A stretch of DNA of 63,936 bases, filler included. It is 10 parts of 10 records of this genome, joined end to end, with 100 filler letters (N's around TTAATTAATTAA, not from the genome) between each part and the next. Parts side by side here need not be neighbours in the genome. Positions count along the whole stretch, not along the records: positions 8,223 to 15,628 come from SRR7504441_2991; 9 more parts are not named here. One strand, 5' to 3'. Positions 1 to 63,936 of this stretch are shown one piece after another. Position numbers and translations under genes: made by a program. The notes beneath the pieces were generated by a model that had not been told where the DNA came from, did not search any database, and worked only from the letters and a program-made list of their open reading frames with translations. Each line of letters starts with the position of its first letter. Positions within the stretch are counted from its first letter, which is position 1.

Positions 1-1673
1 CGATGTCGGCGAGCGCCCAGATCCGGGCCAGGCCCTCGCGCGGAATCGACGGGAAGCTCCGCTCAAAGTGCCCCGCCACCCGCCCGCCGTCCAGCTTTGG
101 CTGGCCCTGTCCGAGCTGCCCAAAGTCTCGCTCAAATTGCGCCTTGTCGCGCGGGTCGATCAGCCCGAGCTGCAGCCCGCCCTGCTCGGTCTTGCTAGTG
201 CTGCCTGCTTCAAACGGATTGGCTGGCTGGCCAGGCATCCGGCTGGGCTGGGCAGAGGTCATCCCCGGGACCTGTTGGATAAGCCTGGGGATGTCGATGT
301 CGAGCGCTTCCTGCAGCCGGAGGATCTTGGACTTGGAGTAGGAGGGCAGGTCCCGGAACGACTTGCCAAACGCTCGGAGCTTGGCCTGCATCTGGCCCAT
401 GTGCGGGAAGTCGCCCACCGGGATGTTGTACTGGATCCGGACCTGCCCCCCGTCTGATGATGGCACCGGGCTGGATGCCTTGTTGAACTCGTTGTGAAGC
501 CCGTCGATCAGCTCCTTCTGCTTGTCGTCCTTCCCCCAGAGCATGGGCATCTCGTTCTGCAGATGTCCGATGATCAGTGCGTGCGTCCTCGCCATCCGGA
601 CCCGCTTGATGAACTCATTCACCTTCCGGAGCGCCGCGTTCTTGGGCAGCGACCTCAGGTCGTCGATCAAGTCCTTCTTCTCGGCCTCAAACAGCTCGGC
701 ATTGGCCGCTCCGACTGGGTTGATAGGCCTATCCCAAAACGATCCTAAGTACACCCGGCACACCTCGGGCGTGTTGAAGCACTTGCCGAGCGACCACATG
801 AGCGCCCCGTGCACCCGCATCAGCTGCTGCGGGTCGACCGAGTCGCTCTTGTTGAGCACAACCCGTATCTTGTCATCGTGCCCGCGGAGCTGGTCTATGC
901 ACATCTTGAACTCATCGGAGATGTCCAGCTTGTGCGCATCGAACAGCAGCAGGATTCTGTCCACCCGGTCCGCGAACCACTTGACCACCTCTGGGAAGTT
1001 GTAGTTACGCCCCACCTGCGCCCGCTCACTGGCTAGAAGCTGCTGACGGGGTCACCCGCTGTTTCTCTCCACTGAGCACGCCCGGGGTGTCAATCAGGGT
1101 GATCCGCTCGAGCAGCGGGCTGGGCATCACGCACGCCTCGAACTTAGACAGGAACCCGGTCCCCTGCGAGGAGAGCCCTCCGAACGGCATGGTGGGCTCG
1201 AGCGCCAGCGCGTTCCCGGGGATGGTTTTCTCCTCCGGGCCGGCCAGCAGCGCCATGAACCGGTCGGTGGTGGGCTCCGGTCCGATCCTGGCGCCCCGAA
1301 AGTCCTGCCCGAGCAGGTGCCGGATGAAGGTGGTCTTGCCCACGGAGTACTGGCCCATAAGCATGACCATCGGCCGGGCGCGCAGCTCTCCGTCGGTCAG
1401 GATCGCCGAGTGGAAGCTCGGGAACAGGAACTTGTCCTCGAGCGCCATCACCTTGTTCCGGTAGATGTCGATCAGTCCGTTGGTGATGTGGTCGAACACA
1501 ACGTCCGAGTCGCTCTGCATCACCGGGTGGTGGGGGAGTGCCCCGCCCTCCCCCGGGGCCCCGGAGCTGTTGGCGCCTGGGCCCTTGGGGCTCATCTGCT
1601 GCTGCATCAGATCCTGGACCGTCTCGTATGCCGGCGGCGCGAACGTAGGGATGGGTCCGTCGTCTTTATCCAT
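1..1673 (-). CDS. EHD1: EH-domain-containing dynamin-like ATPase (EHD/RME-1 family), 3' end beyond the window edge
   Basis: P-loop GQYSVGKT, IGPEPTTDRF, LIDTPGVLSGEKQR. A 40-nt GT-AG intron (1016-1055) joins to VGRNY. EH-like IWALADI at the window edge. ATG at 1673. Confidence 0.92.
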
Positions 1674-2012
1674 TGCACACGGCCGGGCTGCAGACACGGC
1701 TCCGGGGCCTCGGTTAGAATCCGCGGAAGACAATCTCTCGAGCAACGGACGCCTTGATGTTGCAATGCCCCCTCCGCCCCTCCGCCTCCTGGCGCTGACG
1801 TATCTAACATCTGACTCTCAGCACCTACACAGCACCTCCCTTACACCTCCCTCGATCTATTACCGTACTAATATCGCGGTCGACGTGTACGGCGATATCG
1901 AGGCGACTAAGCGGAGACGAGTATGGGATCTATTGTAAACTGGTCACAATAAGCGTGGCCGACTCTAGCCGGTGTCTAGCCGGTACACAGTGTACAATAG
2001 GTCTCCCGTGCA

Positions 2013-5000
2013 CTAGCACTCGGACAGCTTGAGCCGAGGGACCACGTTCATGCTCTGCAGCTCCTGAAAGAGCAGCTTGCAGGCGTACGGGATCTGCAGC
2101 TCGCACATGGCCTCGCTGCTGTTGCAGTGCTGGCAGCGGGCCGCCCCCTGGGCCTTGTACCCCATCAGCCCGCACCGACCGCACACTTGAATCTGGAATC
2201 CGTCGCTCGAGAGCATCAGTCGCTCGTTGATTAGCATCGCCGCCCCGTACCCGATCAGGCAATCGCGCTCCATCTCGCCCAGCCGGAGCCCTCCGTCCCG
2301 GGCCCGGCCCTCGGTCGGCTGCCGAGTGAGCACGGCCCTTGGGCCTCTGGCGCGGGCGTGCATCTTGTCCATCACCATGTGCTTGAGCTTCTGGTAGTAG
2401 ATCGGTCCCTGGAAGATGTAGGCCGACAGTGGCTGCCCGGTGATCCCCGAAGTCAGGTAGTCCTTCCCGCCGTAGTTGAACCCGGCCTCGACCAGCATCC
2501 GGCTGCACTCCTCCACCGGGGTGCCCCCAAACACAGTCCCGTACCCGTGCTTGCCGTGCAGCACCCCCGACTTGCCCGCGAGCAGCTCAATCATCTTGCC
2601 CACCGTCATCCGCGACGGGAAGCCTGCACAGCACGCTCGGCCCCCAGCCTCTTCACAGGCTGGCACCGTGCGGGTTCATGATGATGTCGGGGCAGATCCC
2701 AAGGTCCGAGAACGGCATGTCTTGCTGGGGCACGATCGTCCCGACCACCCCCTTCTGCCCATGCCGCGAGCTGAACTTGTCTCCCAGCTCCGGCCGCCGG
2801 CTGGTCCTCACTAGCATCTTGATCAGCCGCTCGTCGTTCTGGTTGAGCGTGAAAGCCACCTGCCGCACCGGATCAGCCGCCGCCTTCCCTGTGGGTTGCC
2901 TTGTCCATGAACGTGTCGTGGTGGTCGGCCCCCTTGTACCGCACCAGCGTGTCTCTGTACTGTGAGCTGGGCAGGTTGGCCGGGTCCTGCACTGTCTCGC
3001 CGCCGCCGGTCACCCGCGGGCTCTGCTTGTAGATCAGCACGTCTTTGTCCCGCAGCCGAGCCCCCACCGCCACGTACCCGTCCCCGTCGAGCGCCGCGCA
3101 GTCCCGTCGAGCCGGACTGGTCGGCGGGCAGACCACGCGGTCGGCCGTCCCGTTGCTGTACCTCTTGAGGATGGTCTGCACCTTCCGGAACACCGCGCAC
3201 CGCCCGAACCCGCGGTCGAGCGAGGCTTGGTTCATCACGAGCGCGTCCTCGATGTCGTAGCCTGAGAAACTCATCACGGCCACGATCGCGTTGCTCCCAG
3301 CCGGCAGCTGCTCAAAGTGGATCATTTCTATGGTGCGGGTCTTGACCAGCGGCTTCTGCGGATAGACCAGCAGGTGGAGCACAGTGTCAAACCGGTTGAG
3401 CTGGTTGTACCCGATCGCGCCCATCGCCTGCTTGCCCATTGCACACTGGTACGTGTTGCGCGGCGACTGGTTGTGGTGTGGGTAAGGGATCAGCCCGGCC
3501 ACCGCCCCGAGCAGGCAGAGCGGCTCGATCTCGAGGTGGGTGCTCTGGCCCACCACCAGATCCTTCTCGCGCACTGCAATGTATGCAGAGTTCTCCTCGT
3601 TCACGTCCAGGTACTCCATCACGCCGGCCTTGACCAAGTCGCTGAACCCAATCAACCCCTCCGCGATCTCCAGGATGTGCCGCTGCAGCAGCCGCGACTT
3701 GCCGTCCTCGCCAACAATAATCAGAGGCCTGCCCCGGCTCACATACCGCCCAGCCGGCAGCCCACCGGCAGACCCGGCCGGCGTCGGTGGCGATGTTGAC
3801 GGTGCGCATGGCGTGGTGAACATACATTGAGACAAACTCGCCGATGTGGCCCTTCCGGCGCACAGTCCTCAGCTGTTGGATGAACTCTAACGGCTGGCTG
3901 TGCAGCCCGATGATCAGCCCGTTCAAGAAGACTGTGTACCCCTGCACCCGGGCTGGGCGGGCGGACCAGCCGGAGGCACCTGCTGGTATTCTTCGCCGCT
4001 CACCAGCGAGATGTCCTGCACTCCGAGGTTGAAGCAGAGCAAAGCCACCTGCCACCAGTCAGCTCTTCTCCGCAGCCCAGCCGAGCACCGGCTTCCAGTC
4101 GCCCTCGGTGGTGATGTGCGTGGTGAGCGCAAGGTTTTTGATCAGGCCGCACGCCTCGCCCTCGGGCGTGTCGGACGGGCAGAGCATGCCCCACTGCGAA
4201 GGCTGGAGAGAGCGCGGGCCGGACACCTTGCGCGTCTTCTCGAATTGACTAGCCACCCGGGTCATCATCCCGAGCCCCGAGATGAACGACAGCCGCGAGA
4301 GCACCTGGGTGACCCCGGCCCTTGCCATGTTGAACCGCTTGATGTTCCAGTTGCCTGTCGAGAGCGAGGAGACCAGCCCGTTCGAGATGAAGTCGCGCTG
4401 GATCAGCCGGAGCGCGTCGTACGGCGCGGCCCGGTTCTGCTTGGCCAGGTCCTTGTCCAGCTGGAGCTTGAGGTTGTGGTTGAACCGCTTGAACAGGTCC
4501 TCGAACAGCAGAGCCACCAGCTGGCCTGCCAGCTCCAGCCGCTTGTTCCCGTAATAGTCTTTATCATCCAAAAAGGACGGATCGCGCTGCGCCATCAGCA
4601 CCCGGCGGGTCATCTGGGCCATGTACACGCATTTGGGGTGGAAGTTGACCCGGTGCCCGCCTATTGTGTACACCGGCACGTGGCAAAGCACCACAGAGGC
4701 CAGGATCTCATATGCCTCATCCGCCTTCGGCTTGCCCCGGTTCGATGGCTTGCCATACTTGGTGCGGAGCGAGCGGACTTTGGAGCCGATGAACTCGAGC
4801 GCCTGGCCGGCCGACACGATCGAGTGCTTCTGGGCCTCCTCGATCGAGGGCAGCAGCATGTCGGCATACGGGTGCTCCGACCCGACCAGCTGGAGGATCT
4901 CCTGGTCTGACTCCATACCCATAGCCTTGAGCACGATCACCAACGGAATGTCGTCGTTGAACGAGTTGAGGCTGACGTACAGCCGGCCATGCTTGACCAC

Positions 5001-5952
5001 GATCCGCGTCTTGACCTTGCGCTGTGCAGTGGATGAGGCACATGAGGCGCAAAGGTTGCCCTTGTGGTCCTTCTCTATGATAATTCTGTTCTTGCTCAAC
5101 TGTTCCTGGATCAGGATCACCCGCTCCACCCCCTTGGCGATGAAGTAGCCCCCAGGGTCGCACGGGCATTCGCCCATCTGCGCCAGCTCCGCGTCGCTCT
5201 TGCCTGCCACACGACTCAGCCAGCTTTCCACCCGCAGCATGACCGGTCAGCGCGCACTGGCAGGAGCGGAGCATGATGGGCATCCAGCCGATCACGCAGT
5301 CTGTCTGCCGACGGACCACCTGCCCGGCTTGCGGCCCCGCCCGTGCCGCTCGCTGTCACCTGCCCGCACGTGTACTCGACGTCCACACATATCGGAGCCG
5401 CGTACGTCAAGTCCCGGATCCGGCACTGGAACGGCGTCACCTGGTAGAACGACAGCTCGTCCTGGATCTGCCCCGCGCTCGCCACCCTCCGCCCGCGTCG
5501 CACCGTGGGCGATCCGACCCGCACCGCCTTGTACTTAAGGTAGAAGCCGGGGTCAGCGTCTGTGACCACCTGGCCGGGCGGTGGGCCGGCGCCGGGCGGG
5601 TGGGGCGCCTTGCTGTTGGCGGCCACGATCTCCTGGATCCCGTGCCGCACGAAGTAGTCGAAGGAGTCGATGTGCTGCAGCCGCTCGCCGGCGCCCCGCC
5701 CCCGGCCCGGACCTGCTTGACCAGCCCCCGGCACTTGAGGAATGCCGGCAGCAGCCGCCACTTCTCCTCCGACGAGCTGCCCCGGGCTCGCCCAGGCCCG
5801 GCTGGGCCGGCTGCCTGACGGGGGCGGTCAGCTTGTCCGGGTCGTCCAGCGCGTCGTAGCTGCACCGACCGGTCAGCCGCCGCACAGCCCGGGGGCGCGC
5901 ACAGCTGCTCGATGTCGCGGCCTGACGTGAGCGGCGTGCTGGTGCTGTCCAT
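2013..5952 (-). CDS. POLR3B: RNA polymerase III second-largest subunit (RPC2), 12 introns of 36-43 nt
   Basis: Motifs [57 protein letters not shown]. The RPC2-type N-terminus [22 protein letters not shown] is restored after splicing. Confidence 0.95.
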
Positions 5953-6519
5953 TGCCCTCCCCCGCCACAGGCAGCCCCGCCGCCGCGAAGCCCCACAGGC
6001 ACCAGAGGCGCCCGGCCTGTGCTGCGCCTGCGGCTCAGTGAGCGGTTGTAGCGAAGTGGCCGCGCGCTGACAGCCTGACACTAGCCTGACACAATCAGAG
6101 CTCGAGCGTGAGTGACCAACTTTGGTAGTCTTGAGCACTAGCGACGTGGCGACGTCAACATCATCGTCAACATCATCGCATCATCACCCAGGTGGCACTT
6201 CATAGGCACTCGGGCACTTCACGATACGATAAGCTCTTCCTCCTCCTCCTCGCATTTATTATATAAAATGAGGCCAACTCCGGACGTTCTATCATGTGCT
6301 CGTCGGATTGCGCCGCTCTCGCTGTGGTCGAATCTATGGTGCTTAGACTACTCGCTATATGCACCGGTTGTCGCTACAATATCGCTACAGGCGCACAGGT
6401 CGCGCACATGAGCTGATGAGCTCTGAGGGAGCCTCCAGAGAAAGCCAACGGGCCTGTTTGCATCAGGATCCGGAGCAGGGAACAGGCATTGCCCTAGGGC
6501 GCACCGGCCTCCCGGTGGG

Positions 6520-8122
6520 ATGGAGACGCCGGACCACGCTCTCGAGGAGAGCCCAGACACGTCGCAGCCCGCGCCCGAGCCCGCGCCCGAGCCGGAGCCG
6601 GCCGCGTCCGAGCCCGAGCCGGCAAAAGCCTCCGCGGTACGCTGCGGCACCCTGGGCCTAGTGCCGACTGGCCGGCTGGGTTGCGCGTCGGCCGAGCTGG
6701 CTGGGCTCGCTCGATGGCTGGGGCAGGCGCCGGCGACGGGAGGGGATGTGATCCGTTACTCGCTCGAGGCGCTGCTAGCGCTCAAGGCAGCTGGCCCGGG
6801 GTGCAGCGCGGAGCCGGGGGCAGGACCAGCCGGCGCCGCTTGAGATGGTGGCGATGGACTGCCCGCCGGAGATCGACATAAACAAGGTCGGGTTCGTCAC
6901 CTCCCGCGGCAAAAACCTCAACGCCCGCGGGTGCCGCTCCCCCGGGGGGCAGCCTGAACCGCCGGGGGGCAGTACGCTATCAGCGGCGTTCGAGGCGGCG
7001 CGGCAGGACGGGGAGGCCTCCTCCAGCCCGGACGCGGGGCCCCAGCCGGCCTGGAAGGCAGCCCGGCACCGGCTGGCCTGGCCGAGCAGCCTGCAGGCGA
7101 GGCCGTGGTCTGAGCGATCATCGGCCCTTCCCCCTGGCAGCGGCCGGGTGCGGCTGTCGAATGCAGCCGGGCTGACCGGCCGGCAGCGGTTCGAGGGAGC
7201 GGGCAAGCAACGCGACGGTCGGTCGAGCGCGCGGCCGGAGTGGGGGCGCGACAGACCCGGTCGCGAGAGAGGTGGGCGTGGCGACAGGGCGCGGCGAGAC
7301 GAGCCTGGGAAGCAAGATGCTCGGCTGCGGGAGCCCAAGGGCAAGCAGCAGGAGCGGCGGGGGCGGAAGGAGGACCTGTGGGACCTGTCGGACATGTCCT
7401 CGCCGGGCCAGCTTGTGCAGCACCAATTCAATGATTCTGAGAAAGTGCTCCAGCCTTTCTTTATGGCGGAGCCGGGTGCCAACCCTGAGCCGGCCCCGAG
7501 CCTGCCGGCCGCCAGCGCCAGGACCTCGCGGTTCTCCAAGATGTTCGCCACTCCGACCGACTCTGCTCAGGCTCCTGAGTCGGGCGGCGCCATGCTAGAC
7601 CAGCTGTTCGCTTCAGCAGGGAAAGCGACCAGCGAGCCGCCCGCTGGCTCGAAGCCTGCTGGCTCGATGCCCACTGAAGCCGAGATGCTGAGCAAGATGG
7701 GCGTGCCCCAACCGAGTCCGATCCCCCAGCCGCCCAAGGAGGCGGGAGACCCAAAGCAGATGATGCGTTTGCTTCAGCCGGCGCTGTTTAACCAGCAGCA
7801 AAAGCCCAGCGCACAAAACAAGCCGCAGCAGCCGCAACAGCACAAGTCGCAGCAGCCGCAGCAGCAGAAGCCGCAGCCGCAACAGCAGAAGCCGCAGCAG
7901 CCGCAGCAGCACAAGTCGCAGCCGCCGCAGCCGATGATGGCCGGGCAGCCGCCCCCGATCCCAGGGATTGGGCAGGTTGGGCCTCCGCCGCCTTTGATGT
8001 CGGGCGGTCAGACGTTCAACCCGGGTCAGTTCTTCAACATGTTCAGTGGGCAGGTCGGGCCTCCTATCAGCGGTGGGCAGGTCGGCCCGCCCGCCCCGAT
8101 CAACATGGCAGGATTCCCCCCG
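6520..8122 (+). CDS. eIF4E-binding low-complexity protein, 4E-T (EIF4ENIF1)-like; truncated at contig end
   Basis: YxxxxLPhi motif RYSLEALLALK (6754-6786), RG-rich region, SRFSKMF (7526-7546), Gln/Pro-rich tail. About 5 introns inferred, including GC-AG 6787-6823, which restores the frame. Confidence 0.55.
7795..7932 (+). repeat. Coding imperfect tandem repeat (CAG/AAG/CCG) encoding Q/K/P-rich tract
   Basis: Repeated aagccgcagcag / aagtcgcagcag units; translation KPQQPQQHKSQQPQQQKPQ. Confidence 0.85.
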
Positions 8123-8222
8123 NNNNNNNNNNNNNNNNNNNNNNNNNNNNNNNNNNNNNNNNNNNNTTAATTAATTAANNNNNNNNNNNNNNNNNNNNNN
8201 NNNNNNNNNNNNNNNNNNNNNN
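8123..8222. other. Artificial contig spacer (N44-TTAATTAATTAA-N44)
   Basis: 100-nt linker with stops in all six frames; identical copies elsewhere in the window. Confidence 0.99.
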
Positions 8223-8236
8223 CAGCGCCGAGCCAG

Positions 8237-8622
8237 TCACCCCTTGTTGTCCTTGTCCCCCTCGCTATTCCTTTGCGCCAGAAAGTCGCTGACGCACTGG
8301 TTGTACCTACACCCGAGCTCAGTATGGGCTTCCAAGCTATCCGCCGCACCTCTTGAGCAGCTCGTCGCACTTTTTGGGACTGTACAGGTTCCGCTGCAGC
8401 CGGGCTCAGTCACGGGCGGTGGCCGGCGGGCCGCCTGCAGGCAGCGCTGGAGCTCGCATGCCAGTGGCTGGCAGTGCTTCTCCGCATCCGATCGCTCATC
8501 CTTGGCCCCGAATTTCTTAACTCCCCGCTTGTCGTACCTGCGCGCCGCTTGCCCGGTGGCGCGGGCTGCCGGCACCCTCCAGCCTCGGTCCCCGCCCCCA
8601 GCCGGGCGGCTCCGTAGCCCAT
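8237..8622 (-). CDS. CMC4: Twin Cx9C mitochondrial intermembrane-space protein (CMC4/p8MTCP1-like), 3 introns
   Basis: Spliced product ...HCQPLACELQRCLQRNLYSPKKCDELLKRYNQCV... has Cx9C-x10-Cx9C spacing with the extra CMC4-type Cys. An alternative in-frame ATG lies at 8664. Confidence 0.75.
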
Positions 8623-8766
8623 CGGGTGTCCTCCGGTGGTGTTCCGTTGGGGAGTTTCCAACATGGCAGCCTCGACCTGAGCGGCGCCTTGCCGGGTAAA
8701 GACTCAGCGCGCATTGCCGGGGGCGGGGCCGGGTGAGGACTCGCGCGGGGAGCCGGGGCGGCAGCC

Positions 8767-9895
8767 ATGAGCATGGTGCGCCCGGGCGGCGGCCGGCCGG
8801 CCGAGCGGTCGGACCAGGTCTGCTGCTGCTTCTACAACACGCACACCGGGGACGTCCATGTGACCGAAAAGTGCGGAGTCAAGCACCGCGTGCTTAAGCC
8901 TGGGTAGCCGGCCGCCCGACGGCCGGGCGAGCCTGGAGGCAGGTGGTCGTGCATCAACCCATGCGTGTGTGAGCAGATAGTCGCCTCCGACACTCTCCGG
9001 GCCAAGATCCGCACTTTCAAATGCGAAGTGAAGACGCACGACGACGCGCTGGTCAACATCACCATCAACCTGGTCACCCGGATCTTGGACTTTGAGCAGG
9101 CGCCCCCCCTCCCCCCCCGCCGAGCCGAGCCGGGCCGCAGATGTACTACTCGTTGGCCAAGCCCAAGAGGCAAATCCGCGCCTATCTCGAGGACGTGCTC
9201 CGGTCCAAGTGCTCGGAGATGACCGTGGAGGACTTGTTCATTGCGCGGCAAGCCATCGCCGACCACGTCCGGGTCAATATGCAGGAGGACCTCACCCCAT
9301 ATGGGATTGAGATCTGCTCGTGTCTCCTGACTGACATCGAGGTTCAACTGCGCGAGGCGCTGGCCGAGCCGGGGCGGTCAGGTAAGTCCGTTGCTGCACC
9401 AAGCAATGACCCGGAAGGAAATCGCCAAACGGAATGTCAGCACCATCACCGACTTGGCCGAGGCGAAGAAGGTGCCCTGCCTCCGCGCACCTTCTGCTGA
9501 CCCCACCGCAGATAAAGCAAATAATAGCAGCGACCGGCGGTGCGGACCAGGCGGATCTCCGGGGCGCCGGGATAGCACGCGAGCGGGCCGCGTTGATCGA
9601 CGGGATCCGGGAGTCAGTCGAGTCTTTCTCAGGCAGGGTTTGAGCGTGCCAGGCCGTGCTGAGTGGTGCCGTGGCAGAGGCCGTGCACGGAGTGGAGCCA
9701 GAGATGGTCTACCAGGGGGTTCTGCTGTTGCAGTACCTGAACTCGCTCCAGAATATTGAGGGCAGGGAGGAGAAGCTGATCCTGCCCACGGGCGGCCGGT
9801 CAGTCGAGATGCTGATGGACGATTTGGTGGCCAAGCAGCAGTTTTGCGCGGCCAAGGACCTCAAGGAGTTTGGGGAAGTTATCCCGAGGGTCTAG
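8767..9895 (+). CDS. SPFH/Band-7 protein, hypersensitive-induced-response (HIR)-like, 6 introns
   Basis: Spliced MSMVCCCF...CEVKTHDDALVNI...QIRAYLEDVLRS...YGIEICSCLLTDIE...GAGIARERAALIDGIRESV...LLLQYLNSL. Confidence 0.85.
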
Positions 9896-10055
9896 AGCCA
9901 TAATGTACTAGGAGGCTTAGACATGCTGTATAGATACAAGCCCACTGAATGAATGACAGCAGCATCGCTTCCGTTACGTTACGCGTCCACCTGCCCACCG
10001 TCCACGCCTCACCGTCAGCTACCGTCCACACGCCTGCTTTCCTCCACTGTTCACA

Positions 10056-11598
10056 ATGAACGCGACCGAGGCGGCGACCGACACGCTGCTAGCCAACCCA
10101 ATCCTGGTGTTCGGCGCCTCGGCGGCCAACTCGCTGGCCGACATCATGGAAACGAGCTCCCTTGCGGTGGGTTTCAATCTGGTGACTACTACCATCGCGC
10201 TCCTGGTGCTCGAGTCGTTCCTCTCCTCGCTGGTCAAGCGCGAGAAGCAGTTCGCCCGGAAGACCAAGACCATGCTCGATGACCTGTTGCTCCACGTGAT
10301 CGGGCTGCTCTTCTCGCCGACCCCGCTCAGCGTGGTGGACGTGCACAGCTGGCACTCGATGGTCATCTGCACCACTTTCGGCGTGCTGCTCAATATCGGG
10401 AGCCGGGTGGCGCCCGAGACTCAGGCGTTCGTCATGCTCGTGCTCAAGGGCTCCCTGCTGCTCCGGATGGGCATGGGCCTCTCCGCCACGATGGAGGTGC
10501 TCCCTGTGACCGGCTCAGCAGCCAGCCGGCGGCCAGGAGAATCTCAAGTACTTGGCCGAGGGGTTCGCGCTGTCCGGATTCGAGGAGCGTGGGATGGTAT
10601 ATTTCGCAAAGGCTGCCCGGCTTGTGGTGTGGGGGTTCACTCTCACGCTGGTGAGCTCACGGCTCGCGCCCGGCTCAGCTGGTGGTGTAGGTAGGGAATG
10701 TTATGGGGTACGACACCAGCCAGCTCTTCAGCTTCCTCTCACTCAGCTCGATCACAGTTGGATTTGCGTTGCAGGGCTTTCTGAGCGACCTGATCGCCGC
10801 GATTACAATATTCGTCGACCGACCTTTTCAAGTCGGCGATTGGATCTCGATGGACTCGATTCCGGACGGCGCGGCCGGGCAGGTTAAGTGGGTCGGGCTC
10901 CGGAGCACCAAGCTCCGAGTGCGCGACATGGGACAGACGATTACGGTGCCCAATCATATGTTCACGAGCTCAATTGTGACCAACTACACGGTTGGATAGC
11001 AGGCCGGGCCGGCTCGATCGGCGTGCGCAGGTCCATCTTGACGAGGATGTACTGCTCCGGCAAGCGGACGCGTCGCACGACTACAACAACAGAGACACGC
11101 TTTCGTTCAGTGTGGCAGCAGTCGAGCGGTTCTCACAGCTGGAGCTTGCGGTTCGGATTGGGACTCCTCCGGATGTGCTTGAGGCAATCCCGCTGATGGT
11201 GGAGGGTGCGGCCGTATGGTGGCGTGGGCTGACTGGCGGCGGGCAGAGGCAATAGAGGAGAAGGGGGCGGTGTTTGAGGGCTGCTACCTCAAGGACGTCA
11301 CGCCTCGAGGGATTATATTCCACGCCATGTGACGGCACAGGTTGTGCGGGTCTGATCGGGGCGCAGGTTTACGATCAACAGGAGCGATATGGGCGAATAT
11401 AAGCAGATCAAGCAGCAAATCTTGCTTCGGGTGCTCCGTCAGGTGCATCGGAGCGGAGCGGCGCTGGTGGACGAGCACCACGTGTCGATGACCAAGACAA
11501 CGGGGGCTGCGGATGGCGTTGTGAGGAAGCCAACGGACTTTCATGATGCTTCTTCCTCCCTCCCCGGGTTTCATGATGCTTCTCGACCTCCGGGTTAA
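10056..11598 (+). CDS. MscS-family mechanosensitive channel, 5 introns
   Basis: VGFALQGFLSDLIAAITIFVDRPFQVGDWI...VGLRSTKLR...ITVPNHMF; several N-terminal TM helices. Confidence 0.88.
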
Positions 11599-11810
11599 CA
11601 TTTTGTTAGTCCCCCTCTGCCGCGGCCTCGAGGATTTACTAGTACTTTTTGACATTTTTGGTATATTTTTGGTAGTATGTATAGTTCTCATATCATTCAT
11701 TTATTAAAATACGTTGCACGAGCCCAGGGCTTCTACTACGTAAGCTTTGATATAAATTAGTAGTGCTACCGGTAGTGTACTTGTACGGTCATCACGCTAT
11801 CTGACGTAGA

Positions 11811-12944
11811 TCACGGGCAATGGAACATTGCACCGGTCGTATGGTTTGTGCACATCATGCTCGAAGGATCCGCCCAACACTTCATCAACCCATCCGCTGG
11901 GGACCCACGGCACGGAATCGCGATCTTTCCGAGCGTAACAAGCTCTTCCGCACTCAGCGAGAAATCGAAAATGTCCAGATTCTCAGCCTGATATTTTGCG
12001 CTGTGCGAGGACGGAATGGGCGAAATGCCCTTATCCAGCAGGAACCGGAGCGCCACTTGCGCCGGCGACTTGGAGTACTTGGTTGCGATCGCGGTGATGT
12101 CGTGCTGGACGCCTGGCGTGATCAGCGCTGGCAGGCTGCGGCTGAGAGGTGTGGCTGCCTGGACCAGTACCCCGTGCGCCTCGCACCAGTCGAGCATAGC
12201 CTGGTCCCACCAGCCGATGTGCGACTCGATCTGATTCACCGCTGGGAGCTCCATCCCTAACTTGCTCATCCGCTCGAGGTTGCGCACAAGCCAGTTCGAG
12301 ACCCCGATCGCACGGACCTTCCCACGAGCCTTGAGCTCACTGAGCGCCCGCCAGCTCTCGTCCTGACAGGTGACCCAGCTGGAGTCCTGTACCGCACACG
12401 GCGGTGGGAGCCACGAGGCCATCCCGGTGGTCCGGTTGTTCAGCGGGTTATCTGAGTAGAGCAAGTTGTCGGGAAACGCAACCATGGATGAGACCACTCT
12501 AGGCCATTCGCCGGCGTCGGCAGCACGGTGGTGGATCATGACCAGATCCAGATAGGACACATTCAGCTGGCCGAGCGAGGCTTCCACCGCGGCGATGGTC
12601 TCGTTGTAGCCCATCAAATACTTTGGCACCATCGACATCATGAATATCTCGGCCCTGCTCACCTCGCTGGCGGCCACCGCGTCGCTGATGGCAGCTCCCA
12701 GTCCGGCCTGGTTGCTGTACGACAACGCGTCGTGGAACGAGCGGTAGCCCAACGAGAGCGCCGAGCGGACCGCGGCGTACCCAGGGCAGGCGTGCTCGCT
12801 GCCGTCGATGTCGGGGTGGCAGGCTCCGCTCGATCCGAGCCCGATGGACGGCATCACTGCACCCCCGCGGAGCGTCACTGTCCGTCCGAGCGGACTAGCC
12901 GCCGCAAGCCCGACACAGAGTACGAGCACCCCTCTCACTGGCAT
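11811..12944 (-). CDS. Aldo-keto reductase family protein with predicted signal peptide, intronless
   Basis: MPSIGLG, GYRSFHDALSY, YLDLVMIH, GKVRAIGVSNW, PAVNQIE, AQVALRF, ENLDIFDFSLS. N-terminus MPVRGVLVLCVGLAAA. Confidence 0.9.
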   Translation of the reverse strand: MPVRGVLVLCVGLAAASPLGRTVTLRGGAVMPSIGLGSSGACHPDIDGSEHACPGYAAVRSALSLGYRSFHDALSYSNQAGLGAAISDAVAASEVSRAEIFMMSMVPKYLMGYNETIAAVEASLGQLNVSYLDLVMIHHRAADAGEWPRVVSSMVAFPDNLLYSDNPLNNRTTGMASWLPPPCAVQDSSWVTCQDESWRALSELKARGKVRAIGVSNWLVRNLERMSKLGMELPAVNQIESHIGWWDQAMLDWCEAHGVLVQAATPLSRSLPALITPGVQHDITAIATKYSKSPAQVALRFLLDKGISPIPSSHSAKYQAENLDIFDFSLSAEELVTLGKIAIPCRGSPADGLMKCWADPSSMMCTNHTTGAMFHCP

Positions 12945-13010
12945 TTGCGGGGTCTTTCCGTTATTTTCGTCCTGCCACGCGTTCGACTGCGGAAGGGGTG
13001 AGCAGCATTG
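12945..13010. promoter_or_regulatory. Putative 66-bp bidirectional promoter between the AKR and SPX-carrier genes
   Basis: Divergent ATGs at 12944 (-) and 13011 (+). Confidence 0.55.
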
Positions 13011-14350
13011 ATGAAGTTCGGCAAGCAGCTGGACGCGCACATCAAGGGCTGCGAGTCCCGGCCGATGGACCCGTGCCGCCGAGCAGACTACGTCGACTAC
13101 GGCCACCTCAAGCGCAGGATCCGCCAAGGGCTCTCCGAGGCCGAATTTCAGCAATGCTACAAGGCCGAGCTGGCTCGGTTCACAAACACAATGCGGCAGG
13201 GCATGGCGCGGGACCCGCAATTCGCCGAGATCAACAAAGCCGCGCTGGATAAGATATCCAAGAAGTTCGACCGGCGGCACAACGGCGGAGTCCGTCTCCG
13301 CAACAGGCAGGAGGCGGCAGCGGCGACGGACGCCGCGCTGGCTCGGCTGCAGCTGGATGATCTGTCCGGAGCGGCGGTGCCCGGCGAGCTGGTGCTGCCA
13401 GCGGAGCAGACGCGCCCGCAGGCCGGTTGGCTGGTGTTCGCTGCGGGCGCGTTCTCCGGGGTTGTTTCGCGCTCGCTGACGGCGCCGCTGGACAGGATCA
13501 AGTTGATGATGCAGGCCGGGAACGCGCCGCGCGGGAGCGGGCAGGAGGTGCTGCGCGTGTCCGGGCGGCAGGGCCGGATGCTTGGGACTGGGAGGGTAAT
13601 CTGGGCGAATGGCGGCCTCCGTGGGTTCTGGCAAGGGAACGGTACCAATGTGCTCAAAGTTATGCCAGAGAGCGCCGTTAAGTTCTATGTGTACGACCGG
13701 GTGAAGAGCGCGATTCAGCGCGGGTCTGAACGGCAGCTGAGTATTCCGGAGCGGTTGGCTGCGGGCTCTGTGGCTGGAGGGCTGGCTCAAGTCTGCGTCT
13801 ACCCTTTGGACGTCACAAAGACTCGGCTAGCCGTGTCGTCAGCCGGCACGTATCGGGGGATGTTGCACTGTCTGACGCGGACGGTCGCTACTGAGGGGCC
13901 TCTGGCGCTTTACAGAGGGGTGGGGGTGGCCTTAGCTGCGATAGTGCCAGCGGCTGCGATAGACTTAGCCGTGTACAACACACTGCGTGTGAGGTACGAA
14001 GAAGCCAACCCAGGCCGCCAGATGCCTATTGTCTGCGCTCTAGGGTGACACCGGCGGCCCGGCGAGAGCGCTGACTGCTCGGCAGGTTCGGTGCGGTATC
14101 GGCAGTGTGTGGAGCGGTGGTGGCTTACCCGTTAACAATGCTCCGGACCCGGCTGATTGCGCAGGGGATGCCCGGACGGCCTATCCTGTACGCCAACGCC
14201 TGGGATTGTCTGCGCCAGACCATAGAGCGCGGTGGGCCGAGGGCGCTGTACGCGGGGCTGACTCCTGCGCTGATGAAGGCGGTCCCGGCAGTTAGCATCG
14301 GCTGGGGCGCGTTTGAGAGCGCAAAGCGGACGCTTGAGACGGTCAAATAA
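13011..14350 (+). CDS. SPX-domain / ATP-Mg/Pi-type mitochondrial carrier (SLC25A23/24/25-like) fusion, 1 intron (14045-14085)
   Basis: N-terminus MKFGKQL...YVDYGHLKRRI...EINKAALDKISKKFDRR (SPX hallmarks) is in one uninterrupted exon with SRSLTAPLDRIK, GNGTNVLKVMPE and YPLDVTKTRL; YPLTMLRTRL follows after the intron. Confidence 0.88.
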
Positions 14351-14450
14351 ATCAAATACAAGTATACGCACCTATAGACCATCTCGGCATCTCGGCATCT
14401 CGTGCCATCTAATGTGCAATTGTCATTATTCCTAGAGGTGGAGCAGACTG

Positions 14451-15603
14451 ATGATGAGTATGACTGTCGTTATTCTGGATTCGCGTGCAGTGCAACGCGC
14501 AACGCACGAGCAGGGTGGCGGTGGTGCGCGTGGAGGCGCGGCGGCTGGCCGAGCCGCTGCCGCTCGACGAGCTGCCGGAGCCCGTGTCGGTCGATCTCGG
14601 ATGGGCCGGCAGCCGCGGACAGGACGAGCTACCGGAGAAAGCCCCTGTCCCGGCGGGGGTGGGCCCGCTCCTGTTGGCTGGTGGGGTGGCTGGGGCCGCC
14701 TCTCGGACGGCCACAGCGCCGCTGGATAGGCTGAAGGTGATCGTTCAGGCCACCGGAGCCCGGCAGGGGCTGTGGCGCGGGGCTAAGCGGATCTACAGCG
14801 AGGGTGGGGTGTGGGGCTTCTGGCGGAGCAACGGAACTAACGTGCTCAAGGTGGCCCCGGAGACAGCGGTGCGCGCCCTGGCCCGCGCCCGGCTGAGGTG
14901 TACGGCGCAGATTAAGTTCTTTTGCTACGAGCGTATTGTGGCCGGATTAGGCGGGCTGTCCAGGCGGGGCGACGGAGCGGAGCGGCTATCTCCGGCGGTG
15001 ACCAAGCTGCTGGCCGGTGGATTTGCTGGTGTGACTGCTCAGAGCGTGATATACCCACTAGAGATCTTAAAGACCCGCCTAGCTCTGATGCCCAGACGGG
15101 TGGGGCTGCTGGCCACGGCTCGAGAGGTAATTCGGCGGGACGGTGTGCGAGGGATGTACAGAGGACTGCTCCCGTCCACGCTGGGGATATTCCCGTACGC
15201 GTCAATTGACCTGGCAGTGTTCAATACGCTCAAAGACACGTACAAGGCTGAGAATCCACAAATCGAGCCTTCGGTCAGCCTTTTGCTAGCCTTTGGTGCC
15301 TTCTCTTCAACCTGCGGGGCTGTCTTTGCCTACCCTCTGCAGGTGGCCATCCGAGCGGAAGGGTGTTGAGCTGATTGGCAGACTGTTCGGACGAGGCTGC
15401 AAGCGCAAGGGATGCAGAACCACTTTGAGCTGAGGACCGAGCATTACGATGGAATGGTGGATTGCTTCTCCAAAGTGGTCAGGAAGGAGGGCCTAATGGG
15501 GCTTTATAGAGGGCTGCTGCCCAATCTTCTCAAAGTGCTACCCGCTGTGTCGATTAGCTACGCCGTGTTTGAGAAGACCAAGGCCCTACTACTTGCTCGA
15601 TAA
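14451..15603 (+). CDS. ATP-Mg/Pi-type mitochondrial carrier lacking EF-hands; start uncertain, at least 2 introns
   Basis: SRTATAPLDRLK, NGTNVLKVAPE, YPLEILKTRL, PYASIDLAVFNTLK, PNLLKVLPAVSISYAVFE. No in-frame ATG lies upstream, so a further 5' intron (e.g. 14586-14622) is required. Confidence 0.85.
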
Positions 15604-15628
15604 AAGACGAGCGGCTCGTTGGCTTTAA

Positions 15629-15728
15629 NNNNNNNNNNNNNNNNNNNNNNNNNNNNNNNNNNNNNNNNNNNNTTAATTAATTAANNNNNNNNNNNNNNNN
15701 NNNNNNNNNNNNNNNNNNNNNNNNNNNN
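15629..15728. other. Artificial contig spacer
   Basis: N44-TTAATTAATTAA-N44. Confidence 0.99.
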
Positions 15729-16086
15729 CGCCCGGAGCAGTACTATCGGTGGCACGTGTCGATTCTGCCGCTGCACAAGGACTGGGTCATACCGACATGG
15801 GGCTGTCCGGTCATGTCCCAGACGGGAGAACAAATGGCCGCCACGCTTCGCGCCAACGCCTAGCATGCATGCATAATGTGCACATCATGCGCGCATCTCT
15901 CTTCAACTTAGCTCTCCTTAATCATTATCCTGGTCCTATCCTGGTCCAATGTATTCAATTCAATATGAAATTATAATTCAAGTATATTTAATCAATGCGA
16001 GCGCAACGCTAATTAAGCCCCGTGATCCGCCATTTGAAATTTTTGGACTGCAACATTTGGTCGGTTACTGTCTGTATCATTGGCCA

Positions 16087-18573
16087 CTACCGGAAGCCTT
16101 GCTCTGAGTACATGGACGGGAGCGATCCTGTGTAGTCGAGCTGCTTGATCACTTGCTGCCGATCGAACCTCCCCTCGGCCTTGGCTCGGTTGGCGCTGAC
16201 AGTGGTCACAAAGTGCGGGTGCGATTGCGTGAGCAGCTGCACAAACTTCTCTAGAGAGCCCTTGAACTGGCCGGCCGCGCTGTGCGCCTCTGCCTGCAAG
16301 TTGGCCGCCCCGAACGCTGCGATGTGCGGGAGGGCGCTCTCAGCCAGCACGTCGGCCACCACTCGAAGCATCCGGCCGTCGTACGCGTGCGCCCGCACAA
16401 ACTCGTCCCCAAAGTCGTACACAACCTTGCCCCAGGTGTGCTGGATCGCCATAGCCGCTGGCCCGTACCTGCCGGAGGCTGAGCGGCCAGTGCTGCCGGC
16501 CGGGCACCGGAATCGGCTGTGGTCGGGCTCAAGCTCGCACGTGCTGAACAGAGGGTGCTCGATAGAGTGCTCGGCCACGTACCCCGCCAGCTTGTGCACC
16601 GCCGGGTCGAGCCAAAGCTGCTTGCAGTACTCGTCGGCCAGCTGCCCTTCAGTCGGCCGGCGCCCGGGGCCGGGCTCACCTTGAAGAGGCCGTGCTGCCC
16701 TGCAATCAGCTCAAGCACCGCTCTGTTGTCCTGGACCTCGAGCTCGGCCTGGCTCTCGTCCACGCCCTGCTGCTTCCAGTGCTGCCGGCCGGTGTAGAGC
16801 ACGTACTCGTTCCGGTAGTTCATCATCACCTCGTGCAGCATGTTCCGTGTCAGCTGGGCGTACCGGTTGCAGTAGTTGCGCGGCGAGTCCACGTTCTGGT
16901 CATACAGGAACTCGGCCGTGGTCGGGACGCAGATCCCTATGAAGCTCTCGCTCATCTGGTTGGGCTTCCAGCTGACCGACCGGGCCACAAACTCGACCAG
17001 CGACATGTACAGCTGCTGGGCCAGCGCGTCCCTCAGCCGCTCGGCGCTCGCAGGCAAGAACGCGACAGCGACCGGCTCGTCCCCGACAACGTGCCGCGTG
17101 CACCGCACGAGCGAGGCCTTGAACGCGTCCGGATCCGGCAGCCGGAGCAGCTCGGCCACCTGGTCGGCCAGCTCCGGGTTGGCCAGCACAGCCGCCTCGT
17201 CCCCGCAAAACTCGAGGTTCCCAATCAGCAGGATCGCAGAGACTGTCCGCAAGATGTGGTCTTGCTTGGCCGGCTGGACTGCGACCGCGTTGAGCAGCGA
17301 GAGCAGGTCGTGGAAGTCGCGCGCGTCGTCCTTGGTCTTCTGGCCCTCCGGGTTCCGGATCTCGAAACAGACAGGCTCGTCGTCGAGCATCGCACACCCG
17401 TTGATCCTCCTGTTCAAGTACTTGTAGCTCCGCGCACTCTCAAGCAGAAAGTACTTCTCGCGCATCTCGGCGTCGGCCCCGGCCAGCAGCTGGTAGAAGA
17501 TGTGGTAGTTCCGCTCGCAAGGGCCCTGCCCCGGCTGTGAGCGCCCGCCCGACCCAGACCAGTCACCTGGAAGATCACGCGCGAGGTGTCCAGCCCGAAC
17601 ACCTCCACCTGGGCCGCGCAGATCTCGTCCGCTGAGTGCACCCCTGCCCGCACTCGCACCCCGGCCGGTGGGCGGGGCACCTAGCTTGACCGAGAGCGAG
17701 GCGCGGCACGAGTTGTCGTTCCTTGCCATCTTGGCATTGGTGAATGTGTGCATAATGTAGAGCGCCGTGGTCACCCTGTCCGAGAAGTGGGCGTCGCACG
17801 AGCCGTACGCCATCTCGAAGAAGGCCAGCGACTGGTTCAGCGTGTACGACACCCCCGATCCCGGCCCGTTGCTCCTGCCCACCAGTCGGCCGGCCGGCTG
17901 CCCGCAGCGCACATCAGCACGAGCATCTGGGACTTGCCCTGCCCGTTGAGCGCGTGGACCATGTCGTTAAGCACCGCGTACAGGTGCGCCGGGTTGTCTT
18001 GCCGCTGAGTCTCGGGCCCGAGGTAGCTGCGGCCCCAGCTCCGGCCGGCCGGCCAGCCGGGCACCGTCGCATGGTGGCCGCGTCGAAGCAGCTAGGCTGG
18101 GTGAACAGGTTGAGCGCCACCAGCTGGGAGCCGGCGTAGGTGTATATCTCGCCCTGGGTCGACCGGCTCTCGAGCAAGTCCCGCACAAACAGCTCGAGCG
18201 AGTCGGCAGGCAGCTCGTCCTGCCGGCCGGTGAGCAGGCAGGCCCGGCCCATCGGGAGCACCGCGGTGGACTGGGGCGCGAACCGGGTGCAGAAGCGGGT
18301 GCCGTACGAGTGGGTGGGCACCAGGATCTCGCGCTGGTGCAGCTCGGCCGGCACCATCGGGTCGGCAGGGAACCGCAAGGCCACCCGCTTGCCGCTGACA
18401 GCCGGCTGGCCGGGCGGGGCGGGGCGGGCTGACCTGACGGTCTCGATGACGCATGGCCAGTGGTTGGACAGCAGGTCGAACGGCGGCTCGATGTACCATG
18501 CCTGCTGCCCGGCCTCCAACGTGGCCCCATCCTCTGAGCTGGTCGCCAGCACGCCTGCTCCAGACGCAGACAT
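16087..18573 (-). CDS. Divergent myosin motor-domain protein, catalytic motifs degenerate, no lever arm or tail; at least 8 introns
   Basis: GEIYTYAGSQLVALN, PAHLYAV, NAKMARNDNSCR, ERNYHIFYQLLAG, RDALAQQLY, IQHTWGKVVYD, PHFV, VIKQL...GF. A possible last intron adds about 23 aa to a stop near 15977. Confidence 0.82.
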
Positions 18574-18697
18574 CTTTCAACAGCAGCTCCTCGCAAAAAA
18601 CAAATAAAATCAGAGCTCGAAATAGATGCTCCTTCCGATGCAGATGGTGTTCCCGCGCTGCTGATCGAAGGCCCAACCGGCGGTATTGGGTGCGACG

Positions 18698-20665
18698 ATG
18701 CCGTCCAACTCGCGGCCCCAGAGCAGCAGGGATCGGGTCGACCACACCCACTTCCCGGCTATCCAACCCGCCTCAGACGCTCGAGCAAACTCGGCCGCCC
18801 AGCGGGTGCGCGCTGCAGGCGGCCCGCACCGCCCTGACCGGCCGTGTGCAGCGAGCCGCCAGCGGGAGCTCCAAGCTGCCGCCGCTCGCGGCCCAGGACG
18901 CACCGGAGCGTCCGCACGACAACCCTGAGGTAAACCGACTAAACCGGCGGCGCTGACTGGAGGGCTGCAGGCTGCCCAGCCGGCAGGGCTCGGGGGGGAG
19001 CTCGGGACCTTGCTCACCTCGATGTCGAATGCGCAGCTGGTGCTCAAACAAGGCGAAAGGGGGCTGAGCTGGCAGATCACCGGGGAGGTCGCGGAGGGGC
19101 AGGACAAGGTGGCCCAGCTGGCCCAGGAGCAGCCGCTTCGGGATGAGTTTGTCGAGTCGTACAAGAGCAAGGCAGTACGAAAGGAGCCCGCCAAGGTCGA
19201 AGGCGAGGATGGTGAGGCCGATGTGCTGGTGGTGGATCCTTGGGCCGAGTGGAGGAGGGTGAGGGACCAGGACGAGGAGTCTGATGTGGACCTCGGGGAT
19301 GAGGAGGTCACCTCCAAGCAGGAGCAGCTAGAGCAGTTCGAGGACCTGCAGCTGCGCGTGATGAAAGTGATCTCATCCGAGCGCAAGAACAAGAAGGCTG
19401 TGATCCGCAATCATAAAGCAGTCGTGGCTGCACACAAGCAGCGAGAGGCTGACTTAATGGCAGAGATTGCTCAACTTAAAGCTGAGGGGGTCGAAATGCG
19501 CGCCACGATTGCTAGCCTTTCGGACGAGGTGTCCAGGCTCGAGGCTGTGGAAGTACAGCTCTTGCATCGCTGTGAACACGAAGCAATACGACGGGAGGAT
19601 GTGGAGCACATAGCCCTTCGCTTCAAAGAGCATCATGCAGAAGCTGAGGAGGCTCGTCGCCGTGCTGAGATGGCCCGTGCATCCTTCGAGCGGGAGCTCC
19701 GAGAGCTGCGAAATGAAATTCGGTCGGCGTGTGAGGGTGTGGAAGAGCCGCTGGTGATGTTGCGGTCACTGTTGGGAGAGTTGTGCGAGAAGCTGCGTTT
19801 TGACTTTGCAGAGTCTCTCGATACTACCTCCACCCAGGACGGCGAAGCTAAGGCGCATGACCCAACAACCCGCCTAGTTATGGCAAACATTGGCATGTTT
19901 GGAGAGCTTGGCTCACTAGTGGAATCTCTTCGTGGTATGTTGTTACTGCTCGGTGGACTGGTGGGACGGCCAGGCGCAGATGCAGATGATATGCCAGCAA
20001 GGGAGTTGTTGTCTGGAGCTGTGACCTGGGCCATCGGATCTTCGTTACCTAATTGTTTTGCTGAAGTAAAGGGTGCCTGTGAGGCTGTCACTGCCACTGC
20101 TGCAGCAATGGCAGAGCGAACATCCTCCGATGGTCATGCAATGCAGATGCTTGGAGAGGAGAATGTCACTTTGCGGGAGCGTCTGACTGCACTGGAGCAC
20201 TTTGAACTGGAACGCGATGAGGCATGGTCTAAAGTTGAGGTAATGCAGCGCGAAGTGGATAATCTGCTACTTGAGAAAAAGGGGATGGAGGAAAGACTCG
20301 CTAATCAGATGGCAACCATGGAGAAAATGGTCGATGAGCGCATCCAAGTATGTAATGCCATGGTCAAGTTGCAGGCAGATCAAGAGGCAAGCGAGCAACT
20401 CAAGCGAGAGGCAACTAACATGAAGGCGGATATTGAGCAGCTGGAGCTTGCTAATGGCACACTTGTAAATGAGAATAAGAAGGTTCAGGATCAGCTACAG
20501 GTGTATACCAGTAAGACAATGGAGCTGACTGAAGCATACTCTGAGTTAGACAACACTTGCACCACCAAGCAGCAGCGGCTTGAAGACATGATTGAGCAGC
20601 GAGCTCAGCTGGAGCAAAAGATAAAGCCGTTGCAAAACGGAGTGGAGCAAATTACAGCCGAGCGA
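18698..20665 (+). CDS. Long coiled-coil protein, truncated at contig end, 2 introns
   Basis: ATG 18698; two GT-AG introns join it to the E/Q/K/L-rich ORF 19010-20665. Confidence 0.75.
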
Positions 20666-20765
20666 NNNNNNNNNNNNNNNNNNNNNNNNNNNNNNNNNNN
20701 NNNNNNNNNTTAATTAATTAANNNNNNNNNNNNNNNNNNNNNNNNNNNNNNNNNNNNNNNNNNNN
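20666..20765. other. Artificial contig spacer
   Basis: N44-TTAATTAATTAA-N44. Confidence 0.99.
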
Positions 20766-20989
20766 CGCTTTATCACGGGCTCCTCCTCTCCTCATTCTCG
20801 ATGCCACGCCGGGCACAGACGGCGGCTCGGGCTTGCGAGTGAACTCGTCTGGCTCGAGCTCCAGCTGGTGATGCCGCTGTTTATTCGACGCTCCCGGGGT
20901 CCCCTCCCGGGCTTGTAATTTGCCTGCACGCGTGGCAGTGTGTAGATCTAACGGTCGTCTAACGGCCAAAGTCCCTCCATGTAAGGGCA

Positions 20990-22666
20990 ATGAGGGAGAT
21001 GGGCCAGTTCTTACTGCTCATCCTGTTGTCCCTCCCGCCCTCTGCTCACCCCCAGCCCACACCGCCGTCGCACTACGTCATCTCACTATCCCCACTCGCG
21101 TCATCAGATGAACGAGCTGCCGCAGCGATGTTAGCGGACGAGCTGGGTAACCGCACGTGTGGCGGACTGCCCCTGCCGGTCGTCTCTCCAAACGCCACTG
21201 CCGGGAGACCTACCATCGCCATCGGTACCAGAGCGCTTGTTGCGCTGCAATACGCACTCAAGCTGCCCGCACTCCTTCCGTCAGACCCTTCAACCCTAGG
21301 CGAGGATGGCTTCGTCGCTAGAGGGGGCGGGGAGGCACAGCAGTGGATGGCGCTTGCCGGCAAGCCCGGGAGCTTACGGGGCGCTGGCTACGCCGTGGTC
21401 CACGCTCTCAACGCCCTCGGCATCAGATTTCTTTCGTGGGACTGCACCATCTACCCCGCCTGCCCCAAGGCCTTACCGGCGCTCAATTGGACGCAGTGGC
21501 CGCCACAGTTTAGCGGCCGTTCCCTGGACAGCTGGCCCGTCACACACGCGACCAACGCCGGCGGCAGCAATAGGCGCTTCCAGACAGCATCTCACTATCA
21601 CCTGCCAGCTCTGGTGGGCAGCGAAGGGGTATCCCGGTTTCTGCCGTGGTCCCTGAGCGCCAGCCATCCCGAATGGTTCTGGCCACCACCTGCAAAGCCC
21701 GGCGATCCGCCTCCGACCTTCTGGAATGTATGCTGGAGCAACAGTTCCATGGTGCGCTTCGTGATCGCTGCAGTCGAGAAGGAGTTACAAGGCATACTGG
21801 CACACCAGCAGTCCTCGGCAGGGGGCGTGCCATTCGTGCAAATCTCGCCCAATGACGGCCCAGCACAGTGCCAGACGATGCAGGAGCTCCACATCAACGC
21901 CGAAGAAGGCACCGACGCTGGCAGTTTCTTTCGCGCAATCAATGCAATCGCCGCAGCGATCACGCCCAAGTTTCCACAGACCAAGATCGTCAGCCTGGCC
22001 TACTCCTGGACACAGCGCCCACCGCAGCCCCTCAATACCTCACGGGTACCAAGGCTGCACCCTGCTGTGGTTCCATGGTTTGCGCCTATCGACGACAACT
22101 TTGCAATTCCGCACCTTGTCGACCCGTCCTTAGGCAACGTGCACCAGTTCTGCGGCACCGACCAAGATTGCCCCTGGAACCGACCGTGTGAAACCAACGA
22201 TGTCGTGATGCCCTCCTCCTCGCTATCTCGACCGTTGTCAAGCTCCTTCTCAGGCCAGGAGCTCCTGGTGGACATGCTGGCAGAAAGCTGTGGCCTGCTC
22301 CAGAACTCCACGCACGAAGGCTGGGCATGCGGCTATCTCACCCCGCCTGCAATTATGCGAGCGTTGCGGGCACTCATCGCGGCAGCGGAGGCGCCTGGTT
22401 TGACTGAGGTTGAGGCCGCACGTGTGGCTCGCTCGTCGTTGCCTATCAAGTATACCACCTTAGTCAAGTGGGAAGAGCTGAGGGCATGGGAAACGGCTAG
22501 GGGCAGAAGTTGGCCGTTGACTCCGCACAAAGAGGCTATGTTTGGCCAGTTTGTCGCGTCCCTGAGGGAGGTGGGCGTCACTGTGCTAGGCGAAGGCGTC
22601 GGGCAGTGGACAGAGGCCTGGCTGCGCGATCGCATCTTCTTCGGCAATGCCACTGGATGTACATGA
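20990..22666 (+). CDS. Secreted DUF4838-like / glycoside-hydrolase-like protein, intronless
   Basis: Signal peptide; GH20/GH67-type N-domain (LGEDGF...LAG...RGAGYAVVHALNALGIRFL), HPEWF, CWSN, ISPND, LAYSWTQRPP, FAPI. Confidence 0.65.
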   Translation: MREMGQFLLLILLSLPPSAHPQPTPPSHYVISLSPLASSDERAAAAMLADELGNRTCGGLPLPVVSPNATAGRPTIAIGTRALVALQYALKLPALLPSDPSTLGEDGFVARGGGEAQQWMALAGKPGSLRGAGYAVVHALNALGIRFLSWDCTIYPACPKALPALNWTQWPPQFSGRSLDSWPVTHATNAGGSNRRFQTASHYHLPALVGSEGVSRFLPWSLSASHPEWFWPPPAKPGDPPPTFWNVCWSNSSMVRFVIAAVEKELQGILAHQQSSAGGVPFVQISPNDGPAQCQTMQELHINAEEGTDAGSFFRAINAIAAAITPKFPQTKIVSLAYSWTQRPPQPLNTSRVPRLHPAVVPWFAPIDDNFAIPHLVDPSLGNVHQFCGTDQDCPWNRPCETNDVVMPSSSLSRPLSSSFSGQELLVDMLAESCGLLQNSTHEGWACGYLTPPAIMRALRALIAAAEAPGLTEVEAARVARSSLPIKYTTLVKWEELRAWETARGRSWPLTPHKEAMFGQFVASLREVGVTVLGEGVGQWTEAWLRDRIFFGNATGCT

Positions 22667-23110
22667 GGTGTTTTATCAAACCCCCACACCACCTGCTTGA
22701 CGTTATGTGATGGGGCACGCCCCGATCTAGTTGTCGCTCAGTTGTCGCTAGCATGTCGCTGTTGGGGCATAGTTGGGGCAATTCGCCGGCTATCTCCGGC
22801 TTGTACTGTACAACTCGTACACGTAGGCACTTGCCTGCTTAAGATTTCCTGCAACTTCCAAAGCCTTCAACGAGTACTAAGCCTTTCGAATACATGTAAA
22901 TGTACTTATTTACGTTGTCTACTGTAACATCAAGCCAGGTGGGACCACGACCCGGACCACGACAAGTTTCACCACTAACCGGCCCGTTCTTGGCCCACAC
23001 CACTTGTAGAGTGTACCCACACTCGGCATGTTGCTCGCGAGTACACGCAAATCACTAGCAAATCGCATCGGTGACTAATCGGTGACCAAGTGCCTCCTAG
23101 TGTCATGCAG

Positions 23111-25440
23111 CTAGGCGCTCCACGAGCACTCCTCCTTGATGGCGGCGTACACCTACACAGCGCAATCGAGCCCCCCCCCTCACCGAGCCGCACCGTATAC
23201 TCCGGGTTGAGCAGGTCCTCTACTTGACTCGGCTTGCCCGCCGGCTCATCCACCGCTTCTGCACCGCCGGTCATGTCTACCTTGGCTAGCCCACCTGAGC
23301 CAGGCGCGTGCAGGTCCTCGGAGGCGAGAGCGTCGAGCGCCTCGCTCTGCGACACGAGCAGCACACACTCCTGCGCGCCGGCCTGACAGTGGCTCCGGAG
23401 CTGCCAGCTCTCGGCTAGTTTCTCGTTGAGTGACCCGAGCAGATTCGAAGAGCTGCAGGCGGCTCAGCTGCGGCCGTGCATGCAGGGCACCTCCGGACAA
23501 ACGCCGGGAGCTGCAGCATAAAGTGCGCCAGCCCCGGGCTCTGGTTGCGCTGCAGGTGCTCCAGAACCGCAAGCAGAAGCGACTGCAATCGCTCCCACGG
23601 TGTGTGCACCGCGAGCGCGAGGTCTAACAGCTGGACAGCAGCCTGCCGCCCCCCAAATACAACTAATATAATATACTGCGGAGGCACCTGCAGCTTGCTC
23701 AGACGCTCTAACTGGCTCGCGAGTGATCCGTCCGTTGATTCAAACCTGGGTCGCCCGTCAGCCCCGACCACGCAGAGTTGGACCACTGCAACTGGGCGGA
23801 GCTTGCTGATATCTCGTGAGAGAGCCAGGAGGTGAGGTCGCTCCGCACACGGTGGGTCCCGGCCTCCACCACCGCCGCCCCGGCGTGCTGCATAATCGTC
23901 TCCATCTGCTGGCCCAGCTCCTGCTGCCGCTCGACCACCTCGCTCTCACTCAGTCGAGGTTTCTGCGCCACACGCTCGCCGCCAGCCGAGCCAGCCGCAC
24001 CTCGTGACACAGCTGAGTCGCGGCGCGCGTGAAGGCGGCGATCTCGGTCTGGTTGTGCTTGTTCACAAACGGCCGGATCCTTCCTTTCTTGACGGCGTCT
24101 AGCACGGCGTCCAGAGAGTCACTCAAATCCTCAATATCCAGCGCCCCCTGACACACAGCTCAGCCCAGACCGGCCCCGATCGCGCACCTCCAGGAACCCG
24201 GCCAGCCGATCCCCAAAGTCTAAGTTGGGTCTCTCTTTGAAACGGCCGACACGGCCCAAGTCCGTAGAGCTGTCTGGGCCTCCGAAGACGGTGACATCCG
24301 ACGCGACCGCCGCCACGCACGTGGTGTCCCGGTAGATGGCGGGCGCCCCGCCGTTGCTGCGCTGTTCGGTGGCCAAGTTGCGCTCGTCCTCGAGGAACAG
24401 CGCTACTTCATCGAACAGACAGGTCCCAGCCCTGCGCCGAGTCAGCCTATCAGGCCCAGCACACACCGTGAGCATTCGGCGCCCTCAGTGGCCGCCAGCA
24501 GCTGCTCGAGCATCCGGATCCTGCGCGCCGCCGCCCGCACCTCGGGGCTCCCGCACTCCCGCCCCGCCTGCCCCAGACACTCACCACCGCAGCGTCCACT
24601 GCAGCTGCTCACCAGAGGGAACTTCATCCACGCTGTGCTCTCAGTCACAGGCGGCGCCGAGAGCAGCCCCAGCCGCTCCGGCGCGTTCGACTGCCAGGTG
24701 CTCCGAATCGAGACCGCCGGGCTGCGGGCCGCCCGCTGCGTGAGCTCTGTGTTGAGCCGAAACCTCGACTCAAGGCTCGCATCGGTCAGCCCTGTGCATC
24801 CGAGCTCCTCCAGCAGCGTCTTGAGCCGCGGCAGCGCGTCTTTGGCCGCGCGGCCCCGCCGGGAGACCCGGAAGGTGGTGTAATTGCCGTTGGCGTCGAA
24901 CTGGATCCCGAGGTAGCTTAAGATCCAGTCAGCCGACGACCGGTCGGCGCGCAGCTCGGGCCCAGTGCACCGGACGAGCAAGGGGGGCAGCGGCTGGTCC
25001 GGCTTCGCCATGCTGTACATCGAGATCAGCTGCCGGGCCGTCTCGGCGTCCAGGGGCAGATGCACCGAGGCGTCCAGGGTGTGGGTGGGCCGTGCCTGCG
25101 AGGCCGCGGGCCCATCGGCGTCGATATGGATCAGGCTGTGCGCGCAGTCCTGGAGGTGCGCGGCGCACTGTGCGCTGACCGCCTGCTCGACCTCGGCCTG
25201 GGTGCCGGTGAGCGCCCCGGCTGTCAGGTTTGGATGCAACGCCGAGGCCACGAAGAACCGCCCAGTCTGGAGGACTGCGCGCAGCGGGTGCTCGGTGGCG
25301 GGGTCGACATACCAGATCTCGTACTGGTCGGACAGCGCCTGCGGCTGGCCGCTCTCCATGCAGCGCTCCAGCTTGTGCAACAGTGCCGCCGAGGCGCTGG
25401 GCAGATCGGATACCACCATTTTGATTTTTGAGCTGATCAT
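23111..25440 (-). CDS. ZWILCH: Zwilch-like kinetochore protein (RZZ complex), about 8 introns
   Basis: Spliced RPNLDFGDRLAGFLEGALDIEDLSDSLDAVLDAVKKGRIRPFVNKHNQT resembles the conserved Zwilch DF...L...G.I.P.....N block; size about 660 aa. Confidence 0.62.
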
Positions 25441-25505
25441 TTTTCCGTTGAGATCGCTGCGTCATTCCCCGCGCTCGAGCCGGGGGGGGGTGCTGACTGG
25501 TCGGC

Positions 25506-27395
25506 ATGCCCTCGCTAAAGGACCTGCACTTTTACCGGCGGACGCACGCCGACCTGACCCAAGCCACCAGCACTGGAGGGGTGATCTCTGCGTTCGCCGC
25601 GCTGACCATGCTCGCGCTCTTCGTTTCGCAGCTGAGCGCTTACCTGTCGGTCCGGCACAGCACCGAGGTGGTTATGGATCCCTCGGACGGGCCGCACTCG
25701 ATGATGGTGATCGACTTTGACGTCACCCTGCCAAAGGTGGCCTGCGGGTACGCCTCGGTCGACCTGTACGACTCGCTGGGATTGGCCCGGCTGAACATCA
25801 GCGGCTCTACCATCGAGGGGGTGGCCGCGAACAAGATGATGGATCTGCATTGGGACGGGTTCACGCTCTCGCGCACGCGGGTGGTGACCGACGACCAGGC
25901 CCGGTACATATCCGGGGCCAAGGCGGCGACCAACACAGAGACCCCGCTCCCACGCGACCTGCCCAAAAAGCGGCACCACACCCGGCAGGTGGCGATTAAA
26001 GAGTTTTCGCAGTTCCCAGTCTCGGAGCACAAAGCTTGGCGGGACGACTGGGGCGAGGAGGCGTACGCCCCCGAGCTGACCTCGGATGACTTCGCCGCGC
26101 GGGTCGGCGAGTTTAAGTTCGCGATGGTCCAATTCTACGCTCCTTGGTGCCATTACTGCACTCAACTCAAGCCGGTATGGGAGCACGCAGCGGGCCTGAT
26201 TGAGAAGACCACCACCGACTACGGCGAGGACGACGAGGCGGAGGGCTGGCATGGTTTCGAGAGCAGGGAGAAGGCAATGTTTGAATGGGAAGAGCATAAT
26301 ATAAAGAACAATGAGCACCCAGTCACGCTGCACGACTTTATGGATATGAAACGCGAGGAGAAGGGCCTGAGCAAGCTGCCGCTGGAGGGCAACCGCCAGA
26401 TTCTGATCGCTAAAGTGGATTGCACCAAGAGTCAAAACCTGTGCTTTGACCAACAGGTTATGGGGTATCCTACTGTCCGGATCTACCGGGGCCTTCCGCG
26501 CTCAGTTGAGGAGTACCAAGGCGACCGGACGGCCCGGGCGATTACAAAGTACGTGATGCGCGAGATGCCTGACTCGATGCATAACGAGGAGGAACAGCCC
26601 GAGGAGGAACAGAAGCTCAAGCAGGCAGCTGAGGATAGGATTTTACTTAAAATGACCGACGCGACTAAAGAGGGATGCAACTTGGTCGGGTCGGTCAGGG
26701 TTCGGAAGGTTCCGGGTAAACTGGTATTCAGCGCGCACTCAAATGACCAAACTATGGACCTCTCGGTCCTCAACACCTCACATGTTGTGCATCATTTGGG
26801 CTTTCGGAGGCCTGAGGAAGTTGCCCTGAACGATGAGGAGAAGGAGGGCTTCGTCAAAATCCTCGAGGAGGCTGCCAACCTCGCCCGCCGGACGGCCGAT
26901 GGCGGAGACGGCACTTCGCAGTACCACAGAGCTCACATGAAGGGGGTCAAGCGAACGATGATGCAGAGAGTGGATGGGCACCAGAGCGGGGTCGACGGGA
27001 TGATCTGGACGCTGGACGAGTCGCGATTCTTCAGCACCGAGCCGCTCACTGTCCAGACTCATCACGTCAAGCTCGTCCGCACAGACATGCAGCTGCTCCC
27101 TTACCGGCCTTTCGAGATATTTCAGATGCAGGCATTCTCGGGCTCCTTCCGCAAGGAGCCGTCTGGAGTGGCCGGCCCGCACTCACACCAGGCGCCATCG
27201 ATTGAGATCAGCTATGAGGTCTCACCACTCACCACTGTTGTCAAGGAGACGCGAGGCTCGCTCTCGGAGTTTCTGACGAGCTTGTGTGCAATCATTGGTG
27301 GCGTGTTCACAGTGATCGGCATGATCGATAACGTCATCTATCACGGGCCAGGTGTCTTAGGTTTGAAACCGCAGCAACGGTCAATGGCCAGTTAG
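25506..27395 (+). CDS. PDI-C type protein: ERGIC/Erv41-46 cargo receptor with internal thioredoxin domain, intronless
   Basis: N-terminal LHFYRR..ADLTQATSTGG + TM, FYAPWCHYC, AKVDC, GYPT, EGCNLVGSVRVRKVPG, C-terminal FLTSLCAIIGGVFTV. Confidence 0.9.
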   Translation: MPSLKDLHFYRRTHADLTQATSTGGVISAFAALTMLALFVSQLSAYLSVRHSTEVVMDPSDGPHSMMVIDFDVTLPKVACGYASVDLYDSLGLARLNISGSTIEGVAANKMMDLHWDGFTLSRTRVVTDDQARYISGAKAATNTETPLPRDLPKKRHHTRQVAIKEFSQFPVSEHKAWRDDWGEEAYAPELTSDDFAARVGEFKFAMVQFYAPWCHYCTQLKPVWEHAAGLIEKTTTDYGEDDEAEGWHGFESREKAMFEWEEHNIKNNEHPVTLHDFMDMKREEKGLSKLPLEGNRQILIAKVDCTKSQNLCFDQQVMGYPTVRIYRGLPRSVEEYQGDRTARAITKYVMREMPDSMHNEEEQPEEEQKLKQAAEDRILLKMTDATKEGCNLVGSVRVRKVPGKLVFSAHSNDQTMDLSVLNTSHVVHHLGFRRPEEVALNDEEKEGFVKILEEAANLARRTADGGDGTSQYHRAHMKGVKRTMMQRVDGHQSGVDGMIWTLDESRFFSTEPLTVQTHHVKLVRTDMQLLPYRPFEIFQMQAFSGSFRKEPSGVAGPHSHQAPSIEISYEVSPLTTVVKETRGSLSEFLTSLCAIIGGVFTVIGMIDNVIYHGPGVLGLKPQQRSMAS

Positions 27396-27527
27396 CTTAG
27401 TAGCAGTGATACGACTGGGCACAAAGACTCAAGTACGTACGTACACTCGAGGCAAAGAAACAACAATCGATCATTATGACATTGTTCAAAAGTAGCTCGA
27501 AAGTGTAAAATTCTTTACATGTATATT

Positions 27528-28616
27528 TCAAGTAGGCAAGCTAAGATCGAAATTCTTCATGCGCTCGTAGTTGACTTGTGCCACGGCTTCTTGATCTATG
27601 TCAACCCACTCGAGGCCCAAGGCCTCGTTCAGCTTCTTGATGCCCTCAAAGCTCTCCAAGTTGTTATTTGGAAGGTACGTGATCCAGTCGTCAGTCGACT
27701 CACAAACAATGTACTTCATGCTGAACAAATTTGCTTCGTTCCACTTCCTGTACCCTTCCTCGGTGAATTCCTCGCCATACTTCTCGCGACCCTCGACGTT
27801 CTCTGGACCTGCCCATAGCTCCTCCACACTCGAGCCAGCGAGCTCCACAATCTCCCTGTTCCTCACAAGTGCCCTCTCCAGGATGATCTCCTGTGACACA
27901 TCGACCTTAAAAAACATGAGGCCCGGGATGCTCTCGGCAATCCAGTCTTTCTCGCCAAAAAGGTTGAGGATGGCGAAGGACAAGGCGACATTCTTACCAG
28001 CCTTTGCCTGCTCATTGAACATATCGATGAGGAGCTGATAGTAAGGCTTCCAGAGCGCCTCGTCAGTCTTGCCTTCTTGGTTGATCTCCGCCATAGCTTT
28101 GAAAAGATTGGCCCACATCTCTTTCACCTTTGGGTCCGAGGACTGGTTACCAAAGTCGCCGTCAATGTGGCTGTAGCCGCGTGTCGCTAAGTAGTCGCCG
28201 ATGAAGGTCTTGCCAGCGCAAGTCTCTCCCGCAATCCAGACGAGGGACTGCGTGCCACTGCTCGATGCTGCAGGCTCAGCAGCTGCTGCCTTGGCTCGCG
28301 CCTCCACATTTGCCTGGATGGCCGCCTTCATCTCGGCAGCGCTATCGGCAGCAGGTGCGGCAGCAGGTGAGATGCTCTCGGCAGCATCTGCCCCAGCAGG
28401 CGCAGGCGCCGCCGCAGGCTCAGCTGCTTTGTGGGCAGCCGGACTGGCTTCGTTTGCAGCTGCTGGAGCGGTGGAAGCAGGAGGATTGGCGGCTGGTGGT
28501 GGCGAAGCTGGAGCGGACGACGCAGCAGGTGCAGCTGCTTGCGAGGTGGACGAAGCACCGCAACCTGCAAAGCGCACGTGAGATTCGCTGGGGGACTCCG
28601 GGGGCTCCTCACCCAT
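27528..28616 (-). CDS. P-loop kinase-like protein (gluconate/shikimate-kinase-like fold) with Ala/Pro-rich N-terminus
   Basis: WIAGETCAGKTFIGDYL...HIDGD; 362-aa ORF with coding-like bias. Confidence 0.7.
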   Translation of the reverse strand: MGEEPPESPSESHVRFAGCGASSTSQAAAPAASSAPASPPPAANPPASTAPAAANEASPAAHKAAEPAAAPAPAGADAAESISPAAAPAADSAAEMKAAIQANVEARAKAAAAEPAASSSGTQSLVWIAGETCAGKTFIGDYLATRGYSHIDGDFGNQSSDPKVKEMWANLFKAMAEINQEGKTDEALWKPYYQLLIDMFNEQAKAGKNVALSFAILNLFGEKDWIAESIPGLMFFKVDVSQEIILERALVRNREIVELAGSSVEELWAGPENVEGREKYGEEFTEEGYRKWNEANLFSMKYIVCESTDDWITYLPNNNLESFEGIKKLNEALGLEWVDIDQEAVAQVNYERMKNFDLSLPT

Positions 28617-29054
28617 CTGCCGCCAGTCGGGAGCTGCTTTTGGGTTCTAACGGATTTGTTCCCTCACGGCCTTCCTGCCAGTCGGGAGTTGTCCCTCCTT
28701 CGGAATTTTCGCCGTTGTGCTACCCCGAGTGTAACTACAATTGATTCATGTAGTTCTTCGAACGAAAGCCTTCATGTAAAAGAATTCTTTGTGCAATTGC
28801 AAACCTATTGCAAACCAGTTGTAGACTTACTCGTGTCAGTTTGCCTACTCATAATTTATTATGAGTTAATTATGAGTAGTCAAAAATCATGTTCGATAAA
28901 TATATACAGTAGCATGCGTGTCCCTGAGTATTCAAGTGATAGTCTTGTAAAAGTCTTGGGAGTTGAGGACTCACAAGCTCCAGCTGGTCGTGTGGTTGCG
29001 GCACTCGTAATGCTGCGCCGCGTCTGATTAGCGTCTGATGAGACTCGCTTGCGT

Positions 29055-29341
29055 CTACATCCAGGAAGTGCCTCTACGCTTGTTGGCGTTGTTCATGTTC
29101 CTCGACATGCCAGACGGATGCATTGCTGTGGAACGGAAACGCATGTTCCCGACTTGCATGTGCGAAGGCCGGTGCACCTCTGCAAGGAACCCACCCGCGT
29201 GCCCAGCAATGAGGGTTGCGTTCTGCTTCTGGACAATGGCCTCGACCACGCCTGTTGGTGCAGCTGTCTGGTACTCTGGCATTTTCATTGCATCCTCCAC
29301 CCGCTCGACCACGATCTCCTCAGTGGTGCCGTCCACTGACA
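29055..29341 (-). CDS. 3' fragment of an unknown protein gene cut by the contig end
   Basis: Open frame from the spacer to a stop at 29055; no recognisable motif. Confidence 0.4.
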
Positions 29342-29441
29342 NNNNNNNNNNNNNNNNNNNNNNNNNNNNNNNNNNNNNNNNNNNNTTAATTAATTAANNN
29401 NNNNNNNNNNNNNNNNNNNNNNNNNNNNNNNNNNNNNNNNN
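29342..29441. other. Artificial contig spacer
   Basis: N44-TTAATTAATTAA-N44. Confidence 0.99.
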
Positions 29442-29602
29442 TCATTATACGATTCACAGCTCTGCTCTCGGTGGCCTCAGAAGTACCGCACACGCGCACA
29501 AGCGCTACTATAGCGCTACCGTAGTAGGGGAGCTTGCGCACAAATGACCGTGGGACTAATTGATTGCAAGTCAGTGTATTGATGGCAATGCACACGGAAA
29601 AT

Positions 29603-32600
29603 TTAGTGCTTGCAGCTTCTGCTTGATGTTTGTTTTTTGGCTGAGACCCGTGTGATGGTTGCGAGCAGGGCTTGATTTTTGTTGAACTCGTCTTGGCTTC
29701 TCTTGTCCATGGCTTGGTAGACTTGAAAGGACGCACTTGCACGGGTGCTCCTGGCAGATCCCACCCTAAAGACGAGCAAAACTCAGAGCACATGCCAAGG
29801 GAGCCAGCAACCTTTGATGTTGGCCACTTTGCTGGGTACTGGGGGTAAGGCTGAAGTTTGTACGACTGCGGGCTCTGCAGGAACACAGCACTGTTAGATC
29901 CTGGTTGACTGGCCTGAAACTCTGCACCGTGTAGGCCCAGTGTGACTCTTTGAGCCCAGCCTGGCTGCTATCCTAGCTGGATCGCCGATCCCAAGCTTTT
30001 TCTGTACCTGCTGCAGGTAAAATTTAACGTGATCAGCGGATAGACCTCATCACAGCGCTTCCGCAGCATATCTGCTTTACTTGAAATCTGAATGTTCACC
30101 CTGAAACACACGCACAGTCAGATCAGGACCCAGGCATGCACAACCGGTTGGACTCGGCCAATGGTGTGGGCTGTTGCTCATCAGCAGTAGGCTGTGAATT
30201 GTTGTCGCCGCTTTGACAAAGACGAATAAACTTACTCAGGCTGCTCTCAGGCATAGGAGCTTTGGCTACTTCTGTTGTTGCATCTGTTGCCACTGCCCTG
30301 CTGTGGGCAGACCTCGTATGAGATTGAGTTGCTGTGAAAGCTTTGGTCATAGGAGACGGCTTGCCAGACACTTTATTTGCTCTTGACAGGTTGTGCTGTG
30401 CTATCTTGTTGGAGGTTAGCGGCATTTCCACGGCAGGTTCAGGTTCAGACACTCTGTCGGCAGCTTCTGATGACGGCATATACAGGACTCTTCCTTGCAA
30501 TGGGCTTGGGTCCCTTGGCCTCATGGGCTCAGTGCTGATGGCAGTGCTGCATGCAGCATGCAGCCTATCGCGCAGCTCAGCTCCAGCCTGACTAGGACTC
30601 GGCCGTTTGATTGACATCTGAACGACTTCAAGACGGTTCGGTCCGAATGCCTCTTTTGGCTGCTCAAGCACGATAGGGCTTGGGGGCCTGACCGAAAGCG
30701 ATACAATCTGAGGTCTTTCCTTGTGCACTGGTTGTATATATATCGGCTCACCACACTGATCCCTGTGGTGATTCCCCAATAATTGGCTCAGTGTCTGCTC
30801 CTGTAAGTCATCTCCGGAGCATTCAATCACTCTAATGCTTCCACCCGTACTCTTTGGCGGCCTGAGAGCCCATCGTGGGATCTTTGCTTGTGACGCACTC
30901 GGGTCCTGGCAAATATCTGTTGCTCTCACCGGCTTCAACTTTTCTTGAAGGTCGTCTGTGGTAACTGCATCATATAGACTGTCATGGGCTACGTGTTGTG
31001 CTAAGACCGGCGTTGCAGCTGTGGGCTTTTCAGCTGGGGCGTCTCGTGTCTCCTTTTGACACTCAAATCGGTCTTGGACCCTACCAAGTTCTTCTGCACA
31101 ACGATCAAATTCGCCCTGCTTGTTTCTAGAATCTCCCTCCAGCAGCTGGCGCCAATTCTGGCTCTTGTGATCTACAACAGCCTCATCCACAGCAGCTAAC
31201 CTGGTCTCTGTGGCAGAAGCTTGCAAGCGCGCACCGATAAGCAGCTCCTGCAGCTCCGCCACTTCTGCTTCTAACTGGCAGATCCGTTCCCCCCCTAGCG
31301 GTGATGCGCCTGCATACTTGAAGTGCTTCACTTCAGTATCTAGCAATATTGCACGTGCCTGTTCTGCCTCCAATTTTGCCCGCACAGCTTGGGACTCGCC
31401 CATGGAACACGTTACAGGATTGTCGCGCTCAGCCAATGTGGTCTCGCTCTTCCGAAGGCGGTCATTGAGTAGGTGAATCTTGTTCTCATTTGCCACGGCT
31501 TCGTCCTGAACCACGGCTCACATCAGGGATAATAAGAACAGGCACCTTAAGACGGGCATTTTCTTGCTTAGCCACATTCAGCTGTTGCACAAGATCGGCA
31601 GTTTCGCTAGTTCTGGCTTCTGGCATGCTCTCTGTTTGCTCCCTTGCAGTAATCGCCTCCTTTTCTGCAAGAATTTTGGTGGCATCGGCCTCCTGGATGG
31701 CTTGCTTGTTCCTCTGTTCTGCTGCTGCAGAGGCTTGAGTTGCACCAGCCCTCACTGATGCTAGTTCCTCATGAGCTGACTTCAGAATCTTCTTAAGATC
31801 GTCGCCCTCCGTCATTGCAACCGTTAGCTTCACCGTAGAGGCCTCCAGCTGCTCTGTAGCAAGTACCAGTTGTTGCTTTGGCTCGCTGTGTTCATCTGAA
31901 TCAGCTATAACTTGCTTTGAGTGGTCTGACTGGTCAGACTCCTGCGAACAAGGATCGATCTCAAGCTCGTTTTTCTCGGTTGAGATCAGCATATCTATCG
32001 CCACCTCTGCCGCTGCCTCAGCCCGCTGGAAGCTAGCAATTGCCCGTCCAATCTCCTGATACTCCGCCGAAGCTGCAGCCAACTGTGCATGTGCTTTCTC
32101 CAGCTTTGCTTGGTCAGTGGCTGAGCTGACAGCAGCCTCAGCCTCGAGTATGGCTGCCTCAGCCTCTTGCTGACGGGCAACTGCCTGAGCGTACCCTTGC
32201 TTGGAGGCTGTCAGGCTCGCCCTGGAAGCCTGTGCCTGCTCTGTGACCTGGGCAAGCATCTCCTTGTAGCCGATATTGGCAGCGGCTCGCTGGAACTCAG
32301 TCTGCTGCCTGGCAGTCAAGCTTGTTGCTGTCCACTGCTTGCGCTCAACGCTCAACTCCTCCTGAAGGCTGGAGATAGCCGCGTATTGAGCCTCGAGCTT
32401 CGTTTGATTGCACTGGGCCCGGGCCTGTGCCTGGCTCACTTCGTCTTGGAGCTGCGAGATCACTCTGTGCGACGCCTCCAGCTGAGCTTCTAGGGTATGC
32501 ACATCTGGGCTGTTGAGCAAGCCTCCAGAGGTGCCATCTTTGCCCTTGGATTCGTGCAATCGCTCCAGCTGGTCCTTGTGTAACACACGCTCGGCAGACA

Positions 32601-33589
32601 GTAGCTCGGCCAGCCTCTGTACCTCCTTCTCACCCGCCACCCGTTCCTCTTGCACCAGCCCGAGTTCCTGATGCCGGAGCGCCTTCTCCCTGTTGAGCTG
32701 CTGCTGCAAGTTTTCTAGTTCCAGCTTGTGTCGATTCTGCTTCTCGCCGGCCGCCCTGGCCATCTCGAGTTGCCTTGTGAGCCGCTCGAGCTCCTTTCGG
32801 TTGGCTGCTCTTTCGGCTGTGATCTCCTGCTGATGGGCTGCCTTGACCTCTACTAACTGCTGAGCCAGGCGCTCGCCCTGCTGCCTGGCAGCCAGCAGCT
32901 CTGACGATTGCACATTGGTGTGGCGAGCTGCCTGTGCTGCCCTGTGCAACCGCTCTGGCTCCTGCCCCAGGACTTGCATCTCCAGGCCAGGCGGGAGGCG
33001 GCCAGGTACCGCGCACTTGCCCGTCAGCTCGGCCAGCGGTGAGTCAAACAACTCTGGGATGCTTGGCTTGCTCATCCCAGACTTAGCCGGCGAGCAGCTG
33101 GACGACACCTCGAGCGACCGGTCCGACAGCGGCGAGCCCAGTCGCCACTCCTCGAGCTCCGCCGTTCGGCTGGCCAGTTCCTGCCGGACAACAGCCAGCT
33201 CTGACTCAAGCCGAGCCTTGTCGTCAGCAGCCCGGGCCTCAGCTGCCTCGAGCTTGCCCAGAAACTCCTCCAGCTGGTGACTGCCCCCAATCGCGGTCAT
33301 CCCGCGGCGCGCAATCGAAACCTGTGCCGCTCTCGCTCCTCCACGAGTTGGTGATGAAGCTGCTGGGTGTCCGGATTGGTCCCACCCTGGGTGGTGCAAG
33401 CTTCAAGCTCAGCTGATAGCTGCTTGATCTGGCGCCCGTGGTCTGAGCAACCTGCAAGCGGGATGCCTGCTTCTGGGCCTTGGCATGGGCCTTCTGCTCC
33501 TTCAGCAGAGTGCGCTGGGCGAGATAAAGATCCGACGAGAGCAGCCGGAGCTTCTCAGACGGAGCGTGCGAAGAGTGGTGAGCCGCCAT
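29603..33589 (-). CDS. Large coiled-coil protein with low-complexity C-terminus, several introns
   Basis: ATG 33589 (MAAHHSSH); ORFs 31486-33399 and 30123-31514 are joined by short introns; the 3' exons are tentative. Confidence 0.65.
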
Positions 33590-33852
33590 CGGTTCCACCC
33601 TCCCGAAGCCGAACAAATATATTTCGTATTTTGTACTTTGTACTATAATATTAATAAATACCTGTAGTACAGTATTCATGTTACATGTATTAAGCCTTAT
33701 CTTATGTCGTAAAACAAGACCCGTAGTACCGGTACTCGTTGTACCCGGGATTTGGAGTATTGCAGAAGATGGGGCCTTTTCTACCCCAAATGGGGTGTGC
33801 TGCCGGCACTCGATTTCAGCTGGAAACACCCTAAAGAGGGGGTACGACGGCA

Positions 33853-33952
33853 NNNNNNNNNNNNNNNNNNNNNNNNNNNNNNNNNNNNNNNNNNNNTTAA
33901 TTAATTAANNNNNNNNNNNNNNNNNNNNNNNNNNNNNNNNNNNNNNNNNNNN
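33853..33952. other. Artificial contig spacer
   Basis: N44-TTAATTAATTAA-N44. Confidence 0.99.
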
Positions 33953-35533
33953 GAGCGCGGGCCGTGCCGCGGGCCGCTGAGTTGTGGCCAGGGCCTCGGT
34001 GAGTCCGGAGCGGAGGGCTGAGCTCGAGGGCAAGTTCCAACAGATCGGGGAGGCCCAGGACATGCTGAGCAGGCCGCGGAACGAGGGGGGCAAGGAGCTG
34101 AAGGAGCTCGTGCCGCGCGCAGCCGCTGCGGCGTTTCTGTGTCTCTACTGGGTCATGCACATGTTGATGGACCTTCTCGAGATACAACAGGCCATGCTAG
34201 CCAACGAATGCAAGCTCAGGGCCCACCTGCGCAGCCCGGGGCCGGACGGCAAGCCGCTCGCGCACCACGTTGTCAACTTGAAGGCACTCGGTGAGTGAAG
34301 GTCTCACGAGACTGTGACGACTGGTGCTGCAGGGCTGGAAGGGAGGGCCGAGGAGCTGGTTCGGTACCTGGAGGACGACACCCTGTATGACGGGCTGCCC
34401 TCGTGCCGCGAGAACAATTGGGAAGACATCTATGAGCTGCGTGGCCGGTTGCGGGCTGCGGGCATCAAGCTGGATAAGTGGGATCGTCACCTGCCCCGCG
34501 ACACGCCGCTCCTCAAGCCGATGCAGCAGCCGCGGCCCGAGCTGCAGCAGCCGGGTTGGGTGGCCTGGCTAGAGCAGCCGGAGCAGGCGGAGAACATCCT
34601 GGCGCTGAGCTTGAAGGGAGATCTCAAGGGGGTCGAGGCTGCCATCCGCGGCGAGGGCAGGCCGGCGATGCCCCCATGGACCACCCTCAATCCCGGCAGA
34701 CGGACCTGCGTCTACCTGGCCGCGGTGGGCCTCAGGTCGGGGCTGGGCTCACGGGGGCCGGCAGATGAATGGGCACGCGGATGTGATTCGTGCGCTGGCG
34801 GCAGCGAGGGCGGACGTGAGGCTGCCTGACGAGGAAGGTTTCTCGCCGCTGCATTTGGCTGGGGCGCGGAGCCACCCGGCGGCTGTGGATTGCCTGCTGC
34901 GCTGCAAGGCGGACCCGCTGCAGAGCACGCTGGATCCGACGCACGTGTGCCCGGTGCACACGGCGGCGATAGGCGGCTCGACAGAAGTCTTGAAGCTGTT
35001 GCTCTCTGCGCGCGCAAAGCCAAGCGAGCAGGACCACAATGGCGAGTCGGCAATTTTCTGTGCAGCCAAGGCCGGCCATCCCGGGTCGATCCAGCTTCTG
35101 GCTAAACACAAGGCGTCGGTGGACTGCCTGACGAGTAAAGGGATGTCGCCGCTGTGGATAGCCTCGGCAAGCGGGCATATAGGCGCAGTGGCGGCGCTGC
35201 ACAAGCTGGGTGCGGCAGTGGACGTGAGGCCCGACTCGATCCCAGACGAGCTCAAGGGCAAGAGCCCAGCCGAGGCGGCCGAGGTGCAGGCTGGTGCAGG
35301 GTGCTGGGCTGAGTGTGCTGCTGCAGATTTGCCAAAAGACGGAAGTGGCCGAGCTGCTCAGCAAAGCCACAGAGCTGCGACAGAGTGTCGAGGTGGCCGA
35401 GCGGGCGGCTAAGGCGGCCAAGGAAGAGAAGAAGCCCAAGGGAGAGCAGGCGACGTTGCTGAAGGAGGTCGTGCGATGCAGTGCTGAGTTGAATGAGGTG
35501 TACAAGCCGCATTTGAAGAGCAAGGAAGACTGA
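33953..35533 (+). CDS. Ankyrin-repeat protein, possibly with N-terminal J-domain (5' truncated), 3 introns
   Basis: Ankyrin repeats GFSPLHLA, PVHTAA, GESAIFCAA, GMSPLWIAS; KFQQIGEAQDMLS resembles J-domain helix III. Confidence 0.8.
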
Positions 35534-35798
35534 GCAGACTACAGGCATATGCGTACATTTATGATAGCCAAATAGACGGCACACTCCCTATTGAACCTAT
35601 GCATGCACTACAGTTGTAGACAAATAACACAACATCAGTCATGATATTAGTGGTTACACTAAGTCTTGTACATCCGCTCACATCCGGTCATGCTCTAGGA
35701 ACTCGAACTAAGCCCGGTATACATGTAACGAACCCGTCAGTTTCATTTCGTCGAGTAATCAATTATCGTTTGTGTAAGTACAATGAGAAATAATGAAT

Positions 35799-36479
35799 TC
35801 ACGTTTCGGGCGAATACTCGTAATCATCTTCAAACTCGTACCATACCAGTGGTTCACGTCCAGACTCCCGAATCTCATCGAGTAGCCTCTCTCCGCCGAC
35901 TTCCCGTCTGCGCGCAGCCTCTTGCGCGCTAAGTGGAACCAAATAGAAGAACGAGACCGTGAGACCGCCCTCCTTGCGCAGCGGCTCTACCAGCGACTCG
36001 ACCAGCATCGAGCTCTTGCCTCCATCGAGCGGGTGGAACGAGGTCAACAAGTGGTGCTGCCACAGCCAGCGGTCCGCCTGCTCGAACACGCAGGCGAGCG
36101 CGTCCAAGTAGTGCAGCAGCTGGTCGATCTTGCGAGAGACGGTCCACTCGCCCGGAGGCAGCAGCAGGAGCACCTCCATTCGCGCATAGTCCGCGGCCGA
36201 GCCGCCCCAGTCGTCCAAGACGGTCTGTGGCACTGGCAGCGGGTGCCCGGCCAGCCCGGTTGTATGCAGGCTGTAGACGTCGCACAGCCCGGGAAGCGGC
36301 CCGAACAGCGAGGCCGTTACTCCGTGCCGCCCCGAGTTGGGCAGCTGCAGCCTCCGCTCGAACTGGCCGCTCTTGCCCTGGATCTCGTCGAACAGGTGCA
36401 AGCGCGCCTGTTCGGCCAGCCCAGGAGCCGGCCCCTCGCGTAGGGCCGCCAACCCCTCGAGCAGCCTTGGGCCTGGCAT
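35799..36479 (-). CDS. Suppressor-of-fused (SUFU)-like domain protein, stand-alone bacterial type, intronless
   Basis: YSLHTTGLAGHPLPVP...RMEVLLLLP..W...VSFFYLVPLSAQEA...GGERLL matches the SUFU-domain pattern (T.G.S, R.EL, V.F..LVP....E....G...L). Confidence 0.68.
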   Translation of the reverse strand: MPGPRLLEGLAALREGPAPGLAEQARLHLFDEIQGKSGQFERRLQLPNSGRHGVTASLFGPLPGLCDVYSLHTTGLAGHPLPVPQTVLDDWGGSAADYARMEVLLLLPPGEWTVSRKIDQLLHYLDALACVFEQADRWLWQHHLLTSFHPLDGGKSSMLVESLVEPLRKEGGLTVSFFYLVPLSAQEAARRREVGGERLLDEIRESGREPLVWYEFEDDYEYSPET

Positions 36480-36502
36480 GAGATTTGCCGTTATAAATAC
36501 CA

Positions 36503-36898
36503 ATGCCGTCTGGCTGCTGGGCGCTGCTAGGGCTGGCTCTGAGCTTGACCGCGGCCCAGGCGCTGCCCAAGCCGCCCTCCGGGCCGCCGCCCAACGCCGT
36601 GCACACCACCTTTTACTTCCCTAGTGGCGACTGCACAGGGGCGGTCGTATTCAACAACACGGTGCCGTTCGGGCTTTGCACAGGGATAGGCCCCGGCCGG
36701 CTGGCGCCGTTTGTCAAGTACTCGGCCTGCACGGACGAGTATGTCCAGCTGGAGGCGTGCACCGACCCCAACTGCCTCTTCTGCATGCCATTCACGTACC
36801 CTGTACGGGCCTGCCACAACGTCTCGCCGGCTGTCGGCTCCGACGTCGATCTGTGCGCGCATGTGAGCAGTGGAGCAGCCAACATGACAGTCAGTTGA
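36503..36898 (+). CDS. Small secreted cysteine-rich protein
   Basis: Signal peptide MPSGCWALLGLALSLTAAQA, Pro-rich linker, 8 Cys in the mature part. Confidence 0.65.
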   Translation: MPSGCWALLGLALSLTAAQALPKPPSGPPPNAVHTTFYFPSGDCTGAVVFNNTVPFGLCTGIGPGRLAPFVKYSACTDEYVQLEACTDPNCLFCMPFTYPVRACHNVSPAVGSDVDLCAHVSSGAANMTVS

Positions 36899-37075
36899 GT
36901 GCCGCTCCAAGTTGGTTGCCCCGAGATGGACGAGTGCAAACAGGCGTTCTAGACGAGTCGGGTGCTACAGTAACATACTCGTAAACAGGAACAGGCTCGG
37001 GCTTATGCTTTTACGGATCCATATACATAGATGGCTCACAAGCACGCATGATAAATGCAAAGCACGCAGGCGTGT

Positions 37076-37951
37076 CTAATAATCTTCACTGCCGATATCA
37101 CCGTAATCATTATGATAATCTTCGGTATCGCTGGTGATACTGTCCCCCCACGCCCAATATTCTAAGCCTAGGACTGCCGAGGCGCGCTGCACATGCGCAT
37201 AGCCGCGCATACCCGCGTGAATCAGCTCCCTCGGCACGCACTTGCCCACCACGTGAAACGCGCTGAACGATAGCCACGCGCCGTTGCTCAGTTCTTCAGC
37301 CACCAGTCTGATGCGCTGTGCCTCCACAGGAGCAGAGAAAGCAGCCCACGAAAACTGACACCGTGCGTCGCGGCTTTCTGGTTCGCAGTCCAAATCCTCA
37401 AAGCACTGCCGCCACTCACCATCGCACTGCACTTGCAGCCGGTACGACGCAGCGTACGAGCCCGTGAACCAGACCAGCCCCACCGCGTGCACCTGATGGA
37501 TCATCGACGGGTCCAGAGTCACTGTGAAAGAATGCGGCGGCGCCACCGTCTCGTCCGCTACGTACCGGATGGATGGTTCGATCGGCAGCCGCTGCAGCGC
37601 GTTTTGAGGGTCAAACAGGTCACCCCAGGTGCTGCAGGTGCTCGATGCCTCTGCAGTGGCCGTGGCCGGGCCTGAAGCGTCCCGGAATGCAAGGTCCCAG
37701 CACCCGCCCGGCCGCTTCAGAAGTTGGCCCACCTGGTACCGCCAGAGCGCCTCGGAACCCCGGATTGCATCTGCCAGCTGACGGCAGGAGCCGGCCAGAC
37801 CAGCCAGGGCGGGGACGTCCAGCCAGGAGCAAACCGCCGGCAGCAACTCATCGGGGAGGCTGTGCAGGGAATGCAGGCAGTCCGGCTCTGCGGGGGTCAT
37901 CCTGCTCGCGACGGGTCCCACATCCTGCTCTGTCGAAGCTCGCGACCCCAT
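37076..37951 (-). CDS. F-box protein with C-terminal galactose-binding-like (discoidin/F5-8 type C-like) domain
   Basis: LHSLPDELLPAVCSWLD...CRQL...LWR; WFTGSYAASYRLQV...VEAQRIRL; N-terminal MGSRAS myristoylation-like motif. Confidence 0.75.
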   Translation of the reverse strand: MGSRASTEQDVGPVASRMTPAEPDCLHSLHSLPDELLPAVCSWLDVPALAGLAGSCRQLADAIRGSEALWRYQVGQLLKRPGGCWDLAFRDASGPATATAEASSTCSTWGDLFDPQNALQRLPIEPSIRYVADETVAPPHSFTVTLDPSMIHQVHAVGLVWFTGSYAASYRLQVQCDGEWRQCFEDLDCEPESRDARCQFSWAAFSAPVEAQRIRLVAEELSNGAWLSFSAFHVVGKCVPRELIHAGMRGYAHVQRASAVLGLEYWAWGDSITSDTEDYHNDYGDIGSEDY

Positions 37952-38066
37952 GGCCTCCCAACGGCTCCGAATGACTGGCTGAGAAGGCTTGCTTCGGAGA
38001 CGCGACGCCTCTTGCTGTCTCTCCCGGGGGGCGAAAAAGCAAGCTCGCCAGGCGGGCGGCGAATCT

Positions 38067-38705
38067 ATGGGGTTGCGATGCTCCCGGTTCGTCTGCCGCC
38101 GTAGCCCCGAGGCCGAGCAGGACGAGTTCGGCGACTCGCTCGAGATGCCGCCCGGCTCCGACTCGGACTCCGAGTTCGCCCCGGCCGGAGCCGCCAAGAC
38201 CGAGCGCTGGATGAGCCGGGCTCAGGCCGCGCGCGCAATCGGGCTTCAAAAGACGGCTAGGCCGCCCGAGGTGGGCCTCCGCCGGCAAGCCAAGAGGTTC
38301 AAACCGGCCGGCGCGCACATCGGATTCGAGCTGGCGCTTTCAAGCACCGCCGCCGTCTGCGGCTGCGGGGCGTGCGGGGCGCCGTTGTGCCGGAGCTCGG
38401 ACGTGGTTCAAGCCAAGCAAGCCCGTGGGCCCGTACCGGTCGTGTCGTGGGACGACGCGCCTCACGCGTTGCTTGTGGCCCAAAGTTCACACCGGAGCCG
38501 GCCGGCTGAGCCTGGGGCAGGCTGCTGCCTGGAGGGGCCGGAGAAGGTGCTCCCGAGCACTAGCCCAGATTGGACCTACCTGGTCCGTTACATGGCCTGC
38601 CCGCAGTGCAAGATATTCCTAGGTCGCAATCTCGCCCACGCCGGGCTCAGCGGCTGACAGGGATCAAGATTGTGTGCACATGCAGCCGGAACACGTTCAG
38701 TCTGG
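38067..38705 (+). CDS. Yippee/Mis18-like zinc-binding protein, truncated at contig end
   Basis: CGACGAPL...YMACPQCKIFLG|IKIV after a 38-nt intron; start uncertain. Confidence 0.55.
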
Positions 38706-38805
38706 NNNNNNNNNNNNNNNNNNNNNNNNNNNNNNNNNNNNNNNNNNNNTTAATTAATTAANNNNNNNNNNNNNNNNNNNNNNNNNNNNNNNNNNNNNNN
38801 NNNNN
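38706..38805. other. Artificial contig spacer
   Basis: N44-TTAATTAATTAA-N44. Confidence 0.99.
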
Positions 38806-41800
38806 CGCCTGCAACTTCCGGGCTTCGAGGTCGGCTCGCGACCTGACCAGTCCAACCAGCAGCTTCTTCCATTCCGCCACCCCCATCGGGAGCTTAGCAG
38901 GATCCGCAGCATGCGCTACGCTGCCTGCGGTCTTCGGCGGCGAGTTGACTGCCGAGAGAATGTCCAACAGCTCGTCTTGACTCAGCGCCGTCAGCCTCTC
39001 TGCCGCCTCGCACTCCGGGATGTTCTTAACTAGCAGGCCTCTCATCTGCTTCTCGGTGTCTTGCTGCATCGCCTTGGCAGCCTGACGGAGCATCTTCTGG
39101 CTCGTTTTATAGCTCTCGAGCTCGGCAGTCTTCACCTCCAGCTGCTGGCGGCACTGTGCGAGCTGTGCCGACACTCCGCTCTTCTGCTGCTGCAGTCGCT
39201 CTACCGCTGCGGCGTGAGATCTCTCGAGCTGATGCATCTCCTGTCGTTGCGACTTGTACACTCCGGACTGCTCTTGCCTACTGGCAGCAACCAGCTCCTC
39301 CGCCTCGGTCAGCTGCTGTGCCATCCTGTCGTGCTTGCCCTGCAGCAGCGCGATCTTTCGCCCAGACTCAGTACGCTGCTGCTTCAGCTTTGCCTCCAGC
39401 GCCGTCAGCTTACTCTCCAGCGCTGCGCCTGCAGCGCCCTCCTGCTCCTTTTTGCCCTTCAATTGGCTGATCAGCTCCGCTTTGCGCCTGCTGTCCTCCC
39501 TCGCACTCCGAAGCTGCTCATTCGCCTCAGACAGCGCCTGCACCGCCGCGCTCAGTACCAGCGATCTGAGCTCGGCACCTGGACCGTGGCGCGGTGACTC
39601 TCCGGGGGTACCCAGCTCTCCTCCAGCTTGTTCTGTCTAGTCTGGAGCACAGCGCTCTCGCTTTTGGCCTCCTCCAGTTCGGAATGGAGCTTTTTAGCTC
39701 GAATGCTCTGCTTCTCGAACGCCTCTTGAAGCCTGGCGATCTCCTCGGACAATCCGGCGCCCTGCACAGACTCAGGCTGAGCGCTGCGTGCCCGGACCTC
39801 TGCAGTGCCCTTCCTACTCTTCCTCTTCCTGTCTGCAGCTTTGTTGACAGGCAGCGGCGAAAGTGCTTTGCCCTGCGCGCCCGGCATGTTGCCGACGGGC
39901 ACGCAGGGCGCAGCGTTCTCCGCGTCAGCCAGCAAACGCTGCTCGAGAGCCGCTGTCGCTTCGTGCTTGGCTTGCACCAGTCCGTTCCGCGCGGCCTCGA
40001 GCTTGGACTTTGCCCCTGTGCCGACGAGCCCAGGCTGCTCACGCATCGCCTGGCTGAGCCACTCCTTGACGGATGCGACTTTGGCCTTCATCCCGCTCCC
40101 GCCTGCCCGGCCAGTGACCAGCAGCTCGCGTTGCAGTGCGTACCGTTCGGCTGCGTTGCCCGCTTGTTAAGCCGCACTGGCAGCACCTCGGTGTTACCAA
40201 TCAGCTGGCACATCTCAGCGAGCTGGGCTTCAGACTCAGCCAGCTCTTTGGTGAGCACATCAACTCGCATCTGCAGCGCGCTTTCGCTCGCCTGTGCCAG
40301 GTCAGCTTGCCAGCATACCACAGAAGCACCGCCATCGCTCGCATCTTGGCCTGGGATTGGTCAACTTGGGTCTGCACTGTCGCCCCGGACACCCTCGCAT
40401 CCGCCAGCTGCTCACGCACGTCCGCCAGCTGCTCTTGCTTCTCGGCCTGTCACACCTTCCTGATTAGGAAACCGCCCAGTTAACACCTGCTTAGTTAGGA
40501 AACGCACCTGTACCGCGTGCAGCTGAGCTTCGCACTGCTTAAGCTGGCCGCGCGCCTGATCGAGTTGCTTTCTGAGCCCGTCGATCTGAGCTTGCCTGGC
40601 CGACTCCTGTGCCCGCGCCTCCCCAAAATTCGGGCTCCCAGATAGAAAGCCGCCGGCCTGCGACTTGAGTGCCGCAGCCAGCTTGGCCTGGGCTTGCACT
40701 AGCTCCTGCTTGTCCTCCGTAGAGTGCAGCGCCTGCTGCTCTGCCAGCTTGGCCTGCGCTGTGGCCAGCTCGGCTGTCAGCCCGTCCACTGTCGATTGGA
40801 GCCCCTGCTGTTGAGCCAGATTAGCCTTAGCCTGCGCCAGCTCGAGCTTGAGCTCGTCTAAAGTCGGTTGGAGCGCCTGCTGCTCCACTAGCTTGGTCTG
40901 TGCCAGCTCTAACTGACCCTTGAGTTCCTCGAGAGCCAGCTGCCCCCGGAGCCCCTCCACCTCAGCCTGAAGCGCCTGATGGTCCACCAGCTTGGCTTCC
41001 GCCTGCACGAGCGCATCCTTTGTGCTCTGCAGCTCGGAGCTGATCCCCTCTGCTTCTGCCAGCCTCGCCTCGGCCTCTGCCAGCGCCTCCCTGGCACTAT
41101 CCAGCTCGCCCTGAAGATGCTCCTGCTCTAGCAGCTTGGCCTCGGATTCTGATAGCTCCAGCTGCGCCTTCTCTAGAGCGTAATGCAGCGCTTGCTGCTC
41201 CACGGCCTTCAGCTGGCCTTGCGACATGTCGCTCTTCAGCTTGCCGATCTCGGACTGCAAACTGGATTGCTCGGACACGATAACGTCCCTCTGCGCCAGC
41301 TGGCCTCTCAGTCTGCCCAGCTCGGCCTGCAGTCGCTCCTGCGCCTCCTGTGCCTGGGCCAACTCATACTGCATCCGCTTGAGCTCTGTCTGGAGCGCTT
41401 GGTGCTTGCCATCCTGCTCATGCCCCTCAGTCAGCTCCTGCCTCAGCCGCGCCATCTCGGACTGCAGCGACTGCTGCTCTGCCACAATCACCTGCCCTCG
41501 CGCCAGCTTCCGATTCGCCTCATCCAGCTCAGACCGGAGCAAAGCCTGCTCATCTGCCTTGCCCTGCGCCTGCAGCAGCTCTTGCTTCAGTCTGTCCACA
41601 CCAGCCAGCTCTATCCGAGCCGCGGCCAGCTCCCGTCTCAGAACCTCTGCGTCCGATTTCAGCGTCTCTGACTCCACTTGTTCCCAAGCTTCGTGTGCCA
41701 TAGACAGGTCTGCACCGTTCGGTTGGCCTTCAGCGCGTTGCTTGAGCTCCACCGCATCCTGCAAGACCTGGATCCGGCCAAGCAGCGTCCGCTTGCACTC

Positions 41801-43454
41801 CCGAAGCTCCTTTGTCCGGGCTGCCGCCTCGTGCTCCGCCGACTTCACACGCGCCATCAAATCGGCCTGCTGCACCCGCCAGCCGTCTGGCAGCCTATCG
41901 CCGTCTGCTTTAAGCGGGCCTGCGAGCCTCTCGTTCTGCTCGGTCGCGGCGCGCAGCTTCTCCTCGAGCAACCGCTTGTCTGCATCTAGCTCTGCCCTGT
42001 CCGCTCTAAGAGAATCGAGCTCGTTGTTGAGCTTGAGTAGGACCTGCTCTGCAAATACAGCGTGGTCTTTATCGGTGGATGGCTTCTTGACTGGGCTTGA
42101 GCTGAGCTGTTCGGAGAGGCATTCGACTGACTGGAGCAGCAGCTGGTTGACGGTCTCTTGTTCGGACAGCTGCTTTGAATGCCGCTCCTTGAGCGACTCG
42201 AGCTCCTGCCGGGCCTCGCGCAGCTCCTGCTGGCAGTTGCCCTCTCGTTGCTTCCCTTCAGACAGCTTTCGGTACAGAGCATCCAAGTCCACGTCCTCTC
42301 TGGTGGCCACCAAGTTGGCCAGCTCAATCCGCAGCTGCTCAATCTCCGCGTCCTTCTCACCCAGCAGCTGCGCTTGCGTGCCCCCGTCCAATGACCTGGG
42401 AGCTGACACCGAGCGCTGGCTGCTACTCTTCCGTGGCACGTGGCCCGATTGGCGCTGTTTGATCAGTTTGAGCTGTTGCTTGAGCTCCGCAATCCGCCTG
42501 TCTCGAGCGGCCAGCTGCTGCCTGTGCTCCATCTCCACTCGCGACGCCACTCGCACCTGACACACGTCACCACCCGAACACAGACCAGCAGCCACACCTT
42601 GCGCAGCGCGTCAGCCTCGGCCACTTTAGCCCTGGCCAGCTGCTTGGACAGCACTGCACACACAGCATTGTCAGCCCGCCGCCACTGCTGGGTCGAGCCA
42701 CCTCGGCTGTTCTTGCCCGAGGCAATCCCAGCCAAAATCTTCTCCAGCTCCTTGACGGCGTATGCCTGCATTTCCTTCTCAGCCTTCAGCTGCTCGACTG
42801 CCTTCTCGGCCGTTGCCCGCTTCCTCGACACCTCCCTCAGCTGACTCAAGAGCTTCTCCTGCCCTTGGTGCTCGCAGGACGCTACAGTCTCCTTCCCAGA
42901 GGTCGCCTCCGACGAATGCTCCTCGGACACCGACCCTGTGTCGCCCGCAGGCTCGATCTGGACCGGCATGTGTGGGAAGAGCTCGTACTCGGCCAGCTGG
43001 GTCTGCAGCCCACTGATCGCCGCCGTATTCGCCTCGCGCTCTTGGATCAAAAACGCGTTCGCCTGCTCTTCAAACCTGCTCATCTTCCGCCGCTCAGCCT
43101 CGAGCTCGCCCCGCAGCGCCTCGAGCTCGGCCGCGAGCGTCTGCCCGCTGTGCCCAGCCTTAAGCAACTGACTCCTCAGCGAGTTGACAGTCTCTTTGCT
43201 CTGCTCCAGCTCAGCTTGGAGAGTCCGACGGTCCGCACCAGCGACCCTCGCGTCAGCCTCGGCCAGCGCATTCGCAAGCCTCTCCCTGCTTTGCTCGAGC
43301 AGCCACTGCAGCCGTTCAGTCTCCTTGGTGGCCCTCGCCAGCTCGCCATGGGCTCTGTCCAGCGCCAGCATCGCCCCGGCCGCGGTGCGTGCAGACTCGG
43401 GCACACTGCAGTGGCTGACCACTCGATGAATCAGCTCTTCACTGTCGCTCTTTA
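38806..43454 (-). CDS. Very long coiled-coil protein (weak centlein-like C-terminus), spans the whole contig, multiple introns
   Basis: Consecutive E/Q/L/A-rich ORFs linked by short introns; C-terminal AAERLTALSQDELLDIL. Confidence 0.7.
40700..41590 (-). repeat. Degenerate 24-aa (72-bp) coding tandem repeat, about 12 units
   Basis: EQQALQPTLDELKLELAQAKANLA / QQQGLQSTVDGLTAELATAQAKLA / EQQALHYALEKAQLELSESEAKLL etc. Confidence 0.8.
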
Positions 43455-43554
43455 NNNNNNNNNNNNNNNNNNNNNNNNNNNNNNNNNNNNNNNNNNNNTT
43501 AATTAATTAANNNNNNNNNNNNNNNNNNNNNNNNNNNNNNNNNNNNNNNNNNNN
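43455..43554. other. Artificial contig spacer
   Basis: N44-TTAATTAATTAA-N44. Confidence 0.99.
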
Positions 43555-43841
43555 GGCACTACTGAGAGCCCAGGATGAAGTTGAATCCGGGGTGGAATCA
43601 ACAGTAGAAACACAAGCTTTGGCGGAAGTAGGCACCACAATTGCGAGAGGGCCAAAGACTTACGTGACACGCCACCTTTAACTCGTATAAGCCTGCATCA
43701 AGAGACCGTGCTCATGAGGTTGATATTTCCTAGATGTAGAGTTGTGATAGGAGTTTTAATGATAAATAATTAAATTATTAAATTACTCTACTAGGCCACT
43801 ACCTGAATCTGCCCATATATCAATTTGTTATCATCAAGCCC

Positions 43842-46304
43842 CTACATCTCAGGGTCGAATAGCTCCATGGCCGCCTTGGCCACCGTGTTTAGCCCCGCAC
43901 TCCTGCATCCCCGCTCAGCACCAGCTCCAGCGCTAGCCATGCACCATGGTTCATGTCGCATAGCCGCTAGCACGCCGTGCATTGCAGCTGGCTGCAGCGC
44001 CTTCACGAGTGGCCCTGGGGCGTCCAACGCCAGCCGGAGTAGCTCCGTCCCCGCCCTTTGAACCCCTCCCGAAGTAGGATACGCAGTCATCGCCGTCAGC
44101 ACAGCCGCCAGCCCTCCCGCACGCAGCAGCCCAGGGAGCACCACCGTCGGTCGGACGCTCACTAGTCTGACAAGCACTTCAATCCCACGCTGCTGGACCT
44201 GCCCGTTAAACAGCGCGGTCTGATTCCGCATCTGGCACAACACTTGGTGGACTTGCTTCAGCAGCTGCTGGTCGGTCGGCCCTGCACACACCGCAGCTCC
44301 GGTCTCTGGCTCCGGCTCACACTTTGGCGCGACTGCCTCCGCAGCCGCTTTCTCGGCCAGGTAGGCGTGCTCCCTGGCTGCTGCCCGCCGCTTGGCCACT
44401 GCCTCCTGCGCCAGCCGGTTCTTCTCTTGTAGCTCCTCGCGGTACTTCTTTTGCTGCTGCTGCTCGAGCTCGTCCCTTGCAGCTGCCTCCTTCTCCCTCC
44501 TGAGTTTCCGGTCGGCTCGCGCCGCCTCGCGCCGCTCCTCATCCGAGTCCTCGGTTTGGAGCACCGCAACTGGCTCCTCGTCTTTGGCACCGTCCATCTT
44601 CCAAGGCTCAGCAGCTGGCAGAGTGCTTGCCTGCACGCCCTCGCCCTGCTCAGAGCAGCCGGCACTATTCCGGGCAAGCAGAAAAAGCTGGTACTGCATG
44701 TCCGGGAGCAGCTCTGTGAGCGTGCCGCTGTGCTGCTTCCCGAAGCTGGCCATGCTCCACACCCCCTGCACCCGGGCTCGGTACTTTGCGATGTACTCGA
44801 GTACGGTAGCGCCATTGTCATTCTCTGGAGGATCCCAGCTTAGTTCCATCTCGTACGAACCGAGCTCGTCCACCGCGAATGCCACCTGGCTGGGCGGATC
44901 GGGAGGTGCGGTCCGGAGCTTTAAGGCTGTGCCTTCAGCGGATTTGCCCGCGCTGTTGATTGCGAGCACCATGATTTCAACGTCACAGTTGGTCGGGAGT
45001 TCGGCCGTCTGAAAGCTCGGCTCTGCTGGCTCGCCTAGTAGCTTCCAGCCGATGCTACGCTCTGTCTGGCAGTACACCGAGTACCCACACACCTCCGCTC
45101 CGTTGTCTGCTGGCGGGGTCCACTCAATCCTTAGGAAGGTCGCTCTGTTCTCGGCCAAGCTGAGCTCGGACACCGGCTCGGGCGGCACAGCTGGGTCTGT
45201 CGTGAACCTATGGAGCGCCGGCTGGCTGGTGTACTCGTACTCATTATGCGCCGTCAGAGCAAACTCATACTCGCAGCCCCCCCTCAGCTCAGTCAACTCA
45301 AATTCCGTCGAGCTAGCGGCTTCTAGCAGCGTTTCTCTCTCAGGGGCACTGGCCGGCCCGGCAACCAGTGTGTACCCGGCCAGGTCCACACCCGGCGACT
45401 CTGGTGGCTCCCAGCAGATTTTAAGACTCATAGGACTGCTCCGAACCAGTTTGCAACAGTCGACTGGCCCGGGCGGCGCCGGGGCAGCTGTGAACAGCTC
45501 TGCGGGGGCCCCCCACTCGCCTGGACCGGCCAGGTTGTGCGCGCGCACCCGAACTTGGTAGCCGGTGGCCGCCCGCAAGCCGTGAATCCAGTGCTCCCCC
45601 GGAACTCCGGTCTCTGATGGCTGGTCATCAAGCTGAACCTCCCACAAGGTGATCGGCACCCCGCCGTCGTCGATATCGGTGGCCCAGCCCAGCAGCAGTC
45701 GGTCAGCCTGTCGTTCGGTTGCCTCTGGCAATCCGGGCTGGCCTGGCGGCTGGGCCGGCGGGGTGCGGAAACTGGCCAGGCGGCAAGCGCTGACTCCAAC
45801 CTGCACGGCAGATCAGGACGGCGAAGCATGTAGGGCAGGCACGCATGGCGGGTGGGAGGGCCGGGCGAGGGCACCGAGTTCAGGGTGACCAACCGCGCAG
45901 AGTACTCGGTGTCGGGCGCCAGGCCCTCCAGTCGCACCTTCGCCGCGCTGTTCCCGCCCCCCTGAGCTGCGGGCCGCAAGCGATGCGCACCTGGGCCGGA
46001 TATCGACCTGGGCAGGACCGTCCGGGGGCGCCGGCTCCAAGCTGAGTGCGTACCCTGTGTGCGCAAAGTTTGACCGCTGGGGCGGTACCCAGCGCGCGGT
46101 GGCGGCAGTTGCACGCAGCTCGTCCACCACGAGCGATACCGGCGGGGAGGGCCGGCCCGGGTTAGGGGGGCGGTGGATCAGCCGGCGGCTGCCGGGGATG
46201 CCGACCACTTCGCAGGGCGGGACCTGCCCCGCAGTCTGGCGCTGGCCGGTTGGAGCCCAGACCTCGCAAGAGTGGGTGATGTACTCACTCACCTGCCCCA
46301 CCAT
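43842..46304 (-). CDS. Intracellular fibronectin type III repeat protein (about 5 FN3) with coiled coil and ARM-like C-terminus
   Basis: Repeated W.PP..NG...Y / L.....Y...V.A.N..G motifs; several 5' introns; exact termini uncertain. Confidence 0.82.
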
Positions 46305-46774
46305 ACCAGCGGTTGTTGTTGTTGTCGGCTACTAGCAATACCTGTATTTAAGTACCTGCTGTCAAAATCATTAAAAACCAGGTCATGTGGGAGGTTCTTC
46401 ATTGCACCAGTGGTTCCTTTGTTCCACCTTGGAAGCCAAACACAAGCAGAGTGCCGCAATAGACATCCACTACGGATCGGAATGTAGCTGCATCTCCGTG
46501 ACACAATTTCTGGTAATCAGGATCTAATCAGGATCCGCCTTGATCTGAGCAGTTGCCTGGTCCCACCAATCGTTTGCATTGGCATTCGCAACGCTGCTTC
46601 AGACCTGAATGCAAGCTGGAAAAGACCGACAGAGAGCCCGCCACAAGCCGGGATGGTCTGTTTCCTCAGGAAAGTCAGTGAATACGGGCATGCATTGCTC
46701 TCGCTGATCACTTTGGTATTAATTAACTCATTGCGTATTGTAGTCTTGCGTACTGTAACTTGCTCGGGTAGCAA

Positions 46775-46874
46775 NNNNNNNNNNNNNNNNNNNNNNNNNN
46801 NNNNNNNNNNNNNNNNNNTTAATTAATTAANNNNNNNNNNNNNNNNNNNNNNNNNNNNNNNNNNNNNNNNNNNN
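46775..46874. other. Artificial contig spacer
   Basis: N44-TTAATTAATTAA-N44. Confidence 0.99.
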
Positions 46875-47138
46875 CCCGCCAGCTCCAGCTTGCCCCCCCC
46901 CCCGGTCAGCGCTCGCGGCGCGCGGGCCGCGTCACCACATCGCTCCGAGTCGTCGAGGACTGTTACCGTTACTTGAATAGACTCTCGAGAAAACATCGGA
47001 TGTGCTGGCTGAGCCTGTGATCTTCTGCAGCGCCGTCGTGATGGCCTTTTGTGCATATGCTGTTTTGGTCGATGGCAGCGTGTCTGAACAGTACGATCGA
47101 ATGAATTATTTGTTTATTGTGAGCGGTCAGACCATGGG

Positions 47139-48692
47139 TCAGACCTCAGGAAGAAACTCGCCGCTGTACTTGAGCACGGCCGACTTCTCGTGCGGCAGTC
47201 GGGTCCTTCTAGGATACAGGGTGCAGTCTAGCGGGTAGTTGAGCAGGTTGGTCACCCGCGAGGTGTACAGGTCGGCGTACCGAGTCATCTGCTCCATGAA
47301 CAGCGACGGCCGGTTATGCGTCCGGAACATCGAGCCAAAGTACTTGTTGTGCGCCTGCTTGAGCGCGGCCTGCACCTCGGTTCGATGCCGTTGGAGCACC
47401 TCGGCCGCTTGCCTCACCTCGGGCGACTGGTCCTCGGCGCACCCGCGGAGCAGCGCCTCGAGCTCGCGCAGCTGGTCCCTCAGCCGCTGCTGCTCAGCCG
47501 ACGAGCGGATGCTCACCTCGTCCTCGATCTCGCGTACTATGCAGCCGGTCCGCCAGCCAAACTCGCGGACCGGCTGGACCAGGTCGCTGTGCAGGTGGTC
47601 CCCAAAGTAGAGCACCTGGTCGCCCCGCCACGGCACCCGTTTCATCATCCCCACCACCGAGCCTTGGGCGTACACAGCCCCGGGCTCAAAGAAGCCTGGC
47701 ATCTCGCCCCACTTGAGCCGGCCGGTGCCCTTGCTCATCAGCCGGAAGTCGCGCTTCTTGGTGAAGAAGCCCGGCTTGCCGGCCGAGGTGACGATCACGT
47801 CAAACCTGTCTGCCCATCGCTTCCCCAGCAGGTGCGCCATCCCGGCGTCCATAAACCAATACGGCGAGTTGGTCACGATAAACAGCTGCATCCCGCCCGC
47901 CTTGAGCCGCGAGAGCAGCCGGTCCAGCTCGTCCCCCAGCGGCAGGATGTACTGGCCCGGGTGCGCCGACACCTCTGCGTAGAGCTCGCCCGAGATATGC
48001 ACGGCCCCTATCGCCTTCTGCACGTCCTCGGCCAGATACTCCGGCTTGAACTTGATCTTGCTCCGTCGGAACCAGCTCACTGTGTCAGCCAGCAGATTGG
48101 CCTCGGGCACCGCGAACTCGTCGTGGATCGGCTTGAGGTGCGACTGGCCGGACTTGCTCATGTGGCCCTCTGGGTACAGCCCCTCGGCCTCGGCCAAAGG
48201 GAGCAGCTCCCTGCCGAGCGTGACCGCGGTGGGCTGGACCATGTAGTTGCAATCCAGCTTGATCAGCGTGCCGTGCCGCACGTCGAAGTGGAGCCCGCGG
48301 GTGGCGAAGTGAGGGTCATACTGCAACTCGGCCAGCATCTCGGGAGGGTACCGCCACTGCTCGACCAGCTTGCCCAGCGCCCGGCTGTACAGGAACTGGT
48401 TCAGCCGGGCCTCGTCGTACTGCACCAGCGTGTAGTCGTAGTCGAAACCGTACGCCCGGATGCTGGACAGCTTGAGCGGCGTGTTGACGAAGATCGAACG
48501 GGTGGGCTCGGCCTCCACTGCCGGCGGGCGCTGGTGCTCCGCAAGGCGGCCCATCGCCGCCCGCACCTCCTCGGGCGAGGCCGAGGTCAGGCCCCGGGTG
48601 ACTAGCCGCCGGCCAGCCCAGGCCGAGGTCAGGCCCCGGGTGCCTAGCCGCCGGCCAGCCCAGGCCCGACGCGCAGCCTGCAGCCTGAACAT
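47139..48692 (-). CDS. HAD-superfamily IG 5'-nucleotidase (NT5DC2/3-like) with mitochondrial-type presequence, intronless
   Basis: YGFDYDYTLVQY, FIVTNS, KPGFF, VLYFGDHLHSDL, FGSMFRT, RYADLYTS; Arg-rich N-terminus from ATG 48692. Confidence 0.93.
   Translation of the reverse strand: MFRLQAARRAWAGRRLGTRGLTSAWAGRRLVTRGLTSASPEEVRAAMGRLAEHQRPPAVEAEPTRSIFVNTPLKLSSIRAYGFDYDYTLVQYDEARLNQFLYSRALGKLVEQWRYPPEMLAELQYDPHFATRGLHFDVRHGTLIKLDCNYMVQPTAVTLGRELLPLAEAEGLYPEGHMSKSGQSHLKPIHDEFAVPEANLLADTVSWFRRSKIKFKPEYLAEDVQKAIGAVHISGELYAEVSAHPGQYILPLGDELDRLLSRLKAGGMQLFIVTNSPYWFMDAGMAHLLGKRWADRFDVIVTSAGKPGFFTKKRDFRLMSKGTGRLKWGEMPGFFEPGAVYAQGSVVGMMKRVPWRGDQVLYFGDHLHSDLVQPVREFGWRTGCIVREIEDEVSIRSSAEQQRLRDQLRELEALLRGCAEDQSPEVRQAAEVLQRHRTEVQAALKQAHNKYFGSMFRTHNRPSLFMEQMTRYADLYTSRVTNLLNYPLDCTLYPRRTRLPHEKSAVLKYSGEFLPEV
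48579..48666. repeat. Near-perfect 42-bp tandem duplication in the NT5DC presequence
   Basis: ggccgaggtcaggccccgggtg(a/c)ctagccgccggccagccca occurs twice; encodes AWAGRRL(G/V)TRGLTS twice. Confidence 0.9.
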
Positions 48693-48758
48693 TGCCGGCG
48701 CGGCGCCAACCGCCTGAACGGCCAAGTCCGGTCGGGCGGCCGGCGGTGCGTGGGTGGC

Positions 48759-50318
48759 ATGGCTGGTTTGGCCGGAGGCATCGGGGCGACGGTGCTGGTG
48801 CAGCTGCTGGCTCGGGGAGTGTCGTTCTCAGCCAACCTGCTCATACCGCGGCTGGTGCCGCCTTCGCACTACGGGATCGGGTACGTCTCGTTCCAGTTCT
48901 TCATCTCTACCGCGCTTTTCTTCCCCAAGGAATGCTTCCTCAGGGTGGCCCTGCGCGACCTGCCCGACCAGCCGGCCCCTGCCTCGGCCCAGTCGGCCCT
49001 CAACCTCGGCTGGGCCGGGCTGCTCGCTGGCCTGCTCGCACTGGCTCCGCTCACCGTCTGGTGGCTTGCCCAGCCGCCGGCCACAGCCGGGGGCTGGTAC
49101 TGGCAGGCGGTGCTGGCGCTAGCCGGCTCGGTGGTGCTCGAAGCCGCGGCCCAGCCGTGCATCATCAGCTGCCTCCGTCGGGGCGAGTACGGCCGTCGGG
49201 CCTCGGGGGACGGGCTGGCCATCTTGGTGCGCACGCTGAGCATGCTCGCGCTGGTGGTGGGCACTGGCAGCCTGCCGCTCGGGTTCGCAGTCGGGCAGCT
49301 GGCGCAAGGGGCGGTGCTGCTCGGCTGGTTTGTGACGCTCCAGCGCCGGGCCGGCCAGCGCTGGCTGCCAGGTCGGATAGACGGCGCTAGCCAGGCGCAG
49401 CAGATGGTGCTCCCGGGGCACTGGCTGCTGCTCGGCCAATTCTCGTCGGCCACGGTGCTCAAGCTGGTGCTCACCGAGGGCGAGCGGTTCCTGATCATGG
49501 CGCTCTTCTCCGAGCCGGATTGGGGTGTGTATGGGCTGGTCTCGAACCTTGGCTCGCTCATCCTGCGGCTGCTCTTTGCGCCAGTGGAGGAGATAGCGTA
49601 CGCCGCGTTCAGCGGGGGCAAGACCGACAAGGCCGGGCACTGGCCGCTGCTCCGGGCGCTGCTGCTGCTGCAGGCCACGGTCGGCTGGCTGGCGGTGTGC
49701 TTTGGGCCCTGGTTCGCGCCGACTGTTGTTCGGGTGCTGTATGGCGAGCAGTGGGCGGGCTCTGCCGCCCCCGGGGTGCTCGCGGCCTACTGCTCGCTCC
49801 TGCTGGTGCTCGGGCTCAACGGGATCCTCGAGGCGTTCACCAATGCGCTCGCGCCCACCGGCTGGCTCTGGCGGATGCAGCTTGCCCAGCTGGCCAGCTC
49901 AGTCACACTAGTGCTGGCCACGTATTCACTCCGGTCGCTCGGGCCTGTGGCGCTGGTCTGGGCCAACACGGCGGCTACCTGCATCCGAGTGGCCTTTTGC
50001 AGCTGGTTCGTCAAGGAGCAGCTCGGGCTGACTGCTGACAAACTCGGGGCGCTGCCAGTGCTCCGGCTGATGCTCCTGCTGGCGGCTGCGGGCGGGGCAG
50101 TGGCGCCACTCACCAGCCGATACCTCGCCGCAGTGCACGAAGGCCCGCTCGACTGGGGAGCGATTGGAGGGTGCGTGTCGGCGGCAGTGGCAGCCATATT
50201 GGCAGTGGGCTGGCTGTCCCGGGCGGTGCTTCGGGATGTCTGGCGGAGCATTTCGACTAGCTCGTCTTCCGGCGATGCTGGCAAAGCTGCCATTAGCGAG
50301 GAGCCTAAACTCGACTAA
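48759..50318 (+). CDS. RFT1: Man5GlcNAc2-PP-dolichol translocation protein RFT1, intronless
   Basis: QLLARGVSFSAN, LFFPKECFLR, LKLVLTEGE, GVYGLVSNLGSLILRLLFAPVEE, NGILEAF; multi-TM. Confidence 0.92.
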   Translation: MAGLAGGIGATVLVQLLARGVSFSANLLIPRLVPPSHYGIGYVSFQFFISTALFFPKECFLRVALRDLPDQPAPASAQSALNLGWAGLLAGLLALAPLTVWWLAQPPATAGGWYWQAVLALAGSVVLEAAAQPCIISCLRRGEYGRRASGDGLAILVRTLSMLALVVGTGSLPLGFAVGQLAQGAVLLGWFVTLQRRAGQRWLPGRIDGASQAQQMVLPGHWLLLGQFSSATVLKLVLTEGERFLIMALFSEPDWGVYGLVSNLGSLILRLLFAPVEEIAYAAFSGGKTDKAGHWPLLRALLLLQATVGWLAVCFGPWFAPTVVRVLYGEQWAGSAAPGVLAAYCSLLLVLGLNGILEAFTNALAPTGWLWRMQLAQLASSVTLVLATYSLRSLGPVALVWANTAATCIRVAFCSWFVKEQLGLTADKLGALPVLRLMLLLAAAGGAVAPLTSRYLAAVHEGPLDWGAIGGCVSAAVAAILAVGWLSRAVLRDVWRSISTSSSSGDAGKAAISEEPKLD

Positions 50319-50547
50319 ATCCGAGGCAAGTGTCTTGTGGTACACGTATGTGCGGTACACGTAATCTAGAGTCCTCGATGAGAACTGTAATTAAGCAAGT
50401 GCTCATGATCATACATGATTGTAAAACGCCAGGCAAGCACATGTAATTATTGATACACAAAAGTAACTTAGTTCATAGTTTTTCATTAATGTTATGGCGT
50501 GCATACATGTACACTCAGCCGGCTGCATGCGTTAGCCCATCCGGCCG

Positions 50548-51876
50548 TCAGCCGGGCGGCAAGCTTCTGTCAGGTGTCACGAGCACCACTCTTCCCTTGA
50601 CGGTGCACAGCGCAAACTGGAGCAGGTCAGCCTGATCTGGGCTGCTCACGAACTTGGCCACGTTGCACGAGTTGTCTCCAACTGTGCCAGAGCAGTGCTG
50701 CCGGAGCAGTCTCCCGTCCCGGGTCCGGAACACCAGCGCGGCCGGGCTGCTGACCCCGGTCTCAGTTTGCCGATAAGCTAACCCGATCAGCAGGAACGAG
50801 CAGTCGACCGAAAAGTCTATCGAGACCACAAAGTGACTGGGGCAGCTCCCGAGCGACAGCCTGTGCAGCACGGCCGCCTCGCCATCGGCTGCACGCTGCA
50901 GGTCGGCCACAGTCACACAGGCCGGCTGCCCAGCAAGGTGCTGGCAGAAGCTGACCAGCCCGCGCCGCTCGCTGATAGCCAGCCCGGACGGCGAGATGAG
51001 TTGCAGCCGATCGAACCGGGCGTCAGTCTGGACGTAACGGCCCTCGCTCCTGAGCAAGCCGCGCAGGCAGGCGCACCCGACTGGCTGCTCGTACTGCTGC
51101 CAGTAGGCGAGCACCAGCCCCGGCCCACCCGCCAGCTCGATCTCGCCGGCCACCGCTATGGAGAGCGCGTCGGGAGGCGGCTGCTCGCGCAGGTCGAGTC
51201 GGCTGACCCCGTGCCCGGCGGCTTGGGGCTGGGCATACTGCCAGCTGAGCACAGTGAGTCCGCGAGTTATCAGGATCTCCGAAGGATCGGATCTGAACCT
51301 GATCGACGAGACCGGCACCCGAGCCCAGCTGAACGAGCCGTCGGGCGCCTGCTGGCCCCCGGTGAGCTTTATCCGCTGTATCGGCCGGGGATGCTCCGTG
51401 TCCCAGAGCTGGATCCAGCCGTCGAAGCAGACCGAGCAGAGCAGCTGGCCATCCGGGTGCACTGCCAGGCAGAACGGGGTCCGCTGGTGCCGGCCGAGTC
51501 CCCCGAGCCGACCGCCGTCCGACCGGAATCCTCGGATCTCGTGGTCCCGGTGTCCAGTGAACAGCCGCCCGTCCGGCCCCCCCACCAGCGAGAGTGCGGC
51601 CGTCCGCCGGTGGAGCACGGCCTCGGTCGCGTCGGAGGCCAGCGCTTGCGCCTGCCGGTGCCTGGCCCGGAGCCAGCCGCGTGGGTCTGGCAGTTTGGGG
51701 GGCGGCACGTACAGCTGCGCCTCCGGGCAGCCGCGCCAGAGCGCCGGGTGGGTGAGCGCCTGGCTCCAGCAGCGGTTCACCCGGCCGGCCAGCCCGATCT
51801 CGGCCAGGCTCAGCTCGCGCAGAATCAGCTGAACCACGTCACCTTGCCCGGCCCACGAGCTGCTCGGGGTGTCCAT
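50548..51876 (-). CDS. F-box plus AMBRA1-type WD40 propeller protein, intronless
   Basis: F-box DVVQLILRELS...VNRCW...LWR; RHQRTPFCLAVHP...SVCFDGWIQLWD; VVSIDFS...FLLIGLAYR...CNVAKF...CTVKGRV. Confidence 0.72.
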   Translation of the reverse strand: MDTPSSSWAGQGDVVQLILRELSLAEIGLAGRVNRCWSQALTHPALWRGCPEAQLYVPPPKLPDPRGWLRARHRQAQALASDATEAVLHRRTAALSLVGGPDGRLFTGHRDHEIRGFRSDGGRLGGLGRHQRTPFCLAVHPDGQLLCSVCFDGWIQLWDTEHPRPIQRIKLTGGQQAPDGSFSWARVPVSSIRFRSDPSEILITRGLTVLSWQYAQPQAAGHGVSRLDLREQPPPDALSIAVAGEIELAGGPGLVLAYWQQYEQPVGCACLRGLLRSEGRYVQTDARFDRLQLISPSGLAISERRGLVSFCQHLAGQPACVTVADLQRAADGEAAVLHRLSLGSCPSHFVVSIDFSVDCSFLLIGLAYRQTETGVSSPAALVFRTRDGRLLRQHCSGTVGDNSCNVAKFVSSPDQADLLQFALCTVKGRVVLVTPDRSLPPG

Positions 51877-51988
51877 CAACCGTCAGCGGACTGGGTACGG
51901 CGGGCCGCCTATGAACGTTGAGGGCAGGCCAAGACTGCTGTTTGTGCACCAACTGGGGTTAGGCTCGGTCTACTCATAAAATCTCGTG

Positions 51989-52088
51989 NNNNNNNNNNNN
52001 NNNNNNNNNNNNNNNNNNNNNNNNNNNNNNNNTTAATTAATTAANNNNNNNNNNNNNNNNNNNNNNNNNNNNNNNNNNNNNNNNNNNN
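51989..52088. other. Artificial contig spacer
   Basis: N44-TTAATTAATTAA-N44. Confidence 0.99.
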
Positions 52089-52337
52089 GCTGCACAGCTA
52101 GCTGTGCAGCTAGCTTGGTTTGGAGTGCAGTTCAAGGGCCGAGGCCAGGAGCGTATTTGAGACCGGATTTGAGAAGCGCCCCCTGTGAGAAGCGCATTGA
52201 TAAGAATGAATATGCTTTACACTTAGTACAAGTACAATCATGATTGTACAGTCATGTGCTACACTGCATGTAGTACTTTACAAACTATTATGTCCTTGCA
52301 AGTGTGCATAAATCTCTAATACTAATAAATCTCTGGC

Positions 52338-54788
52338 TTACTTCAGCGTCACAGCAATCTGTTGCAACACCGACAGATCTGACATTGCAGTTGCAAAAAC
52401 CACAGTCTCCTCCTCTGGGTTCACATACGGCCAGGGCTTTCCGCCAACAGTGGCATTGCTTAGCCGAGCTCCGAGCGGGAACCCAGGGCAGCGCAGCCTG
52501 AGCTTGAGCCCCCCGGCCGGCCAACGGAACGGGCTGGGCAGCGTGATATTGGCAGTGACCTCGCCTTGGCCTGCAGTGACAAGGAGTGACACCCTCCCGT
52601 AGCTGGTGGGCGTCCGGGAGACCCCGACCCGCTCGCCTGGACTGAGCCACTGGCGGGGGATCCCTTTGCCAAACCAGAGAGTGTTTGCGGTGTCTTCGAT
52701 AACAAAGTGCCACTTCAATGCCGTCGGCACATATACCTGCGTGCTCGGTGTATACCCAGTGCCAGGCTGAGTGCGGTCAAAGACCGGCACCTCAGCGGCA
52801 GTCCAAGTGCCACGCGTCTGCGCGTGAGCCGACGCGCTGTATAGCGAGATCAGGGCGTGCTCCACATCGTCCTTGTATACGAGCAACCCGTACGTGCCGG
52901 TGAATGACTGCCCCGGGCTGTTCAGGCCAGCTCCACTTACAGTGATGTCCTTGGTGATGTTCGGAGGCAACACGCGACTCCAGAGGACCGTTCCCCAGTC
53001 CTCCATGAACATATCCAGCGTCGGGTAAACGTACCCAGGTTCGCGTCCGCTGCACTTGGTCCAGCCAAACACGTACGGATAGCACGTAGAGTTCCCGTCA
53101 TGGATCGCATTCCGCTCGAGCGCCAACATCAAATCCGTGTGCAGCTCCTCCGCCTCGGTCACCAATTGCTTCCCCTCCGTCACCAAGTCGGTCGCGCTGT
53201 GCTGCGCCCCAATCGCCTGCCAGGCAGCCCCGAGGTCTCGGAATCCTCGCTCCATCTCTGTGGCGACCTGCACAAATGGCAAGTCCGTGTGGCAGTCGCC
53301 CGGGTTCTTCCCGTTGAAAGTGGTACCGCACTCGACGCCCGACCCGGTGGTGTCGGCGTTATCTTGGCCCGAGGGCATGCCGTATGCCAAGTGCTGCTTA
53401 GGAAGCTGCAGGGCGCGGGCTCGGATGGCTCGCAGCTGGTTCACGAGCACAAGAATCTTGCTCTGATACTTGAGCAGCAGGCCAGTCGGGTCCCCGGTGT
53501 ACGACCAGTATTGGGCAAACATACTCAAATGCCGCCCGTTCCAGACGGCGCTTGGCTCTGAGTAACGTATGCCGTACTTGTAAACGTAAAAGTTGAGAAA
53601 GTTGTCGAGAATGCCTTTGGCATACTCGAATGCACCAATCTCCAAGCTGTGCAGCAAATCAAACACAGTGGTCAGGTCACACGCATTGTTGTGCGGGAAC
53701 CCGTACTCGTTGGGCAGGGTGCCGTACGCCGGGAACCACATGTTGTTCCGAGTGATCATTGTGCGGATCAGCGAGTGCCTAGCCTGATCATTGAGCAACT
53801 TGCCGTCCGTATCGGTCCGCTGAGGCAAAATGAAATCCATCACGCCTTCAGCCTCCAGGGTCCGGTCCCAGTACCGCTGCTGCGCCGTCACGGTGCTGTA
53901 GAAGTCCTGAGCCATCTCCGAGTTCTCATCCGATCCCATCCCCGGGTTCGGCTGCCCTGGCCCGCGTCCATCCAGCCCACGGTACGCATAAGTATCAAAG
54001 TACCTGACAGTGACTGTGCCGTCGGGCTGGACCTTGAGGACACGATAGAACATGTCTTGTTCGTAGTTGCCGGCCATGTCGGGCACCGGCACTGCAGTCC
54101 ACTCAATCCACCCCCCGGCCGACATCGTGTAGTAATAAGCGATGATCGGAAGATGGTCCCCCCACAGCCCCTCGCGAGTTGCGGTCAGGTTTAGCGCGTC
54201 CTTGAAGGTGGCGGTCGATCGGTGGTACTTGCCGGGATACTGGTTCATGTCCGGCGATCCAGTCATGGTCACCTCCGAGCCCAACGTGTCGAAGCACATT
54301 TTGACCGAAGAGCCCCGGCTTCCGGTCCAGGTGTGCACGTTCCAGCCGTTCCCGCCGGGCGGCGCCCATGGCTTGCCCGTGCTGTGCGCCGGATCCTTCA
54401 TGTTGTATCCGCCGTCGTACACGAAAGGCGGTACGGCCGCCGACACATCGGCCAGGCTGACGTCAGAACCGTTGGCCAGCTCGATCAGCCTTGCAGCCAT
54501 GATATCCGCAGTTGAACTCATCACGGCAGACTTGTTGTACCCGACATAGCAGCTGGACTCGTCCACGAACATCGGCACCGCCGTCTTCCGGAGCGAAGTC
54601 ACCGATCCGCCGGGGCCGTGGAACTCGACCCGACCATCCCGGCGCGACAGGTCTTCGCAGACGGTCCAGCCGTCCCCGGCGGTCCCCATGCTGCGGAGCC
54701 CGGCCGGACAGGCCGCCAGACTGCCGGGGATTCCGGATGAGATCGCAACGCCCAGCCCGATCAGCGTCACCGCTGCAGAGATCCTCAT
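52338..54788 (-). CDS. Secreted six-hairpin-glycosidase-like protein, intronless
   Basis: Signal peptide MRISAAVTLIGLGVAISS; helical core; C-terminal LWFGKGIPRQWL...VSRTPTSYGRVS...LRLR typical of (alpha/alpha)6 glycosidase beta-sandwich tails. Confidence 0.62.
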   Translation of the reverse strand: MRISAAVTLIGLGVAISSGIPGSLAACPAGLRSMGTAGDGWTVCEDLSRRDGRVEFHGPGGSVTSLRKTAVPMFVDESSCYVGYNKSAVMSSTADIMAARLIELANGSDVSLADVSAAVPPFVYDGGYNMKDPAHSTGKPWAPPGGNGWNVHTWTGSRGSSVKMCFDTLGSEVTMTGSPDMNQYPGKYHRSTATFKDALNLTATREGLWGDHLPIIAYYYTMSAGGWIEWTAVPVPDMAGNYEQDMFYRVLKVQPDGTVTVRYFDTYAYRGLDGRGPGQPNPGMGSDENSEMAQDFYSTVTAQQRYWDRTLEAEGVMDFILPQRTDTDGKLLNDQARHSLIRTMITRNNMWFPAYGTLPNEYGFPHNNACDLTTVFDLLHSLEIGAFEYAKGILDNFLNFYVYKYGIRYSEPSAVWNGRHLSMFAQYWSYTGDPTGLLLKYQSKILVLVNQLRAIRARALQLPKQHLAYGMPSGQDNADTTGSGVECGTTFNGKNPGDCHTDLPFVQVATEMERGFRDLGAAWQAIGAQHSATDLVTEGKQLVTEAEELHTDLMLALERNAIHDGNSTCYPYVFGWTKCSGREPGYVYPTLDMFMEDWGTVLWSRVLPPNITKDITVSGAGLNSPGQSFTGTYGLLVYKDDVEHALISLYSASAHAQTRGTWTAAEVPVFDRTQPGTGYTPSTQVYVPTALKWHFVIEDTANTLWFGKGIPRQWLSPGERVGVSRTPTSYGRVSLLVTAGQGEVTANITLPSPFRWPAGGLKLRLRCPGFPLGARLSNATVGGKPWPYVNPEEETVVFATAMSDLSVLQQIAVTLK

Positions 54789-54859
54789 CGTTGCCGAAGA
54801 GACAACTCCAAGGTGAACTCCTCCCAATCATAACGGACATTCCAGAATCGTCACCATCC

Positions 54860-55903
54860 ATGCGAGACTTCTATGAGGCCCGCGGGAGCTCCCGGGCGCG
54901 GCGGCGAGCGGACCGGGCAGGTGCTCGGGGTGTCCAAGCTAGCCTCGCAGGACGAAATCAAGCGCGCCTACCGCAAGCTCGCCCTCCGATGGCGTACGGC
55001 CGCCCGCCCGGCCCGGGGGCCGACCGGGTCCCTGGCAGACCCGGACAAGAACCCTGCAAACCCCAGGCAGGCCGAGGTGCCGCGCCCGCCCGCCGCCCGC
55101 TCAGCCGCCCACAGGAACGGTTTAAGCTCATCGCCGAAGCGTGCGCCGGCTGCTTGTCCGGGCCGCTGAGTGGCCGACGCGCAGGTACGCCACACTGTCA
55201 GACGGTGAAGTGCGGCAGCGGTACGACAGCAGACAGAACGAGCAGCCGCGCCGGTCGGGGCACGGGCACTCTGGGCGGCAGCCGAGTGGATGGGGCGGGC
55301 ACCCGGCTCATGGAGGGCCGATTCGGAGTACTTTCAGCATGGGGCAGGCCGAGGCGGTGTACAGCGGATTCTTTGGTATGTCGGACCCGTTCCACTCGTT
55401 CATGGGGCACGGGAGCACCATGGACGTCCGACCGACCGACCGAGTCTCGTGCAACAGGACAGGCGCCGGCTGGCCCTGCCTGCTGTGACGGGACGGCAGT
55501 CACGCGTGCTGACGGTTCAGTTGAGCGGAGCGCGTTATTCCGGCATGCGGATGGGACGGTTGACGTGTTCTGCAACGGACCGGAGCAGATGCACGAGAGC
55601 ACAGCGGCGGCCCGCAGGTGCATCTACCAGCCAGGGGATCCGGTTCCTGCGCTCGGGTCGGCACCGCAGGGCGCGTACCTGCCTTCGGAGAGAGACCACT
55701 ATGAGGCCCCGAGGGCGCAACACCGGGCCCCGCAGGCGGTAGACCGCTCGAGGGACTGGCTTAACCATCCGTACCCGGCGCAAGCGCCGCAGATCAGCAG
55801 CTCTAGGAGGGATACTGGCAGGTGGCTGGCCGGGTGTGCTAGCAAGACTGGCGGCAGGATGACCACTGGGAGGAGCACGGGGAGGAGCCTCCTATACGCT
55901 TGA
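54860..55903 (+). CDS. DnaJ/Hsp40 (DNAJB6-like), 5 introns
   Basis: Spliced [36 protein letters not shown]...ERFKLIAEAYATLSD...YD; the His codon of HPD is split by intron 54994-55038. Confidence 0.9.
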   Translation: MRDFYEARGSSRARRRADRAGARGVQASLAGRNQARLPQARPPMAYGRPPGPGADRVPGRPGQEPCKPQAGRGAAPARRPLSRPQERFKLIAEACAGCLSGPLSGRRAGTPHCQTVKCGSGTTADRTSSRAGRGTGTLGGSRVDGAGTRLMEGRFGVLSAWGRPRRCTADSLVCRTRSTRSWGTGAPWTSDRPTESRATGQAPAGPACCDGTAVTRADGSVERSALFRHADGTVDVFCNGPEQMHESTAAARRCIYQPGDPVPALGSAPQGAYLPSERDHYEAPRAQHRAPQAVDRSRDWLNHPYPAQAPQISSSRRDTGRWLAGCASKTGGRMTTGRSTGRSLLYA

Positions 55904-56198
55904 GTGGGGCCCAAAGGGACGCCCACGCCACATAACGTGAGCATGATTATCAAGGCACGATACTTCGGGGATTGTAGCTTAGTAGTAGCAATAGGTTTAT
56001 ATAAGCGTTTTTTAATCACACATCTTAATTTGCATTGCATAATTATTTTGAATGAATCGGCAATCAGTAGTAGTGTCATTAAGCTAGGAGCAACGGGAGC
56101 GACCGCCGCTCGACCTCTGCCCCGCCCACCATCCCAAGCTTGCAATTGACACAGGGCCCAATCTAACGGCCGGCCGCGGCTTCAACCGGCCGCACGCA

Positions 56199-57692
56199 AT
56201 GCGGAAGCGGGCACTAGCGCGGTGCTTGTCTTCCTGGTCGCACCAGCACAGTACAGCCGGCAGCTGGTCGGGCCAGGTCTCGACGCTCTCGGTCCCCAAG
56301 CCATGGGCCACGCCGCATCCACCAGCCCTCTGCGCCCGTGCCCGCGCCCTCCTGTCCTCGGAGAGCCTGGCCGCCGCCCGCGCGCTGCTCCAGGCTCTGC
56401 GTCTGGACCGCGACGCGGACTCAGTCGACCGGCTGCCCTCGTTTGAGCTGCGCTGGATCGACCAGGGTGCATACACCCACGCCGGGCTGGAGGCCGCGCT
56501 TCGGACAGAGGTGGAGCAGCGTGTCGTGCCGGCGGTGCGCGCGCTGCTCGGCCGGCCGGAGCTTGTGCTGTGCGAAGCGCTGCTGCGCGCCTATCAGCCT
56601 GGCCGGCGGCGCGCAGTGCCTGCGCATTACGACGGGGACGCGCTGGCGACTGCGGTGGTGGAGATCGATGGCCGGTACACCGGGCCCGGGTTCTACTTGC
56701 AGACTGGGGCCGACGCGGCGAGCCGGCTCCCGATGCCGCTAGAGCCGGGCGACCTGCTGGCGCACTCGTTCGACCTGCAGCACGGGGTTAGCGTCGAGGC
56801 GGGCCAGAGGGCAAGCCTGGTCTTCTGGTTTGCAGATAGTACTGCCTCCTGCAGGAGCAAGGCGCGACCGTGGTACGATCAAGCGGCCGCCGCGGGCGAC
56901 GTTGACGCCTCTATGAACCTCGGGCTCAGCCTCTACCAGGCTGCAATCGATTTGGAAGCGCCTGGTAGCTACAATATTGCCGCTTTTGACCACCCAGCAG
57001 CTGCGAGCAGTGGCAGCGCCGACGAGCAGGCGATCGGGCGGCACCGAGAGCGGGAGCGGGAGCGGCTGGTGGCCGAAGCGCACCGGCTGATGGGCTATGC
57101 GGCGGAGCAGGGGCACTGGAAGGCACAGACGCGCCTGGCCGCGATGAAGATGCGCTGCGGCGAGCCTGAGGCAGCCGAGCGCTGGCTGCGGAGGGCGGCC
57201 GGACAGGGGTATGCACGAGCTATGCTCGATCTGAGTGCGCTGCTCGCTGACGCCGACCAGCCGGCCGAGGCGCGGAGCTGGCTGGAGCGCGCAGCAGAGC
57301 AGCGTTTGCACCCAGATTCCATGCACCAGCTCGCGCATCACTACAGAACTGACGGAGCTGTGGCCGAGCAGGCGCACTGGCTGGTGGCGGCAGCGGAGGC
57401 TGGTCTTCCGGAGGCGCAGCTCGAGCTCGGACAGGCGCTGTTGGCGGTAGAGCCAGGGCAAGCACTCGGGGAGGCGCTGGCAGCCGAGCTAGGGCTGCGA
57501 CCTGCCGAGCCGGGGGTGAGTGAGGCGGCGGTAAGTTGGATCGAGCGGGCCTCAGACCAAGGCAGCCGGGAGGCTGCTCTGGCGCTCGCGCGGCTGTACG
57601 CGCGGCAGAGTCGACCTGGCCGGTTGGTGCGGCTAGGCTCTGAGTGGGCAGCGGCGCTGTTTAAGCCTTCGTCCAAATGGTCCTGGAGCTAA
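56199..57692 (+). CDS. 2OG-Fe(II) oxygenase with C-terminal Sel1-like repeats, intronless
   Basis: RAY...VPAHYD (HxD)...LQHGV...RASLVFW; repeats WY.QAAAAG, YAAEQGH, WLRRAAGQG, WIERASDQG. Confidence 0.85.
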   Translation: MRKRALARCLSSWSHQHSTAGSWSGQVSTLSVPKPWATPHPPALCARARALLSSESLAAARALLQALRLDRDADSVDRLPSFELRWIDQGAYTHAGLEAALRTEVEQRVVPAVRALLGRPELVLCEALLRAYQPGRRRAVPAHYDGDALATAVVEIDGRYTGPGFYLQTGADAASRLPMPLEPGDLLAHSFDLQHGVSVEAGQRASLVFWFADSTASCRSKARPWYDQAAAAGDVDASMNLGLSLYQAAIDLEAPGSYNIAAFDHPAAASSGSADEQAIGRHRERERERLVAEAHRLMGYAAEQGHWKAQTRLAAMKMRCGEPEAAERWLRRAAGQGYARAMLDLSALLADADQPAEARSWLERAAEQRLHPDSMHQLAHHYRTDGAVAEQAHWLVAAAEAGLPEAQLELGQALLAVEPGQALGEALAAELGLRPAEPGVSEAAVSWIERASDQGSREAALALARLYARQSRPGRLVRLGSEWAAALFKPSSKWSWS

Positions 57693-57890
57693 GCCGCTGT
57701 TGTGCGTGTTAAAATGGATAGTAACTGAGTGTCTCACGTAGATTAATCCGTGGAGAACTAAACCTGTTGTGTGATCCAACATTCCGTACAATAAAAACCA
57801 TACGAGTATCGAATCAGCACAGCCTCGATCCGTTGGAAATGGAAGCGGCTGAGCTTCAGAGGAGGAAGGACAGGGTGCCGTCTAGCTAGA

Positions 57891-60800
57891 ATGCCATCTG
57901 GAGCCGCCGGGGCCCGGAGGCGGCAAACACTGCTGCTACCACTGCTGGTTTGCGCGTCGGCTGGGCTCAAACTCGAGTACCTGGAGAGCTTGGCCCAGCT
58001 GGAGGCCGACGGCGGGCCGGCGCCCGACGGCAGGCTGCTCGCCCACTGGCGGTACGATGCGGCCCGGTTTGTGATCGGACACATGGTCAACGCCCGCTCC
58101 GCCTCAGGGATCAGCTTTGAGAGCCGGGCGCCTGCCTCGGTGACTGAGAGCGCCCGGGCGCACTGGGAGCTGACCGCGGAGCACGCCAATGGCTCGCAGC
58201 TGGCAGTCACTACCAGCAACACTGCCAACACGCTCCGACTGCTCCCGAAGCTGCCGGCGGTGCTCACCCCGTTCGCCTCGCAGACCCAGCGCTATCTTGA
58301 CAACACCTGGATGAACGGGACCTTTGTGCGTTGCCCTCGCGGGCCCGGCTCAGCCCGGCCCAGGTGACCTCGATGATGCCGCCATTCACGGACCAAGCCG
58401 AGATCTACGTGCGGGTGATGCAGTACTACGGCTGGCAGAACATCTTCATCTTCTCCGACGCTGACCAGCTGTCCGACGAGGCTGCCGCCGCTCGCCGAGC
58501 CATGCTCAGAGTCTTGGGGCAGTTCTTTGAGCGGCTGAGTCGATACGACCAAGCCACAGGCACGGGCGAGATCAAAATCACCGGGATCTACCAAGTAATG
58601 CCAAAAACCACCGACGCGGTCACCCAGGGCTCAATCAGCACTGCTCTGGTGCCCCAACCAGCCGAGGCGGTGGCTCACTCTCTGGCTGCAGGCGAAGCTG
58701 GCTGCGTCTGAGACAAATGTCGTTGGGATGCTCTTCCAGGAAAGCACTGTGATGACCCAGTTCTTGCCGCTAGCCACTGCGCTTAGGGCTAGCAACATGC
58801 ATCTTGGGTGCAGTTGTCCTGCTGGGGCTCAAGGTTTGACAATCCTGTGTGGCAGCTATGCGTACCTCGGGAGTCTGGCGATGGAAATGTTCAGCTACAA
58901 CGACTCGCAGTGCTCGGCGATCCAAGGCTACCTCAACCCGACTCTGCAAATGAGGTCAGCCGTGCTCAGCGCTGGTTCTCACGCTCTGCAGTCGAGACTT
59001 TGTGCGACGGCTGAACGACATGATTAAGGCCCCGATCCAGAATAGCACAATGGCCGCCCAATACGATGCAGCTGGATTTACACGCCACACTACGCAGATC
59101 AAATCATACCTGGCGCTTGGGTTTGCCGCTGACATGGTGCGCCTTGCCTGGTGATCGAGCACAGCTGGTGGACAGGTGTCAGTTTACGCCAAGGCGCTGG
59201 AATCTCTGATGCAAGGTGCAAATACGAGCTCCTGGTCGCGCGCGGAATTGACGATGGCGCTGCGAGCCGTGACTCTGGCTGCTGATGGGGATGATACACT
59301 GACGGGTGATGTTGCTTTCAACCCAACCTCAGGGCTGCGGAAACAGCAGTGGGGGGTAAGCTAGCCATCATAGCTTAGGGGTGCGCTGGCGGATGATTGG
59401 TTGCTTGCAGCTCTATAGCATCGGTTGTAATAGCTCGAAAATGGCGATCCAAAACACAAGTAAAGAAAAGACCTGGATTGGAGTTTGGGATGAGACGAGT
59501 GGCCTGAGTATGAATGGCGCTGCTCGCGCTGTGGAGTTTCCTGGGTCGAATACAAAAGGGCAGCTTCCCATGGATCGGAGCCTCATGCGTCTGGGGCTGG
59601 CCTATTCTTCGTATAGTCAAGCCTGCACGTATGACTTTGCACTTCGGATGATCAACCAGGAGCTCCAAAGGAATCCGATCTCGTCGGTCACAACTCCGAT
59701 TCGATTTGCGGGTGTCCAACTGCCTCTGCCCAAGCGCAGCAATACGACGACACCCAAATGTGAATTGGCAGATAGTGCGCAATGTCCCATTGAAGGCAGC
59801 ACCACTATCACGTATCAGATGGAGCTGTTGAACAATCTTGTGAACAAGGCACTCAGTAAGAAGCCAAACGGCGCGATTGGTTTCCTTGGCACTGGCTTTT
59901 CTGACTTGAATCTACGGATACGGACCTTTCAAGGGTCCTCACAGCTCGGGTTTCCAGCGCTTCAGGTCGACAACGTGGCTATAGACCCTACACTGATCAA
60001 TAACAAGCATAACAAGTTCTACATGACAGCTGGCTCTACCCAACTCGATGGAGTGTTTGCTGTGTGCTCACTGCTTAAGTCTTTTGGGTGGGAGCGAGCA
60101 GGGGCCGTCTTCTTCACAAATGGCCTCGGGAAATCCTTTAAGCGTGCGTGGTACGATCAGATAGAAGAAGCAGGAATCAGCGCCAATGGTCTACTAGAAC
60201 TCCCTGTGGCGCCCTCTGGACGCCTGGACATCAAACGAATGGAGGAATCCGGATTCGCTGAAGGTGTGATGCGAGCATATCAGTTGACAGGAGTGAGTGT
60301 CACAGTGGCCTTCTTTGCAGGCTGGGCAGCCAATACCGATGATATGGCCTGGGTTGGTCGGAAATTGCACAACAGCGGCATGATGGATGCAGGGCGTGCC
60401 CTCATATTTCCACCAGGGTTCACAAAGGTGTTAAAAGACAAGCTCTGCTCTTTACAGATGGCCCAAGATGGTTTGTGCTTAGACACGACATTTCAGGCAT
60501 CGACTGGGGTTTGGGCATCCGGACCATTGTCACACTTCAGGCAGAGTGGCCTCGATGCGTTCATGGGTTCGCTATTTTTAGAGGACTGGCCACCAGATGC
60601 GGAGTTCCTGAGATCGGTCCGTGGTCAATGCAGCACAACCGCTGATTCTTTAGGCCTTACCAACTACGAGCTCTATCAATGGAATGACTGGGAGGTAGAA
60701 AGCTTACCCAGGGCGTTCAATTCGGTCTGGACCTACTATGAGGCCGTGCGTGCAGTTATTGAGCAAAGCGACTCTAGTGCAGGGAAGATCATCTATGATA

Positions 60801-63800
60801 GCAGCGCTTTCCGCGGAACTCTCCAGGATGTCAGATTTGTTTCCAACGTTACCCACCTATACCAGAATTACCCGCGCCACTGTGATTTTCACCCGAGCCT
60901 GGGGACATTGAAGATGCCAACAAGCAACAATCTAGCATACGAGTTCAAGATTCGTAACTTACGGCTAGCAAACAGCACTACAGTGGAATTTGCAGATGTC
61001 GGCGGGCTCTCGACGCTTCTTGAAATTGGTGACGTACGGTGGACTGTGAATCAAGACTGGGGAAAGCTGAGTGCTTCTGACACGGGCTGCCAACGTGAGG
61101 GCAGGCGGACTACCAGCACCAAGACCTCGGACAGGCCAACTCTCTACAGCTATAGGGATGGCGGTCACAATGTCAGGCCAGCTCGGAGGGGTGCGCCCTC
61201 CATCGTCTGGCCTGGTAGTGTAACCACCATCCCTATAGACTTCACTGCCTGTAGAGACGGTTGGTATTTCAGTCGGGATAGAGGCTTGTGCAGCCCGTGC
61301 CCGCGTAGCTTCTACTCCGGAGGAACAGATCTCGAGTGTATTAAATGCCCGCCCTATACCATGACGGCAACAAGCGCTGCTACAAGTATTTCCATGTGCA
61401 TCTGTCAAGTCGGAACCTATCGTCCCTATGAAGGCTCGGTGGGGTGTGAGCTGTGCAAAGAGAATTACTACTGCAATGGCACGCCTTTGAACACCACAGA
61501 GGAAGGCGTTTCTCTCGACTGGTGGGTGGAACCACCTCGAGCGGAGCAGGGCTACTGGACGGCGTGCAACTACCCACCGGATGATTGTGCTATTTATGAA
61601 TGCCCAGTGAAGGACCAATGTGTCATCGATTCGCAGTGTGATGGTAAGTCTCACGGCACTCTGTGCGCTGAGTGCAACGACGACTACTTGTCCAGTAATT
61701 ATGGTATGGCGTGTACCGAGTGCCCGGGCAGTGGCTCTTTTATAGTCCTATTCATTATCTGCATAGCGATTGGCATCACCTATGGTACATATCTCGTCAT
61801 GTCTACAACGAATGAGGGCGTGTTTGAACGCTGTGCTCCACGCTTGTCGATAGCCATTGTTACGATTGGATTCTTCCAGACATTTCAGGTGCTTCAAGCG
61901 GCTTCCGTGATCAGGGTCGATTGGGTACATCCAATCGACTGGTTGCCCAATCTTCCCACACTTTTGGGGCTGATACTCTCTGGCAGTGGACATTTGACTC
62001 TGATGAGGAGTTTTGTTCAGTGTTACACAGACTCATACACGTCTTTGAGTGTCATAATCGTCACGACGATGTCAACTGGCGTCATTGCTGTGCTCTGTGG
62101 AATCGTGGCTGGGATGCAATGGTGCCAAGAAAAGCCTGCAGATGTGAAAGCTGTGGTTGACAAAGTAGAAGATGTGTTGCCTGTTGTGAAGACGCCGTCA
62201 GAGCAGCGACGAGCCAAACTGCTTGCTTGGGCTACCGTGCTGCACTTTTTGTACGCACCTGCTGCAGCCGAGGTCATGCTTTCAGTAGGTTCCTGCACTC
62301 TGATCGACGACAAGCTGTACAACATGTATAATCTTAGTCTTGAGTGCTTTGGTGGAGAGCACATAGCAACAGTCGTCTGTGTCGTTTTACCTACGCTGCT
62401 GGTGCTGTGTTTAGCAATTCCATGGTATGAGCACAATTATATCTATCACGTGACGAAATCCGCTACCTACAAGGAGCGCCAATTCGAGCACATGTCGACC
62501 CAGGCGCTTGGAATTTGTCATCTGTCCTTTGAAGCTCGCTACTGGTACTACTTCAACGTGGTATTTTTCCGCAAAGTTGGGTTGGCCATCTGTGCTGCCA
62601 GCATCCATGCGGGCGGCATCAAGTTCCAGGCCTATGCAGCCATGGTTGTGCTCAACGCTGCTCTCCTGGTGCATTTTCGACAACAACCGTTCTATTACGA
62701 CGATGTGGACCAGTTAGAAAGTTACTCGCTTATCATTTCACAGGGGTATGCCGCAGCGTTGGCCCTGGCCGGAGACTTTGGAGATGATGGCGGGAAAAGT
62801 GTCCTCGCTGTTTGCATTCTAATTGCCCAGTTCGGCTTCATTGCTAAAGCTATTTGGGTATTTAGGCGCAACAGCGACAAGAATATCAACAACAAGGGAG
62901 CGATGGACCTGCCACGCAACCTGCCGGAGGGCCTCGGGGGTGAAGACGACTTGCCGCCTGAATCCGAGATGGGCGAGATGGATATTGAGAATCTGCGCGC
63001 AGCAGGAATGCTCCCTTGCCTTGGGGAGAATGCGCCACTGGAAGCCCATAAAAAGATGGAGTCCTTCACAAACAAATGGGAAATCAAGATCAACGAGCTG
63101 GTTGATTCTAGAAACAAGCGGGACATAGAGGAGGCGGAGGCTGCGCGAAGAAAGGGTCCAGGAGCAGTGATAGAGCTAGATATGAAGTCAGATGATTTTG
63201 AAGAGGATGAACATTCACCTCTCTCACCGAAGGATTCTGTGGATGATCCAACCTCCTCGCGTGCCGACTTCATCAAGCAGAGGCGTCACCGAGGACATAG
63301 GTCCAGGTCGAGTAGATCAACCCCAAAGGGAGCAACAATGCTCGAGATGGAAGAGGTGCCTAAGCCAAGGGCACAAGTAAGTCGATCAGAGGCGTCTCGT
63401 GATAGCAGGCAGAGCAGCAGAAGCACGACAGTAGCCGACGTGTCAAGCAGTGAGGCGACTGGGTTTGTGTGGAAACAGCAATCCAAACCGGGCACGACAA
63501 GGTCATCACAGAGGTCCGGGAAGAGTGGCCTGGCCCTTCAGGACGGGACTATCGACTACAGTGTGACGAATATCACTGAGGATGTGTCTGGGCGGCCGCA
63601 GATGGCCACCAGACCCACACCGAACAGCCCGACTGGGCGGACCAGATCGCATTCTGATCGCTCCCAGGAGCTAGAGAGTGGAGCAGAGCTCAGTGAATCG
63701 GTGGCAGCTTCGAGTAGACCGAGGCGGCCAGAAAGTCCCGCGAGGATGAATGTGTCGCTGGCTGAAGACTCAACTGGTCTTGACAGCAAAGAGACCGCTG

Positions 63801-63936
63801 GTCAGGCACCGGGTGTGAATATTCAACAACATAAGTCTAGCAAACCTCGCAGCAAAGGGAAGAGACCATCGCGGAAAGCATCAAACCCGGGTGGGGAGCG
63901 TTATGTGAAGAAGATGCAAGATTCCTCATCAGTGCA
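57891..63936 (+). CDS. Large membrane receptor: signal peptide, two Venus-flytrap (ANF-receptor-like) modules, Cys-rich GCC2/GCC3-like repeats, multi-pass TM domain, long tail; runs off the window
   Basis: Six 5' introns, then an exon from 59411 that appears open to the window end (absent from the ORF track, consistent with no stop). Motifs QAEIYVRVMQYYGWQNI, LTGDVAFN, LLKSFGWERA, CSPCPRSFYS, HGTLCAECNDDY, YWYYFNVVFFRK. Confidence 0.82.

Follow-up and report, generated by a model that had tools for sequence, protein, structure and literature searches.

Introduction

Eukaryotes commonly receive signals of phosphate status through the SPX domain, and to our knowledge the described SPX partners all act in the cytosol, in the nucleus, at the vacuole or at the plasma membrane. 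For mitochondrial carriers, the available portions of two accounts (PMC5369052, PMC7611774) describe EF-hands as the only regulatory domains, namely on ATP-Mg/Pi carriers (APCs) and aspartate/glutamate carriers. Here, we describe a gene of a marine protist that links an SPX-type domain to a carrier of this kind. It lies in a stretch of DNA of 63,936 nucleotides that was analysed as a whole (the window), and in its 432-residue product a compact SPX domain (residues 1–119) is followed by some 20 disordered linker residues and then by a three-repeat mitochondrial carrier.

Results

A two-exon gene with the domain junction inside exon 1

The gene (g1; window positions 13011–14350, plus strand; Table 1) comprises two exons. 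Its reading frame starts with the ATG at 13011 (MKFGKQL), directly downstream of an in-frame stop, with the stop-to-stop ORF running from 13002. All motifs quoted in the earlier note were recovered: MKFGKQL at the start, YVDYGHLKRRI at residues 27–37 and EINKAALDKISKKFDRR at residues 73–89. Because the SPX part and carrier repeats 1 and 2 share one open frame, the SPX-carrier junction lies within a single exon, as that note had claimed; exon 1 is an uninterrupted frame. The carrier had been called complete with three repeats, which it is, but the third is reached only across a 41-nt intron. Without removal of this intron, the frame ends at a TGA (14046–48). The intron model is fixed by the relatives, which align on both sides of 14045–14085 and skip exactly these positions, with a joint that is one residue short (residues 1–354 of the relative P0002 align to 13011–14042 and residues 356–436 to 14087–14329). 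Within exon 1 the relatives' alignment spans 13011–14042, and their C-terminal end falls at about the same place as the end of exon 2. The DNA contigs from runs X1 and X2 contain the intron unspliced. Two introns of a similar kind, 42 and 39 nt long, interrupt the adjoining APC-like gene g2, and the 39-nt one is spliced in a polyA RNA contig.

The gene groups with dinoflagellate sequences. GC3 is even over the SPX part, the carrier and the neighbouring genes, and 6 of the 7 differences within the gene in metagenome contigs of a near-identical strain are synonymous. No Rfam family and no tRNA were found in the window.

Table 1. Features of the SPX-carrier gene (g1), in window coordinates.
Feature	Position	Strand	Evidence and details
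Exon 1	13011..14044	+	Start codon, SPX, linker, carrier repeats 1 and 2 and the beginning of repeat 3; one open frame
Compact SPX domain, residues 1–119	13011..13367	+	Helices 3–15, 30–38, 43–59, 61–67, 71–90, 94–119 (AlphaFold2)
Tyr30...Lys34, helix 2	13098..13112	+	Aligned to XPR1 Tyr22/Lys26 (HMMER alignment to 5ijh)
Cluster K81-I-S-K84-K85-F-D-R88, helix 4	13251..13274	+	Aligned to XPR1 K158/K161/K162/K165
Disordered linker, residues 120–140	13368..13430	+	pLDDT about 50 (AlphaFold2 model of the window protein)
Carrier repeat 1, residues ~141–236	13431..13718	+	Pfam; H1 with P-L-D-R-I-K; Arg154 (= AAC Lys22), Lys216 (= AAC Arg79, contact point I)
Carrier repeat 2, residues 242–329	13734..13997	+	Pfam best stretch; P-L-D-V-T-K
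Contact point II, Ala310-Ile311...Ala314	13938–13952	+	Versus Gly182-Ile183...Tyr186 in AAC (1okc alignment)
Carrier repeat 3, residues ~340–432, split by intron	14028..14347	+	Pfam; P-L-T-M-L-R
Intron, 41 nt, GT..AG (GTGACACC...CTCGGCAG), phase 2	14045..14085	+	Frame and relatives' alignments
Exon 2	14086..14350	+	Remainder of carrier repeat 3; Mito_carr 1.4e-18 (14087–14347); stop TAA 14348–14350
Lys409	14276–14278	+	= AAC Arg279, contact point III (1okc match ends at query 64 = chain 279)

The N-terminal domain shows homology to SPX

Homology of the N-terminal part to SPX is supported by profile comparisons. The earlier note had named PF03105 and PF00153 as the profiles to compare. The carrier gives three Mito_carr (PF00153) matches (3.2e-46 in exon 1), whereas the SPX score of the window protein, 26.8 bits for exon 1 and for residues 1–140 (E 6.8e-06), falls short of the 27.8-bit cut-off, which the relatives P0013 (34.7 bits), P0059 (36.2 bits) and P0052 (28.6 bits) pass; several other relatives also score under the threshold. 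A Pfam SPX match was found in 9 of 10 family N-termini (E<=0.01, best 4.1e-11). When the profile of the family alignment A1 was compared with the PDB, 12 of the 15 matches at E<=10 were SPX proteins, including all of the top six, and hhalign aligned it with a Phytophthora SPX-RING protein over 94 columns (probability 97.4%, E 1.2e-11). The SPX-like domain proposed in the earlier note is thus borne out by the relatives' Pfam matches, by hhalign and by the six best matches among solved structures. A single-sequence PDB search with residues 1–140 of the window protein matched no solved SPX, and a homologue search limited to residues 1–130 returned one protein.

AlphaFold2, run on A1, confidently predicts an all-helical SPX part of five to six helices (mean pLDDT 85.6, pTM 0.74). 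The domain is about 40–60 residues shorter than a canonical SPX, and XPR1's further basic surfaces would thus be absent. It sits at the extreme N-terminus of the window protein, with an M-K-F start, and begins within the first 10 residues in 34 of the 35 family proteins whose N-terminus is present.

The A1-profile alignment reaches XPR1 residue 194 and covers the last SPX helix (residues 94–119). Most of what had been described as a short Ala-rich linker is this helix, which leaves a disordered linker only at about residues 120–140. The matching stretch of P0002 (113–137) has a pLDDT below 50, and the AlphaFold2 model of SPX plus carrier for this relative predicts no fixed contact between the two (pTM 0.63). 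In carriers with SPX but no EF-hands (the SPX-only group), the gap between SPX and carrier has a median of 13.5 residues. The amphipathic-helix linker of APCs was tried as a homologue of the linker and rejected, since its hhalign probability of 0.1% did not exceed that of one reversed and five shuffled controls.

Predicted ligand-contact residues are conserved

Tyr30 aligns to XPR1 Tyr22, which we take to have a role in the ligand surface. The predicted ligand-contact Tyr and Lys residues are under selection across the family: counted over non-gap rows, Y30 is kept in 71/71 and K34 in 73/77; K84 is kept in 80/85, K85 in 82/85 and a K or R at position 88 in 80/82 rows, while K81 is kept in 66/86 and replaced by Asn in 12/86. 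The Tyr/Lys pair and the K-x-x-K-K-x-D-K/R residues, both anticipated in the earlier note, are therefore present, aligned to XPR1 positions and family-conserved. According to the available parts of the XPR1 studies, K26 belongs to the InsP8 surface (PMC11926068), and K26, K158, K161, K162 and K165 were probed by mutation (PMC11926068, PMC11933459). A search for basic carrier-domain residues specific to the SPX-only clade found none, so nothing points to a second clamp surface like that of XPR1.

An APC-type carrier with an altered substrate pocket

The carrier domain is complete and contains the three putative phosphate-binding basic residues, Arg154, Lys216 and Lys409 (from the alignment to bovine AAC1, 1okc), whose AAC counterparts K22, R79 and R279 have roles set out in the available part of PMC7611774. 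The matrix motifs read PLDRIK, PLDVTK and PLTMLR and the cytoplasmic motifs YDRVK, YNTLR and FESAK; measured against the SLC25 definitions P-x-[DE]-x-x-[KR] and [FY]-[DE]-x-x-[KR] (PMC6283063), the acidic residue is missing from the third matrix and the second cytoplasmic motif. In g2, the matrix motif of the third repeat (P-L-Q-T-V-R) is without it as well. Canonical APCs are likewise not known to have an acidic residue there. No EF-hand was detected in the window protein, as a Pfam scan at E<=1 gave only Mito_carr and SPX.

As the earlier note had proposed, the carrier is nearest to the ATP-Mg/Pi carriers. In trees it is placed among them, with sister subfamilies such as the CoA and ADNT carriers outside the data set. 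Across 14 EF-hand APCs, 73 columns are near-invariant, of which 61 are conserved in the window protein and 24–41 in four distant carriers. Of 15 APC-specific columns, the window protein keeps 14. Its nearest non-SPX relatives are all EF-hand-bearing or fungal Sal1-like.

The pocket is where the SPX-only clade departs from this pattern. At contact point II, which determines the substrate class according to the available part of PMC7611774, the Gly position is occupied by 15 A, 4 S and 2 G among the 21 members of the clade, and the Tyr position by 16 A, 4 V and 1 G. Gly and Tyr/Phe are kept in at least 13 of the 14 EF-hand APCs and in g2, and the five SPX-EF-hand carriers have Gly in all and Tyr in four, with Phe in one. 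The Asn in H6, beside contact point III, is Ala in 14/21 clade members, and the Gln that follows R-T-R-L in APCs is Ile in the SPX-only carrier. With the adenine-pocket Gly and Tyr mostly replaced by Ala, ATP-Mg may not be the substrate, and the adenine-nucleotide/Pi exchange assumed in the earlier note becomes less safe.

Family distribution and phylogeny

The window protein has full-length relatives (best E 1.8e-109), and the SPX-carrier match is far beyond chance. Full-length relatives come, among others, from transcript assemblies (MMETSP, EukProt Biecheleria, Didymoeca, Diaphanoeca), and 45 collected proteins from several taxa, some transcript-derived, have the fusion, a count that includes the window's own protein and near-identical cluster members. 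SPX-only carriers of dinoflagellates, choanoflagellates and Picozoa form one clade (support 100/99) in a tree whose outgroups are only four distant carriers. SPX-EF-hand-carrier triple fusions were found in Lotharella globosa (A0A7S4DNY2, P0100) and in Picozoa and metagenome sequences (P0092, P0097, P0103, P0109). They form a separate clade (99/93) that adjoins an EF-only brown-alga carrier. Their existence means that SPX may have joined an EF-hand carrier whose EF-hands were lost later; the tree is compatible with other orders as well, and the idea that the Ca2+ sensor was simply swapped for SPX is not upheld. At 80 kept metagenome loci, six-frame hmmsearch and tblastn found no compact SPX, and all of these loci encode generic APC-like carriers; the scan yielded no genomic SPX-carrier locus of another organism.

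The SPX-carrier proteins constitute an undescribed family. A literature search found no published description of the architecture, and this SPX partner is missing from the available portion of a 2025 SPX census that covers dinoflagellates. The earlier note knew of no characterised example, which holds for the literature; uncharacterised database entries with the architecture do exist for Symbiodinium and Durusdinium, where automatic annotation labels them Slc25a23, SLC25A25 or SCaMC.

Discussion

Taken jointly, these observations are best explained, with a probability of roughly 55%, by an ATP-Mg/Pi-type carrier in which a shortened SPX domain stands in place of the EF-hands and acts as an inositol (pyro)phosphate-operated switch. 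As in APCs, the N-terminal domain would reside in the intermembrane space, which small cytosolic solutes enter. Binding of InsP6, InsP7 or InsP8 there would report the phosphate status of the cell and, by way of the flexible linker (about 20 residues), could toggle the carrier between blocked and active states. In exchange for Pi, the carrier would move an anion that bears phosphate; this may still be an adenine nucleotide, albeit in a remodelled pocket. Ligand binding and gating are both inferred, the gating by analogy with the InsP8 control of XPR1 (PMC11926068) and the EF-hand/'locking pin' control of APC (PMC5369052), as presented in the available parts of these reports.

How much of the adenine-nucleotide function survives is where a related explanation departs from this proposal. 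The SPX-only clade could descend from APCs and, still under SPX control, transport no adenine nucleotides at all but another phosphate-bearing anion, such as Pi, pyrophosphate, a nucleotide or a sugar-phosphate-like compound. The predominance of Ala at the contact point II Gly and Tyr positions (15/21 and 16/21), which EF-hand APCs keep, points in this direction, as does the Ala beside contact point III (14/21), and g2, with its canonical Gly/Tyr-type pocket, could do the adenine-nucleotide job. However, the three phosphate-binding basic residues and the contact point II Ile are retained together with the 61 of 73 near-invariant APC columns, Gly to Ala is a conservative change, and the outgroups amount to four distant carriers, so we regard a complete shift of cargo as possible but unlikely.

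The shortened domain, its sub-threshold Pfam score in the window protein and several relatives, and the lack of predicted SPX-carrier docking would also suit an SPX relic that has lost the ability to sense inositol pyrophosphates. Such a relic would be a protein-binding module, a structural cap or an element of import or assembly, and the carrier would be constitutive or otherwise regulated. We know of no SPX domain in the intermembrane space, which counts in the same direction. Against this, the positions aligned to the XPR1 InsP8 contacts are the best-conserved in the domain: although overall identity between lineages is only 40–50%, at least 94% of rows retain Y30, K84, K85 and position 88. 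This makes a relic distinctly improbable. A chimeric contig or a wrong gene model that fuses an SPX gene to a carrier gene is more improbable by far: a single 7.4-kb contig carries the junction within an unbroken ORF, the composition is uniform, and the same fusion recurs in 45 proteins of several taxa, transcript-derived ones among them. This outweighs the facts that the window consists of short contigs chained by artificial spacers, that 13138–13950 is uncovered in four sequencing runs save for a 32-base piece, and that no RNA contig in four runs of this organism spans the SPX-carrier junction.

The proposed SPX-switched carrier may represent a direct phosphate-signalling link to mitochondria. 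More tentatively, and with the odds somewhat against it, carriers of dinoflagellates (coral symbionts included), choanoflagellates, Picozoa and chlorarachniophytes (the latter with EF-hands retained) would bear an inositol-pyrophosphate receptor in the intermembrane space, where InsP8 would gate the exchange of phosphate metabolites over the inner membrane, with the cargo of the SPX-only forms shifted from adenine nucleotides. If true, this would tie SPX/inositol-pyrophosphate signalling directly to mitochondria for the first time, and it would give the first case of an SLC25 carrier with a regulatory domain other than EF-hands. The triple fusions suggest combined Ca2+ and phosphate control. 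The fusion would also open a long-standing question to direct test, namely how the supply of phosphate is coupled to the nucleotide and phosphate pools of mitochondria. Phosphate-limited, ecologically weighty marine protists possess the family, among them bloom-forming and coral-symbiotic dinoflagellates.

Comparison with known systems

The nearest carrier domains to that of the window protein are those of the APC/SCaMC group (human SLC25A23/24/25, yeast Sal1, plant APC1-3), in which a regulatory domain likewise occupies the N-terminal place before a linker. In APCs this is a four-EF-hand domain, whereas the window protein is without EF-hands and its linker has no detectable homology to the APC amphipathic-helix linker. 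Further differences are the Ala residues of the SPX-only clade in place of the pocket Gly, the Tyr and the H6 Asn, and the Ile in place of the Gln after R-T-R-L.

With XPR1/PHO1 (SPX-EXS), Pho87/90/91 (SPX-SLC13), PHT5/VPT (SPX-MFS) and VTC, the window protein shares an N-terminal M-K-F SPX on a phosphate-handling transporter, going by the available parts of PMC11926068, PMC11933459 and PMC11528361, and the same SPX Tyr/Lys contact residues. In contrast to these systems, the partner is an SLC25 carrier, which is missing from the available parts of the SPX surveys PMC12388464, PMC8717665 and PMC11528361, and the SPX is about 40–60 residues shorter. The SPX of these transporters lies on the cytosolic side of the plasma membrane or of the vacuolar membrane, whereas the one described here probably faces the mitochondrial intermembrane space.

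The uncharacterised SPX-EF-hand-carrier proteins also combine an N-terminal SPX with an APC-type carrier. P0100 has the same compact type of SPX (hhalign of A1 versus P0100: 98.9%, E 1.5e-17, 82 columns). Unlike the window protein, the triple fusions retain the canonical Gly/Tyr pocket as well as their EF-hands, and in them about 200 residues separate the SPX from the carrier.

A compact SPX domain fused to a mitochondrial carrier

The SPX-carrier gene g1 encodes a protein that begins MKFGKQL and carries YVDYGHLKRRI at residues 27-37 and LDKISKKFDRR at residues 79-89. An earlier note had placed the junction between SPX domain and carrier within a single exon, and this is borne out, the junction falling within exon 1. 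Left unspliced, the exon 1 frame terminates at a TGA at 14046-48, and removal of the intron links it to exon 2. Alignments of relatives flank the intron on both sides, with one residue absent at the joint. The Pfam profile Mito_carr matches exon 1 with 3.2e-46 over two repeats and exon 2 with 1.4e-18. GC3 values are uniform (0.65-0.84) over the SPX and carrier portions of g1 and over the adjacent genes. Marine metagenomes contain DNA near-identical to the g1 region at low depth. Within these contigs, six of seven differences in g1 are synonymous, the other being M19V in a variable loop, as are 8/10 differences in g2, the carrier gene next downstream. No contig spanning the SPX-carrier junction was found in the four metagenome and metatranscriptome runs examined. 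We conclude that g1 is a real gene and that its fusion is real and conserved.

Features of the g1 contig and the spacers of the window
Feature	Position	Strand	Remarks
g1	13011-14350	+	two exons, 432-aa product
g1 exon 1	13011-14044	+	ATG at 13011; stop-to-stop ORF from 13002, in-frame stop immediately before start
g1 intron	14045-14085	+	41 nt, GT..AG
g1 exon 2	14086-14350	+	ends with TAA
aldo/keto reductase	11811-12944	-	upstream of g1, head-to-head, start codons 66 nt apart
g2	~14451-15603, at least 14545-15603	+	APC-like carrier directly downstream of g1
g2 introns	14869-14910, 15343-15381	+	42 nt and 39 nt, similar to g1 intron
spacers	8123-8222, 15629-15728, 20666-20765, 29342-29441, 33853-33952, 38706-38805, 43455-43554, 46775-46874, 51989-52088		identical

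Residues 1-140 of g1 score 26.8 bits against Pfam SPX, one bit below the 27.8 cut-off, and as a lone query matched no solved SPX structure. We built a profile from ten family N-termini (A1) and searched it against the PDB. The top six matches are all SPX proteins, namely rice SPX2 (1.7e-3), rice SPX1, XPR1, a fungal SPX, SLC53A1 and a SYG1 homologue, and SPX proteins account for 12 of the 15 matches at E≤10. Pfam SPX is detected at E≤0.01 in nine of the ten N-termini (best 4.1e-11), and hhalign aligns A1 with a Phytophthora SPX-RING protein at 97.4% (E 1.2e-11, 94 columns). Because A1 columns 1-101 align to residues 1-143 of the SPX-RING protein, about 40 residues are missing, corresponding to the long middle helices. 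Judged by these profile comparisons, the N-terminal domain of g1 is a shortened SPX domain.

AlphaFold2 yielded a confident, all-helical model of A1 (mean pLDDT 85.6, pTM 0.74) with helices at 3-15, 30-38, 43-59, 61-67, 71-90 and 94-119, followed by disorder. Most of the segment previously described as an Ala-rich linker thus belongs to the last SPX helix, which also aligns with XPR1 as far as residue 194.

Contact residues were mapped by HMMER alignment to the XPR1 structure 5ijh, in which Y22 and K26 correspond to g1 Y30 and K34, and K158, K161, K162 and K165 to g1 K81, K84, K85 and R88. The InsP8-binding surface of XPR1 is described, in the available portions of two reports, as K26, R157, K158, K161, K162 and K165, and phosphate export is reduced in K2A, K158A and K162A-K165A (PMC11926068, PMC11933459). 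Conservation was counted over the non-gap rows of 95 distinct family N-termini. Y30 is kept in 71/71, K34 in 73/77, K81 in 66/86 (Asn in 12), K84 in 80/85 and K85 in 82/85, while position 88 is Lys or Arg in 80/82. The positions matching XPR1 are among the best-conserved columns of proteins that are otherwise 40-50% identical. The SPX ligand surface is conserved in the family, and its residues are putative inositol-pyrophosphate contacts.

The carrier domain derives from ATP-Mg/Pi carriers

The closest relatives without SPX combine EF-hands with Mito_carr or are fungal Sal1-like. Family members bear automatic names such as Slc25a23, SLC25A25, SCaMC-1/-2-A and "SLC25 phosphate transporter 23/24/25/41". 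The g1 protein retains 61 of 73 columns that are near-invariant in 14 EF-hand ATP-Mg/Pi carriers (APCs), against 24-41 in four distant carriers, and 14 of the 15 APC columns found in none of these four.

The best solved-structure match of the g1 carrier is bovine AAC1 (2.3e-25). Arg154, Lys216 and Lys409 align with AAC K22, R79 and R279, three basic residues that contact phosphates according to the accessible text of a review; the same text links Gly, Ile and Tyr, which form contact point II, with the adenine ring and with substrate class (PMC7611774). Here g1 has Ala310-Ile311...Ala314 in place of AAC G182-I183...Y186. Across the 21 carriers with the compact SPX alone (SPX-only), the Gly position holds Ala in 15, Ser in 4 and Gly in 2, and the Tyr position Ala in 16, Val in 4 and Gly in 1. 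Further substitutions in this clade affect the Asn adjoining contact point III and the Gln that follows R-T-R-L. Gly together with Tyr/Phe is retained in at least 13 of the 14 EF-hand APCs, in g2 and in all five carriers in which EF-hands follow the compact SPX (SPX-EF). With APC-type columns kept and adenine-pocket residues changed, the g1 protein is APC-derived; we retain its earlier assignment as an ATP-Mg/Pi-type carrier for ancestry and not for the strict class.

Distribution and phylogeny of the family

An exhaustive search of 1.84 billion representative proteins with A1 returned only 50 proteins at E≤0.001 (27 at ≤1e-10), among which Pfam detects Mito_carr in 20, SPX in 21 and EF-hand_7 in 5. 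A word-index search of longer proteins gave 28 matches, 20 of them with Mito_carr and the weakest an oomycete SPX-RING protein. Named members come from the dinoflagellates Symbiodinium natans, Symbiodinium sp. CCMP2456, Durusdinium trenchii and Biecheleria cincta, from the choanoflagellates Didymoeca costata and Diaphanoeca grandis, and from Picozoa; several are transcript assemblies flagged complete. Among the sequences collected, the compact SPX occurs with at least 85% of the carrier in 45 proteins, including near-identical cluster members and g1's own, and begins in the first 10 residues in 34/35 proteins whose N-terminus is present.

The SPX-EF proteins (P0092, P0097, P0100, P0103 and P0109) stem from Lotharella globosa, from a cluster that includes a Picozoa sequence, and from metagenome records; hhalign aligns A1 with P0100 at 98.9%. 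The median gap from SPX to carrier is 208 residues in SPX-EF and 13.5 in SPX-only proteins. Control by Ca2+ and by phosphate status may be combined in these five.

A tree of 46 carrier domains (315 columns, IQ-TREE, LG+C20) was calculated after dropping 21 near-identical rows and omitting three very long outgroup rows. The SPX-only carriers fall into a single clade (100/99) of 21 rows and one N-truncated fragment, within which g1 and dinoflagellate sequences form a subclade (86/83). The SPX-EF carriers group in a second clade (99/93), beside a brown-alga carrier that has EF-hands only (96/87). Resolution is lacking along the backbone. Constraining all SPX-bearing carriers together, a group named post hoc from the tree, cost 4.85 log-likelihood units with a p-AU of 0.396, so this grouping is not rejected. 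On the carrier tree, a single fusion followed by EF-hand loss and two separate fusions are both possible origins.

Several individual proteins deserve mention. P0057 (427 aa) has a compact SPX (E 1.7e-21 to A1) and a PHO4/PiT match of 15.3 bits, below the 33.7 cut-off; it may represent another transporter partner for the domain. The Durusdinium trenchii models P0052, P0054, P0069, P0070 and P0071 (867-1252 aa) each contain a single SPX-carrier unit, with either several hundred additional residues without Pfam match or an SPX starting from residue 550, and may be fused neighbouring genes. A Cys pair at g1 residues 14 and 22 (13050-13076) lies in the loop joining SPX helices 1 and 2. With variable spacing, it occurs in 12/21 SPX-only carriers and 0/5 SPX-EF carriers; relatives bearing it are P0002, P0003, P0005, P0006, P0008, P0009, P0045, P0046, P0051, P0053 and P0088. 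We speculate that a disulfide here would match an intermembrane-space location.

Genomic context

The window contains nine identical spacers of 44 N, TTAATTAATTAA and 44 N, which resemble artificial linkers with stops in six frames. It follows that the window strings together ten short contigs and that gene neighbourhood across spacers is not genomic; the source assembly was probably binned or single-cell. On the g1 contig (8223-15628), three genes can be recognised, namely an aldo/keto reductase, g1 and g2, and the short head-to-head spacing of the first two points to a very compact genome. Neither SPX nor EF-hand was found in the g2 protein, which retains the canonical Gly/Tyr adenine pocket. 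In the tree, g2 is a separate APC-like paralogue and no recent copy of g1. The ATGs at 14451-14460 are out of frame with g2 and do not provide its start codon.

All three introns start with GTG and end with GCAG (GGCAG in two), and the shortest is spliced out in a polyA metatranscriptome contig of run X7. Such very short introns are atypical of core dinoflagellates, the group whose sequences g1 joins in the tree.

Novelty and proposed mechanism

Judged by titles and abstracts, the literature searched holds no description of an SPX-mitochondrial carrier fusion. A dinoflagellate SPX census, in its available sections, distinguishes SPX, SPX-EXS, SPX-VTC and SPX-other (DUF202 or CitMHS), selected by BLAST and domain calls from two databases at 1e-5; a low-scoring compact SPX would often miss this filter (PMC12388464). 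Two surveys of plants and algae, in their accessible parts, name no carrier among SPX partners (PMC8717665, PMC11528361), and a term search of an APC evolution review gave no occurrence of SPX (PMC6283063). As far as our searches reach, the fusion sits in databases under borrowed names and is undescribed.

What the sequences and models show is the domain architecture, the conservation of the ligand surface and the flexibility of the tether. The full-length model of the relative P0002 is confident in both domains, with residues 113-137 at pLDDT <50 (pTM 0.63), and predicts no SPX-carrier contact. No homology was detected between the g1 and APC linkers, nor a clade-specific basic patch on the SPX-only carrier domain, so no particular docking mode is supported.

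As far as the consulted excerpts describe them, the APC regulatory domain sits in the intermembrane space, the side faced by the SLC25 N-terminus, and the carrier is locked by a linker helix that the Ca2+-free regulatory domain releases (PMC5369052), while InsP8 stiffens the XPR1 SPX and connects it with the membrane domain, freeing the pathway from a plug (PMC11926068). The g1 SPX would likewise lie in the intermembrane space, where it could encounter cytosolic InsP8. By analogy with XPR1 and APC gating, SPX regulation of the g1 carrier is plausible, in the form of an SPX-ligand switch to which we assign no direction. The fusion combines two already known modules in a new arrangement.
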